NCBI RefSeq assembly: GCF_006345805.1
Contig: NC_042997.1
Span: 159,092,001-159,156,000, forward strand
Direction of reading: 5' to 3'
Source of the DNA: Octopus sinensis
Lineage: Eukaryota
Length of the DNA stretch: 64,000 bases
The position numbers and the translations under genes were made by a program. This document shows, one piece after another, positions 1 to 64,000 of this stretch (positions within the stretch are counted from its first letter, which is position 1; each line of letters begins with the position of its first letter). A model generated the notes under the pieces. That model had not been told where the DNA came from, did no database searches, and was given only the letters and a program-made list of their open reading frames with translations.

Positions 1-612
1 CTCACACAAGACAAAACATCTCCAGAATTGAGTCACCCCAGAGGGCTCTCACTAAACAAATTGAAGGCATGGCTACTCTCGACTATTGGGATCGCCTTAA
101 AGCCTTGAAACTTTACTCCCTCCAGCGTCGCCGTGAGCGGTACATCATTTGTACGATGTGGAAAATATACCGCCAACTTTGCCCAAACGACCTAAACATT
201 AGCTTCAAGGTTCATCCGAGACTTGGACCACGGGCTATACGTCCCCTGCCAAATTCAAGATCACAACATACATGTACACTGCAACATAATTTCTTTTCCT
301 CAACAGGCCCTGCCCTATTTAACATTGTCCCGAGGGAGATCAAAGAGGAAAAGGATCCCATCAACTTCAAACAGAGTCTGGATAGATTCCTTCGAAGAAT
401 ACCAGATAAGCCACCCATAATTGGATATAACTCACCCAACAAGAACTCACTACTTGAACAAAACTGGATACAACTCACCCAACAAGAACTCACTACTTGA
501 ACAAAACTTGACTTAAACAGGATTCGAATAATCCTATCAGGTGGTGCTATTAAGTTAGACATGGCCTGGACCAATCTCTGGTCGAAGCATATCTAAGTTT
601 TATCTAAGTTTT
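1..612 (+). mobile_element. 3' end of a CR1/Jockey-group non-LTR retrotransposon (ORF2 C-terminus plus 3' UTR)
   Basis: ORF 69-500 has LDYWDRLKALKLYSLQRRRERY...LFNIVP...FKQSLDRFL..IPD.P, typical of the post-RT region of CR1-group ORF2. Ends in a tandem tail (ATCTAAGTTTT)x2 at 591-612. Confidence 0.8.
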
Positions 613-649
613 ATATATGCGAGTGTGCGTTTATATATATATTTATATT

Positions 650-703
650 TATACATACATACATACATACATACATACATACATACATACATACATACAT
701 ACA

Positions 704-735
<32 letters not shown>

Positions 736-748
736 CATATATACATAC
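650..748. repeat. (TACA)n microsatellite
   Basis: Direct reading. Confidence 0.95.
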
Positions 749-834
749 AATTGTATATAATAACAAATGGTAAAATTAATTAATTAAGAAGTAATCAGTA
801 ATTTCATCAAGTAGAATTCGGCATGAAAAAGACC

Positions 835-1020
835 ATATATACATCCGACATCCGACAAGACGAAGTATGCAAGATTCCACTGAGTAAACATATAGAATTA
901 TGTGGAGAAGGAAAATTCAAGATCTTCCCCTTCTACAAATGTTCAAGGGATGACCCAAAGTTTCAAAAACCAATGGAACTGCATTTTATCAAAACATTTT
1001 TACCAAAACTGAACGTTTTG
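835..1020 (+). mobile_element. Penelope-like element remnant, C-terminus of GIY-YIG endonuclease
   Basis: IPLSKHIELCGEGKFKIFPFYKC...MELHFIKTFLPKLN aligns by eye with the GIY-YIG ends at 25766-26110 and 50590-51000. Confidence 0.7.
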
Positions 1021-1295
1021 AAAGAAAATCGAAGACAATATGCATGAACACTCTTTCAAATGGAACAAATTGTGAACGCTACGTAGTTAGTTCACACAGG
1101 CAGTGTACCCAACTAACGCTCCCGGAAAATACGACTGGAGAGAAATAATGTGTGTACTTGAATACTCTAGTTAGGCCCTCTCCAGACATATCATTGGAGT
1201 GAGTGTTGTACTTATTTAAGTATCATTTTTCAGCCTTCAAAATGTAATGTGTATATATACAAATGTGTTCATAAGTATTTGATAAGTGAAGGAAC

Positions 1296-1297
<2 letters not shown>

Positions 1298-1333
<36 letters not shown>

Positions 1334-1352
1334 AGAAAGAAAGAAAGAAAAA

Positions 1353-1412
<60 letters not shown>
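1298..1412. repeat. (GA)n(GAAA)n compound microsatellite
   Basis: Direct reading. Confidence 0.95.
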
Positions 1413-1441
1413 GTGAAAAAGTTACTTTCAAAAACTATAAC

Positions 1442-2190
1442 AATCAAAAATGACATCTTGAATTGTAATTAAATTTCAACAAGTTGACCGCATCAATACA
1501 ATATAATTGAAAAGAAGTTTCCTTCTCTCTATCTTTACCTTTTATTTTTTCTTTTCTCTTTTCTTTTTTATCCTAGTTCCTAAAATTGACATCTTGAAAG
1601 GTCATTTAGCATCACCCACGTGTTAGTCAAAAGAGCATCCCAAAATACATGCTTTCTTGTACTCTTTCCCCCTCTCCTCTTTTCCTTCCTCTTTTCTCTT
1701 TCTCCTCTTCTAAACAAAAACAAAATAACATATGTACACACATACACACACACACATACATACATACATATATCACTTTTTCTATCTTATTTACAAACAT
1801 GTCAATTTGTATATAATGAGAGAAGAGGGGGAGAGAGAAAGAGATACTCTCGTAAACAATGACTGAATCAAAAATGACATCTTGATTTGTAATTAAATTT
1901 CAATAAGTTGACGACATCGATACAATATAATTGAAATGAAACCTCTTCATTTCTGTCGCTCTTCCTCCTTTGCCTTTCTTTCTCGTCCTTCTTCCTGTTT
2001 CTCTCTCTCTTTCTCCCTTTCTCCAAAAAAAAAACAAAATTCACATCTTGAAAGGTCATTTAGCACCACCTACGTGTTTTTTGTCAAAAGACCATCCCAT
2101 GACATATTTTTGTCCCTCTGTCTTCCTCTTTCTCCACCTCTCTTCCCTTCCTTTTTTTTCTCTTTCTCCCCTTCTAAAAAAACAAAAACA
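1442..2190. repeat. Diverged local duplication (~1442-1725 and ~1867-2190)
   Basis: Both copies read AATCAAAAATGACATCTTGA.TTGTAATTAAATTTCAA.AAGTTGAC...CATCTTGAAAGGTCATTTAGCA.CACC.ACGTGTT. Confidence 0.85.
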
Positions 2191-2559
2191 ACATCGTCTT
2201 TTCGATTTATATATAAGGTGGAAGAAATCTGTGCATTATATCTTGAAGAGTTCGATTGAACGAACGAAATATCTAATAAAGAATTATCCAGAATTCTGAC
2301 TGCCCCTTTCTTCTTAATATACAATATTTGTACACCACTTCAGGCACCCTATACACACACACAGACACACACACACACTTCATTCATAGATTGTCATTTT
2401 AGTAAATAAATAAATAAATAAATTGACATAATATGTCTAAAAGTTGATGAATACTACCTATTGATCCCCTCCATTTTCTTATTGTTCTCTCCCTCTCTCC
2501 CTCTCTCTCTCGCTCTCTCTCTCTCTCTATATATATATATAATATATATATATATATAT

Positions 2560-3300
2560 AAATTAATAAATAAAGTATATGCATACATACATACATATAT
2601 GTACGTACCTACATCTACATGTATATACAGATGCATATATATATATATATATATATATATGAGTACAGGACACCACAAATAGACGTAGAACTCAACGAGA
2701 AACGAAAACATAAAAACATGTAAACGGACTTTTTTTTAACAACGAAAAAACAGACCACAAGACGAACAACACAAGGAACATTCCCCTTCATCAGTTGTCC
2801 CCGGTTCGACTCCATGCGTGTTTCGAAAGTAAGGACAGAACAAGCCCCGTCGAACCGGTCCTTCCTGCAAAGGAATTAAATAAAATTCCAATTAAATAAA
2901 ATTCCTTTGCAGAGGGGTAAAAACAAGGAAAGAAAAAAATGTGACAAGAACACGACTTAAAAGCAATACAAATAAAAATACAAATAAAAATACAAATACA
3001 AAATAAAAATACAAATACAAAAAAGTACAGTACACATAAAGAATAAAAACAGGACAAAGAAACCAACATTGAGGGCCTTTTTTTAAGCCTAGACGAAGGA
3101 ATAATTCAGAGCGCAAGGAAAAAAGTCGTGTTGACTTGTAGAAGGCAGGAGTGAAAAGAAAGTTGGTCGACTCGGCAGTGAGAGAGATGAGGAGGAGTGA
3201 GAGAGAGAGAGAGGAAAGGAAACCAGAAAGGGTGAAAAATAAGAAGGAGAGAGACAGGCAAAGAGGAAGACAGACAGGAAGGAAGGAAAGGTCAAGCAAA
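2560..3300. mobile_element. Dispersed non-coding repeat family beside (TA)n, probably PLE-associated; related copies at 6935-7200 and 43715-44400
   Basis: ATATGTACGTACCTAC.TCTACATGTATATA is shared by the first two copies. All three share GTACAGGAC and C.CTTC.TCAGT.G, i.e. CTGA.GA on the minus strand. Confidence 0.6.
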
Positions 3301-3479
3301 GGATTACAGAATATATATATGGTGCATAGGCGCCAATATGTACGAACAGAATTTAGGTTAGTTATATATTTCAACTGCTAAAAGCAAATACACTGTAGTT
3401 ACCGTGGAGAAAAATATCTCTCTTATAGTAAAAAGGTGTGAAAACACCCAGTTCGTTCAGTGTCGCCATCTCTCGGGAA

Positions 3480-3524
3480 TCTCAGACATCGATGCTTCGA
3501 GTTTTTTGACGCTTGTCAATGAGA
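3480..3524 (-). ncRNA. Degenerate type I hammerhead ribozyme
   Basis: Minus strand: tctca TTGACAA g...c GAAG CATCGATG TC tgaga. Stem I and the palindromic stem III are intact; the core carries 3 substitutions. Confidence 0.5.
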
Positions 3525-3689
3525 TGTACCTAAGAGATGATTCTTTATTACGATAATTATACATCATACATAGATAGGACGACACTGGACGTCACAAACA
3601 AATAGTACGTTTATGAGTTCTTTTTATAGAGGTTTTAAAAATATAATGAAAGATGTTATATTTTAGAATTTACAAGATTTACAAGTTTA

Positions 3690-5247
3690 CCCTTGGCCAT
3701 GAAGCCCAACGGCTACACCATACTTTTCTACCATGGACGAGACTAAGTAGGGTCATCCATACCCAACTTCCTTGCCACATCCTTCCATTTTTCCGAATAA
3801 CACAACCATCTATATCTAGTGACATAAGGTCGTCTAGGAGACAAGTTTGTTTCCGTTTCGACTAATTCCAAAAGTATACTTATTTATATTTTGAGTTTTG
3901 GGAGGGGCTGCAAAAATTCAGCTTCCTCCCCATCCTTTTTCTTTTGTGGTGTAGCCGCTGGACTGACCATAAAGGTTCTACCGGCCTTTTGATTTACATC
4001 TTGACTTATATCTCTTAAGTTATTAGGATACTTTTCTTTTATTTCATTGAATAATCCCACCTCCTTCTTCGCAATTCGGGTGTGATGCGGCATGTCCTTA
4101 TTGTCTTTATAAACCCGAGCTTTGTAATGAGCTCTAATCACTCTTGATAGTACATCATATTTTTCATTAAAGGACCCATTTTTTGCGTCTTGGGGTGGGG
4201 TTTGGAAATAGGTTATGGGTTTTAACAAGGGGGTGGTGTGGGTAGATTTTTGTGTGTCTGTAATTGGCTTATTTGTTTTTTTTATATGGAGAAGGAAGTC
4301 CATGGCTAGGGCTTTTTTCCTCTTTTGGCGTTTAACCATGGTAAATTCCATTTCTTCCTCTGTGTTTTGAGTTGTATCCTGTGTTTTTCTTGAGTTTTTT
4401 CTTGCGTGTTTTCTTGAGTCTTTTCTTGTTTTTCGCTTCTTGTTTCTCTTTTTCTCCCGTCTCTAGAAGTTCCTTTTGAAGAGAGGCTTCACTCCTTTTT
4501 CTTTAGGTTTGCATTCAGAGCACACTACGCCTCTCTACTGCAAATCTCACACTCAGCCCCTCCCCTACAAATACCCTATTGGGCATCCCTTCTAATACTT
4601 CAGGGGAGGCTTGGACCACAATCTCAAAGGTCTGTCCTTTCCAAATTTCGGCCTCTTTCTTTTTCATCTGTAAAATAAACATTTTCTCTTCCACATCATG
4701 TTATGGCTGCTGCTATCCAAATTACATCGTATCCTGCTGGTATCTCCTCTACTGTAATTTTTGCCGTTCTTCTACCCAAATACGTGGGTAATAAGATTAT
4801 CTCCTCATTTTTTAAGGTTCTAGTAGATAACTATTTCGCCATGTTCTCGTTCACGAACTGCGCCTCTACCGTGGCATTCCTTCTAGCACGTTCAACGTAA
4901 ACAACTTTATTCCAAATAGATGCCAAACACCTTTCAATTGTTTCACTTTTGCAAGTAACAATTCTTTTTTCCTTTAGGTTATACGTTTTGTATACCACTG
5001 TTCTTGCAGCTATATTTTGTACTATTTCCTGCGGAGGGAGCAACTTCGTATCATTTCCGTTCTTTTTTATAAGATTTCTATACTTAAACAATTCAGCCAT
5101 CGTCACCTCTAGCGTTATCATATTACCACCTGCGGCTGCCGAAAAGCTGGGTTTTTCCATAAACACTTGTTTTACATTATCAGTTTCTTTGTTTGGTACT
5201 TTTTCCATTTCTAGGAAATCTTCCTGACACATTACATTGAATTCCAT
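3690..5247 (-). pseudogene. Disrupted long ORF resembling a retrotransposon ORF1/gag-like protein (RRM-like region, CX2C remnant, Lys/Thr-rich tail)
   Basis: ORFs 4831-5247 and 3884-4351 are bridged across stops and frameshifts by LLPTYLGRRTAKITVEEIPAGYDVIWIAAAI, WKGQTFEIVVQASPEVLEGMPNRVFVG and CSEC. No RT is adjacent. Confidence 0.55.
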
Positions 5248-5764
5248 AATGTAATTTTACAGAAAAATAAATTCCTTAAAAAGGTATACATGAAATTTTT
5301 TTTTTTTTTTTTGACAAAAAATAATTTTTGCCAAAATTATTGGCAAAAATATTGTTTTACCCTGCAGAGGTTGAGAATTCAAATCACAAAAAGTCCAATA
5401 GCAGTTGTTTCCAACAATATGAAAAGTTTCATAATTTTTTTACCCCGCAGGGCGAAAATGACAGTCCACAGCAATTAAAATTTCAACAGATACAACAGAC
5501 AGTGCAATAAGAAAGAAACATAATAACAGATAGACCTCACAAACAAGCAGCAGTCAACAGGAGATGTAGCTAAGGAATGCAACTCTGAACTAATTGAATA
5601 AAGCTACAGCTTTATATATAATTCAGTCAACACGTTGATTAATTTGCGCTGGTAGATCGCCCGATCAAATTAATATACGAAGTATAGGCGCAAAGCAGTG
5701 TTTAGGTATGCGTAGATTTTAAGTTAGTTATGTTTGTCACATAGGTATGTATTTAAATAAGCAT

Positions 5765-5880
5765 ATAGGCGTCGGCATGGCTGTATTAAAAAGTTGCCTT
5801 GCAACCATATGGTTTCGGGTTCGATCCCACGGAGTCACAGCTTGTCAAGTGTCTTCGCCAATTGTTTCAGAAAGACCAAT
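5765..5880 (+). mobile_element. Degenerate tRNA-derived SINE head (family A)
   Basis: GGCATGGCTGT...AACCATATGGTTTCGGGTTCGATCCCAC...CAAGTGTCTTC. Confidence 0.65.
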
Positions 5881-5897
5881 GTATGTATGTATGTATG

Positions 5898-5928
<31 letters not shown>

Positions 5929-6059
5929 GTGTGCTGGTTTACAAGTCTATCTTTACATTAACACTTCATCAGTAACAATACTCTCCCTTTATACATCATA
6001 ATATAGTGTTTCGACAAACAGAGTATAATACGATACATACTTTGCGGTAGCAAAGTATC

Positions 6060-6790
6060 AGGTTAAAATGTAAATGCAAAAGGTGATATGCATTGCATAA
6101 AAGGCAAGGGGCTTGAATAGTGAAGCTGCAGCAAATAAAATTGCTAATTCAAGCAGTTTATGAAGTTCTACCGGATCAATCCAATTTTTTCTGCTGAGAG
6201 AAGAAAGGCAACGGCTTGATAATTTCGTGTGAATTGAGGGACCCTGAAGCACACAGTCAAGAGCTGTTTAAAATCTCTAAAGGAATGAAACTACGGCTGG
6301 TAACATGGTATGGTTTTAAAGGCCATCCTGGACACCATCTTTAGGGGTTTTAGACAGTATAGACACCAAATAAAAAGCATTTGTATTTGCGAAAGCTTGT
6401 ATTTAACATGTATCAGATGCTACAAACATCTTCGCTGACAGCAAGCAACGGTACAAGGCTGCGAGTTAATAACCAATCTTGGAATTCAGTTGTTTCATAA
6501 CATCCGATTATTTGAAACAACTGTGCCGAGGAGGCAAACGAACGGAAGAGATCACAATATACTGAGCCAAATTATGTCAAAACAAAGTCAGGTGAGCAAG
6601 GTGTGATGCTATTGAGGCTGGACACGGATAGTTCGTTAATACAGATTGGTTCGATCCTCTTTGCAAAGTCAACAACATTCTGAGAATTACAAGAACCAGT
6701 GGAGGAAAGGCCTTCAGGTTGACTACTGCAGAAGCAACGGCTAATGCAAGGTGGATCAGATGTGAACAATGGATGTCATAGTATTGCGTG
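6060..6790 (+). mobile_element. Decayed HERO/NeSL-type RLE non-LTR retrotransposon, 3' region
   Basis: Piecewise translation gives LIQAVYEVLP, GTLKHTVKSC..SLKE*NYGW*HGMVLKAILDTI, ETTVP, EEANERKRSQY and ARCDAIEAG. These follow the CCHC-RHD-ELTVPWE-KY-EVG order of HERO-like RLE domains. Confidence 0.7.
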
Positions 6791-7411
6791 AGATCGTGCT
6801 AGCAATGCACAAACTAGAGTTTCATGGATCTCAGCTATGTTAATGATTGCTTAAACGTTCCAAAAACTTAATGACTTCAGTTAACCTTACTAAATGTGTA
6901 TCATATGGTGTATGAAAAATCTTATATATATATATTAAATTAATAAATAAATAAAACATATGCATATATACATACATATATGTACGTACCTACCTCTACA
7001 TGTATATATACATGCATATATGGGTACAGGACACAAAAAAAAACGTCGAACACAATGAGAAACGAAAACATAAACACAAAACCAAGGAAATGGACATTTT
7101 TCTTAAACAACGAAAAAATAGAGTACAGGACATACAAAACAAGGAAAATTCCCCTTCTTCAGTCGCCTTTGTTTCATCTACTCCACGTTTCGAAGGTCAT
7201 ATATATGTATGTATGTATGTATGTGTGTGGGGGACACAGACACATAAATACACACATATGTATATTATGTGTGTGTGTGTATTTATGTGTTTGTGTCCCC
7301 CCCACACACACATACATACATTGGTCTTTCCGAAACTATTGGCGAAGACACTGACGAGCTGTGACTCTGTGGGAACTTGAGCAAGTGTCTTCTAGTACAT
7401 AAATATATATA

Positions 7412-7575
7412 TGACGAGCTTCTTTCAGTTTCTGTCTACCAAATCCACGCACAAGACTTGGGTCGGCCCGAAGCTGTAGTAGAAGACACTTGCTCAAGTT
7501 CCCGCACAGTGGGACGGAATCCGGAACCATGTGGTTGAGAAGCAAGCTTCTTACCACACAGCCACTTCTGCGCCA
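7412..7575 (-). mobile_element. tRNA-derived SINE family A (Octopus OK/OR-type, CORE-like CTTGRGCAAGT)
   Basis: Matches the 5' half of the full copies at 47019-47420 and 61201-61597. Confidence 0.85.
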
Positions 7576-7902
7576 ATATATATATATATAGATGTATACT
7601 TCAAAGATTTTTCTTTCAAACAACATAACAAACGGAAAATATATATATGGCTTTTGGTGTTTTAGGGTGAAATAATGGTTTTGAAGTACCGTATTTGAGC
7701 ATCGGTTACTTGTATTTAAGTGGGACACTTTGTTACATAGTGTATTGGTAGCAATGACATCAGTTAGGACTGAGTGGTTGGTTTTTCTAATAAGTGTTCG
7801 GTATATCGTTAGTTAGGAGGCGGAGTTAAGATCTTCTGTGGTTGCTTCGGAGCTATTTTTAGCACTAGAGTTATCCACATAGTGGATAACTCTCTAATAA
7901 TT

Positions 7903-8750
<848 letters not shown>

Positions 8751-9269
8751 ATAGAGAGAGATCTCGGTTTCTTTTTCCTTTCTCTCCTCTCTTTTATTTA
8801 TTTACTTGGGGATACACTCTAACTTACGAACACTGCCTACACGCGACCAAAAACATATACACAGACATCTCTATATATATATATATATACACACACAAAC
8901 ACATATGTATGTATGCATTTATGAATTTTTGTATATAAATATACATTACATTATGTATTTTCATGTACATGTTTTCAGACATATGTACATGCACGTGCAA
9001 TCATACGCATATACGCATACAATGTAAGTTCGATAAGTGCCAACGCACGAAACTATCGGCCTTCAGTCACTCTGCTGATTAAATATATACATACACATGC
9101 TTTGAGTTCTATTCTTTACTGTTTACATCTCGAATCACATATATATATATATATTATATATATTATAATATATATATATATATATATAATAATATATATA
9201 TACACGCTTGTCTGTGACGTCCTGTTTTTGTTGTTATTATTATTATCATCATTGTTTTTACGCATTTTT

Positions 9270-9572
9270 GTATTCTTATTCGTGTTATCATTATTGTTTT
9301 TACGTATTTTTGTATTTTATTCGTGTAACATCGTCCGGTTTTCCGTCCTTGTTTTGTATACATTCGAGGCTTTCTTCCAAGGAATCTAATGCGCTTGGCT
9401 TAGATTTTCCTTTGGGGCTGGCCAGATCGGAGCAATCTCAAGATTAATCAGCCGAAATTGCGAAGATGATCCGGTTCTTGACTGAAGATTGAAGGCTTCG
9501 AATGTCCCGTCCGTGTTTTTTGTATCGTCTTCTAAATGTTTTGCGTTCTTGTCCCAGTTGTATTTTTTTTAC

Positions 9573-9655
<83 letters not shown>

Positions 9656-10530
9656 TGTGTGTGTATGTATGTATGTATGTATACATGTGTATGTAAATAT
9701 ATATTAGGTTGGTGCATAATTATTGCTGTATTTTTTTTTCAATAAATTTTATTCAACAAGAACAATAACAACATTTAACAAAAACGTCTTTACATGATTA
9801 TTCCAACCGGCTACCAAGCAAATGGGAAACAGTAATTGAAGTTGATGGTGAATATGCTCCGAAATAATCGTTTAAAGATATTTTTGTTTAATGTTATTGT
9901 TTTTGTTGAATATAATTTATTGAAAAAAAGGCGCAATAATTATGCACCAACCTTTTCACGTCACTGTGTCCGTCATTTTTTCTCGTCCCTCCTTAATTCT
10001 TCTATCCCTCTGCTCTACTTCTCTCTCTTCTCTTCCCACGTGACCGATCGGCCAAGCCTGCTCTTTCTTTCTTGGTCTGACCGTTGTCCGTGCCACATCG
10101 ACATTCTTCCCTGTGTTTGTGAAATTTTTATATCTCTACCGTAAGGATTCATTTCCACACACGCTAGCTTAATTCAATTCGACCTTAGTCGAAAGACACC
10201 TGTTGTTATGCCCTGTTATTATTTTTATTGTATTTTTTATTGTATTTATCTTTGTGTAACATTGTCCATTTTTTTCCGTCCTTGTTTTTGTATACATTCT
10301 CTGCTTTCTTCCAAGGAATGTAATGTTCTTAGCTTAGTTTTTCCTTGGGGCTGGCCAGATTGGATCAATCTCAAGAATAATCAGCCAAAATTGCGAGGAT
10401 AATCTGGTGCTTGACTGAAGAAACAAAACTTCGAATGACCCGTCCTTGTTTTCTTTGTATCGTCTATCTGGATGTTGTCCCTTTTTGTATGAGCTAGCTG
10501 TCCGGATGTTTTGCGTTCTTGTCCATTTTG
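9270..10530. mobile_element. Two copies (9270-9570, 10265-10530) of a non-coding dispersed repeat next to (TA)n
   Basis: Shared TTTCCGTCCTTGTTTT...GCTTTCTTCCAAGGAAT...GGGGCTGGCCAGAT.GGA.CAATCTCAAGA.TAATCAGCC.AAATTGCGA...CTTGACTGAAGA. Confidence 0.7.
9704..9953 (+). mobile_element. Internally deleted mariner (MITE)
   Basis: TIRs TTAGGTTGGTGCATAATTATTGC / GCAATAATTATGCACCAACCT. The interior encodes the mariner C-terminus RLPSKWETVIEVDGEY. Confidence 0.85.
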
Positions 10531-10570
10531 TATTCATATACGGCGTACGTACACTTTGTTCTCTTATATA

Positions 10571-10608
<38 letters not shown>

Positions 10609-10779
10609 CGACGTACGTACACTTTTTTCTCTTATATATATATATGTATGTATATATACAGGGTGACCCTGTATATATATATATATATAGCGACGTACGT
10701 ACACTTTTTTCTCTGATATATATATATATTATTATATATATAATATATATATATATATATTATATATATATATATATAG

Positions 10780-10831
<52 letters not shown>

Positions 10832-10833
<2 letters not shown>

Positions 10834-11041
10834 GGGTGACCCAAAAGTAGATGTACAGTTATCACGTAGGCACATTAAATTTTTTAAAACATTTTATTAC
10901 ATTTGAATTTATATCTTGCAATTTACTAAATTAGCATAGAATAATGATTTCATATATTTTTATAACTAAGATCTAAACTGTTAATATATGAATGCCAAAG
11001 AGATAGTGGAATAAATGTAAACCTACTTTTGGGCCACTCTG
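10832..11041. mobile_element. Tc1/mariner-type MITE
   Basis: TIRs (T)AGGGTGACCCAAAAGTAGATGTACA / TGTAAACCTACTTTTGGGCCACTCTG; left flank is (TA)n. Confidence 0.75.
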
Positions 11042-11599
11042 TCCTTAACGTGACCTTGCGTACCCCAACGATGCATGCAGAATTGTTTTCTTTCGGGAGC
11101 TGAGTTGTTCTAACAATGGTCGCACACTGTTTACGTGAAGGATTGTACGGCTGAGTCACGACTATTGATTCCAAACTGAAATATCACATGACAGTGTAGC
11201 TTTCAAGCGCTCCCTTGCCAATACCCCATTACCAATTCCTTTCTTTTGTGTAAATTTCTCTCATGTGGTACTGCTGAGCGCGCCCACAGGGTTAATTTAT
11301 CACATATATGTAGTTCCTATGTCTGCTGATTGTTCAGCGTAGTAGCGGCAGCGCCGACAGCCGCAGAGGAGAGTATATCCACTGAAAGCATTTTGGTGAG
11401 TTCAAAAATCACATGCCATACCACCCACTTTTCCATGACGAGGTTGGTTCCTGGAATGTTCCAAACAGACGCATGACATGTCACTTAGTCAAATCAGCCC
11501 ATCATCTACTTCATAAAAGTTTTGTCGTCAATGCTGCACAACCTCGTATTACATGTTTCAACCTAACTGTACCATATATACAAACTATGCAATTTAAAT

Positions 11600-11627
11600 C
11601 CCGAGCAACGCCGGGTATTTCTGCTAG
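11600..11627 (+). mobile_element. Helitron-like 3' terminus (5' boundary not determined)
   Basis: GC-rich hairpin CCCGAGCAACGCCGGG followed 8 nt later by CTAG|T. Confidence 0.6.
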
Positions 11628-11704
11628 TCTGTGTGGGTGTATGTATGTGTGTGTGTTTGTGTGTGTATATATATATATATAGCGCCGTACGTACACTTTG
11701 TTCT

Positions 11705-11751
<47 letters not shown>

Positions 11752-12602
11752 TATATATAATATATATATATATATATTCATATTCACGGTGATTTATTTA
11801 TCAAATCTATATCATATCGTGATTCAGAATGACGACAGTTTTATGTCTGGACACTGTCCTATCGGAATATATTGAATATATTGAACACTATATTAACTAA
11901 TTCCAAGGTTTGTCTGTTATTTTATAACTTTATCTTGTTTACCATTGACTGGTATCGTTCTTTACAAAGCTGATCTATCCGTAAACAGCTAAACGTTGAT
12001 TTGTTATATCAGAATAGTAATCCGTCTAATGTTTATTTACAGAAGAGTAAAAGACTTCATCATGAAAACGATACATTTTTTCGTAATTTCTTTTTGGTAG
12101 CTTGCACTCACTAACCATGTGAATATCCTTATAACTGGCTGAATCAGTCAACCAATTACTTAATTAATCAAATAGTTAATCAATATTTATTTATTTATCT
12201 GAATGAAATGTAGAAAATTAGAAATTTTTTCTCATCATTTTTAATCAATGGGAAGTAAACAAGACTTATTGACTTGTCACTATGTCAAGTATGAAATGAG
12301 ATATCAAAAGAATAGTCAGGTAAAATATCTACAAAGAAGTATTTGAAAGACTGATCAAGAAAGTATATAACTGTAGTTGAAGTTTTCTGATGGTTAAATA
12401 TGAATCAATATGCATAGTGAAGTATATAGGTCTACATATATTGAGGGAGCCTGCGAGTATGCACGCACTAACACACACATATACACGCACACATGCGCGC
12501 GCGCATACACACGCACACACACACACACACAACACACAACACACACACACACACACACACACATAAACCCTCACTTAATCCACGCGCGCGCATACACACA
12601 CA

Positions 12603-12810
12603 GCCGTTCAAGAATTTGGACCTGGAGATCTCCATTTCCAGCGGCTTCGAGGGCCACCTCCCAGTGGTGCCAGGTGTCAACGAAGAGCCCTCGACTACAA
12701 CAAGACGACCAAAGTTATTTTTTCCCAAGGTCTGGGGTCTCCCGCCCCTAAGCCCTAAACCATCACGTAATCACCCTTACCCGTCTTGTTGCTTAACAAC
12801 AACAACAACA
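12603..12810 (+). mobile_element. ~200-bp SINE-like element with (CAA)n tail, copy 1 of 3
   Basis: Near-identical to 48360-48579 (-) and 58797-58992 (+); all start at GCCGTT.AAGAATTT. Confidence 0.85.
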
Positions 12811-13707
12811 GCAACACATACACACCTGAACTCTCACTGAATCTAAATTTGTATGCCTGTATGCTCTTCAAATGACTTTAAACACCAGACGTATGGAGAA
12901 ACAGAATTGCTTTTCTTGTCGACCAAACTTTCGATCATTTTCTCTCGCTTCCCTATAATATCACATTAGCGTCAGGAAAGTCGATTTGCTCATTCATTAG
13001 AGCGTCGGACGAATTAAATGCCTTACAATATTTGTTCCAGCTATTTGGGATCTGAGTTCAAATCTCGTTGAAGTCAAGTTCATTTTTCCCTTTCATAATT
13101 CCAAGGTCGAATAATATATATTTTCAGTCAAGTATTGGCAGTAGATTTAATCATCTGCTGCTCTGTACCAATACACAATGGACTAGTATAGTAAAATAAA
13201 ACCTAAATCTCCGCCTAACCGAAGGTCTCCGATAACAGATGGAATGACACAAACGTTGATTTACATTACCGTCATATCAATATTCTATATCTGTAACACT
13301 CTATATTGCAGCCAACACAACGCACACACACTCTGCTATCCACTTACACCTACACAATCTGTTTGTCTCTCTAAAAGGGACCACATCACACAGGATAACA
13401 TAAAAACAAAAATACTTTTTGCCACTGTCCTCAACATTGTTGTTGTCATCTGTATTGTTGTTTTTGTGCTTGTTGTTGCTGCTGTCACTGCTGTTGTTTT
13501 TGCCTTTGTTACTGTTGTTGTTGTTTTCTGTGTAATAGTTTGTTCGTATGCCATAGATCAATAATGGTTTTATAGCACCCGATAACGATACAGAAATAGC
13601 AATATTCATATCTCATTAACTCTATGACACTCACATCTTTCATGCTGCTTCTATTTTATCTTACTTTGTATGACATTTTAGCTTGCATGATAGTTTGCAT
13701 TACCAGC

Positions 13708-13761
<54 letters not shown>

Positions 13762-14169
13762 TTTGTTGGATAAATAGCTCGGATCTAAATGTACCACAGG
13801 ACTCCGACCGAGTAACTAACTTAAGAAGATATATTCTCAAAACGACAAAAAATAACTATGAATTTACTACATCATGAAAAAATAAATAATGAACACAAAA
13901 CAACTCAGAAATATAAAACCATTGAAAGAGTAATCCACAAAGATAGAACTTACATGTGTAAAACGAGTGAAGTGAATAAGGAAACACGACATATGCAAAC
14001 TCTAGAACATCTACAGATTACAGATAAAAACAAAAGAAGGAATCGTAAAAAGCTAAATCCATGGTCAATAGCAGAGAAGTTTTCCTGTGGGACTTCCTGG
14101 CGCCTAAATTTTTCTGGCGCTGATACCTTTAACCGATATGTTGAAGAACATTGAATTCGGATACAAATA

Positions 14170-15270
14170 CAATAGTAGAACAATTAACCAGCTTTTCTAT
14201 ATGAACAATCTGAAGATGAATGCTGCAAATCATAATATAAAGCATCAGATGCAACATGGATATATCACTATGGGAATTTATATGAGATCCAGGTTTGGAA
14301 AATGCACCGAGACAACCTTAGAGAGAGAGTGGAAAATTAAGAACAGTAATATCAGATAGAAAAATAAACTAAGATAAGAGAAGAATTAGACTAGACACAG
14401 ACACGTGAATACTTAGAAATCAATGAATTATGCAGTGTACGACACACACAAATGAAAAGTATTGGAAAACAATATTAAAGACGCAGTAGATTAATATTTA
14501 AACAGAGCTAAATTTAAAAAGTAACGTAAGAGACATCAACATTTTAGCTCTCTCAGAAATAAGTTATAGCTCTAATATTCTTAATTAGAAGTTAAGCGAA
14601 CACAGCACCACTAATCTGATAAAGAAAATCTATATTTACCAAAATGCCAGAAATTAGGGATCTTTGGCAATTACAAAACTACTGTAAAATATCAAGCGTT
14701 GGCCCACAAAAATCTCAGTAAAGAATAATGGAAAATTAATACAAATATCTACGAAATACAATCAAAACATGAATGTTTTGTATCTACTAGGAAACCTTTA
14801 AATACAAAACAAATACTAAAATGACAGACGGTTATAAAAAGCAGGAGAAACGACAACAGAAGTTACAAAATCCATAAAATATAAGCTAAAATTTGGGGTA
14901 CAGAATGCCATGAGAATACAAAGACAAGAAAAGTTTTTTCATAAACAATAATTTGATGGTAATACACAGTAACAGGGTGGTAATACAGAACGAAAAGTCG
15001 CAACACTTGATCAGAATCAGGACTTAGAGATGGGATTGAAAGGTTTTGAGTTCTACGCAGGATCAAAGCCTCTTCCAAAATCCATCAAAAACATGTTATG
15101 AAGCAGGATATGTGACGATATAGAAAATAATTACATTGTCTCCAACTTTCTAGTCTTAACCAAAAAAGTATACATCCACAAGCATGACAGCCTTGAGCCT
15201 TCCAAACACAGGAGTTTATCTCAACATTATGAAGTACCTATGAAATAGATACTGTATAGGCATATACTAA
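14170..15270 (+). mobile_element. Heavily decayed R4/Dong non-LTR retrotransposon
   Basis: Remnant motifs in order: NQLFYMNNLK (YMDDLK), a FGLxKC-like stretch, EG..AQDQSL, YIHKHD. Lies downstream of a (TAA)n array. Confidence 0.65.
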
Positions 15271-15592
15271 AAGCTAACATTGGTTGTTTTGCTTGCGTAA
15301 TTGTTATTCATTTGTTAATATTTTTCTGTACTGACTTTTGTTCAATATCATTCAATATTTTGGGGTTGTTTTTACATAAATTTTTCATCGAGACATGGAC
15401 ATTACTGTCTTTCTTGTGGCTGCCATTGGAAGAGCCATATTAAATAAGTTGTAAACAAAGAGTTTTAAGAATATTATATTTATGTATATACGTTAGAGAC
15501 AGAGCTTCCATCAACCGGGTTAATTCTGCACTCCTGATAAACAAATGCTGCACATCTCTCAGGAATACTTGATGAATTTATTGAACAAAACG

Positions 15593-15651
15593 TAGTAGTA
15601 GTAGTAGTAGCAGTAGTAGTAGTAGTAGTAGTATAGTAGTAGTAGTAGTAC

Positions 15652-15712
<61 letters not shown>

Positions 15713-15770
15713 GGTGGTGGTGGTGGTGGTGGTGGTGGTAGTGGTGGTGGTGGTGGTTGTTGTTGTTGTA
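15593..15770. repeat. (TAG)n(TGG)n(TTG)n compound microsatellite
   Basis: Direct reading. Confidence 0.95.
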
Positions 15771-16306
15771 ATAGTAAGCTTGCTGCGACAGTGCAATGGA
15801 ACTGTTGCAAGAAATTTGCTTTTGAATGCACAGAAAAAAGCTGCAATCATTTCAAAGGTAAACAATGAAGGGAGATTATTGTAGGATGTTCTTATACAAA
15901 CAAAATGAAGAACAGAACACAACAGTCTGCAGTCATTGACACGAAAAAAAAATGTAAAACAGGAAAGTAAAGCATTATACCCATTTGAAGACGAAAATCC
16001 TCAAGTGCTGGAACAAAGAAGATTAATAAATTCCTGATTCTGTGTTAGAAACAGTGACAAAAATATCTGAAAACAAACCTTATAAAACTTGATCTTTGCC
16101 TAGGAGAAGGTGCTATGCAGGAAGCGTGTCTGTTAAGTCCAACAAAAATTATCCGAAATGTCCTTACTACAATGCAAACCTAAGGAATGATAGAAAGAGT
16201 AGCAAAACTTTTCTACAGATAATATAAACTGCTCTTCGTCCCTGATCAAAAACTGTGGTTCTGTAGATGGAATAGCACCAATTCCGCGACACAAAAGAAA
16301 ATGATG

Positions 16307-16350
<44 letters not shown>

Positions 16351-16435
16351 TAATAATAACAACAACAACAACAACAACACCAACAACAACAACAGCAACA
16401 ACAACAACAACAACAACAACAGCAATAATAATAAT

Positions 16436-17717
16436 GATATGCCGGAACAAAAAAAGCTGTAGATGGAGATGCAGATGAACTAAAGATCAACTGTTGATAG
16501 ACAAAATGGTAATGCAAGATTGTTAACGAAGGAGAACAAATCTAGGAATGGCCTGGATTGACTATCACAAAGCTTATGATATGATTCCACATTCGTGGAT
16601 CACCGATTGCTTAGATCTGTGTGGAATTGCGAGGAATGTAACGTGTTTCCTGAAGAGAAGTATGGTGGGATGGAAAACTGAACTGACATTTTACGAAAAA
16701 AGCTTAGACCTGACCTTGGTACACAGGAGAATGAACCTGGGGTATCAACTAAAGAAAATATCCCAAACAATCAACCACCACTTCTTCATGGATGATTTGA
16801 AACTGTATGGCAACGATGAGACACAAGTGAGTTCCTTTGTGAACACGGTCCACTCTTTTAGTGCTGATATTAGAATGGAATTTGGACTCAAGAAGTGCGG
16901 AGTAATCTAGCTAAAACGAGGCACGGTACAATCCCTTGCAGAGATAAAATTACCGAAAAGAAGCTTGATTAAGTAAGATGAAACGGAAGGATACATATAT
17001 CTTGGCGTACTACAGGATGAGGATGGAGTTTTTCCGAAGACTGAGGTTGGTGTTGCGTTCAAAATTGACTGGATGGAATAAAATTCAAGTAGTTAATACA
17101 TGGTGATAGCATCTCTTCGATATGCAGCGGGAATTGTAAAATGGCAAAAGAGAGAATGAAGGAAATAGATAGCAAGACCAGAAAAATGTTGACAGTACAC
17201 GGAGCTTTCCAACCTAAGAGTGACACCGGTAGGCTGTACTTGTCCAAAATAAAGGGTGGGAGAGATTTGATCAGTTGCTAGTATTGTATCGAAGCAGAGG
17301 AAAACAGCTTAGGATAGTATATAAAAAATGCCGTGGAGCCACTGATGAAACACACGAAGACCGACGTCATCAAAACTGAAAATTGTGTAGCTAAAGAAAA
17401 ACTTAAACAAGAAATTAACAACAACAACAAAAATATAGGAGATAAAGAAAATGGTCAGTTTGCAAAAGATGTGAATGCCAAGAGAAAGATATTAGCTTCA
17501 AAGCTGAATGCCAGAAGCATAATTTCGGCAATAAACTCGCACGCAGTCGCAGTATTTTGGTATGCCACTGGCATCCTAAAGTGGTCACTCTATTCCAATT
17601 TCCTTTATATTCCTCTTGATGCCTTCTGATACTGTTTCCAAGGACCCAGCAATAACTGGCACTATCTTTACCTTCTTCATTTTCCATAACCGAGCTATTT
17701 CATACTTAAGAGAGTTG

Positions 17718-17788
<71 letters not shown>

Positions 17789-18131
17789 TCGCCTTCCTTC
17801 TTGACTATTCGTGGGTCAAAGGGGCATACAACCTCAACTATATAGCATATGTAGTGCACCTTGTCCCCCACCACTAGGTCCGGTATGTCATGCTCTAGCA
17901 CCTGATCTGTTTGGATTGGGAAGTCCCAGAGTATTTTGCTAGTCTCTGGCTCTGCCAGTCTCTGCGGTTTGTGTTCATACCACATCATAACAGAGAACAG
18001 TTACAAAAACGTCTCCTTGGCACGGCCAGAATAATCAGGTAAATATCAGATAGCTGAAAAAAACGAATAGCATGGTACCGTATGCTACGCATGCAAGACT
18101 CCAGGAGCTCCAACAAAACCTGTGATAAAGA

Positions 18132-18135
<4 letters not shown>
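16436..18135 (+). mobile_element. R4/Dong non-LTR retrotransposon fragments with an inverted RLE segment (17586-17988)
   Basis: RT motifs AWIDYHKAYDMIPHSWI, FMDDLKLYG and MEFGLKKCG on +. RLE WYEHKP..ILWDFPIQTD..PDLVV..EKIDR on -. Terminal LLGTARIIR on +. Flanked by (TAA)n. Confidence 0.85.
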
Positions 18136-18176
<41 letters not shown>

Positions 18177-18234
18177 TAATAATAATAATAAAATAATAAT
18201 AATAATGAGGATGATGATGATGATGATGATGATG

Positions 18235-18291
<57 letters not shown>

Positions 18292-18293
<2 letters not shown>

Positions 18294-18810
18294 TGATCTT
18301 AACTGATTGGAAGTGTTATCATGTACATTGTTTTGTCTTGGTATAAAAGATGGGCTACAGCAAATATTCTGCTCAATACCACAGATTTGCTTGTCAGTTG
18401 TTTGACCTTAACCAGTTCAGCATGTCTCTTAGTGGCTGACGATATGTGCATCTCTGATCACGAGCAGAAGTAGTGGGGGAGCATCATAGCCATGTGTTGA
18501 GAGGGATTCTTTGGGGTTTGAATAATTCACCTCTGGAAACATGGGTGGTTCTTTCAACATCCTTAAACAACCCTTATTCAGGGACCTTTTGAGCGGGATG
18601 GGCCACTCAACCTGAAGAAAATTCTAACTGGGCCCCACCTGCAAGGTCATGTGCTGTTTATCTTGATATGAGATCACCATGTCGCGCACATATGGTTGTG
18701 ATGCATGTGCCTGGTGTACCTTTATCAGACGGGTAGTCATGATGGGTATATTGGGCTTCGTATATTTTACCCCAGTGTCATTTTGATGGCATGAACTGCT
18801 CTCTCACTCA
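18292..18810 (+). mobile_element. Non-coding retroposon segment (probably a Dong-type 3' UTR or SINE) inserted in (TAA)n
   Basis: A ~520-bp block of higher GC between (TAA)n arrays, ending CTCTCACTC(AAT)n. Confidence 0.55.
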
Positions 18811-19159
18811 ATAATAATAATAATAATGATTATCATCACCGATATTATTATTTTAATTTTTTTTACTACCATTTGTCATTGTTAATATTTCCTCTGATCT
18901 TACATGAGAAACTTGGCTAAAGTATTATTATTATGAATAGATTAAATTCCACAAGCCTGTAAGTAGATTCAGCAGACGGTGAAGAGATTAGCAATGGACA
19001 TTCCTGTGCAATAAGGAGACAAAAACGGCCTCACACTCTTGGGGTCAGCAGAGGTAAAATGTGTTTCCTATTACTATCGATCAATGAGAACGCTGGCCTT
19101 GGCCTTGGAAAGAACCAATTCACCTTGTTCTATTTTTAATTACTGATTGAAAAAATGAT

Positions 19160-19237
<78 letters not shown>

Positions 19238-19480
19238 GTAAGGTATAAGTTAGAGGTGTTAAGCCCTCTAAGGGATAGAAGTATTGAGAGGCGCTCCTGG
19301 TAATTACCTCAGTTAATATGGTCCTTGATGTAAGGCAGCAGGTAATTTAAGAGGTAAACCGTAGTCTAATGTATATATATATAGTCGATAAGAAAATGGA
19401 GGAAAAACAGCAAGTAGAAGTGTGTCTGTGGTGCTAAAAAGCCATTATTTAATTAATTAAACAAGGTGAGGGTAAGTGTA

Positions 19481-19560
19481 AATTTACAGCTGTTTCTGTG
19501 TACCATAGTTGAGGCAAATATGTATTTACTTTATTGCAAATAGCAGACGTCATCAGAACA
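19481..19560 (-). ncRNA. Hammerhead motif with weak stems I and II, in a (TA)n-adjacent element
   Basis: Minus strand: tgtt CTGATGA ...aca GAAA CAGCTG TA aatt. Core and palindromic stem III are intact. Confidence 0.55.
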
Positions 19561-20290
19561 AAGAAGGCAGAGATAGACAAAGAGGAGGATAGAGTGAAAG
19601 ACAGAGGGTGAAATCGGAAAAGAAAATGTTCAATGATTTGAAGTCTTACATTTTAGTTGTGTTCAAAGTTCATTAAATTCATTGTGAGGTAGTTGAAGAA
19701 TAGAGGATGGTTGAATCCGAAGTCTCGTAGTTAGTATATTATCGTGGTTAGTTATTGACTTCCACGTGTCTGCCTGTTCAACTAGTTGACCGCCGGTGTA
19801 ATCTGAGGGGATTATCCCTAATAAGGGATATCTGGTATAGTTAATAGGAGCTTTGTGTCACTATAGGTTGTGGGTAGTTCGTATATTTGCAGAGGCAGTC
19901 GTAAATGAGGGTAAAGTTTATATCTAGCAGGAGTGCAATTAAGTGCGTAAGGACAAAATGGCGGAATAATATTTAGGCTTGAGGAGTGCAAACAAAAAAA
20001 TCAAATACCTAGGCTTAGAACATTATACAAATAACCGGAAGAACATAAATTCCCAAGACAATTATTACAACACTAACCACATTCCAAACGAAACTAATAA
20101 CCACATTAACAATATGAACAACATAGATAAGGTTAATACCAATAATATCAACAACAAAAAAACTGTAGAAATAATGCTAAGATTCAAACTAAGATAACTA
20201 ACAACATTAAAATTAATAACAAAGTTAATACCAACAATGGGAAAATTAATAAAATCAAGAATACTAAATACTAAAACAATACTAAAACTA

Positions 20291-20376
<86 letters not shown>

Positions 20377-20377
<1 letters not shown>

Positions 20378-21500
20378 CTACTATAAAATAACCACCATAG
20401 GACTGCAAAAATACCTACTTCAGAAGGAAGGAAAACTGATCCAGATAGCAGCAAAACACGAGCAAAACAAAAAACTGTTCTCAGTATTTAAGGAAGCTGA
20501 CAAATACAAACAAGAAATCATACCACCTAATAAACACAAAGAAGAAGAAGAAGATGATGAAGAAACAACAAAAGCTATAAAACAAATGAAATCCAAACTA
20601 AAAATAGAACAGCAACGAGCCATGATAAAACGATGGCAAGAAAAACCCCTTCATGGTAAATACTGCACTAAACTAAACGCAAAAGAAATAGACAAAGAAA
20701 AATCCCAGCAATGGTTGAGAAGCTCAGGACTCAAAGCAGAAACAGAGGGATTTTTAATTGCAGCACAAGACCAAAGCCTCCCCACCAGAAATTACCAAAA
20801 ACATGTAATGAAAAGAAATATTACAAGTAACTGCAGAATATGTGGAGATGGACAAGAAACAATAAATCTTATTATCTCTAGCTGCCCAGTCCTGGCTAAG
20901 AAGGAATATATTCACAGACATGACAGAGTTGGAACCTACATACATTGGAAGCTATGCCAACATTATGGAATAACAACAGAAAAAATATGGTATAGGCACA
21001 CACCAAAAAAGGTCACAGAAAACGAGAAAGCAACCATACTCTGGGATATGCCGATACACACAGATAGAGAAATTAAGGCCAACATACCAGATATAGTTGT
21101 CAGAGATCATGAAGAAAAAAAATGCTTTCTAATTGATGTATCAATACCGGCAGATGATAACGTGTCTCTAAAAGAAATGGAGAAACTCTCAAAATACAAA
21201 GACCTGGAAATAGAGGTAACTAGAATGTGGAACCTGAAAACAGAAACAATTCCTATCATAGTAGGTGCATTAGGCATGATAAAAAAATATTCAGACAAAT
21301 ACATAACAAAAACACCAGGACTTACAAACACATATAACATACAGAAAATTGCACTACTAGGCACTGCACACATCCTACGCAGAACACTTTCCATACAATA
21401 ACCATCAGAGCATCACAACAAATCACAGTACATACCCAAGGCACACAGAGCTGCGCTCGGTAGTGAAGTGAAAGCACGCTATAAAAATAAAACTACTGAA
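20377..21500 (+). mobile_element. 5'-truncated R4/Dong retrotransposon inserted in (TAA)n
   Basis: Contains the RLE ORF below and a short 3' UTR ending AAACTACTG(AAT)n; (TAA)n on both sides. Confidence 0.92.
20586..21401 (+). CDS. R4/Dong C-terminal zinc-knuckle plus restriction-like endonuclease (partial TE ORF, 271 aa open)
   Basis: KPLHGKY, LKAETEGFLIAAQDQSL, CRICG..ETI..SSC, YIHRHD, ILWD, PDIVV, IDVS, EKLSKY, LLGTAHILR. Confidence 0.85.
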   Translation: MKSKLKIEQQRAMIKRWQEKPLHGKYCTKLNAKEIDKEKSQQWLRSSGLKAETEGFLIAAQDQSLPTRNYQKHVMKRNITSNCRICGDGQETINLIISSCPVLAKKEYIHRHDRVGTYIHWKLCQHYGITTEKIWYRHTPKKVTENEKATILWDMPIHTDREIKANIPDIVVRDHEEKKCFLIDVSIPADDNVSLKEMEKLSKYKDLEIEVTRMWNLKTETIPIIVGALGMIKKYSDKYITKTPGLTNTYNIQKIALLGTAHILRRTLSIQ

Positions 21501-21520
21501 TAATAATAATAATAATAATA

Positions 21521-21561
<41 letters not shown>

Positions 21562-21562
21562 A

Positions 21563-21668
<106 letters not shown>

Positions 21669-23184
21669 CAACAACAACAACAACGTCGACCCCAGTGCTT
21701 GACTAGTACTTATTTTATGGACCCCAAAAGTATGAAAGGTGAAATCGATCTCGGTGGCTTTGTTTTTCAATCGCTGTCTAATTTTGCACAAGGGTAACGG
21801 ATAGGGTGACATTACAAGGACACATTACAGAACGAGAAAAAAATAGGCCTGAACAACAAGAGATAGAAAATTTACAAATAAAAGAAAAATAGGTAATTCG
21901 TTTCACTGCTGCTTTGTGATCATTTGTTGTTGATTATCCTTGGGTATTTTGTTTTGTCAATAGTTCTATAATTACTACATATTCACACTAGCAAACGGAA
22001 CGCTGCTTCCTGTGTTGTGAGTATACGCACAACTGGAGTTACCGTTTCAGTTTTGTTTAATTGCATCTAAAGTATTTAAGCCGTGTCTAGTTGAGTTAAA
22101 TTTTGTATTGAATCTTGTTTACATAATGCCTGAAATGCTGGTTGCTTTATACTGGATTAGCTATATTTCCCAGTTCACTTATTAATAAGACTGTCTCTGA
22201 AGTTCTGGCTGCTACTCCCGTTTTTATTATTGTTGTTAAATCTTGATCGACGTTACATGAGAATTTCCTTGTCTGAGCTTTTAAAAACAAATAGCTGGTA
22301 ATAAAATGCTTGTTGAGTTTATTGACTTTCGTTTTTCAAAGTAAGAGGAGGAAGAAATTTCTCTTAAAGTTTTGCTTTCGTTCATGATGAGTGAAGTTTC
22401 ATATTTTACTACCTTCGCTGTTTAACAAATGGGCCTGATATATTACTAAAGACATTTGAAGTTAATGGGATGTACAAAGTGTCAGCTGGAAAGAAGACTA
22501 TTTCCTATATCATCAAAACAATGGCAGCAATATTATCAATGGCGGACTAACGTGTTCGGGTAAATCTTAACAGTAGTTATAAAATAGTGGAGAGCTTTAA
22601 CCAACAAAAGGTGATCCAACTCGGAATGTGGATAGTAATGGAAACAAGTGAGCCAAAAGGTAAAGATAACAAAAGACATTATATGTATTTAAAGAAAACT
22701 ATCTCGTAAAGTAAGCAATATATTTCACTGAGAATGTTACGTTACGAGAGTGAAAGACCAAAGAAAGGCAGAATATAAAGAAAACTGAACTGCCTGAAGA
22801 GACTACTAAAACTTTCTGTAAAAGTAAAATTCCGACACAATGATGACGAAACGCATTCTACGTATAGCTTTTTTTCTAAATTATGCTGAAATCATTGATC
22901 AACTACTTATGGCTTCACTGTGTAAGCGGAACTTCGGATACTCCAAGAAACTTCTGACATACCAGCAGGATCGCTGAGCACAACTTGTTAGATTTCGGAG
23001 TCAGTATAATATATTGGTTTCAAATTTTGGCACAAGGCCCGCAATTTCGGAGGAGGGCGTTAAATTATTAAAACCAGAATACACGCCAAACGCGCGCGCA
23101 CACACTCATACATCAATACATACATACTTACATACAAACATACATACAAACATACATAGAAGACATAGCCAGCCACTCATGATA

Positions 23185-23640
23185 ACAAGGAATGCTGGTG
23201 GAATGTCCCAGTGAAAACCTCAATAAAATGTAAACACAATAGACCTGATATAATGATTTGGGACAGAGAAGAAAAACTGGGGAAATCAGCTGACCAGTGG
23301 ATGTTAACATAAAGCTGAAGATCAGTAAAAAAGAGAATACCTACGCTGAACTATTGAGAAATCTGCAGTTACTCTATCCAGATTACAAGTTCAGGTTTAT
23401 ACCTGTAATTATTGGGGCATTGGGATATGTAATACACTGCCTATATACCAATATTGAGAAATTAGGCTTCTCAAAACCAGAAAAGATAAAGCTGATTCGA
23501 AGACTGCAGATCCAAGCCGTCACTGGAACAGTAATAATCTGTAAAACTTCGCACAAATTTATCATTTAAGTATATACGAGCATGTCTAGATATGCAAGTA
23601 TACGCATAAGACATACATTAAACAAAACATACAAATCTGC
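23185..23640 (+). mobile_element. 3' end of a second RLE (R4-like) LINE family, flanked by (CATA)n
   Basis: ECWWNVPV...HNRPDIMIWD...ENTYAELLRNLQLLYPDYKFRFIPVIIGALG; homologous to 41485-42240. Confidence 0.85.
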
Positions 23641-23685
23641 ACACATACATACATACATACATACATACATACATACATACATACA

Positions 23686-23719
<34 letters not shown>

Positions 23720-23874
23720 CATACATGCATGCATACACGAATACATACATGGTCATATATATACAAACATTTATTCATATCCCACCAAAAGTTCTCCCTC
23801 GCAAGCAAGCATGACTTAGCAGCACATATGATACTTTTACGTAATTTTAGATACATACACACACACATACACAT

Positions 23875-23927
<53 letters not shown>

Positions 23928-24001
23928 AGCAAAGTAGCTAGTTGTAAAATGTCAAGAAAAGATCAGAGTAGTTACTATACCAACCAGTCAAGTTAGTATA
24001 T

Positions 24002-24185
24002 ATACGACAGGTTTCTTTCAGTTTCCGTCTACCAAATCCACTCACAAGGCTTTGGTCGTCTCGAGGCTATTGTAGAAGACACTTGCCCAAGATCCCACGT
24101 AGTGGGACTGAACCCATGTGATTGTGAATCATGTGATTGTGAACCATGTGATTGTGAAGCAAGCTTCTTACCACACAGCCATGCT
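24002..24185 (-). mobile_element. SINE family A, 5' half
   Basis: Family match; internal 15-bp triplication CATGTGATTGTGAA. Confidence 0.85.
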
Positions 24186-24539
24186 CATAAAGTTTAAATT
24201 AGCACTTTCATACAAAGTGTAATCATTAGATTTCAAATGTGTTTAACTGACAGTTGAGTTCTTGACAACTTTAGTACCTCATAGAATGCTCCAACAAGCT
24301 GAATTTTTAGAATACCTTTTTGACCAATCCGCATGCATCATAAACATCCCGATTGCCAGGCGTACCAATATTCTATAACTTGTTTATATTTATATGCTAG
24401 AAATAGTTTTTAGTCCGCGTCATTAACTGGTTCTTATATTCTTGCTGCTATTTCCGTTCAGAACAGTTTTGAACATTTTGATAAACCGTTTTTCTTTTAT
24501 CTTTCTTCCAACCTCACTCGTGTCATGTAGCTGGTGGAA

Positions 24540-25234
24540 AGGGAACGTTCAATCTTAGTCACTGCATAAGATCATTCTCAGAGGAAACGCATGAATGGAT
24601 TGTATACAGTCAGACAGATATACAATGAGGACCAAGCAATCAACTGCATCACGTGGCAAAGATCACTTATTGTATGATGTACTGTGACACCACAAGCCTT
24701 CGATAACATAAAACAGACAATAGAGGGATAGCGCTGGACTCTTCAGTATGAAAACCTTGTATACAGAGGAACAGATCCGAGAGTGCAAATGCACAATCGA
24801 TGTTGATAAGCACGAGTCCCATACAACAGCGTCTTCACTTCGAACTTGCTGGAATTTGCTTAGCAGTCCAGTTATGAGTATGACCATTACCTGTATTGAA
24901 CCGCATAGGGACATCTACGTTAGCAAGTAACACGTGCACGGAAAATATCAATGATATCCATAACAAAAGGCAGATACGGGCGGTACGTTGCATTCTAGAG
25001 CAAAACACATAATTTTGCCTTGCTCTGCGATCACTTTGACTTCTTACTTGTGGCCCACTATGCACCTCTACTGGCAATGTCGATTTGATGGAAGGAATGA
25101 GCTAATGTACTGCATAAACATGCAATTACAATATTTAAAAAAATATTTCTGCAAGAAACTGTGGAAACCTCATCTACCGAAGTGAGCTAAAGTCCCACGG
25201 GCACCCTTCGACTTTTTGTATTCTCAAGGGTTAA
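24540..25234 (+). mobile_element. Probable piggyBac 3' remnant
   Basis: Ends ...CAAGGG|TTAA. Upstream RFDGRN and frameshifted YC/KTCN/RNC..H resemble the piggyBac Cys-rich tail. Confidence 0.5.
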
Positions 25235-25397
25235 TAATCACATGCTATTATTTATAGCTTCATGTGCTTCAATATCCACTGACCCACTAAAATTATTTCA
25301 CATCCTCTCGAAAGTTAATAAATTCTTATGGTGTCAACATATATTTGTGTGAATGTATATATATGTACACACACACACCACAAACACATATACACAC

Positions 25398-25458
<61 letters not shown>

Positions 25459-25539
25459 TGAGAAAGTTGGTTTGTGAAAGCACGTGGTTGAATATATAGA
25501 AAATAGTAAAAAGTGAAAAGTCTACAGAAGGCTTGTTTT

Positions 25540-26130
25540 AAAAGGTTAAAAAATATATATTGAGTCAATATGTCTGAAGAATATTATAAATTTTTTTCTT
25601 ACAATGACATAGTTTAGAAGAAATGACCGGTTTCGCGTTAGCTTTTCAAATTTCTTACGTCGTTATGTTTATGTTGAGAAGAGTTATCGTTATGTTTATG
25701 TTGAAGAGAGTTCTAGATAAGGGGAGGTAATAAGTGATTTCTTCCGGTGTAAAGGAGATAATCGCTTAAAATTTTTTGCCTTTCCTTTGGGGTGAATTCC
25801 TCTGTATAAGTATGTTGGAATGGTTAAGTCTGGGCTTGTACTTTTCAATGAAGAATGTTTCCTTGTTTAGTCTAATTTGTGTTGGTGTTCCGATAGCACA
25901 TTGGTAAAATGGAAAGATTAAAAATTGTGGTAGTAGTTGCTTTGCGCATTTCTCAATGTGCTCACTAAAAGGTATCATTTTGTATTCTGGGAATGCAATC
26001 TGTTGTCGATGCAGTGTGTATCTACGTCTGAGTGATAGTCCCGTGGATCCCACGTAGTCTTGGTGGCAGCCCGAGCATTTTATGACATAAATTATGTTTT
26101 CAGAGCCACAAGTAAAATCTAATTTTACTT
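25540..26130 (-). mobile_element. Penelope-like element 3' end: GIY-YIG endonuclease plus pLTR
   Basis: TCGSENIIYVIKCSGCHQDYVGSTG.SLRRR..LHRQQI...SEHIEKC...IFPFYQC...KETFFIEKYKPRLN, followed by a hammerhead and (TA)n. Confidence 0.88.
25618..25656 (-). ncRNA. Minimal type I hammerhead (2 core substitutions) in the PLE 3' region
   Basis: Minus strand: aagaaat TTGAAAA gc-taac-gc GAAA CCGG TC atttctt. Confidence 0.7.
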
Positions 26131-26322
26131 GTTGACATGGCCGTTAATCCAGGCACACTTTTGTTCAATCCATTTCCCCCCTCTTTGCCTGTTTCCTCTC
26201 CTCATTCTTTTCTGTATAAGAGCATATTCTTACAATTTTCCTGAACGTCAGATGAATACACCTTGTTTATTGTTCCTTCATCAATCTGTCATTTTTTTTG
26301 CTTTTTCTACAATTTTGAACCG

Positions 26323-26355
<33 letters not shown>

Positions 26356-26374
26356 TTATATATAGAGAGAAAGA

Positions 26375-26620
26375 GAGAATTCACAAAAAAACAAAAGACA
26401 AAGACAGGTGGTGTAGACAATAAACAGATTTATTAGTATAACGCTCGGGAAGTGAAAAAGTCTTTAACGTTTCGAGCCTACGCCCTTCCACAGAAAGAAG
26501 CAAGAAGAGAAAATAAAGAATGTGTAGTGGCTAGCGATCTATCATGGCGAAGGCCGGACAGAAGGGTCACACAGGAGAGCTAGAGAGAAGGGGAGATAAC
26601 AAAATGGTGACGCACGCACG
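26375..26620. mobile_element. Dispersed non-coding repeat; partial inverted copy at 44440-44505
   Basis: GAATTCACAAAAA..CAGGTGGTGTAGACAA..TATTAGTA matches the reverse complement of 44440-44507. Confidence 0.6.
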
Positions 26621-26971
26621 CACACACACACACATACACATACACACACATACACACACACACAAACACACACATATACATATATGTATATACACAGACG
26701 CACACATTTATGAACTGTGTGCATATAGATGCAGAAATGCATACACGTATATAAATTGCACATATGTGTTTATCTTAACTTTGCCTTTCTTACGCTCTCT
26801 GTATATAAGTGGAGAAATTAATATATGACGTATCTTGGGAATTTTTAGGCCAGGCATGATCCGTCCCTTCCCAGGTTTGACCAGCTCCGATATCTTCCAG
26901 AAAGAAAAATGAACAGAAGATAGAGAGGAAAAGAACAAATGACCTCAGTATACGATCGGTACTGTATTCAT

Positions 26972-27207
26972 TAAGGCGGCGAGCTGGCAGAAACGTCAGC
27001 ACGCCGGGCGAAATGCTTAGCAGTATTTGGTTTGCCGCTATGTTCTGAGTTCAAATTCCACCGAAGTCGACTTTGCCTTTCATCCCTTCGAGGTCGATTA
27101 AATAAGTACCAGTTACGCACTGGGGTCGATATAATCGACTTAATCCGCTTGTCTGTCCTTGTTTGTCCTCTCTGTGTTTAGCCCCTTGTGGGTAGTAAAG
27201 AAATAGG
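26972..27207 (+). mobile_element. tRNA-derived SINE family B (Meta/MESC-like core); other copies ~13000-13150, 21686-21760 (-), 56040-56140, 56476-56690, 57411-57620
   Basis: AAGGCGGCGAGCTGGCAGAA...GAGTTCAAATTCC...GTCGACTTTGCCTTTCATCCC..GGTCGAT..AATAAGTACCAG. Confidence 0.85.
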
Positions 27208-28446
27208 TACTGTATTCATCGATCTCTAGATAAATTTAGTGTCAACTGGTCGCCGAACACACACAGACACACACACACATGTATTGTATGTGTCTGATAG
27301 ACACCCCACCCCACACACACACACATGTATGTGTGTGTGGGGGGGGGTCTATCAGACACATACAATATATATACATATATGTAATATTCGAGATAGTGAA
27401 CAAAAGTGACTGAAATGGGAATAGTGTAGTTGTACAATGCAAATAGATATTGTGTGGATTCGGTGATTGATAGAACTCGTAGATAATTGGAAAGAAAGCA
27501 CGATAGGGGACATGGTATCGTTATATTGAAATAGTTGCAGGATGATTTTATTGTTAGCATTATCCTACCGAGGATTTTGCGAGATAATGTTAACGGCGCG
27601 ACTATGTGTGCGTCGTGGAGAGATAAAAAGAGATAATACGGAAAAGTTTGAGCGTGTGATTCGTAGAAAGATAGATTGTTCAAAAGATAAAACAGATTTG
27701 GGAAATAGAGAAGGAATGAGGGTGTATGTGTGTGTGTGAGAGAGAGAGAGTGAGTGTGAAAGTGTGTGAGAGAAAGAGAGAGAAAGAGGGGGAGATAGAG
27801 AGAGAGTTAAGATGACACGTAGAATTATCGATATAGAAATGGATAAATAGATATTTTGAGAAAGTAAGTGGGTGGAATGAGAAAGGAATAAAGACGGGAA
27901 TTCATAACAAAATCCTGCACAAGTCGAATACTGAAGACTAAAGCAAGAATAAAATATATTTAACTCATATAAATGACACGTCTTGCGGTCTTGTCATATT
28001 CATCTGAATTTAATGCACTTCATACTTGTCTATTTTCGTTAACTAAGACGTACTAAAAACACTAACATAATATCTTGCTGTCTGTATGTTTTACACACAC
28101 GCAGATACACACACACGCACACCTACTCGTATATTATATATACACTCTCACTCTCACACACATATATATACATACACACACAAAGAGAGAGGAGAGAGAG
28201 AGGGAAAAAGAGAGAGAGAAAGGTACTGCGGCCTAGTGGTTAGACTGTGGTTGTGGGATCGATTCATCGACAAAGTGATATGGAATAAAGCAAGGTCCTG
28301 TATTTCACGTTGCTCCACATAACTCAATTAAAGTGAGTACCTGCCAAGTCGAGTATAAGTGCAGCGATCTAATCATCCTGCTGCCACACCCTGGACTGTA
28401 GCTGGATCAAAAGTGAGTTTATTGAGATGTCTATATCTGGTCGTAA

Positions 28447-28479
<33 letters not shown>

Positions 28480-28483
<4 letters not shown>

Positions 28484-28990
28484 AAATTTAGAGGACTGAC
28501 CACTAAAAGTGGACAGCCTATATGCTAAACATAGACGCCAAATCGCCATTACCACGAAGAATGTGTTCTCAAGAAAAATCTCAGCTAAAAACCAAAATGT
28601 AAAAATAAGCAAGACAAATGAAAATATACGAAATAAAAAACGATTACCTATGTGCCAATGGTTTCACTTGTTAATATTTACGTATATGGACACACAAACA
28701 TCTGCAAAATCATCAGCATAGTCTGTCGTTTACAAAATACAATTTCCAGAACTAGATACAGAACGCTCAATCGAAATCCAGCAGGTATAAAGTTCTACAA
28801 ATTATATTTAAATGTATCTTTCAAATGTCTTCACTTTGGCGCGCTGAAATCGGAAACTACTCTGCAGTTGATAAACTACAGCAGTCAATTTACCAGTAAT
28901 TTTTAATCTTCAGATTTAAAAAAAAAATATGCTAAGCCACTGGTTTTAATTGATTAATATCAATTTCTACCCTTATTTAATTTTAAATAT
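28480..28990 (-). mobile_element. (TA)n-flanked non-coding HHR element, related to 34406-34790
   Basis: Shares GACCACTA..GT.GACA.CC.TATGCTA and TGTTCTCAAGAAAAA with 34510-34620; contains a hammerhead. Confidence 0.7.
28648..28721 (-). ncRNA. Type I hammerhead with U16.1->C substitution
   Basis: Minus strand: ctatg CTGATGA t ttg...caag t GAAA CCATTGG CA catag. Confidence 0.7.
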
Positions 28991-28993
28991 ATA

Positions 28994-29787
28994 TAGGAAA
29001 ATGTGTTGCTGAAAATGCACCTAATTTCAAAAACTCGTAAATGTGACGTTAGCAACTGGTGTTTGTACAAACACCAGTTGCTGACGTCACCTAAATCCAA
29101 ACCAATCAAAACCGAACTTCAGCAAATAGAACGAAATTACCCTTTAAGAGAACCAACCAGCCGGAACGACTTATGACCGTCTCTACAGAGAAACCAACCA
29201 GAACGACAATCTTGACCACCGGAAAAAAACGTCACCAGTATTTTAACGAATCAAAAGTCAGATCCGCTCGCGGAAAAAAATTATAAATACATCTGATCCC
29301 AAAACATACCACTAGAAGCGAAAGCGTCAACGGAATGAGGATGAGAGAAGCTGTAAACCAAATTCCTTTTTTTACTATTTTCACTTCTCCTTTATTTTTT
29401 TCAGTATGACTTGTCGACCACCTTTGTACATTCAAACAAATTGATATGCAGTTTTAATATTATTGACTGCTATGAACATTCAAACTTGCACCTGTCCTCC
29501 TAATTCATAATGCTAAATTTATCTGTTTTGAACATGTTAATTTGTCAACATTGAAACATTTTTATTTGCCAACATTGAAACTTTTAAAGATGTTTTTTTC
29601 TAATTCATAATTTTAAACATTTACCATTGATAAACAAAGATGTTTTTATAATTCATAACTTTAAACTTTTACCATTGATAAACAAAAAATACTGTTAAAA
29701 CTAGTTTGGTATATATGTAAATAAATGTATTTTAAGCATTTACGAGTTTTTGAAATCTAGGTGCATTTTCAACAACACATTTTCCTA
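28994..29787. mobile_element. Non-autonomous TIR DNA transposon (~800 bp), superfamily unassigned
   Basis: ~50-bp TIRs: TAGGAAAATGTGTTGCTGAAAATGCACCTA-ATTTCAAAAACTCGTAAATG (28994-29043) and its reverse complement (29737-29787). Confidence 0.85.
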
Positions 29788-29922
29788 TATTTTTTCTTGC
29801 GTGGAAACACCCCTCACGCATTTCTTTTTTTTTTTTTCATATTCGTTTTCCACATACTTGTTAACATCCCCCAGGCTTGTTAATTTTTTCTTTGTTCCCG
29901 GGTGAGGATCTTTATATTGACC

Positions 29923-29988
<66 letters not shown>

Positions 29989-30013
29989 TTAATATAGTTG
30001 TGGTATATATATA

Positions 30014-30059
<46 letters not shown>

Positions 30060-30069
30060 GGTATATATA

Positions 30070-30472
30070 TCTAATACAGGATAAAATTTTTCGAAAAAAA
30101 TTCTATCAATGGCCAGCATATTAAAAAAATACATTTAAAGGTTAAATTTATAAACAAGGGCAAAAGAAAAAATTTCTAATGCCGAAAATAGACACATCGT
30201 CAATAACCATATAATTCATCACTATAAGCACGCGTCTCGAAGAAAGCCGACAGAAATTTCTAAAAAATTCCATTATTATCATATCGGACCCGATTTCAGA
30301 GTTAACTCATAAGAACCTTCTCATCGTCAGTGATAAGTGCGGCAAAGAAATAAATGAAATACTTACCTATAACCCATGGAAGAATAAATGATGAATTATA
30401 TGGTTATTGACGATGTGTCTATTTTCGGCATATTTGGCGTTAGAAATTTTTTTCCTTTGCCCTTGCTTATAT
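30070..30472 (-). mobile_element. (TA)n-flanked HHR element with ~80-bp inverted duplication
   Basis: 30148-30221 is the reverse complement of 30389-30471; a hammerhead lies between them. Confidence 0.8.
30276..30336 (-). ncRNA. Type I hammerhead ribozyme, intact core
   Basis: Minus strand: ttatca CTGACGA t gag...ctc t GAAA TCGG-gt-CCGA TA| tgataa. Stem I is 6 bp and stem III is 5 bp. Confidence 0.85.
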
Positions 30473-31151
30473 GTTGTTTATATAGGTATATATATATATA
30501 TATACCACAAAAATAAAGAATGAACAGGTGAAACACGGAGTTAGACCGTTTCATAGGAAAGTGATATTTGTTACATAAGTTGTAACATACAGAAAAACAC
30601 CTTAGCTAATCTTCAGGTCCTGTTACTTCACTGTTGTTACATTGTCGTGTGAAGATGAGTAAATGAATTCTCACAGTGGTCGCGTAGCTGACAGGTCGCA
30701 AATTCTGTCTCACTTTTTTCTATCCTTTGGGATGTCTTCTAAGGGTTACCCACTATTCTTGTCTTTTAGGCCCAAAGGCTATATTTTGCTCGTTTCTTAT
30801 TTATTTCATCTTTGTCCATCGTCCTAAATCACATTTATTCACTTTCTTATGTCTACTCTGTATTGTTTTGTTTGCTTTCGGCCCTATATTCCCCGCAAAT
30901 TTTTGCGAGCACCGCCTGCAGTTCTCAGTCTGTGAAGTTCCCAGTCTTATCATTAATGGTACGAAACTGAGGATTATCATTTGGTTGATAACTGATGAAG
31001 AATCAAGAACCTTCTGCGTCTGTCTCCCGTCCGGTTGTACACTTAGTATACATTATGTCGTTTGCTTATTTACCATACACTTTTTCATTTATTAAGTAAC
31101 GAATGCAACGCACACCGTATTGCATGTGTGTGTGTATATATGAATGTATGT

Positions 31152-31334
31152 ACCAGTAAAGTTAATCGCCACATCAAAGTGGCTGTTCCATGTTACTACA
31201 AGCGTAACCCCAGGCAGATCTTCCGCCAGCTGGTTATCGGTGCAGCCTGCACCCTGTGCATATATATTGCTAGTAGAGGAGCAATAGTTGTAACATGGAA
31301 CAGCTACATTGATGTGGCAATTAACTTTACTGGT
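31152..31334. mobile_element. MITE (~180 bp)
   Basis: ~45-bp TIRs ACCAGTAAAGTTAATCGCCACATCAAAGTGGCTGTTCCATGTTAC / GTAACATGGAACAGCTACATTGATGTGGCAATTAACTTTACTGGT. Confidence 0.8.
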
Positions 31335-31684
31335 TAGTATAGTTACTACACTGATCTCTTCTTGAGATTTTACAACTAGCTCCTTTGCTTGTTGCAAATC
31401 TGTGACAAATATATATATTACTGGCTGGTCAATATATATTACTGTGACCAAAGAACCCCGATGTTGGTGTGTTTATGTCCCCGTAACTTAGCGGTTCGAT
31501 AAAAGAGAACGATAGAATAAGTACTAGGTTTACAAAGAATAAGTACTGGGGTCGATTTGTTCGACTAAAAGTGGTGCTCTAGCATGGCCGCAGTCAAATA
31601 GCCGAAACATATAAAAGAATAAAAGAATATTACAATTTTTCTTTTGTTAAAATACCATAATAAAAAAAACGTGAAAACCAGATT

Positions 31685-31720
<36 letters not shown>

Positions 31721-31727
<7 letters not shown>

Positions 31728-32341
31728 TTCTAGGTTTTTCATTTTTCAGATGTTCTTCCTAGAGGTAAGACAATTTTTTTCATGTTTGTTGCACACACGC
31801 ATCTTTACTAGTACATACGCAGTGAAGCTATGCATTAGCGTCGTATTTATTACGTTCGCTATTTTCCAGTAAATATCGGTGCTTCGTTGTGCCATTTATT
31901 TACTTTTATATGTATAATTTTACCCTCACGGGCTATCCTTTACTGGAAAGCAATACTCTCGTATTGCATTACTATTTTCATTGAAACTTCTTCACTGTTC
32001 TCGTTCTGTTAACGTTTTGGCGTTCAGACGAGTGTACTGGCATAGATGTGGCAACATTTGAAATATTATCGAGGTATATGCAGCTGATGAAGATAAATCA
32101 AATATACGTTGGCAAACGTATTTTGAAGAATCTGAAACCGGTACTGCATTATCCGTTTCTAGGTTTTTCATTTTTCAGATGTTCTTCCTAGAGGTAAGAC
32201 AATTTGTTCATGTTTGTTGCACACACGCATCTTTACTAGTACATACGCAATGAAGCTATACATTAGCGTCGTATTTATTACGTTCGCTATTTTCCAGTAA
32301 ATATCGGTGCTTCGTTGTGCCATTTATTTACTTTTATATGT
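31721..32341 (+). mobile_element. Retrozyme-like 1.5-mer: 429-bp monomer plus ~190-bp repeat, inserted in (TA)n
   Basis: 31721-31913 recurs almost identically at 32150-32341; a hammerhead ends immediately before the junction. Confidence 0.85.
32078..32149 (+). ncRNA. Type I hammerhead ribozyme, intact core
   Basis: atgcag CTGATGA aga...(tcaaa-atacgtt / aacgtat-tttga hairpin)...tct GAAA CCGG TA| ctgcat; predicted cut after 32143. Confidence 0.9.
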
Positions 32342-33803
32342 ATATATATACCCCCAAAATAAGGAATGAACGGGTAAAACACGAAGTTAGACCGTTTCAT
32401 GGGAAAGTGATGTTTGTTATATAAGTTGTAACATACAGAAAAACAGCTTAGCTAATCTTCAGGTACTGTTACTTCACTGTTGTTACATTGGCGTGTGGAG
32501 ATAAGTAAATGAATTATTAAACTACTCACAGCACGAAGCCAAAACGTATTTTGATCGGACTAATGATTATGGATTAAATGTTTATCCACTCTCAGACATA
32601 TCTTTGAGTTCTTTATTGTAAGTGGATGGATATAACTTCTTTGAACTTATCACAACTTGGAATATGTATGTGGTGGTGATGGGGGGGGCGATAACGGGGA
32701 GAGAAAGAGAGAGAATGAGAAACAGTAAAAGGACTTTAAAACAAAAATGCACTTTTGAAACAGCGCGCCAATTAACTGGCGTAACGTGCCTATGATTCTA
32801 GTTCTGTATGTAGATGGCCTTGTTCTTTAGGTTAAGTAGAATCTCATCATGTCACGTCAGATAGTCACTGAGCTACATGCGATAGGACGAGCGTCAATCT
32901 GTCGCAAGTTCAACAATCAAGTGTTTGGAAGACAAACGTTGATGCAGAAGCCTTTGGTATATATACATAAGTGTGCGAATGCGTAAGATAAAAGTTTATA
33001 TTCGGGTTATTTTTTTAAAGTTTGAGAATAAAAATAGAACATTTACTGATTTACTGGTGGTGAAAATCACTACTGAGGGTAGATTCAGATTTAATGAAAA
33101 TTTTGTTTTGACGGGGATTTTCGTTCCACCCGATGAGAAAGATCGCCTAAACCGTCAAGCGAAACTTAATGTCGAATCAACATGAAATTTACAACATGCA
33201 CACTCATACATATGATATGTATTATATCTATACACAGAGAGAGAAAGAAAGCTAGAGAGAGAAAGATTCAGAGAGAGAGGGTGAAAGAAATATAGAGTCA
33301 GAGAGAGGAGGCGAGAGATTCAGATTTTTCTTTAAATTCAAGGATTATTTCTGAAATTTTCTGACCTTTAATACTCTTTATCAATGCAAACACTTGGAGA
33401 CTTCATCGTGAATGTAATCTAATGAGTTGAAAAATAGAGCTTGTAGTTATAAATGAAAAGTGAACGCATTTTGTATACATGCATTCAATTTTGACACACA
33501 CACACATGTAATTTGTGTACATACATGCATTTTGTACGCATGAGTTCATTTCATACACATTCGTCTATTTGTGGGTGCGGTACACATCTGTTCTTTCTAA
33601 ATGTGTGCAGCAGAGAAGTAAAATGCAACTGTAAGTGCAGCTGTGCATTTGCTTTACATATCTTGTAAAGCTTGTTTATATGTCTTAATGTTTATTTGTG
33701 TGAACGTATTTATTTATCGTTATGTACATATTTTTGCATGTATGTTTGTATCTATATATATTTATGTACATATATATGTATATGTATGTACGTGTGTGAG
33801 TAT

Positions 33804-33841
<38 letters not shown>

Positions 33842-33924
33842 TATATATATATATATTATATATATATATATATATATGTTCATATATTTACAAATATGTA
33901 AGAATACACACACTCACACGCACG

Positions 33925-33955
<31 letters not shown>

Positions 33956-34009
33956 GTGTGTGTATGTATATATGCATGTATATATATATAGAGAGAGAGA
34001 GACTCACGG

Positions 34010-34375
34010 GTGCGTGTGTGGTAAGAGCCTTCCTTCCCAGTCACATGGTTCCGAGTTCAGTCCTACTGTGTGGCACCTTGGGCAAGTGTCTTCTGCTATA
34101 GCCTCGGGCAACGAAAGCCTTATGAATGGATTTGGTAAACAGAAACTATTGTGTGTGTGCGCGTGTGTGTGTGTGTGCGTGCGTGTGTGTGTTGGTATCT
34201 ACTGTTGGTGTGTTTACGTCTCTGTAACTTATCGGCTCGTCAAAGTGACCGCTAGAATAAGTACCAGGTTTTAAAATAATAGGTATTGTGATCGATTCGT
34301 TCGACAAAATTTCTTCAAGGCGGTACTCCAGTATGGCCACAGTCTATCGTCTTAAACAAGTAAAAGACAAAAGAT
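34010..34375 (+). mobile_element. SINE family A; further partial copies at 31462-31625, 42880-42960, 43100-43215, 44548-44710, 49675-49750, 61600-61800
   Basis: Family match over head, GGCACCTTGGGCAAGTGTCTTC core, (GT)n linker and tail. Confidence 0.85.
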
Positions 34376-34376
34376 G

Positions 34377-34405
<29 letters not shown>

Positions 34406-34407
<2 letters not shown>

Positions 34408-34790
34408 TCAAATTTAAAATGAGGGTAAGAAACTGGATATTAATTTAATTAACACCAGTGGTCTAGCATATTAAAATCTGAAAGTTCAGTAAGTTGTATT
34501 ATATACATATGAGAGGGATGACCACTATGTAGACAACCCTTATGCTAGAATTAGATCCGCTATGGTCTTACCACTAGGAAATGTTCTCAAGAAAAAAAAA
34601 TTAGCAAACACCAGAACGTAAGCGAGCGAGACAAATGAAAAGTAACAAATACAGATTATTCATATACATGTTTCACTATTAACAGATTACGTAATATTAC
34701 TTACGCAATTGTCCGTAGATCTTCAGTCTGACCGTCCATGCAAATATAATTTACAGAGCTGCCGATGCCTATGAGCCTCTAAAAACATAT
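34406..34790 (-). mobile_element. (TA)n-flanked HHR element related to 28480-28990
   Basis: Body similarity, and 34408-34483 is the reverse complement of 28905-28987. Confidence 0.7.
34660..34731 (-). ncRNA. Type I hammerhead, intact core, one stem I mismatch
   Basis: Minus strand: tcaga CTGAAGA t cta...tag t GAAA CATG TA| tatga. Confidence 0.78.
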
Positions 34791-34908
34791 ATATTTCAAG
34801 TGAAAATAGAAATGTTACATTTCTATATCTCTCAGAGAGATTTATACAGTAGCAGCACGATAAAGTGATGACATGTTGTCACCTTAATGTGACAGTCCCA
34901 GACTTCAC

Positions 34909-34952
34909 TCCAGACTGATGATGAGCAAATGACTCTGAAACTAGTCTCTGGA
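34909..34952 (+). ncRNA. Minimal 44-nt type I hammerhead, intact, within a ~320-bp TA-flanked unit (~34795-35115)
   Basis: tccaga CTGATGA t gag-caaatga-ctc t GAAA CTAG TC| tctgga; predicted cut after 34946. Confidence 0.92.
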
Positions 34953-35302
34953 TGCTGATTTCGCTGGGTGGAGGTGCTTATCTCGCTTTTGAAAACATAA
35001 GGACACAGAAAATGTGTCATGGCCAGTTGGAAACGGTACTTCCTGGAGCTAAATAGCAGTAGCATTCTTTCCTTTCATAGGACTGTCACAATAAGTTGAC
35101 AACATGCCATCAGTTATATATATATACACCGTTCACACCTTTCTTATGGGTTCGAATATGCTTAAGGCACATTCGAACCCGTATATACTGAAGAGATGAT
35201 AACCACTCAGAAATGCACTTCGAATATGCCTCACGTCTATTTTACTTGGTAACAAGTTTGTATTTATATACATCACTGCTTAGCGCTATCATCACGTGTG
35301 TG

Positions 35303-35372
<70 letters not shown>

Positions 35373-35400
35373 ATAAGATTAGCTCGTATACGAGTGGGTA

Positions 35401-36201
35401 TATATTTGTAAAAAATGAAGTTCGAAAATGCTGCTATATTAGACAAATTTTTAATTTTTATATATACATTATTTATTTAACATGTTTCGGTTCTTGAAAT
35501 GATGAACCTTATCAAAAAATTATATATAAAAAAGATAGTTCATGCTATCAAATATAAAAAATTCATATATAATATACAATAGAGTCAGACATCAAAAGTT
35601 CATATATAGTGAAGTGAGTTCATGCTATATGTTTAAAGAGTATGATGTAGTAGTTCATAGTGGTGATATGCATTCAATATAAAAAATAGTTCATAGTGGT
35701 GATATGCATTCAATATAAAAAATTGATGTTCTTGAAAAAGCGAGGAATTCATTTTAGATTTTACCTTGAGCAACTGTGATGACTTTTGGTCGGTGTCCGC
35801 TCGGACAGTTCTGGCGAACCTTGTGAATTGTTTGGGTTTTATATCACCTGTTAGGTGGCCAGTCCAGCGGAACGAGACGTCATCAACGTTTTGACCAATC
35901 GTTTCGTTAGGTGGCTAGTCAAGCAGAACGCATATCACCACTATGAACTACTACATCATACTCTTTAAACATATAGCATGAACTCACTTCACTATATATG
36001 AACTTTTGATGTCTGACTCTATTGTATATTATATATGAATTTTTTATATTTGATAGCATGAACTATCTTTTTTATATATAATTTTTTTGATAAGGTTCAT
36101 CATTTCAAGAACCAAAACATGTTAAATAAATAATGTATATATAAAAATTAAAAATTTGTCTAATATAGCAGCATTTTCGAACTTCATTTTTTACAAATAT
36201 A
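35401..36201. mobile_element. Foldback element: ~270-bp near-perfect inverted arms, each with a degenerate hammerhead
   Basis: 35401-35671 is the reverse complement of 35930-36201. The left arm has TTGATAA ggttc..gaacc GAAA CATG TT at 35476-35519 (-); the right arm copy at 36083-36126 (+) reads AAAA for GAAA. Confidence 0.88.
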
Positions 36202-36208
36202 TATATAT

Positions 36209-36240
<32 letters not shown>

Positions 36241-36799
36241 TCTGGTATATGTATGCGAGCGCTTTGTGTGTGCGTGCATGTGTGTGTGTGGTAAAGCTGT
36301 GAGAGGTCATACCAGCACTGACCACTGGTCACAGCGTTCATTTAAGCAGAAACAGCTACATCCTAAAGAATGCAATTTCATAACTCTTCTTTATTATTAA
36401 ATTAATATTTATGTGCATGTGTGTGTGTGTATGTGTGTGTGTATGACTGTGTATGTGTGTGTGTACATATGTATGTGTGTGTGTGTGTGTGTGTGTAAGT
36501 GACAAAATGATAGTTTAAGCATTGCATAGACAGTCACCAAGTTGGACTTACAGAGATCAGAATCTTAAACTCACACTTCTAGGGTAAAGCAATCTAGAGA
36601 GAGAAAAAAAGTCAGCTTGGAGAACGAACGAAATTGTGTGTGTATGGAAGTAGAAAGACAAACAAAAACGATAACAGTAGTAAGGAATGCATTTGTATAA
36701 GTTGCTATACAATTTACGTGATGTAATTAACTCATTCAACAATCGCTCTGATACAAAGAAAGTACTTTTGATCATTATCCTAGAACATTTGAAGTCGTT

Positions 36800-37980
36800 G
36801 CTGAAATAAGAAATGTTTACAGAACAGGTTGGCTTTAGAAATAGACGTGGAACAAGAGATCATTCGCACAATCTGCACTCAATTTTAGGAAACATAAGAG
36901 CACACAACCTTACGACTTTCCTTTGCTACATTGACTTCAGAAAGGTTTGATTGTGCAAGTTATAGCCACCTGTGGTGCATTACGTCTTATCTCGGCATTC
37001 CGAAACATCTCATTAGCCTCATCAAGCAGCTTTACATTCAACAACAGTCCTGCATTCAAGTAAATAAGAAGATAGAAAAGTTCGATAATGGGAAAAGCGT
37101 TCATCAGGGCTGTATTCTTTCTTCATGTTTGTTCAACATTTACACTAAGTGGATAATACGAGAAGTAATACAGGAAGAAGATGGTATCAAAATACATGGC
37201 TTACATATTTCTAATCTAAGGCAGACGAAACTTTTCTACTTAGCGAGGCTGAAGCTAAACTACATGAAATGACGGTCTAGAATGCATCAAGTACACATGG
37301 TCTTTATTTCAAGCATAAGAAAACAAAAATCGTGGTTGCAGGAAAAGACAAAGTAAATGCTATCACCAAACTGGACAGTGAGAGGTTCGAGCAAGTTGAA
37401 TTGTACAAGTATCTTTGAGCTCAAAATATCTGATGCAGCCACGTATAAGAAAAATTAGAACACGGGTAGACATAGCAAGAACGTTCATAGAAAGACTTAA
37501 TAGCATCTGAAGCAGTAAAAGAGTCCGATCAAGGTTAAAAACAAGGCTAGTACGAATGATCATTTGGCCAATATATATTTATTGCTGTGAAACATGAACT
37601 CCGAACTAATCTGGAGAGAAAATAATCACTGCGTTTGAAATGTCAGTGCATAGGAGAATGTTACGAGTCTCTTACAAGGACCATCAGACAAATGAATGGG
37701 TGTAGTAACAAGTAAGTAAAAAAACAACTCCTGAACATTGGAGAAAAACAAAAGCCCGTCTATTATGGACATATCCAAATAAGTAAAAGTCTGGAAAATA
37801 TTATCATACAGGGAATGATAGAGGGTAGTCGATCAAGAGGCAGGCAAAGAACTCAATGGATGGACAATATCACAAGCTGGTTACACAAATGTAGAAAGGC
37901 AGCTGGAGGACACCGCTTTATATGGAAGTCTTTTGCTGTAATGTGATCAATTTGCTGCAGGCGCATGATGCATGATGACG
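36800..37980 (+). mobile_element. Decayed RTE-clade LINE (RT to 3' end)
   Basis: EQVGFRNRRGTRDH, IDFRK, VHQGCILSSCLFNIY, ISNLR, YCCET, IIIQGMIEGSRSRGRQRTQWMDNI. Confidence 0.88.
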
Positions 37981-38299
37981 AAGCAACTAACATCTTTACA
38001 ACTGTTTCGAACGGTCGATTATTAGTTCATATAACAAAGCTCATTATTCAAGTTGTGGCAATACTGAGACAGTATTTTAGTTATACATAAAAGCAAAGTA
38101 AGATAGCACGGATTTAATAGCTCCGTGCTGCAGAGTCACAGCACTCTCTTCGGCAGATCTAGAACAAATAACAATAGCACAAATGCGACGAGGGGCACAA
38201 GAGGTGAATATAAAGACAACGTGAGATAAACAAAAGTTCGAACAGTGATGGATAATGAACAAAATGTATGCACTCGAAAAACAGCAATATATATATATG

Positions 38300-39516
38300 C
38301 ACACACGTAGAAGTAAATTGACACCACCCTTATAATCGTTAAAATTTATTTAAATCTGAAATTATACATTCAAATTATTTGTTAATTACTATAATGCGAA
38401 TAATATTTAGTAGACATGCCTTTTGCATTTTTCAGTGCATTTTTCACTGCCTATTAGACATGACACAGATCAGATGAGGAATATTCTCTTAACGAATTTC
38501 ATGCCATGTTTCATGCAGTAATCACAAAAAAATCTGAATTTGAGGATGCTTTCTTGTTCTTTTTACAAAATGTCCTGTCCATTATTCCCCAGAGGTGTTC
38601 AGTAGGGTTCATATCTAGTGACTGGCTTGGCCATGGAAGCTTTCTAATGCCACTATCTTCCAATCAATCTTGGGTCTTATAAGCTGTATGTCAAGGAGCT
38701 CCATCTTCCATAAATAGAGAGCCTTCTTTAATCATTTCACCCCTGGAGAAGATTTGAAGGAGTCCTTTCTGCAATATGGGCACATATTTATCTGAGGTTA
38801 TCTTTCCTTCATACTCCACCCGCTCTGATCGACCATTGCTCCCTAGACCATCACAGAATAGCCACCATTGTTGGTTGCAGCCTTTGTACATCGGTTTTTT
38901 GATCACAGAGTCTCCAGACCCACACTCGACCACTGTCAGAATGTACTGCAAATCTGAACTCATCAGAGAATATGGTAGTGTCCCAAAATGCTAGTGACCT
39001 TTCCAACATCTTACTGGCCCAATCTTTTCTCCTCTTCATGTTGCCTGCTTGAAGAAGTGACTTCCTTCTTGCTGCTCTGCCATAGAAGCCAAGTTTGTGA
39101 AGATACTTGACAGCTGTTCTGAGACTGACATCCACATGTTTTGCTATGCCAGAGGCCTTGCAACGAGTATTATCCTCCACACTTCTCTTCACAAAGCGAA
39201 GAGTCCTGTCAGAGGGTCCTGGTTGACCTGAGCAAGTTGATGTAGACTCCTTCTTCTCTCTGGTGAATTGCACAATCCCTCTATTAACTGTAGATAGTAG
39301 GATCCCAATGTTATCTGCGATTTTACGTTGATTTCAGATTGATCCACAATACGGCCTCTTTGTAATTCGGACAATTTCAAGGCTTCTTTTGTACGTGGCA
39401 TGACTAAACAGTCACATGTAGAACTTGAAACAGAAATGTCAATTAATGAAAGATACAATCTTTCCAGGTTAAAATAAACATAAAGCGATGTTTTATGGGG
39501 TATCTATTTACTTATG

Positions 39517-39525
<9 letters not shown>
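38300..39525 (-). mobile_element. Tc1-like transposon, full length but pseudogenised
   Basis: MPRTKE..SELQRGRIV, ARRKSLL..RRKDWA, IFSDE..F..SDSGRVWVWR, FMEDGAP, WPSQSLDMNP.EHLWG; degenerate TIRs at ~38300-38330 and ~39495-39525. Confidence 0.9.
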
Positions 39526-39597
<72 letters not shown>

Positions 39598-39649
39598 TGC
39601 GTGTGTGTGCGTGCGTGTGTGCGTGTGTGTGTGTGCGTATGTGTGTGCT

Positions 39650-39950
39650 GTACCAAAGGTACTGTCCACAACAGGTACTGCAATAGCCTAGGGTTCAAAG
39701 GCCTATAGCTTTTCAATGCCTTGCCACAAAAATTCAGAAATCTGCATAAGGTGGAAGTAGACGACTTCAAAAAGGAACAAGACATCCTCCTCTCCACAAT
39801 ATCGGATGAACTAACGTTCCGACATGAGGTACAGACGAGGGCAACGGAATCAAGCTCCCTTATACACCAAATAGGCCCCAAAGCCTCGGCAAAAGCACAT
39901 ACAGGAGTGGTGATGTGAAACACCCCAGACTGAGGAAATTAGCAACACCA
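39650..39950 (+). mobile_element. CR1/Jockey-group LINE 3' fragment
   Basis: [19 protein letters not shown]...FKKEQDILLSTISDE...SSSLIHQI, the same region as 69-500. Confidence 0.7.
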
Positions 39951-40227
39951 CAGCGATGCTCCAGCATGGCTGCAACTGTATGGCTGAGACGCTTAAACGA
40001 GTAAAAGAGTATGTATGTAAGTATGTATGTATGTATGTATGTATGTAAGTATGTATGTATGTATGTATGTATGTATGTATGTGTGTATGTATGTATGTGT
40101 GTATGTATATAAATGAATGTGTTCTTATATATACGTATATATACATACATGCATATATATATATATATACATACACACACATACACACACATATATACAT
40201 ACACACACATACACACACACACACAGG

Positions 40228-40258
<31 letters not shown>

Positions 40259-40333
40259 TATATACGTATGTCTATATTTGTACGATTTATATGTGCAAGT
40301 GAGCTTATACGTGTGAGTTATGTTAGTGTATGG

Positions 40334-40375
<42 letters not shown>

Positions 40376-40707
40376 TCTTTAATGTATATACGAGTGAGTG
40401 TGTGTGTGTGTCCGGGTAAAAATGACACATCTTATAACTAGAGTGAATATAATTTACTAAACAAAAGTGGCATACACTTATTCAAATGGATGTATAGCGA
40501 TCCATTCCTACTTAATTATATGTATTGCTTCTATCATTATTATCATTATTATTGTAATCATTGTAATTATTTTCGATTTACTCTAATCTATTGTCACTTA
40601 GTATAGGTTTATATCAAAATAGTGTATGTGCACATCAACGTATCCACGTAAATCAATATCTGTATACCAATGCGTGTGTGTCAATATGAGCATGTGCTAT
40701 TGTGTGA

Positions 40708-40746
<39 letters not shown>

Positions 40747-41484
40747 TATACGTACGTAGGTGGTGTAAGCCATCGTGTCAATATGTTGGCCAAGGTGTGA
40801 AAGTGCGTGGAATTCAGTGAGCATATGCAACAACGTGTGTGTCTATTATCTGTATGTGTGTAAGTATGTAGGTATCAGTGTGTTCGTATACCAATGTGCG
40901 AGAGTCTGCCAGCGTATGTGAGTATGTAAATGTGTGTGATGGTTATACATTATCTCCAATTTGAAAGATTACATTATCATAGAATGGATTAAACGGCACT
41001 CCCTCTCTTTGTCTAACGATTTTATTGCATACTCTTGTATGTCTAATTTACTTGTTTATGTATTTTGTTTTGATAGCACTATCTATATATATCCGTTTTG
41101 ATTTATTGATACCACGTATGTTTCATTGTTTTATGTTTTTATCGGCCTATTTTATTGTACTAGTTTTCTTTTCCTTTCTTCCTTTTTTTCGGGGTGGGGA
41201 GAGGAGTGGTCTTCTCTCAATTTCTTTTGAAAATTGCTTCAAAATAGCAGACTTCCTGAAAATATTTCTTAATAGAACTGGATGAATTAAAGGGAAAAAA
41301 GAGCGAGGTACTTGGTCACCCGAGGAAAGGCAATCAGCACTTGTGATGCAAGGCAATTGATTGTACAGGTGCAGTTGAACCAATTGTAGCGGTTTTGAAT
41401 AAAGAATATCATGAATTCCATTTTCTGTCCCTGATGTATGTATGTATGTATGTATTTATATATCTCCTATTTTTAATTTTATAA

Positions 41485-42240
41485 ACCGCCCACTGAGGAG
41501 AGAGCCGGTTTTCAACAAAAATACAAGGCTCCATCTTTGGAATGTAGTTAACACAGACTAATTCATATTTGGAACTTGAGAAAAGTCTTGCATATTTTCA
41601 CTGTTCTACTCACAGATTGCACTTGTAATGTACGAATGAACTGGTCAGTTTCTCTTTCTGAAAATCCCAGTTTATCCAGATTCTCCTTTAAGCATTTACT
41701 AACAAAACCTAGAGCTCCAATTATTATTGGTATGAATATGAATTCATAGTCAGGTTATAGAAGCTGGAGGTTTCGAAGTAGTTGCTCATCCCATTTTTCT
41801 TTGATTTTCAAAGACATTTTTATATCTGCAAGGCAGCTGACCTCTATGACAGTAAACACCTTTGCCCCTCTGTCCCAAAGAACAATAACTGGCCTGTTAT
41901 GTTTACATATGACAAAAGTTTTGATGGGAATATTCCACCAATATTCCTTGAGGTGTGTTCGTGAATGCATTCAATAACAGAAGGATTTTCTAAATTTATT
42001 TCAAGTCAGTCTTTTTTTTTTGCGGATGGCATTGTAAATTGTTTTAGCGACAACATCGTGCCGTATATGGAGGTAGTACCGTAATGACATTTCAGGACAG
42101 CTGCTAATAACATGCGTGATGTCTTCCACAGAAACAAGACATAGCCTACACATGCAGTTGTACCTCGGGGTTACAAGAGCGTCACTGTCTCTCTTCACCA
42201 GGTACTCTGTGGCAATCTCCTGTTCTTGGGTTGCAAACAC
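41485..42240 (-). mobile_element. RLE (R4-like) LINE 3' portion, same family as 23185-23640
   Basis: FATQEQEIAT, CRLC...EDITHVISSCP...IRHDVVAK, EYWWNIPIKT..HNRP.IVLWD..IEVSC, LLRNLQLL. Confidence 0.88.
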
Positions 42241-42319
42241 GTACGTATGTATGTATGTATGTATGTATGTATGTATGTATGTATGTATGTATGTATGTAT
42301 GTATGTATGTATGTATGTA

Positions 42320-42840
42320 TGAGGACAGTTGATATCTTGAGAATTGAGGCGATGGTACACAAGCACCGGTTGCATTGGACTGGACACCTTATTAGAATGG
42401 AGGATAGAAGGATTCCTAAGCAGATGCTCTATGGAGAACTTGTGAATGGAAGGAGACTCCGGCAGAAACCAAGGCTGCGATTTAAGGGCTGTGTCAAGTC
42501 CTCGTTAAAGGCCTTTGATATGCAGGACACTGACTGGGAGAACAATGCCTGTCATCGCCACAGATGGAGGAAGCAGGTTAAGGAGGGGACCGACACTTTT
42601 GAGAGAGCACGTATCCAGCATGAAGAACTTAAGCGAGCTGCGCGAAAGCGCACGGCTCGTATAATGAATGGGGAAAGCTTGGTCTGCAATGTTTGCAGTC
42701 GTGTATGCTTGTCAAGAGCAGGGCTCATTAGCCACCAACCGAGCCGCAAATGCAAAATATAAGTTAGTCCTAGAGCGCACAATGTTCCTAAAGGTCGGCA
42801 ATGGTCTTCCTCGGTCACGAGTGGACGGCCATCATCATCA
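42320..42840 (+). mobile_element. RTE-BovB-like LINE 3' end inserted in (TATG)n
   Basis: RLHWTGHLIRMEDRRIPKQMLYGEL..PRLRFKGCVK, C-terminal CNVCSRVCLSRAGLISH finger, (CAT)n tail. Confidence 0.9.
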
Positions 42841-43284
42841 TGTATGTATGCGTTTATACATACCTTTTAATTTTTATCTTTTACTCGTTTTTGTCATTAG
42901 ACTGCAGCTATGCTGAAACGCCGCTTTAACGAGTTTAGTCAAACAAATCTATCCCAGTACTTTGTTTTAAAAAGTCTGTTTTATGGATGAAGGTCAATGT
43001 TGTTGCAAAGATTCGAAATCAAAAATTGAAAAAATAAAACGAATATAGGACAGCATGTTGTTCAACTCTTTGTAGAATCTGACATATCAGAACAATTCGA
43101 CTTATTCTATCGGCTTGTTATTGCCAAACTGCTAAGTTATGGTGACGTAAACAAACCAGCGCCGGTTGCCAAGCGGTAGTGGAGGACAAATAAAAATACA
43201 AAGACACACACCCATAGTTACATGCAAGTACGTATGTGTGTGTGTGAATGTATGTATGTATATGTATATATGTATTTGTGTGTG

Positions 43285-43335
<51 letters not shown>

Positions 43336-43407
43336 ATATATATATATAATTGGAAAAGTAATGCAAATAAAAATATGGTAAAAAATACCTATGTACATTT
43401 ATACTCT

Positions 43408-43713
<306 letters not shown>

Positions 43714-44507
43714 CATACATGCATATATGGGTACAGGACGTCACCAAGGGTGCAAATGACATGAAATACGTAAACAAACGAGGGAAAAAAGTGTGGAATA
43801 CGTGAACAAAGATAAACATAGAAAACAGGACAAGTGAACACAGAGAAGTGACACTTCATCAGTTGTCGGCGGTTTATCTAATCCTCATTTTGAGCATTCA
43901 ATGACAATATGAGTCTTCAAAGACAGTTGCTCTCATAAATTCTAAAATAAAATTTAGGATTTACGGCGGGTCAAACAAAAAAATGACAGTGGAGACATAC
44001 AAAGAAACCGAACGAAAACAAACATGGAGGGTTGTTATACCAGAACGAAAGGAAAAGAGTGAAGGCAGGAAGAAACATTTCTTTTTTCTATTTTTGAAAA
44101 GAGAAAAGATAGAAGAGAGAGAGAAAACACGTCCGTCCTTTTTAAAGTCCGTGCAAGAAAAGAAAGACGGTCACGTGAGGAAAAGAAAGATGAACGATGG
44201 TCACGTGTGAGCAACGAGAGAGAAAGAAGGGAGGGAGAGAGAGAGAGAAAAGAGAAAGATGGGACAGAGAGACAAAGAAAATAGTGAAGGAGGGAGAGGA
44301 AAAAAGGGAATTAGAGAAGTATGGAGGAATAAAACAGTAGAGAGTAGAGAGTGCAACAAAAAGGTGGAGATAAACTTATTTGGAAATGGATGCGACGCGT
44401 TCAATTAAATAATAGTAAATAAGATAGATAGACAGATAGATACTAATACATTTTTTTGTTGTCTACACTACCTGCCTTCGTATTTTCTTTTTCGTTTTTG
44501 TGAATTC

Positions 44508-44550
<43 letters not shown>

Positions 44551-44989
44551 GGCGGGCTTCTCCCAGTTTCCGTCTACCAAATCCACTCACACGTCTTTGT
44601 TCTGCCCGAGGCTATAGTGGAATACACTTACCCAAGGTACCACACAGTAGAACTGATCCTGGAACCATGTAGTTGGGAAGCAAAACTTCTTACCACACGC
44701 ATGAACCTATGCTTTAAAAAAAAACACAAAAATAGATGGCCATATCTTGATTGTCTTTGACGATAGGTCGTCTCAGTCATTGCTCACCCTGGGCTAAACA
44801 ACAATAATGACGTCTTTCGCTTGTTTTATTTAAAGAAAAACACATTTATGAAAGCTTATGTATTCTATACTGTGTAATCTTTGTTCTGAATTACATATAA
44901 ACTTTAAATCTCTAAATAACCAGTCGATATTTGTAGGAAGTCAACGTTATTTTTTTATGGTTTGCTTGTGTTTATTTTGCGCGTGCGTG

Positions 44990-45024
<35 letters not shown>

Positions 45025-45386
45025 AGGTATTTATGTGGCTTTGTTTTTCTTTTTTTTTTTTCATTATCACAGAAACCACGGAGTGGTTCTAACTTAAGCA
45101 ACTACTTGACATTTCCCGCCAAGCAATATAATAAATCATGTGATACATCTTCGGAGAGATACAATGCAGAAAGATGTAGAAACAAGTATAGTGTAACATT
45201 ATTCGATTATGTGGCCTTTCAATGGAACACGTACGGAAAATGCATTGTTGAAGAGGAGAATAAACTGACATCTATAACATTTTCGAATAATAAGCGGAGA
45301 GAAATAAGGAGTAAGTATCAAAAAAGAGAGAGAGATATGCAAAGAAAAACCGAGAAAGAGAGAGGGAGAGAGAGATAATAGAGGAA

Positions 45387-45421
<35 letters not shown>

Positions 45422-45806
45422 TGTGTGTGTGTGTGTGAAGGATGTGAGAACGAGAGAGAGAGAGAGAATAATTGGTTTTAGTATATAACAAATAACCTCT
45501 TAATCTCAATACAACACAATGGAACACTCGTTCTGAGATACGCTGTTGTAATTCTCGGAGTGCCGTGATTTACGACATGACTTATAACAATTAAGGGATA
45601 CTGTAAAGCAATTATGGAACACCTGAACAATTTTCGATCTAATTAAACTGGCTTGTTCCGACTGACAGTCTGTTTCTCTAGTCGGTCATTCTGTCTGGTG
45701 TCACTTCCTCTCTTCCACTCTCTTTTTCTCTTTTTTTTTTTTCTCTCTCTCTCTCTCCCTCTCTCTCTTTGTATGTATGTATATATACATATATACATAT
45801 ACATAT

Positions 45807-45930
<124 letters not shown>

Positions 45931-47018
45931 CCTCACTCATTTAGTCTATGTGTGTCCAATATGTGAGCATGGCCGTACAGTTAAGAAGTTTGCTTCACTT
46001 TTTGTTATTTTGGGTTCGATCCTACTAAGGGGCACTATACTTTACCACAGCAAGGAAACTGTGCATTAGTCCATCAGAAAATTTATACCAGCTCTTCAGT
46101 GGATTTTTAATCCTTCGACGTTCAGTATTTTTAGCAGAGTTCAACCTGTTGCCAACATTCATATCAGGTCTCTGGTCCGGTGGTAGGTCAGTATATTCAG
46201 GTACTGATCCCTACAACAGTAACATATTGTGGGCTTTTCCTCTATTTCTTCCTACCAGTCTTGAAGTCCTGATCAAGTGTGCAACCCTTTTTCTTCTGAC
46301 AGCTATAAATAACAAGATGTTTAAAAAAGTATGTAGATAATTAATTGAAAACTGTTTACGTTTTGTCATCTGATGTGTTGATGGGTCACTAATGAAGGTT
46401 TTGTGTTCGAATAGCCTACCCAAAATAAGACATTTAGTCGGAGGCTATCCGTCTCCGAATTTTTACTACGACTCAACATATGCTTACGGCGTCAAGGTGA
46501 AGTGAATTAAACTAGTTAGAAATTCAAAATAGATTGTCATTTGGCTCGAAGCGAATTTAACACTACTCTTTTTTGATTCGAAAATAACAGATTCTCTTGC
46601 ATCTCAGGAAAAAATTACTTTCTTAGAATATAGTTATACAGAATTATTGCCAAAACTTATTTCTTTCTAAACTATTACCTACATCTGAATACTTACCAAT
46701 CACTTCAGTGCGTACAAAGCTCTGTTCACACTAACCCGACTAACGTGTTACAGTGAACAGACAATGCATTTACGATATCGGTGATCAAGCATAGAAGTGG
46801 TATAAACGGGACAGTACCTGACTGAATGCTTAGAAGTATTTATGTCTCTTTAAGTTCTGAATACCTATCCTTCTGAGGTCGACTTTGTTTTTATCCAAGA
46901 CACATCCTAAAGTTGCGGATAATCTGTTGCATCTTTTCACAACAGATATATGCAGGATTGGAAGTTTCAGCTTACAATATGTTGGTTTCTTCGATTCAAT
47001 ATCAACTGAAACATCTGT

Positions 47019-47420
47019 GAGGTAAGTAGCTTGCTTACCAACCACATGGTTCGGGGTTCAGTCCCACTGCGTGGCACATTGGACAAGTGTTTTCTACTAT
47101 AACCTTGGGCCGACCAAAGCCTTGTGAGTGGATTTAGTAGACGGAAACTGAAAGAAGCCCGTCGTATATATGTATATATGTGTGTGTGTGTATGTGTGTG
47201 TGTGTGTGTGTGTGTGTTTGTGTGTCTGTGTTTGTCCCCCATCATCGCTTGACAACTGATGCTGGTGTGTTTACGTCCCCGTAACATAGCGGTTTGGCAA
47301 AAGAGACCGATAAAATAAGTACTAGGCTTACAAAGAATAAGTCCTGAGATCAATTTCTTCGACTAAAGGCGGTGCTCCAGCATGGCCGCCGTCAAATGAC
47401 TGAAACAAGTAAAAGAGTAA
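47019..47420 (+). mobile_element. SINE family A, near full length
   Basis: GGTAAGTAGCTTGCTTACCAACCACATGGTT..GGGTTCAGTCCCACTG...CCAGCATGGCCGC.GTCAAATGACTGAAACAAGTAAAAGA. Confidence 0.9.
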
Positions 47421-48359
47421 TGTTCTTTCGACCAGCATGAACATCACAACATTCCATCTGAGCCCCTATTAAAATACCTACTAAAAGCATATGTTGCTGG
47501 TGAGTAGCGAAAATTAAGTAGTAAGATCACAGTGGGACGTATCTGCGACGACTCTGTTTCCATTCTCTGTTATTTTATTTCTGTCATTCCATTTTATTTA
47601 TGTTGTTTAATTTTACCTTCCGAGAAACGTGCGTTTTCTACTTCCCAGAAAAGTACGAAATTCACCATTTAACTCTGCACAAAGTTATATGTCATCAATA
47701 GAAGACGCCGTGAATAGAGAAAGAATGGAACTAATATATCATCGTGAAGTAACAATAAAATGTGCAATTAGTTCTTACTCCAGCTTGTTCACATTCAAAT
47801 CCATTAATGTCAACATTTACGTCCTTTCGAACGAAAACAGCAGAAGGTGACATAAAGTCTATGTGATAAAATAGTTATAAACTCAAAAGAAAAGAAACAC
47901 TTATGTGATATGAGTAATCAGGCGGATAATTAAGTTAGGTTCTGACGATAATGGCCATATAAAAGACACTATGTGTTCTGTCAGCTTTTACTGCCATTTT
48001 TATTCGGTTATTTATACACAATTGAGATCTAAATTTTAAATTGATATCCAATTATTTTGACTTGACGGGAGCGTTCAGTTTTATGAGTGGTGAGAAAAGG
48101 GATTAGTTACTGGGTATACATTCCCAATGAAAGGAATTGTCAACAATTTCATGTGGATTTTGTCTTTCATTGAACTGCTTGGCGTCTTGAATAAGATTTG
48201 TAATCATAGCTTCAGGTCAAAACGAGGCATGTTTAGTGAAATTGGCTCGTTAGAAGCTGTACTGAAACCCGAAGGATGGATTGCTTGATAGCAACTATAA
48301 TTTATTACACGATTCAGCATCACCTCTTTAGCAGTGGGTGCTTTTTAGAAGAGTCAGTT

Positions 48360-48579
48360 TTGTTGTTGTTGTTGTTGTTGTTGTTGTTAAGCAACAAGAC
48401 GGGTAAGGGTGATTAGGTGATGGTCTAGGTCTTAGGGGCGGGAGACCGCAGACCTTGGAAAAAAAAACTTTGGTCGTCTTGTTGTAGTCGAGGGCTCTTC
48501 GTTGACGCCCGACACCACTGGGAGGTGGCCCTCGAAGTCGCTGGAAATGGAGATCTCCAGGTCTAAATTCTTCAACGGC
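48360..48579 (-). mobile_element. ~200-bp (CAA)n-tailed SINE-like element, copy 2
   Basis: Family match; TSD AGTCAGTTTTGTTG at 48352-48365 and 48580-48593. Confidence 0.9.
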
Positions 48580-49794
48580 AGTCAGTTTTGTTGCAAGCTT
48601 TGAGATTAGGCTTCTGATTGAAGTTAACTAAATACATTGATACACTTCATACGGCAGTAGCCCATGGTTCGTGCGTTCCTTCTTCTCTCCTAACCCCACC
48701 AGTTTCGGAAATCCTGTGAAAAAGAAATTTGTTAACCATTTTATTTTTTTATTCAATCACTAAAGAAATATTGAAATCAAATAGGCTCATCTGAAAATCA
48801 TTTTTACAGGACATTCACTACGTTCGTTAAAACACAGAAATGTCCTTATTTTTCTCGAGGCATATTACATTAGATATACATGAAAAATGAAATGGTTAAC
48901 TCTTCAAATCAAAAATCAAGTTATTCATTCCACTCATTACGAGTTAAATATTGTTATACAATAAGAGCTTCAGCAAATATTCACTCAAAATTTCATAAAA
49001 ATATTCACTAACATTTACGTAAGCGACCCGATTCAGATGTTTCTTCTGATGTGAGAACAGGATGGTGTAAATATGTCGATATCTTCGACCTCACTGAGCT
49101 TTACATATTAGTTGTTTTTGAATGAAAGGTTTCAATCTCTCATCTTTGAATAGTACAGAGTGTCAAACTGGGGCATCAGAAGACACGCCCCTAAATTAGC
49201 TAACGAAGGACATCATGCAAGCTGTGACTTGTAATCACTATACAAATTTGACTGTAATCAACTTACTAGAAGTTACTTTCGATTTAGGTTCTAGTTCATA
49301 AAGCTTTTCAGTAAAGTAAATTAGAGACTCGTTTACATTAACACTACATTGTTTCATTCCTGTCTCGGTGTTCAGAAACATAGTAAAAACTGCATGAAAG
49401 TCTCAAGTGCGTCCGTATCAGGGGGCATACCTACTAAAAAGTATGTGGTAGCAAAAAACACCCTTGAGTTTCGTGGGCTCAAACAGAAGATTACTTAGAT
49501 ACCCAGCTTAGAAAGGACATCGTAAAATCCTTTGGTTCACACTCGCTGTCTATTCAAATGTTAAATCCATCAAAGGTAAAGCCTTCGTTAGAATAGTTGA
49601 AGATATTATTCACACGCACGCACACGCACACACTCACACACACACACACACTCACACACACACAGTGGAAACTATATACTGGGGTCGATCTGTTCAAAGG
49701 CAGTGCCCCAGCATGGCCACGGTCCAGTAGCTGAAATGGGTATAAAATAAAAGACTCTTGTGTGAGGGGGCGTGTGTGTTTGTGTGCGTGTGTG

Positions 49795-50102
49795 AAGGCG
49801 CGTGGCTTCATGGTTAGGGTATTAGGCTCATGATTGTAAGGTTGTGAGTTCGATTCCAGGTGCAAGTTATATCTCTTGAGCAAGATACTTTATTTTGCGT
49901 TACTCCAGTTCATTCAATTAGAATAAATGAGTTGTGCTCGTTATTCAAAGAGCCAGCCTTGTCGCATCCTGTGTCCCACGCTGAATCTCCCTTAAGGGTA
50001 CGCACGTCTGTGGAGAGCTCAGCCACTTGCACGATCATTTCATGAGCAGTCTGTTCCATTGATCGATTAAGCTAGAGCATTCATCGTCGTAACCGACGGA
50101 GT
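49795..50102 (+). mobile_element. tRNA-derived SINE family C; related heads at ~28225-28340, 51630-51760, 52905-53010, 55150-55270
   Basis: A-box GTGGCTTCATGGTTAG, B-box GAGTTCGATTCC, then CTTGAGCAAG core. Confidence 0.75.
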
Positions 50103-50143
50103 ACAAAGTACACACACACACATCACACACATTATATATAGTA

Positions 50144-50255
50144 GAAGAAGAAGAAGAAGAAGAAGAAGAAGAAGAAGAAGAAGAAGAAGAGAAGAAGAAG
50201 AAGAAGAAGAAGAAGAAGAAGAAGAAGAAGAAGAAGAAGAAGAAGAAGAAGAAGA
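50144..50255. repeat. (GAA)n microsatellite
   Basis: Direct reading. Confidence 0.95.
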
Positions 50256-50269
50256 ATGCGGGAGTGCCA

Positions 50270-51060
50270 TGATAGTAGTATGTTAATGGTCAAGTGCCTT
50301 GAAAGTGTCCCGTTGTGGATGGTAGTAGTGACTGAATTCCTGAAACATCTCTTTTGAATGTTTTGTATATAAAATCTACGTAGGTGTTATTCTAACCAGC
50401 AATAATGGTAAAGTTAGGAAGGAGGTGGCGGAGAGGAAGAAGACGAAGAAGAAGAAAGAGAATGGAGAATAAGAAGGAATGTAGGTAGTAAGGTGTTGAA
50501 TGGTCAAGTGACCTAAAAGTGAATCGTTATGGAACTGTTTTTAATGAATTCTTGGGAATCTCTTGAGTGTATTATGTCGTTTGTTGTAGACGCGTTCAAA
50601 AGGGGTCTGTATTTTTCAATAAAGAGAGTCTCTTTATTAATTCGTTGGTTACAAGTTGTATCGTCCCTGAATTGGTAGAGGGGAAAATTCTGAAACTTGG
50701 ATTTTTGTTATTGGCGCAAATGTGTATGTGTTGGCCGAATGCTATTTTTCTATTTTGGGGAATTTTGATTTAGAATCTGTGCAGAGCCCTTCTTTTACGT
50801 AAACTGTTTTTTGTTTGGCCTATGTATTGCCCTTGACACCCAGAACAGGTTAGTGCGTATATATGAGGTTCTCCGAAGTACATGTGAAGTTGCTTTTCAC
50901 TGTGAAACGTTGTCCCTGTTTGAAGGAGAACTCTGATCCCGCAATTAAATTGACGCATATCCCACAGTTGGGTCTTCCGCATTTTTTACTGGCGGCTTCT
51001 GTGTTGTTGAGCGTATTCGGGCTTATGTTAGACTTTTCATAGATTTGGGCTGTCTCTTTT
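50270..51060 (-). mobile_element. Penelope-like element remnant (Cys linker plus GIY-YIG; Neptune-like)
   Basis: KCGRPNCGIC...FTCTSENLIY/ALTCSGCQGQYIGQTKNSLRKRRALHR...HIHIC..FRIFP. Confidence 0.88.
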
Positions 51061-52087
51061 CTTTGATATATATATATATATCCTGTCACTTCTTCCGTAG
51101 TCTCATTACAGAGTTTGTTTCAAAAGCCGTATCTGATGACCGCACGTACAACTCCTTGCAAGAAGCTGTAAATAATGGCTAGCATAGTCAATATAGTGAA
51201 CTGGCAAAAATGTTTAATCAGTTAAAATTACACCTAAACTGAAGATTGAAAAATGTAACTGTTGATGACTATATAATCGTGATATCGACATCTAACCACT
51301 TGACAAATCACTGCGCAATACACTGCCCATATCAAGGAAATATTGTACCTCGACCTCCTTAGTCATGAGCATCACCCTAGGCAGCATAAAAACGAAAGCC
51401 GCTCTGTTGATTAAACAAGAGAGCTAACTCCGAAGTCCAAACTGATTTTAAATGATTCAAATAAAGAGAGGGCCGGATATTTCCAACACGCACGCACCAC
51501 TCTCCCTTCTCTCCCCCTATTCAATAAGATGGCTTTCTTTCCTATGCAATCTAGGATGTTGTCCATGACTAAAGAGGTGAAGGTACAATATTTCCATGAT
51601 ATGTGCAATGTACTGCGCAGTGATATTTGTCCTAGTGGTGTGGTGTTGATGTCACGATCATAAGGTCGTGGGTTCGATTCTCTGCTGTGGCAGTGCATTG
51701 TATCCTTGAGCAAGGCTCTTCATTTTATGTTGCTCCAGTCTACTCGGCTGAAAATGTGTACCATCTGAGTTCTGGCGTAACCTCTCTCTCTCCCTCCAAC
51801 TCTCATACGGCTAAATATGTGTTGCTTTATGGCTCTTCAGTCTGGACACTAACTTAAAAACTTAAAAACTAAGCTGAATAACTCCTTCATGCATAAGTTT
51901 TATGCGTTTTTGGAAGACGCCCTGTAAAGAATACTCTTAACAAATAAACTAATACAATAAACCATTTTTAAAATCACACACTTTTAGTAAAGCAAGAGTT
52001 CGGTTTACTGAACACTGACGGAGAAACAATGAGGTGCTGGTTAGTTTGGGCACCTACTCTGGACACATCACACTGGCTGCTGTACGA

Positions 52088-52680
52088 CAGTGGTTCTCAA
52101 CCATTTTTTTTTTTACCTAAAATTACTATTTAACTCCTACGGACCTCCGTAGCTATTCAATGTTTAAAAACTAGGTCTTACAGATACTTCTTTCAGAATT
52201 CCTATTCTGTTTTTCTCATGTTAATTAGTGTAGGTTGAACTTTGTAAAGCGTTTGAGAAATAAATTTTGCTCTTTCTTGCAATAACGATAAACGTCGCCC
52301 TTTTCAAGCCTAGCCAGGCTCATGGGCCCTGTTTCCCGGTTTCTGTGGCATATGTGTTCCCCCCAGCTGGACAGGACGCCAGTCCATCGCAGCGTTACTC
52401 AAGAAACAGGAAGAAAGAGTGAAAGAAAGTTGTGGCGAAAGAGTACAACAGGGATCGCCTCCACTCCCTGTCGGAGCCTCGTGGAGCTTTTAGGTGTTTT
52501 TGCTCAATAAACACACACAACGCCCGGTTTGGGAATCGAAACCGCGATCCTCTGACCGCGAGTTTGCTGCCCTAATCACTGGCCACAACACCTCCACTTT
52601 CTTGCAATGAATACATCTAAATGAAACCTTTTACATGAACCCTTAACAAACTACAGTGGGTCCCCAATTTACTATTTTGC
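52088..52680. mobile_element. Probable hAT (Charlie-type) non-autonomous remnant, interrupted by a SINE
   Basis: Left end CAGTGGTTCTCAACC; right end not found. Confidence 0.4.
52284..52596 (-). mobile_element. tRNA-derived SINE with V-domain-like core
   Basis: Minus-strand head GTGGCCAGTGATTAG..GGTTTCGATTCCC and core GCGATGGACTGGCGTCCTGTCCAG; 12-bp TSD CTTTCTTGCAAT (52272-52283, 52597-52608). Confidence 0.88.
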
Positions 52681-52682
52681 TC

Positions 52683-53435
52683 TTCTACCGTGTAATTGTT
52701 TCTCCTCTCAAATCATTTCACTTGGCAAACGAATACAAAACTGATACATATTGAAATACTTTCAACATCTTTATTCTATATTTTCGACAGAATATCACTA
52801 ACAAGCAACTATATCTGCATTTTTTAAATATATTTTTTTCATCTAAAAGGAAAGCACATTTCTTTTTTTTTTTTTTGTTTTTTGTTTTTTCTTGGCTACT
52901 TTTGGCACATAGCTTAGTTGTAAGAGGATTTTCAGCTCACGATCGCAAGGTCGCGTGATCAATTCCTGTGCTGGCAGGAACGTTGTGTTCCTGAGTAAGG
53001 TATCTCATGCATGCTACTCCGGTCGATTGATCCGTAACGACTACCAGCCAAGGTACTGGTTCAACCCTTACTTCTTCCATCGACCGGTGTTTATATCCCG
53101 TAGCTTAGCGGTTCGGCAAATCTATTTATATGTACCCGCAGGGGTCAAATGGAGCCCGGCTAAAAACCACTGCTCTACGGAAACATACGCGAATCAGCTG
53201 TCAAACGACACTGTATAGTACTGACAGCATCTACCCCATGCCATGGAGGAAAGAGATTAAACTAAAAGCGTTTATATACAGAAAATGGATTTGAGAACAT
53301 GCTAAGTTGTATATCATTAGGCATGATCGCTGTTTTGGAAAGGAAAACAGCACACTTTATTAAACATACTGTCTATTAGATGCTTGTGCGCGTGTGAGAG
53401 ACAGGGGGGGTTGCAGCACAGACAGACAGACAAAC

Positions 53436-53515
<80 letters not shown>

Positions 53516-55326
53516 GAGGGAGTTCATAATTAACTGTCCTCAGTGTAAGGAGACTCGTGATTCAAAGTCGTGATTGTTCTATTCCATGTGACATGTTCTT
53601 TGAAATAACAGTTTTAAAGAAAACTACCTCAAGAACAATACTAAGAATGTTTACGTAGATGTCTTAAAAGTAACGAAGGAGACTCTATTCGGACGCTGAA
53701 CTTGTTAGAAACTGCAGCCAAATCCTTTATATCACATCCTGTCATCTGAAAAGCAAAAACGAAGTATACATGGGCAAATTCAGTTCTAAATACAGTATGT
53801 CTAGAAGCAAAAATGACTGAATTGCCTCTCAATGTCTTCAATTAAAGTTTTGTTGAGTTCGATACTGTCTTTCATCGATCTAGAAAGACTAAACAATAAC
53901 TCTGAGCACCTCTTCAAACTCCACCCATCTAACACCCGTGGACATATTTACAAAGTAAGAAAACAGCACAGCTCCCATGACTTCAGGGAACATTTTTTTC
54001 ACGCTGAGAGTTGCTGAAGCATGGAACAAACTGCCGGCATCGGTTGTTAGTTGTCGGAGCACTGCATCCTTCAAAACTTCCATGCTTCCTGAGATTCGCC
54101 AACACTACACTTGATTTTCTCCCCTCCATACACACACAAGCATGTATCTGACTCATACACTGTTCACTTTCCAGACATTTCTGCATTACTGCATGTACTT
54201 TATATGCACTTTCTGACAAGTTGTGGTGCACCTGATCACTGTATACAATAATTTCATTATTATTTATATTTTAAAGCAATTTATCAATTAATGTAATGGA
54301 GTCTATAGAAATAAATCAAATTCTAGTTTGAAATATACCGACCATCACATTTGTCCTAAATAGCATTATTAATTCTCGACTTATTTCTCTGTTTAATGAA
54401 ATAATTAGAGAACGTTTCGCTCCAGTAAAGTAATTATTGTCAATTATCGATAATGGATACATGTAAAGGACAGCAAAATCGCCTTTAAGTGTTGATGTAA
54501 GGGAAGTAATTCTTGTAAATACATTGCTTACAAGGGAAGTAAGTCATACATCTTTATCATCAAATATCGATGTATTTCACTTGATGCTACGTTTTTACAG
54601 ACACAAAAGCTGTTTACTCCTTCTGTAAATAGATTTTGCGATTTTTTTTAAACAGAAAATTGCTTGCTACATTTTTCGATACAGTTTTTTTATAACCATT
54701 TCTTTCATTGACTAAAATAAATTGAAATAACAATTACATCGTGAAGAATCACGACAATCATTTTAAACATACGCTACCTTTATATTCGCTTTTTTGCTCT
54801 TTTTTTTTTTATCATATTCTATTTTGTGTCATTTATTTGCTTTTTTGTTTTTGCTTTTTGTCTTTTGCCGCTTTGTAGTATACAATAGATAGGAAAACAA
54901 AATAAGTAGAAAGTAAATGTGTGTTTTAAAAAAATTTCAGATTCTTCTACTGTGCAATTGTTTCTCATTCAAACGCTCTCAAATCATTTCACTTGGCAAA
55001 CAAATATAAAACTCATACATATTGAAATACTTCCAACATCTTTATTCTATATTTTCGACAGAATATCACTAACAAGCAACTACGTAGGCATTTTTTAAGT
55101 ATATTTTTCACCTAAAATGTTTGCACTTCTCTTTTTTGGGGCTACTTTTGGCACGTAGCTTAGTTCTTAGAAGGTGTACGGCTCGCGATCGCAAGTTCGC
55201 ATGATCAATTCCTGGGCTGGGATGTACGTTGTGGTCTTGAGCAAGGTATTTCTTTGCATGCTGCTCCGGTCTACTGATCCGTAATGAGTACCAGCCAAGG
55301 TGTTGGTTCACTCTTTCTTCTCCCAT
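52683..55326. repeat. Diverged local duplication 52683-53080 and 54945-55326
   Basis: Shared CTCTCAAATCATTTCACTTGGCAAAC...CATCTTTATTCTATATTTTCGACAGAATATCACTAACAAGCAACTA plus the same SINE head. Confidence 0.88.
53886..54264 (+). mobile_element. CR1 LINE 3' end
   Basis: SNTRGHIYKVRK...HFF/TLRVAEAWNKLPASVVSC..TASFK; 3' UTR with (ATT)n tail. Confidence 0.88.
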
Positions 55327-55617
55327 TTGTCATATCCTTGAATAGCTAATATGTGTATTTTGTGATGCAGTTGTTTTAGTTTCACCACATGATCTCAGAT
55401 CAAATCACTTGCCAGTTAAGTTCATCTAAGAAGTATTTAAACAAGGTGAAATATTAAGTAATCTTTGGAAAGTGCGAGACCCGGGAGGTGAAATATGACG
55501 CCATTGGAGTTAAAATGTATCAATTTGAGGTCCTTAAGGTTGTTTGATGGCGGAGCTTTTCTTAGTGAAATAAGAGACGCATGAAAAGTAAAACATTTCA
55601 ACAATTCAGTTCTATAT

Positions 55618-55758
55618 TTAAGAGATGAGGAATTATGTACATTATTTACATTTGACGGATATTTGTCCTCATCTTGTTTGTTGTTAACGCAACCTTTCGG
55701 GAAATTTCGAACCTGGGTTCTCATCCTAAGGTATTTTTCGATGTTGTTATTGTTGTTG

Positions 55759-55820
<62 letters not shown>

Positions 55821-55987
55821 CTCACTGCCCGGACTCGAACTCAGGATCTTGGGGTTAGTAGCCCGCGCTCTTAACCACTAAGCCATATGCACCTGATGAA
55901 AGCTGGAGGGTGTATCAGTCGAAACATTGTGTAAACAACAATCAAGATGAGGACAAATATCCGTCAAATGTAAATAATGTAAATTCA
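55618..55987 (-). mobile_element. tRNA-headed SINE with PLE-type hammerhead tail and an inverted tail copy
   Basis: tRNA-like head 55823-55890 (-), (AAT)n linker, tail 55618-55740. 55920-55987 is an inverted copy of 55631-55699 and is preceded by a hammerhead core. Confidence 0.8.
55889..55932 (+). ncRNA. Minimal type I hammerhead (stem III CG->CA decay)
   Basis: gcac CTGATGA aa gctgg..tcagtc GAAA CA TT gtgt. Confidence 0.68.
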
Positions 55988-56150
55988 ACAATTGTTTTGG
56001 CAATCTATACAATAGTCTCGAGCAAAATGTCTGGTGATATTTAGTAACATCCTTTTATGTTCTCAGTTCACATCTCACCAGAGTCAGCATCACCTTTTAT
56101 TATTCCGTGATAGATACAATAAATGACCAGTCAAGTACTGGGGGTGGGAT

Positions 56151-57383
<1,233 letters not shown>

Positions 57384-57663
57384 GGTAGGATCAATATTAT
57401 CGACTATTCTGAGGCGGCAAGCTGGCAGAATCGTTAGCAGGCCAGACAAAATGCTTAACATTTCGTCTAACTTTACGTTCTGATTTCAAATTCCGCCATA
57501 GCTGACTATGTCTTTCATCCTTTTAGTGTCCTTAAAATAAGTAACCATTTCAGTACTGAGGTTGATATAATCGACTATTCCCCTCCCGCGAAATTTTAGG
57601 CCTTGTGCTTATAGTAGAAAGCATCTAGGACTGACAAAATTAAGACCAGTCATATAATGTTTT

Positions 57664-57958
57664 GGTGCCACTTTGGCGTGTGATCTACAAGGGAAATTAC
57701 TGTAGGACATACTTAGCATTGTAAGTGTATTTGTACAAAATTCTTACTGTTTTGATAAGACCATCTTTCATTTGTCTTCATAAATAGTAATAAGAAACCA
57801 AGAATAAACAATATAATTAAAATAAGCACGCAGATTACCCATCAAAGTAACTTTGTCCACGTAGATCACACGGCAGAGTAGCACTAACACAACGTAAACT
57901 AAAAAGTAACCAAAAGTAATCTCCCTTTAAATTGTAGATCACACGCCAAAAGAGCACC
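57664..57958. mobile_element. MITE-like inverted-repeat element
   Basis: GGTGCCACTTTGGCGTGTGATCTACAA..GGGAAATTACT / AGTAATCTCCC..TTGTAGATCACACGCCAAAAGAGCACC. Confidence 0.65.
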
Positions 57959-58796
57959 CTATGTTTTATACCACAAAAACTATTTATATTCTGTCGCTGA
58001 AGACAGCCACTGTATTTGTCACATTCCTGAAAATGCTTTATCTTAGAGTCTACTAAATCATTTGTATCTCTCTTTAATAAAAAGATAGTAATAATAATCA
58101 AATGGTTTTGGTGTTTCATGAAAACAAAATTGTAAAATTAACCAAGCCATTGCGTAACTCCTTACTATTATAATAGTTATCTCCCTTGATAAAGCTTGCT
58201 CTTTATTCGTCAAATTGAAGGTTGTGAATTTATATAAACATATGTAGAAGAAAAAGTAAAATTCTTTAAATTGCTAAAGGAAGTTTTCAACATTTCGAAA
58301 AGTTTTCACCGGAAGAGAGAAATTGGTGTGTTTGGTCTTCTGTTTATAAAGACGCACCAAAATTACTAGAATTTCGTTGAAAACGGCCAAAAAAAAAAAA
58401 AAAATCTGTAGTTTAACCCAGCTGTTCTCAAACTAACAAATAAAAGGTTACCCAAGAAAATATAAAGAAAATTTTTTGGTATCTCCTTCTACTTATTGAT
58501 GAAAAGATGAATTGAAATGGCATAATGTTGCATCCACATAATTCCTCTTTCTATGTTACACGTGTTGAACAAGTTTAAAATGTTGGAAACCGTATTAATT
58601 TTATTAAATGTGCAATTTTTCCAACAGTGTTTCTGTTCCTCACATCCCTCCCAACTCTGGCAGACACTGGTCTAACTGATGGATCTAATTTCACAGTGAT
58701 GAAACATGCATGGATATGACTCTATGTAGTAGTTAGTAGTAGTAGGAGGAGGAGGAGGAGCAGGTGGAGCAGATGCAGCAGCAGTAGCAGCCAGCA

Positions 58797-58992
58797 GCCG
58801 TTCAAGAATTTGGACCTGGAGATCTCCATTTCCAGCAACTTCAAGGGCCACCTCCCAGTGGTGTCGGGCATCAACGAAGAGCCCTCGACTACAAGATGCC
58901 AAAGTTTTTTTTTTCCAAGGTCTGGGGTCTCCCGCCCCTAAGCCCTAGACCATCACTAAATTACCATTACCCGTCTTGTTGCTTAACAATAA
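58797..58992 (+). mobile_element. ~200-bp SINE-like element, copy 3
   Basis: Family match; GCAGCAGCAGTAGCA occurs on both sides. Confidence 0.88.
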
Positions 58993-59399
58993 CAGCAGCA
59001 GCAGTAGCAATGGTGTTAGTGACCTCACAGTACTAGAAAAGGTGGTGGTGGTGGTGGTGGTGGTGGACTACAAGGGAACACATTTTGTTTTTTGGAGTAG
59101 TGGTTGTAGTATTTTAACTGAATGGATTACAGACGAGCTTCCTCTAATAGAACATGTAATTCTAAAAATCTAACAATATTCTCCATTTCAAATTCAGTTG
59201 GCTGAATAAAAATATCAATGGTTCATATTCTTCCATAAATGCTGTGCCATTTTCATGCATTCATATCGTAGGACTGTTTCCATCAACACGTGTTATATGT
59301 TTAAAAATCTGAAATAAACATAAAATTTCCAAAAATATGTTGTATCTATCTATCTATCTCATCAACCATGATATTCAGGTTCATGCATCATTGTCAACA

Positions 59400-59795
59400 A
59401 TGACCAAGGACATGACATGAGAGTAGACGAGTGATGATGTGTCTGGCTGTGGCCAATCTGTCTGATATATGTTCAGAAGGCTCTGCTGCGGGTTGGGCAC
59501 CAGTGGGGTGCTAGATCAGAAGGCAAGGAATTCGCACTGGACTTGCAGAGTTCATGTTTTCTTTGTGACCCTGCAATCTTGTTCTGTTTGTAAGAGGTGG
59601 CACCTCTGTTGGTGCAGCTTCATCAGGTGGGGCAATCTTTTGTTTGCATTTCTTGGGTGTCATGGTTAATCTCAAAGCTTTCCAGTGATGTTCTGGGTGT
59701 ATCCTTCAAGTGCTTGTTCTGTCCATCTTGTGTGCATTTGCCTTCCACCACTTTGCTGTAAAACAGCCACTTGGAGAGTTATATGCCAGATACTT
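59400..59795 (-). mobile_element. Decayed RTE LINE 3' end
   Basis: LSKWLFYSKVVEGKCTQDGQNKHLKDT..TSLESFEIN corresponds to the RTE consensus LPK.LFYGEL..GKR..GG.KR.KDTLK. Confidence 0.72.
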
Positions 59796-59853
59796 GAACA
59801 ACAAAGCAAGAATATAAAATGATATCAGTAGATCTATAAAAAAGATATTTTGT

Positions 59854-60360
59854 CAGGAGTGGCTGTGTGGTAAGTAGCTTGCTTATGAATCACATGGTTC
59901 TGGGTTCATTCCCACTGTGTGGCACCTTGGGCAAGTGTCTTCTACTATAGCCTCGGGCCGACCAAAGCCTTGTGAGTGGATTTGGTAGATGGAAACTGAA
60001 AGAAGCCCATCGTATATATATATATACCGGAGTATATATATACTGTCTGACGAACAGAAATGTGAAACTCCAAGTAACAGGTTTTGTTGAATTTCTGCTG
60101 CTTCTAAATAAAGTGTATATATATGTATGTATGTATGTGTGTGTATGTGTTTTTGCTTCTGTGTTTGTTCCCCCAACATCACTTGACAACCAATGCTGGT
60201 GTGTTTACATCCCCGTAACTTAGCGGTTCGGCTTAAGAGACCAATAGAATAAGTACTAGGCTCACAAAGATTAAGTCCTGGGGTCGATTTTCCCAACTAA
60301 AAGGCAGTGCTCCAGCATGGCTAAAGTCAAATGACTGATACAAGTAAAAGAATAAAAGAA
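59854..60360 (+). mobile_element. SINE family A, full length with a small internal insert
   Basis: CAGGAGTGGCTGTGTGGTAAGTAGC head through to the AAAAGAAT tail. Confidence 0.9.
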
Positions 60361-61200
60361 AAGAAAAGTGTCTCTGTTTTAAAAAAAATTACTATAACAA
60401 CACTTCTATACAAAAGGAGAAAAATGTCTTTTAGAGATGTTATTACCCATATCATGATGGAATGTTTTTCAAGTAGGCTTTGACTTCTCAGATTCCACAT
60501 GGGACCACTTTATGCTGATAGTTCTTCTTGGAATTTTAATGAAATTCGCAACATACAAATATCAATAATAGCAATATAAACATCACATTTCATATAAGAA
60601 ACAGCTATCATGATCAACATCATCATTACTATCATATTCATCATCATCACTTCTACCACCACCATTCACATTGTCATCATTTTTATTATCATCATTATTC
60701 TCACTCCTATTCAACTTTTCTTAGAGTACCTCTTTAGATATCCTATAATACCCATTGCTTTCATTTTCTATAGTGTTCACAAGAAAATATTAATGATTCT
60801 TTCAACATTTCAGAAGCAATCATTTAATCAAATTTGATTACAGAATTAAAAAAACACTTATCCAAGATTTGAATATAAATCCATGATGTACAGAATGTAA
60901 TCTCATAAAGATCAGAATTCATAAATTCATATTGACATTTTCAGAACCTTATTTTTATTGAAATACTTCCTATGTATTTTAATTAATTTTGACAAAAAAA
61001 GGTGAGTGGGGTATGGAGTTGGAAGTATTTAGTAAAATCGTTTTCCTTTCTTTTATCAAGCTGCTCTTTGGAATGTAATCTAACAAAGGATTTTAACATA
61101 TATTAGGATAGATTTTAATTTAAATTGAACATTTTATAATAGGCTTTATAATTGAACACTTTATAATGGCTGTGTGGTTAAGAAGCTCACTTTGTAACTA

Positions 61201-61597
61201 TACTCTTTTACTTGTTTCAGTCATTTGACTGCGGCCATGCTGAAGCACCGCCTTTAATCGAGCAACTCGACCCCGGGACTTATTTTTTTGTAAGCCCAGT
61301 ACTTATTTTATCGGACTCTTTTGCCGAACTGCTAAGTAACGGGGACATAAACACACCAGCATCGGTTGTCAAGCAATGCTAGGGGGACAAACACAGACAC
61401 ACAAACACACACGCGCATATATATACATATATACAATAGGCTTCTTTCAGTTTCCGTCTACCAAATCCACTCACAAGGCTTTGGTCGGCCCAAGGCTATA
61501 GTAGAAGACACTTGCCCAAGGTGCCACGCAGTGGGACTGAACCCGGAACCATGTGGTTGGTAAGCAAACTACTTACCACACAGCCACTCCTGCGCCT
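61201..61597 (-). mobile_element. SINE family A, full length
   Basis: Family match. Confidence 0.92.
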
Positions 61598-62144
61598 ATA
61601 TGTGATTTTGTGATTTTGGGTTCAGCACCTCGGGCAAGAATATTCTACTATAGTGCCAAGCCCTGTGAGTGTATTTGATAGACAAAACTATAAGACAGCA
61701 CATCATATACATAAGTGTACAAGTGTGTGTGTATGTGTTTATTTTGTGTTCCCTCTCCCACGGTTTGACAACCAGTGTTGGTTTGTTTACATCCCCATAC
61801 TTAAGAGGTTCAATGCAGTTCAATGACTGAATGAACCATTAACACTTTCAGGGTCCACTTAACCAATTCAGATTTAAAGCCAATGGATTCTATGTGTGTT
61901 AATTAATTTTGAAAAATCAAAACTCTAGAGAGATTTAGTATAATAACTAATTTTTTACCTTAATCAACTAGAGTTTGAAACAACAGAAATTTTTTTATAT
62001 AAAAATTATAATCGGAGACTTTTTTTTATTTAAATATGAATATTTTAAAACAGTGTGTTTGATGTTTTGTATCAGTAGTCATGGGTAAAGTGTTGCCCAC
62101 AGGACTAATTGAGGGAAACACATTTCACAAGGAAAATAACATTC

Positions 62145-62522
62145 TTTTTTCTTTTACTTGTTTCAGTCATTTGACTGAGGCCATGCTGGAGCAATGCCTT
62201 TAGTCAAGCAATTCAACCCCAGGACTTTTTCTTTGTAAGCCTAGTACTTATTCTATCAGTCTCTTTCACTGAACTGATAGATTACAGGGACGTAAACACA
62301 CCAGCATTGGTTGTCAGGCGATGTTGCGGGGACAAACACACACACACAAACATATATATATATATATTTACGACGGATTCAGTTTCTGTCCACCAAATCC
62401 ACTTGCAAGTCGGCCCGAGGCTATAGTAAAAGACATTTGCCCAAGGTGCCATGCAGTGGGACTGAATCCAGGACCATGTGGTTGGTAAGCAAGCTACATA
62501 CCACACAGCCACTCCGGCACCT
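62145..62522 (-). mobile_element. SINE family A, full length
   Basis: Family match. Confidence 0.9.
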
Positions 62523-63628
62523 ATGAGCATATGCATGATTTATTTAATAATGCAGACCATCTAATGATGAACCATGTCTCATGAGGCCTACTTCTTGTAA
62601 AAGACTGCCTACGCTTGTCTTAGAATCAGGAGTAGTCTGAGGTAAATTAATAATCAAAAGGTTTTGAAAGATTACAAAGAAAGAAAATATACAAACGTCA
62701 ACAACAATAATGAATTTGAATTTAAGGGAGAAAAAAAAGTCAACAACAACAAAATGCTTTATCTAATTTTTTACCAATTTATTTGGAATGTGGGTGATAA
62801 TAAAGGACACTGAATCCAAACAGAATGTCTATATTTTAGTGAGCATTGGATATTTACTGTCAAGTGAACATTTGGTGATGTAAGAATTCAATTGACAGTT
62901 TGACAAGTTTAGATTTATGAAGAGAGAGAGAGAGAGAGAGAGAGAGCAGATATAGTCTACATGCAAGAAATGAAGGGACATAGTCCAGGAGCCTTATCAA
63001 GGTTACTGGATTATTGAAACAAGAAAAAAAGAAAAGAGTAAAAGAAAATACCAGAAAAGTTTTCTCTAGATTTTCTCACATGAAGTTTTATTATCTTTCT
63101 TTCTCAATATATTAAACGAATTCTTTATAATAATCTAACGACTTCTGTCGTTTTGTTTTTTGGTTTTTTTTTAGAGTTATTTTGAATTTTTGATATTTTC
63201 ACTGCTTTATATTTTTAAATATTTTATTTTGATTTCATTTCAATTCATTTTGAATAAATACAATTCAGGAACATATAAATAACATATATGCTGAAATCTA
63301 GCTTATATTAAACATTTTGGGTGGGTATTTTTTTTGTTTGTTTCTTTTTCACAAAAGGTACAATAAATAAATAGGAAATAAATAAAAACAAATTTGTGTG
63401 TGAATCTGTGTGTTTATGTTTGTGTACGTGTGTACGTGTGTGTACTTCTCTATGCATCATCATCATAATCATCATCATCATCATGCATACAGAGAAATGA
63501 ACACATACACATGTGTATGTATATACATATATATATATATATATGGTAAATGAAATATACATATATATATATATATATATATGGTAAATGAAAGATGGAA
63601 GATGAAATATACAAAAATTTTTATTAAT

Positions 63629-63730
63629 CACGACAATTGTTTCGACACATCTAGCATTGATCCCTCACAGGTGGGATACTTAACTACTGGTTCAGGAGCA
63701 TGCGGAGGTGCAGATGTGTCTCATCAGGTG
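63629..63730 (-). ncRNA. Type I hammerhead ribozyme, intact core, long stem II
   Basis: Minus strand: cac CTGATGA GACACATCT...AGATGTGTC GAAA CAATTG TC| gtg. Stem II is 9 bp and stem III is palindromic. Confidence 0.88.
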
Positions 63731-64000
63731 CTAAATAGATACAACTCATTAAAATAACAGTTCTGAAATGTATCTTCTCATTTCATAGAAAGAAAAGCAG
63801 CAAAACAAAGGAAATATCTCGTTTTTGGATTTGGTTTGCAAGATTCTTTATATGAGTTCGTGTGTTGAAGCATATTCTGTTGTGTCTGGGGAGAGTCATT
63901 TTCTTTTTGTGCCTTATAATGTAACACCCTCACTGGTAAAATTTCCACTTATTTCTTATTTTCATTTTCCTAAAATTTTCATTGCGTCTTGCAACCTTTT

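What the first reader, a model, noticed from the sequence alone, without database searches (positions are those of the whole stretch)
31721..32341. Retrozyme-like 1.5-mer whose 5' end sits 6 nt from the ribozyme cut site
Seen: 31721-31913 is repeated almost identically at 32150-32341, giving a 429-bp period. An intact hammerhead (32078-32149, GUA cut after 32143) ends exactly at the repeat junction. The first copy therefore starts only 6 nt downstream of the equivalent cleavage point. Both ends abut (TA)n and there is no ORF. Inference: this is the expected product of reverse-transcribing a ribozyme-processed multimer, or a ~430-nt circular RNA read for more than one turn, primed in a TA microsatellite. 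The near-identity of the repeats suggests a young insertion.
Basis: partly seen in the sequence, partly recalled or inferred. Interest (0 to 1): 0.8.

Follow-up and report, generated by a model that had tools for sequence, protein, structure and literature searches.

The report
Ribozyme-bearing Penelope-type hitchhiker retroelement
This is one copy of an abundant, protein-free jumping repeat that carries a hammerhead-ribozyme motif and lands in TA repeats; its copies end at two fixed points, one for each half of mirror-image insertions, so it is likely copied by a Penelope-type enzyme, and a minority of copies, possibly this one, start where the ribozyme would cut.

Summary
In detail: a 621-bp, 1.45-unit element with one intact type I hammerhead motif, no ORF and (TA)n on both sides.

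It belongs to a family with at least 765 exact 22-mer hits. In 123 loci (191 arms), 185 3' ends fall at two internal sites 65 nt apart (A, B), mostly before TA repeats. Sixty-six loci are head-to-head pairs; 60 of 61 classifiable pairs join an A arm to a B arm. Two start sites, a one-sided 'tail' and inverted pairs are published Penelope-like element (PLE) hallmarks, so this is a non-autonomous PLE-type non-LTR retrozyme. No autonomous partner was found.

The cut-site idea is partly right. 5' ends pile up at the cut (12 seen, 1.4-3.5 expected), but about 85% of arms read through it, and many nearby ends lie beyond the cut. This copy's end (+7, ambiguous to +10) is about even odds cut-defined. 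A circle has no 5' end, so a cut-defined end would imply a partly cleaved linear multimer.

Verdict: new member of a known kind. Its value is the counted A+B rule. Cleavage, expression and circles are untested.

The parts
31691..31723 (.). Left (TA)n target tract; its last 3 bases (TAT) are also the first 3 of the element (microhomology)
31721..32341 (+). Whole element: 1.45 units of a 428-429-bp monomer, no ORF
31721..31913 (+). Upstream copy of the repeated part; starts 6 nt after the equivalent ribozyme cut (c7, where c1 = first base after the cut)
31909..31916 (+). Internal 3'-end site A (c195-202) of the upstream unit, read through here; 117 of 191 family arms end at site A
31917..31981 (+). 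65-nt 'tail' between sites A and B with three short predicted hairpins (z = -2.2 for 31880-32000); inferred protein-recognition region
31975..31982 (+). Internal 3'-end site B (c261-268); 68 of 191 family arms end here; loose ends at 31978-31982 in all four runs laid
32078..32149 (+). Type I hammerhead motif with palindromic helix III (32137-32142); predicted cut after 32143; core intact in 101 of 113 distinct copies; compensatory changes at six pairs
32150..32341 (+). Downstream copy, ending at site A, the inferred priming point of this insertion
32341..32350 (.). Right (TA)n target tract, about 5 units

Best explanation
This is one insertion of an abundant, ORF-less, hammerhead-bearing tandem retroelement (non-LTR retrozyme) that is likely copied into TA microsatellites by the reverse transcriptase and endonuclease of an unidentified Penelope-like element. 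Shown: two fixed 3' ends (A, B) against TA tracts, variable 5' ends, A+B head-to-head pairs, a conserved ribozyme fold, and a modest pile-up of 5' ends at the cut. Inferred steps: (1) a multi-unit RNA is transcribed, and the short palindromic helix III would cut efficiently only when two ribozymes pair, so most sites stay uncut or are religated; (2) the PLE protein nicks (TA)n and primes inside the RNA at site A, and in about half of the events the other strand is primed at site B; (3) each cDNA runs 5'-ward until it stalls or reaches an RNA end and is joined by 1-5 nt of microhomology to the target or to the other cDNA. This copy was likely primed at A, copied through one uncut ribozyme and ended 6-9 nt short of the next cut upstream; odds are about even that this end marks a ribozyme-made RNA 5' end trimmed back to TAT.
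For: At least 765 exact 22-mer hits. In 123 loci, 185 of 191 arm 3' ends are at A or B; 60 of 61 classifiable head-to-head pairs are A+B (P about 2e-17 against independent choice); 52 of 66 pair junctions overlap by 1-18 nt. Paired arms are closer to each other than to other copies (3.1% vs 6.9%, 38 pairs). Ribozyme core intact in 101 of 113 copies, with compensatory changes at six pairs; helix III stays palindromic or near-palindromic while its length changes between subfamilies. 5' ends at c5..-3: 12 seen vs 1.4 (local) or 3.5 (global) expected. Second-pass arms of the short-helix-III class, this copy's class, end within c21..-11 in 10 of 19 cases vs 17 of 101 on first pass. The c7 end recurs in L004/L281, L278 and L092. 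Long-ORF PLEs whose 3' ends abut (TA)n exist in this genome. Literature match: two internal start sites that define the tail, both strands nicked and extended, predicted dimer (PMC11167929); tail at one end of inverted structures (PMC8557442, PMC3846280).
Against: No partner found: no BLAST hit between the monomer and 42 GIY-YIG loci or 8 loci of a second PLE family, apart from a neighbouring family copy and one 14-nt match; a by-eye likeness to one pLTR failed its control (130 of 500 shuffles scored as well). In the locus set the cut-site excess is weak (12 vs 7.0, P = 0.05). Over all subfamilies the second-pass excess is borderline (18 of 61 vs 17 of 101, P = 0.076), and all windows were chosen after seeing data. 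Seven of those 18 ends were scored 5-11 nt beyond the cut, which a cleaved end cannot give. A stronger stop region lies at c172-250 (47 vs 22.5), unrelated to the cut. For PAc the ribozyme was dispensable in vitro and no RNA-seq ends were found at the cut (PMC11167929). Eight of nine Xenopus retrozymes did not cleave in vitro (bioRxiv 2026.07.22.740005). Cleavage, transcription and circles were not shown here.
Confidence: 0.75

Rival explanations
1. Same family and PLE-type mechanism, but this copy's 5' end is an ordinary truncation: the enzyme stalled at or near the folded ribozyme, or stopped at random, and the TAT at c7-9 offered microhomology to the TA target. The 6-nt distance is coincidence or structure, not cleavage.
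For: 77 of 92 and 87 of 99 arms read through the cut. Ends at -5 to -11 inside the helix III palindrome are about as common as ends at the cut. The junction overlaps the TA tract by 3 nt. Other hot spots exist with no ribozyme (c172-250).
Against: Six of the rows end at c1 or within 3 nt past it, with the extra bases explained by the flank in five (by eye); flanking windows hold 7 ends in 3541 nt at risk vs 12 in 696 at c5..-3. A stall would not differ between first and second pass, yet it does in this class.
Confidence: 0.4
2. The template was a ~430-nt circular RNA read for 1.45 turns; the stop near the cut is then incidental.
For: Read-through across the cut is seamless (cut-flanking columns nearly free of indels). 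No long source array was seen: longest 3.2 units among 40 scored candidates and three consecutive periods at one locus, so multimers need regenerating. Units within an arm mostly differ by rare alleles only. Retrozyme circles are shown in coral, mussel and axolotl (PMC7229834).
Against: A circle has no 5' end, so it cannot explain the excess at the cut. The second-pass stop region c172-250 is used by A arms (19 of 33) and B arms (9 of 13) alike, so it follows position rather than one full turn. No RNA evidence here.
Confidence: 0.25
3. The 621 bp are the 5'-truncated pseudo-LTR remnant of an autonomous PLE, not a separate non-autonomous family.
For: Tail, inverted pairs and TA targeting are features of autonomous PLEs, and this genome has such elements.
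Against: The unit closes on itself with no ORF; arrays of 3 or more seamless units exist; the upstream flanks of 55 single arms share no common continuation; no homology to 50 PLE loci examined.
Confidence: 0.05
4. A local DNA-level tandem duplication or satellite unit with a chance hammerhead-like motif.
For: The window is rich in local repeats.
Against: Dispersed on many contigs with fixed 3' ends, variable 5' ends and inverted pairs; compensatory changes in the ribozyme; 0 descriptor hits in 30 shuffles.
Confidence: 0.01

Closest known systems
Metazoan non-LTR retrozymes (Cervera and de la Pena 2020, PMC7229834; Li, Clavereau and Pollet 2026, bioRxiv 10.64898/2026.07.22.740005)
   Same: ORF-less, low-GC tandem monomer with one type I hammerhead per unit; dispersed monomers and short multimers; proposed to be PLE-mobilised.
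   Different: Monomer 428-429 nt, just above the 170-400 nt of the 2020 paper and inside the 51-972 bp range of the 2026 preprint. This copy has one ribozyme only, so it fails the preprint's two-ribozyme 'active' rule. Those papers link retrozymes to PLEs by co-occurrence and pLTR similarity; here the link is the insertion footprint (two priming sites, A+B pairs) and no pLTR homologue was found. Circles not shown here.
Poseidon PLE of Anolis, PAc (Frangieh et al. 2024, PMC11167929)
   Same: Two internal start sites downstream of a hammerhead that define a 'tail'; AT-rich targets; both strands extended.
   Different: PAc is autonomous and the PLE tail is 30-40 bp (65 here). In vitro it showed no difference in start site between strands, whereas here paired arms use A and B almost exclusively one each. 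No RNA ends at the cut were seen for PAc; here a minority of genomic 5' ends sit there.
PLE inverted pLTR and 'tail' structures (Arkhipova et al. 2013, PMC3846280; Craig et al. 2021, PMC8557442)
   Same: Head-to-head inverted 5'-truncated copies, tail at one end, microhomology junctions, (TA)n preference, non-autonomous members.
   Different: Described there without counts in the passages read. The 2013 paper explains palindromic junctions by self-priming on an antisense template; the A+B rule here fits double priming on sense RNA better (inference).
Dimeric type I hammerheads with palindromic helix III (Cervera and de la Pena 2014, PMC4209133)
   Same: 6-bp helix I, 4-bp helix II, short palindromic helix III expected to work as a dimer.
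   Different: Long helix II extension; sister subfamilies carry longer helix III palindromes (10-12 nt) that could fold as monomers (untested).

Membership tests
Non-LTR retrozyme | Tandem short monomer with a type I hammerhead in each unit | tested here: met
   this copy holds one full ribozyme, other copies two or more
Non-LTR retrozyme | No protein-coding capacity, low GC, no LTR | tested here: met
   longest open frame 68 codons; AT-rich; the direct repeat is a partial tandem with variable 5' end; no tRNA primer-site scan was run
Non-LTR retrozyme | Many dispersed copies | tested here: met
   765 exact 22-mer hits; 1887 candidates
Non-LTR retrozyme | Self-cleavage of the RNA | not testable with these tools
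   only fold conservation and the 5'-end excess
Non-LTR retrozyme | Expression as linear and circular RNA | tested here: inconclusive
   no run on record as RNA, contigs only
Penelope-like element, non-autonomous | Two internal 3' ends defining an optional tail | tested here: met
   A 117, B 68, other 6 of 191 arms
Penelope-like element, non-autonomous | Head-to-head inverted 5'-truncated copy, tail at one end | tested here: met
   66 pairs in 123 loci; 60 A+B, 1 A+A, 0 B+B, 5 with another end
Penelope-like element, non-autonomous | Partial-tandem structure and AT-rich or microsatellite target | tested here: met
   98 of 117 A ends and 65 of 68 B ends followed by TA-rich sequence
Penelope-like element, non-autonomous | Sequence shared with the pLTR of an autonomous PLE | tested here: inconclusive
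   none in 42 + 8 PLE loci; only a small part of 5029 GIY-YIG candidates was examined
Autonomous EN+ PLE | ORF with RT and GIY-YIG domains | tested here: not met
Rfam hammerhead families | Score at the family's gathering threshold | tested here: not met
   the motif was identified by descriptor and compensatory changes instead

The most novel reading that the evidence does not exclude
The family is a genomic record of double target priming: one PLE protein dimer on one RNA nicks both strands of a TA repeat and assigns start site A to one strand and site B to the other (60 of 61 pairs), while the hammerhead, cutting only in multimers, makes the 5' end of part of the templates. That would explain PLE inverted repeats and the one-sided tail without an antisense template, show in vivo use of the ribozyme, and give footprint-level evidence that animal retrozymes ride on PLE proteins.
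Probability: 0.35. Interest if true: 0.65.

Novelty: new member of a known kind. Interest (0 to 1): 0.42.

Why it matters
The class is known and its PLE link was proposed in 2020 and argued by sequence in 2026, so the locus itself is ordinary. Two open points in PLE biology become countable with this family: how the inverted half and one-sided tail are made, and whether the hammerhead is used in vivo. A 430-nt ORF-less RNA with two mapped start sites, hundreds to thousands of insertions and subfamilies that differ in helix III length is a compact substrate for the published in vitro PLE assay, once a partner protein is found.

Tried and rejected
Rfam: no hammerhead hit at either threshold.

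Partner search: a recalled Pfam accession was not in the library. GIY-YIG loci and a second PLE family found through an RT fragment beside L138 share no significant sequence with the monomer. A resemblance to that family's pLTR seen by eye failed: 130 of 500 shuffles and 20 of 420 genomic flanks scored as well.

Expression: no RNA holder listed; this is no evidence either way. Contigs of 4 runs (3 coded organisms) hold the family but cannot show ends, strand or circles.

Strict twin priming as the cause of the c172-250 hot spot: rejected as sole cause, because single arms stop there too (14 of 26). Short B arms in pairs are no more frequent than short A arms (19 of 45 vs 12 of 27).

Circle versus linear source by unit-to-unit differences: uninformative. 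Target-site duplication cannot be read inside (TA)n.

The 170-bp flank repeat (30500-30669 / 32346-32515) is older than the element (92% vs 98%) and not its TSD.

Earlier scan notes: none for this genome or sequence.

Not-in-print searches: searches found no paper with a counted A+B rule or genomic cut-site 5' ends for a retrozyme. The library lacks most subscription papers and Repbase was not available, so the family may be catalogued there. No supplements were read; those of the bioRxiv preprint are closed and may list related families.

Full report
Coordinates. c1 is the first base after the predicted cut (32144); negative numbers lie before it. The window is G000:C1:159092001-159156000 of a 2.72-Gb genome. 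That it is a cephalopod-like animal is a recalled impression, not tested.

1. Observation. 31721-31913 and 32150-32341 match with 3 substitutions and one indel. 32078-32149 is a type I hammerhead motif with a 6-bp stem I, an extended stem II and a palindromic helix III. It is the only descriptor hit in the window, with none in 30 shuffles. Rfam misses it. There is no ORF (longest frame 68 codons). The left TA tract overlaps the first three bases, so the 5' junction is c7 to c10.

2. Family. The element gave 1887 candidates, 40 scored. Exact probes gave 72, 161, 765 and 66 hits. For a sample not ranked by score I took all 72 hits and the listed hits except four loci; 665 hits were not listed. 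That made 137 loci, 126 after removing duplicates, 123 after dropping two more duplicates and this locus; six stray or duplicate pieces were also removed. Contigs of 4 of 4 runs laid, from three coded organisms, hold the family.

3. 3' ends. Of 191 arms, 117 end at site A (c184-204 as scored), 68 at site B (c257-268) and 6 elsewhere. TA-rich sequence follows 98 of 117 and 65 of 68. Neither site is the ribozyme cut. Between them lie three short predicted hairpins. Sixty-six loci are head-to-head pairs, 55 are single arms, 2 are other. Pairs are A+B in 60, A+A in 1, B+B in 0, and 5 have another end; P is about 2e-17 against independent choice. 52 of 66 junctions overlap by 1-18 nt. In 38 pairs with shared template the arms differ by 3.1% against 6.9% to other copies. 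This fits one source RNA but also successive subfamilies.

4. Ribozyme. The core is intact in 101 of 113 distinct copies. Six pairs in stems I and II show double changes that keep pairing; these are subfamily events, few in number. Helix III varies from a 6-nt to 10-12-nt palindromes or near-palindromes. A short palindromic helix III is described as needing a dimer to cut (PMC4209133). Cleavage was not tested.

5. In the rows (100 of 161 listed; window row and one duplicate dropped; scored by eye) 12 arms end at c5..-3 against 1.4 expected from the flanks or 3.5 from the mean rate (P 3e-8 and 3e-4). Arms reaching the zone a second time stop at c21..-9 in 5 of 8 cases against 17 of 101 on first pass (P 0.008; L182 left out). 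In a set picked by pattern alone, 10 of 19 short-helix-III arms stop there against 8 of 42 others (P 0.014; five unclassified rows were counted with the others). The c7 end recurs at three other loci.

6. 5' ends, against. 77 of 92 and 87 of 99 arms read through. In the 123 loci the excess is 12 against 7.0 (P 0.05); three events are shared with the set. Over all subfamilies the second-pass excess is 18 of 61 against 17 of 101 (P 0.076). Seven of these 18 were scored 5-11 nt past the cut, inside helix III, and seven 11-20 nt short of it. Windows were chosen after seeing the data. The largest stop region is c172-250 (47 against 22.5), used by single and paired arms alike. I put the odds that this copy's end is cut-defined at about one half.

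7. Template. 89 of 191 arms span one cut site and 3 span two. The longest arrays seen are 3.2 units and three consecutive periods. Seamless read-through without long source arrays suggests that circles or precise end-to-end jumps regenerate multimers (inference). But a circle has no 5' end, so any cut-defined end must come from a linear RNA cut upstream and uncut downstream. Both kinds of template are probably in use. This copy, with one ribozyme, cannot release a unit by double cleavage.

8. Partner. GIY-YIG search gave 147 matches among 150 of 5029 candidates scored. Two families have 775-781-aa frames with RT and GIY-YIG matches (RT just under the Pfam cut-off) and end at (TA)n. A third young family has pLTRs, a hammerhead-like motif seen by eye and TA ends. 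None shares significant sequence with the monomer. PLE mobilisation therefore rests on the footprint, not on an identified partner.

9. Known systems. Papers seen: bioRxiv 10.64898/2026.07.22.740005, parts 1-3 of 5; PMC11167929, parts 1-2 of 4; passages only of PMC8557442, PMC7229834, PMC3846280, PMC4209133; no supplements. Together they describe non-LTR retrozymes, their proposed PLE origin, the two internal start sites, the one-sided tail and inverted copies. What I did not find in print is a count of the A+B rule or genomic 5' ends at the cut; PAc showed neither strand-specific start sites nor RNA ends at the cut. One earlier scan note from another genome (e1-7858806) reads similar palindromic insertions the same way; it is unchecked and not counted as support.

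10. Verdict. Real feature; new member of a known kind. Confidence 0.75 in the mechanism as a whole, about 0.85 in the family assignment, about 0.5 in the cut-defined end of this copy. Interest 0.42.

Noticed in passing
window:30071-30480: A different repeat with head-to-head arms (30149-30221 / 30389-30471, 86%) of unequal reach and TA tracts at both ends; copies in L009, L072 and L228. Possibly a second family of the same design; a degenerate hammerhead-like core on the minus strand was seen by eye but missed by the descriptor.
   Followed up: partly
window:30500-30669 and 32346-32515: Local 170-bp duplication, 92% alike, while other genomic copies are at most 83% over a long match. Both copies follow a TA tract; the element sits in the second tract, so it is likely the later arrival.
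   Followed up: partly
window:31458-31690: Abundant dispersed repeat just left of the TA tract, with several copies in the window and about 100 hits in held loci; it looks like a SINE (recalled label).
   Followed up: no
L228:674-5440, L229, L230, L234: Young PLE family with two long frames (479 and 781 aa), a long 3' region with internal repeats and TA ends; L229 ends about 38 nt further than the others, its own tail. A hammerhead-like motif with a U3-A8 core and palindromic helix III was seen by eye near the 3' end; that core variant is described in PMC4209133.
   Followed up: partly
L233 and L237 3' regions: PLE family with a compact type I hammerhead motif about 150 nt before a TA end.
   Followed up: partly
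L254-L261: Very young, abundant PLE family (many copies 97-100% at protein level) with ~780-bp pLTRs and TA ends.
   Followed up: partly
L262-L324 (helix III): Helix III differs in length between subfamilies while staying palindromic or nearly so; long-palindrome subfamilies read through the cut more often and include the longest arrays of this set.
   Followed up: partly
family positions c212-218 (window 31926-31932): Sharp cluster of 12 5' ends at a small hairpin between sites A and B; unexplained.
   Followed up: no
L138, L183, L163: L138 and L183 have the same inverted junction with A and B arms swapped; in L163 both arms end 4 nt past the cut with a 6-nt filler.
   Followed up: no
window:31152-31199 / 31287-31334: 48-nt inverted repeat, 92% complementary, 87 nt apart.
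   Followed up: no
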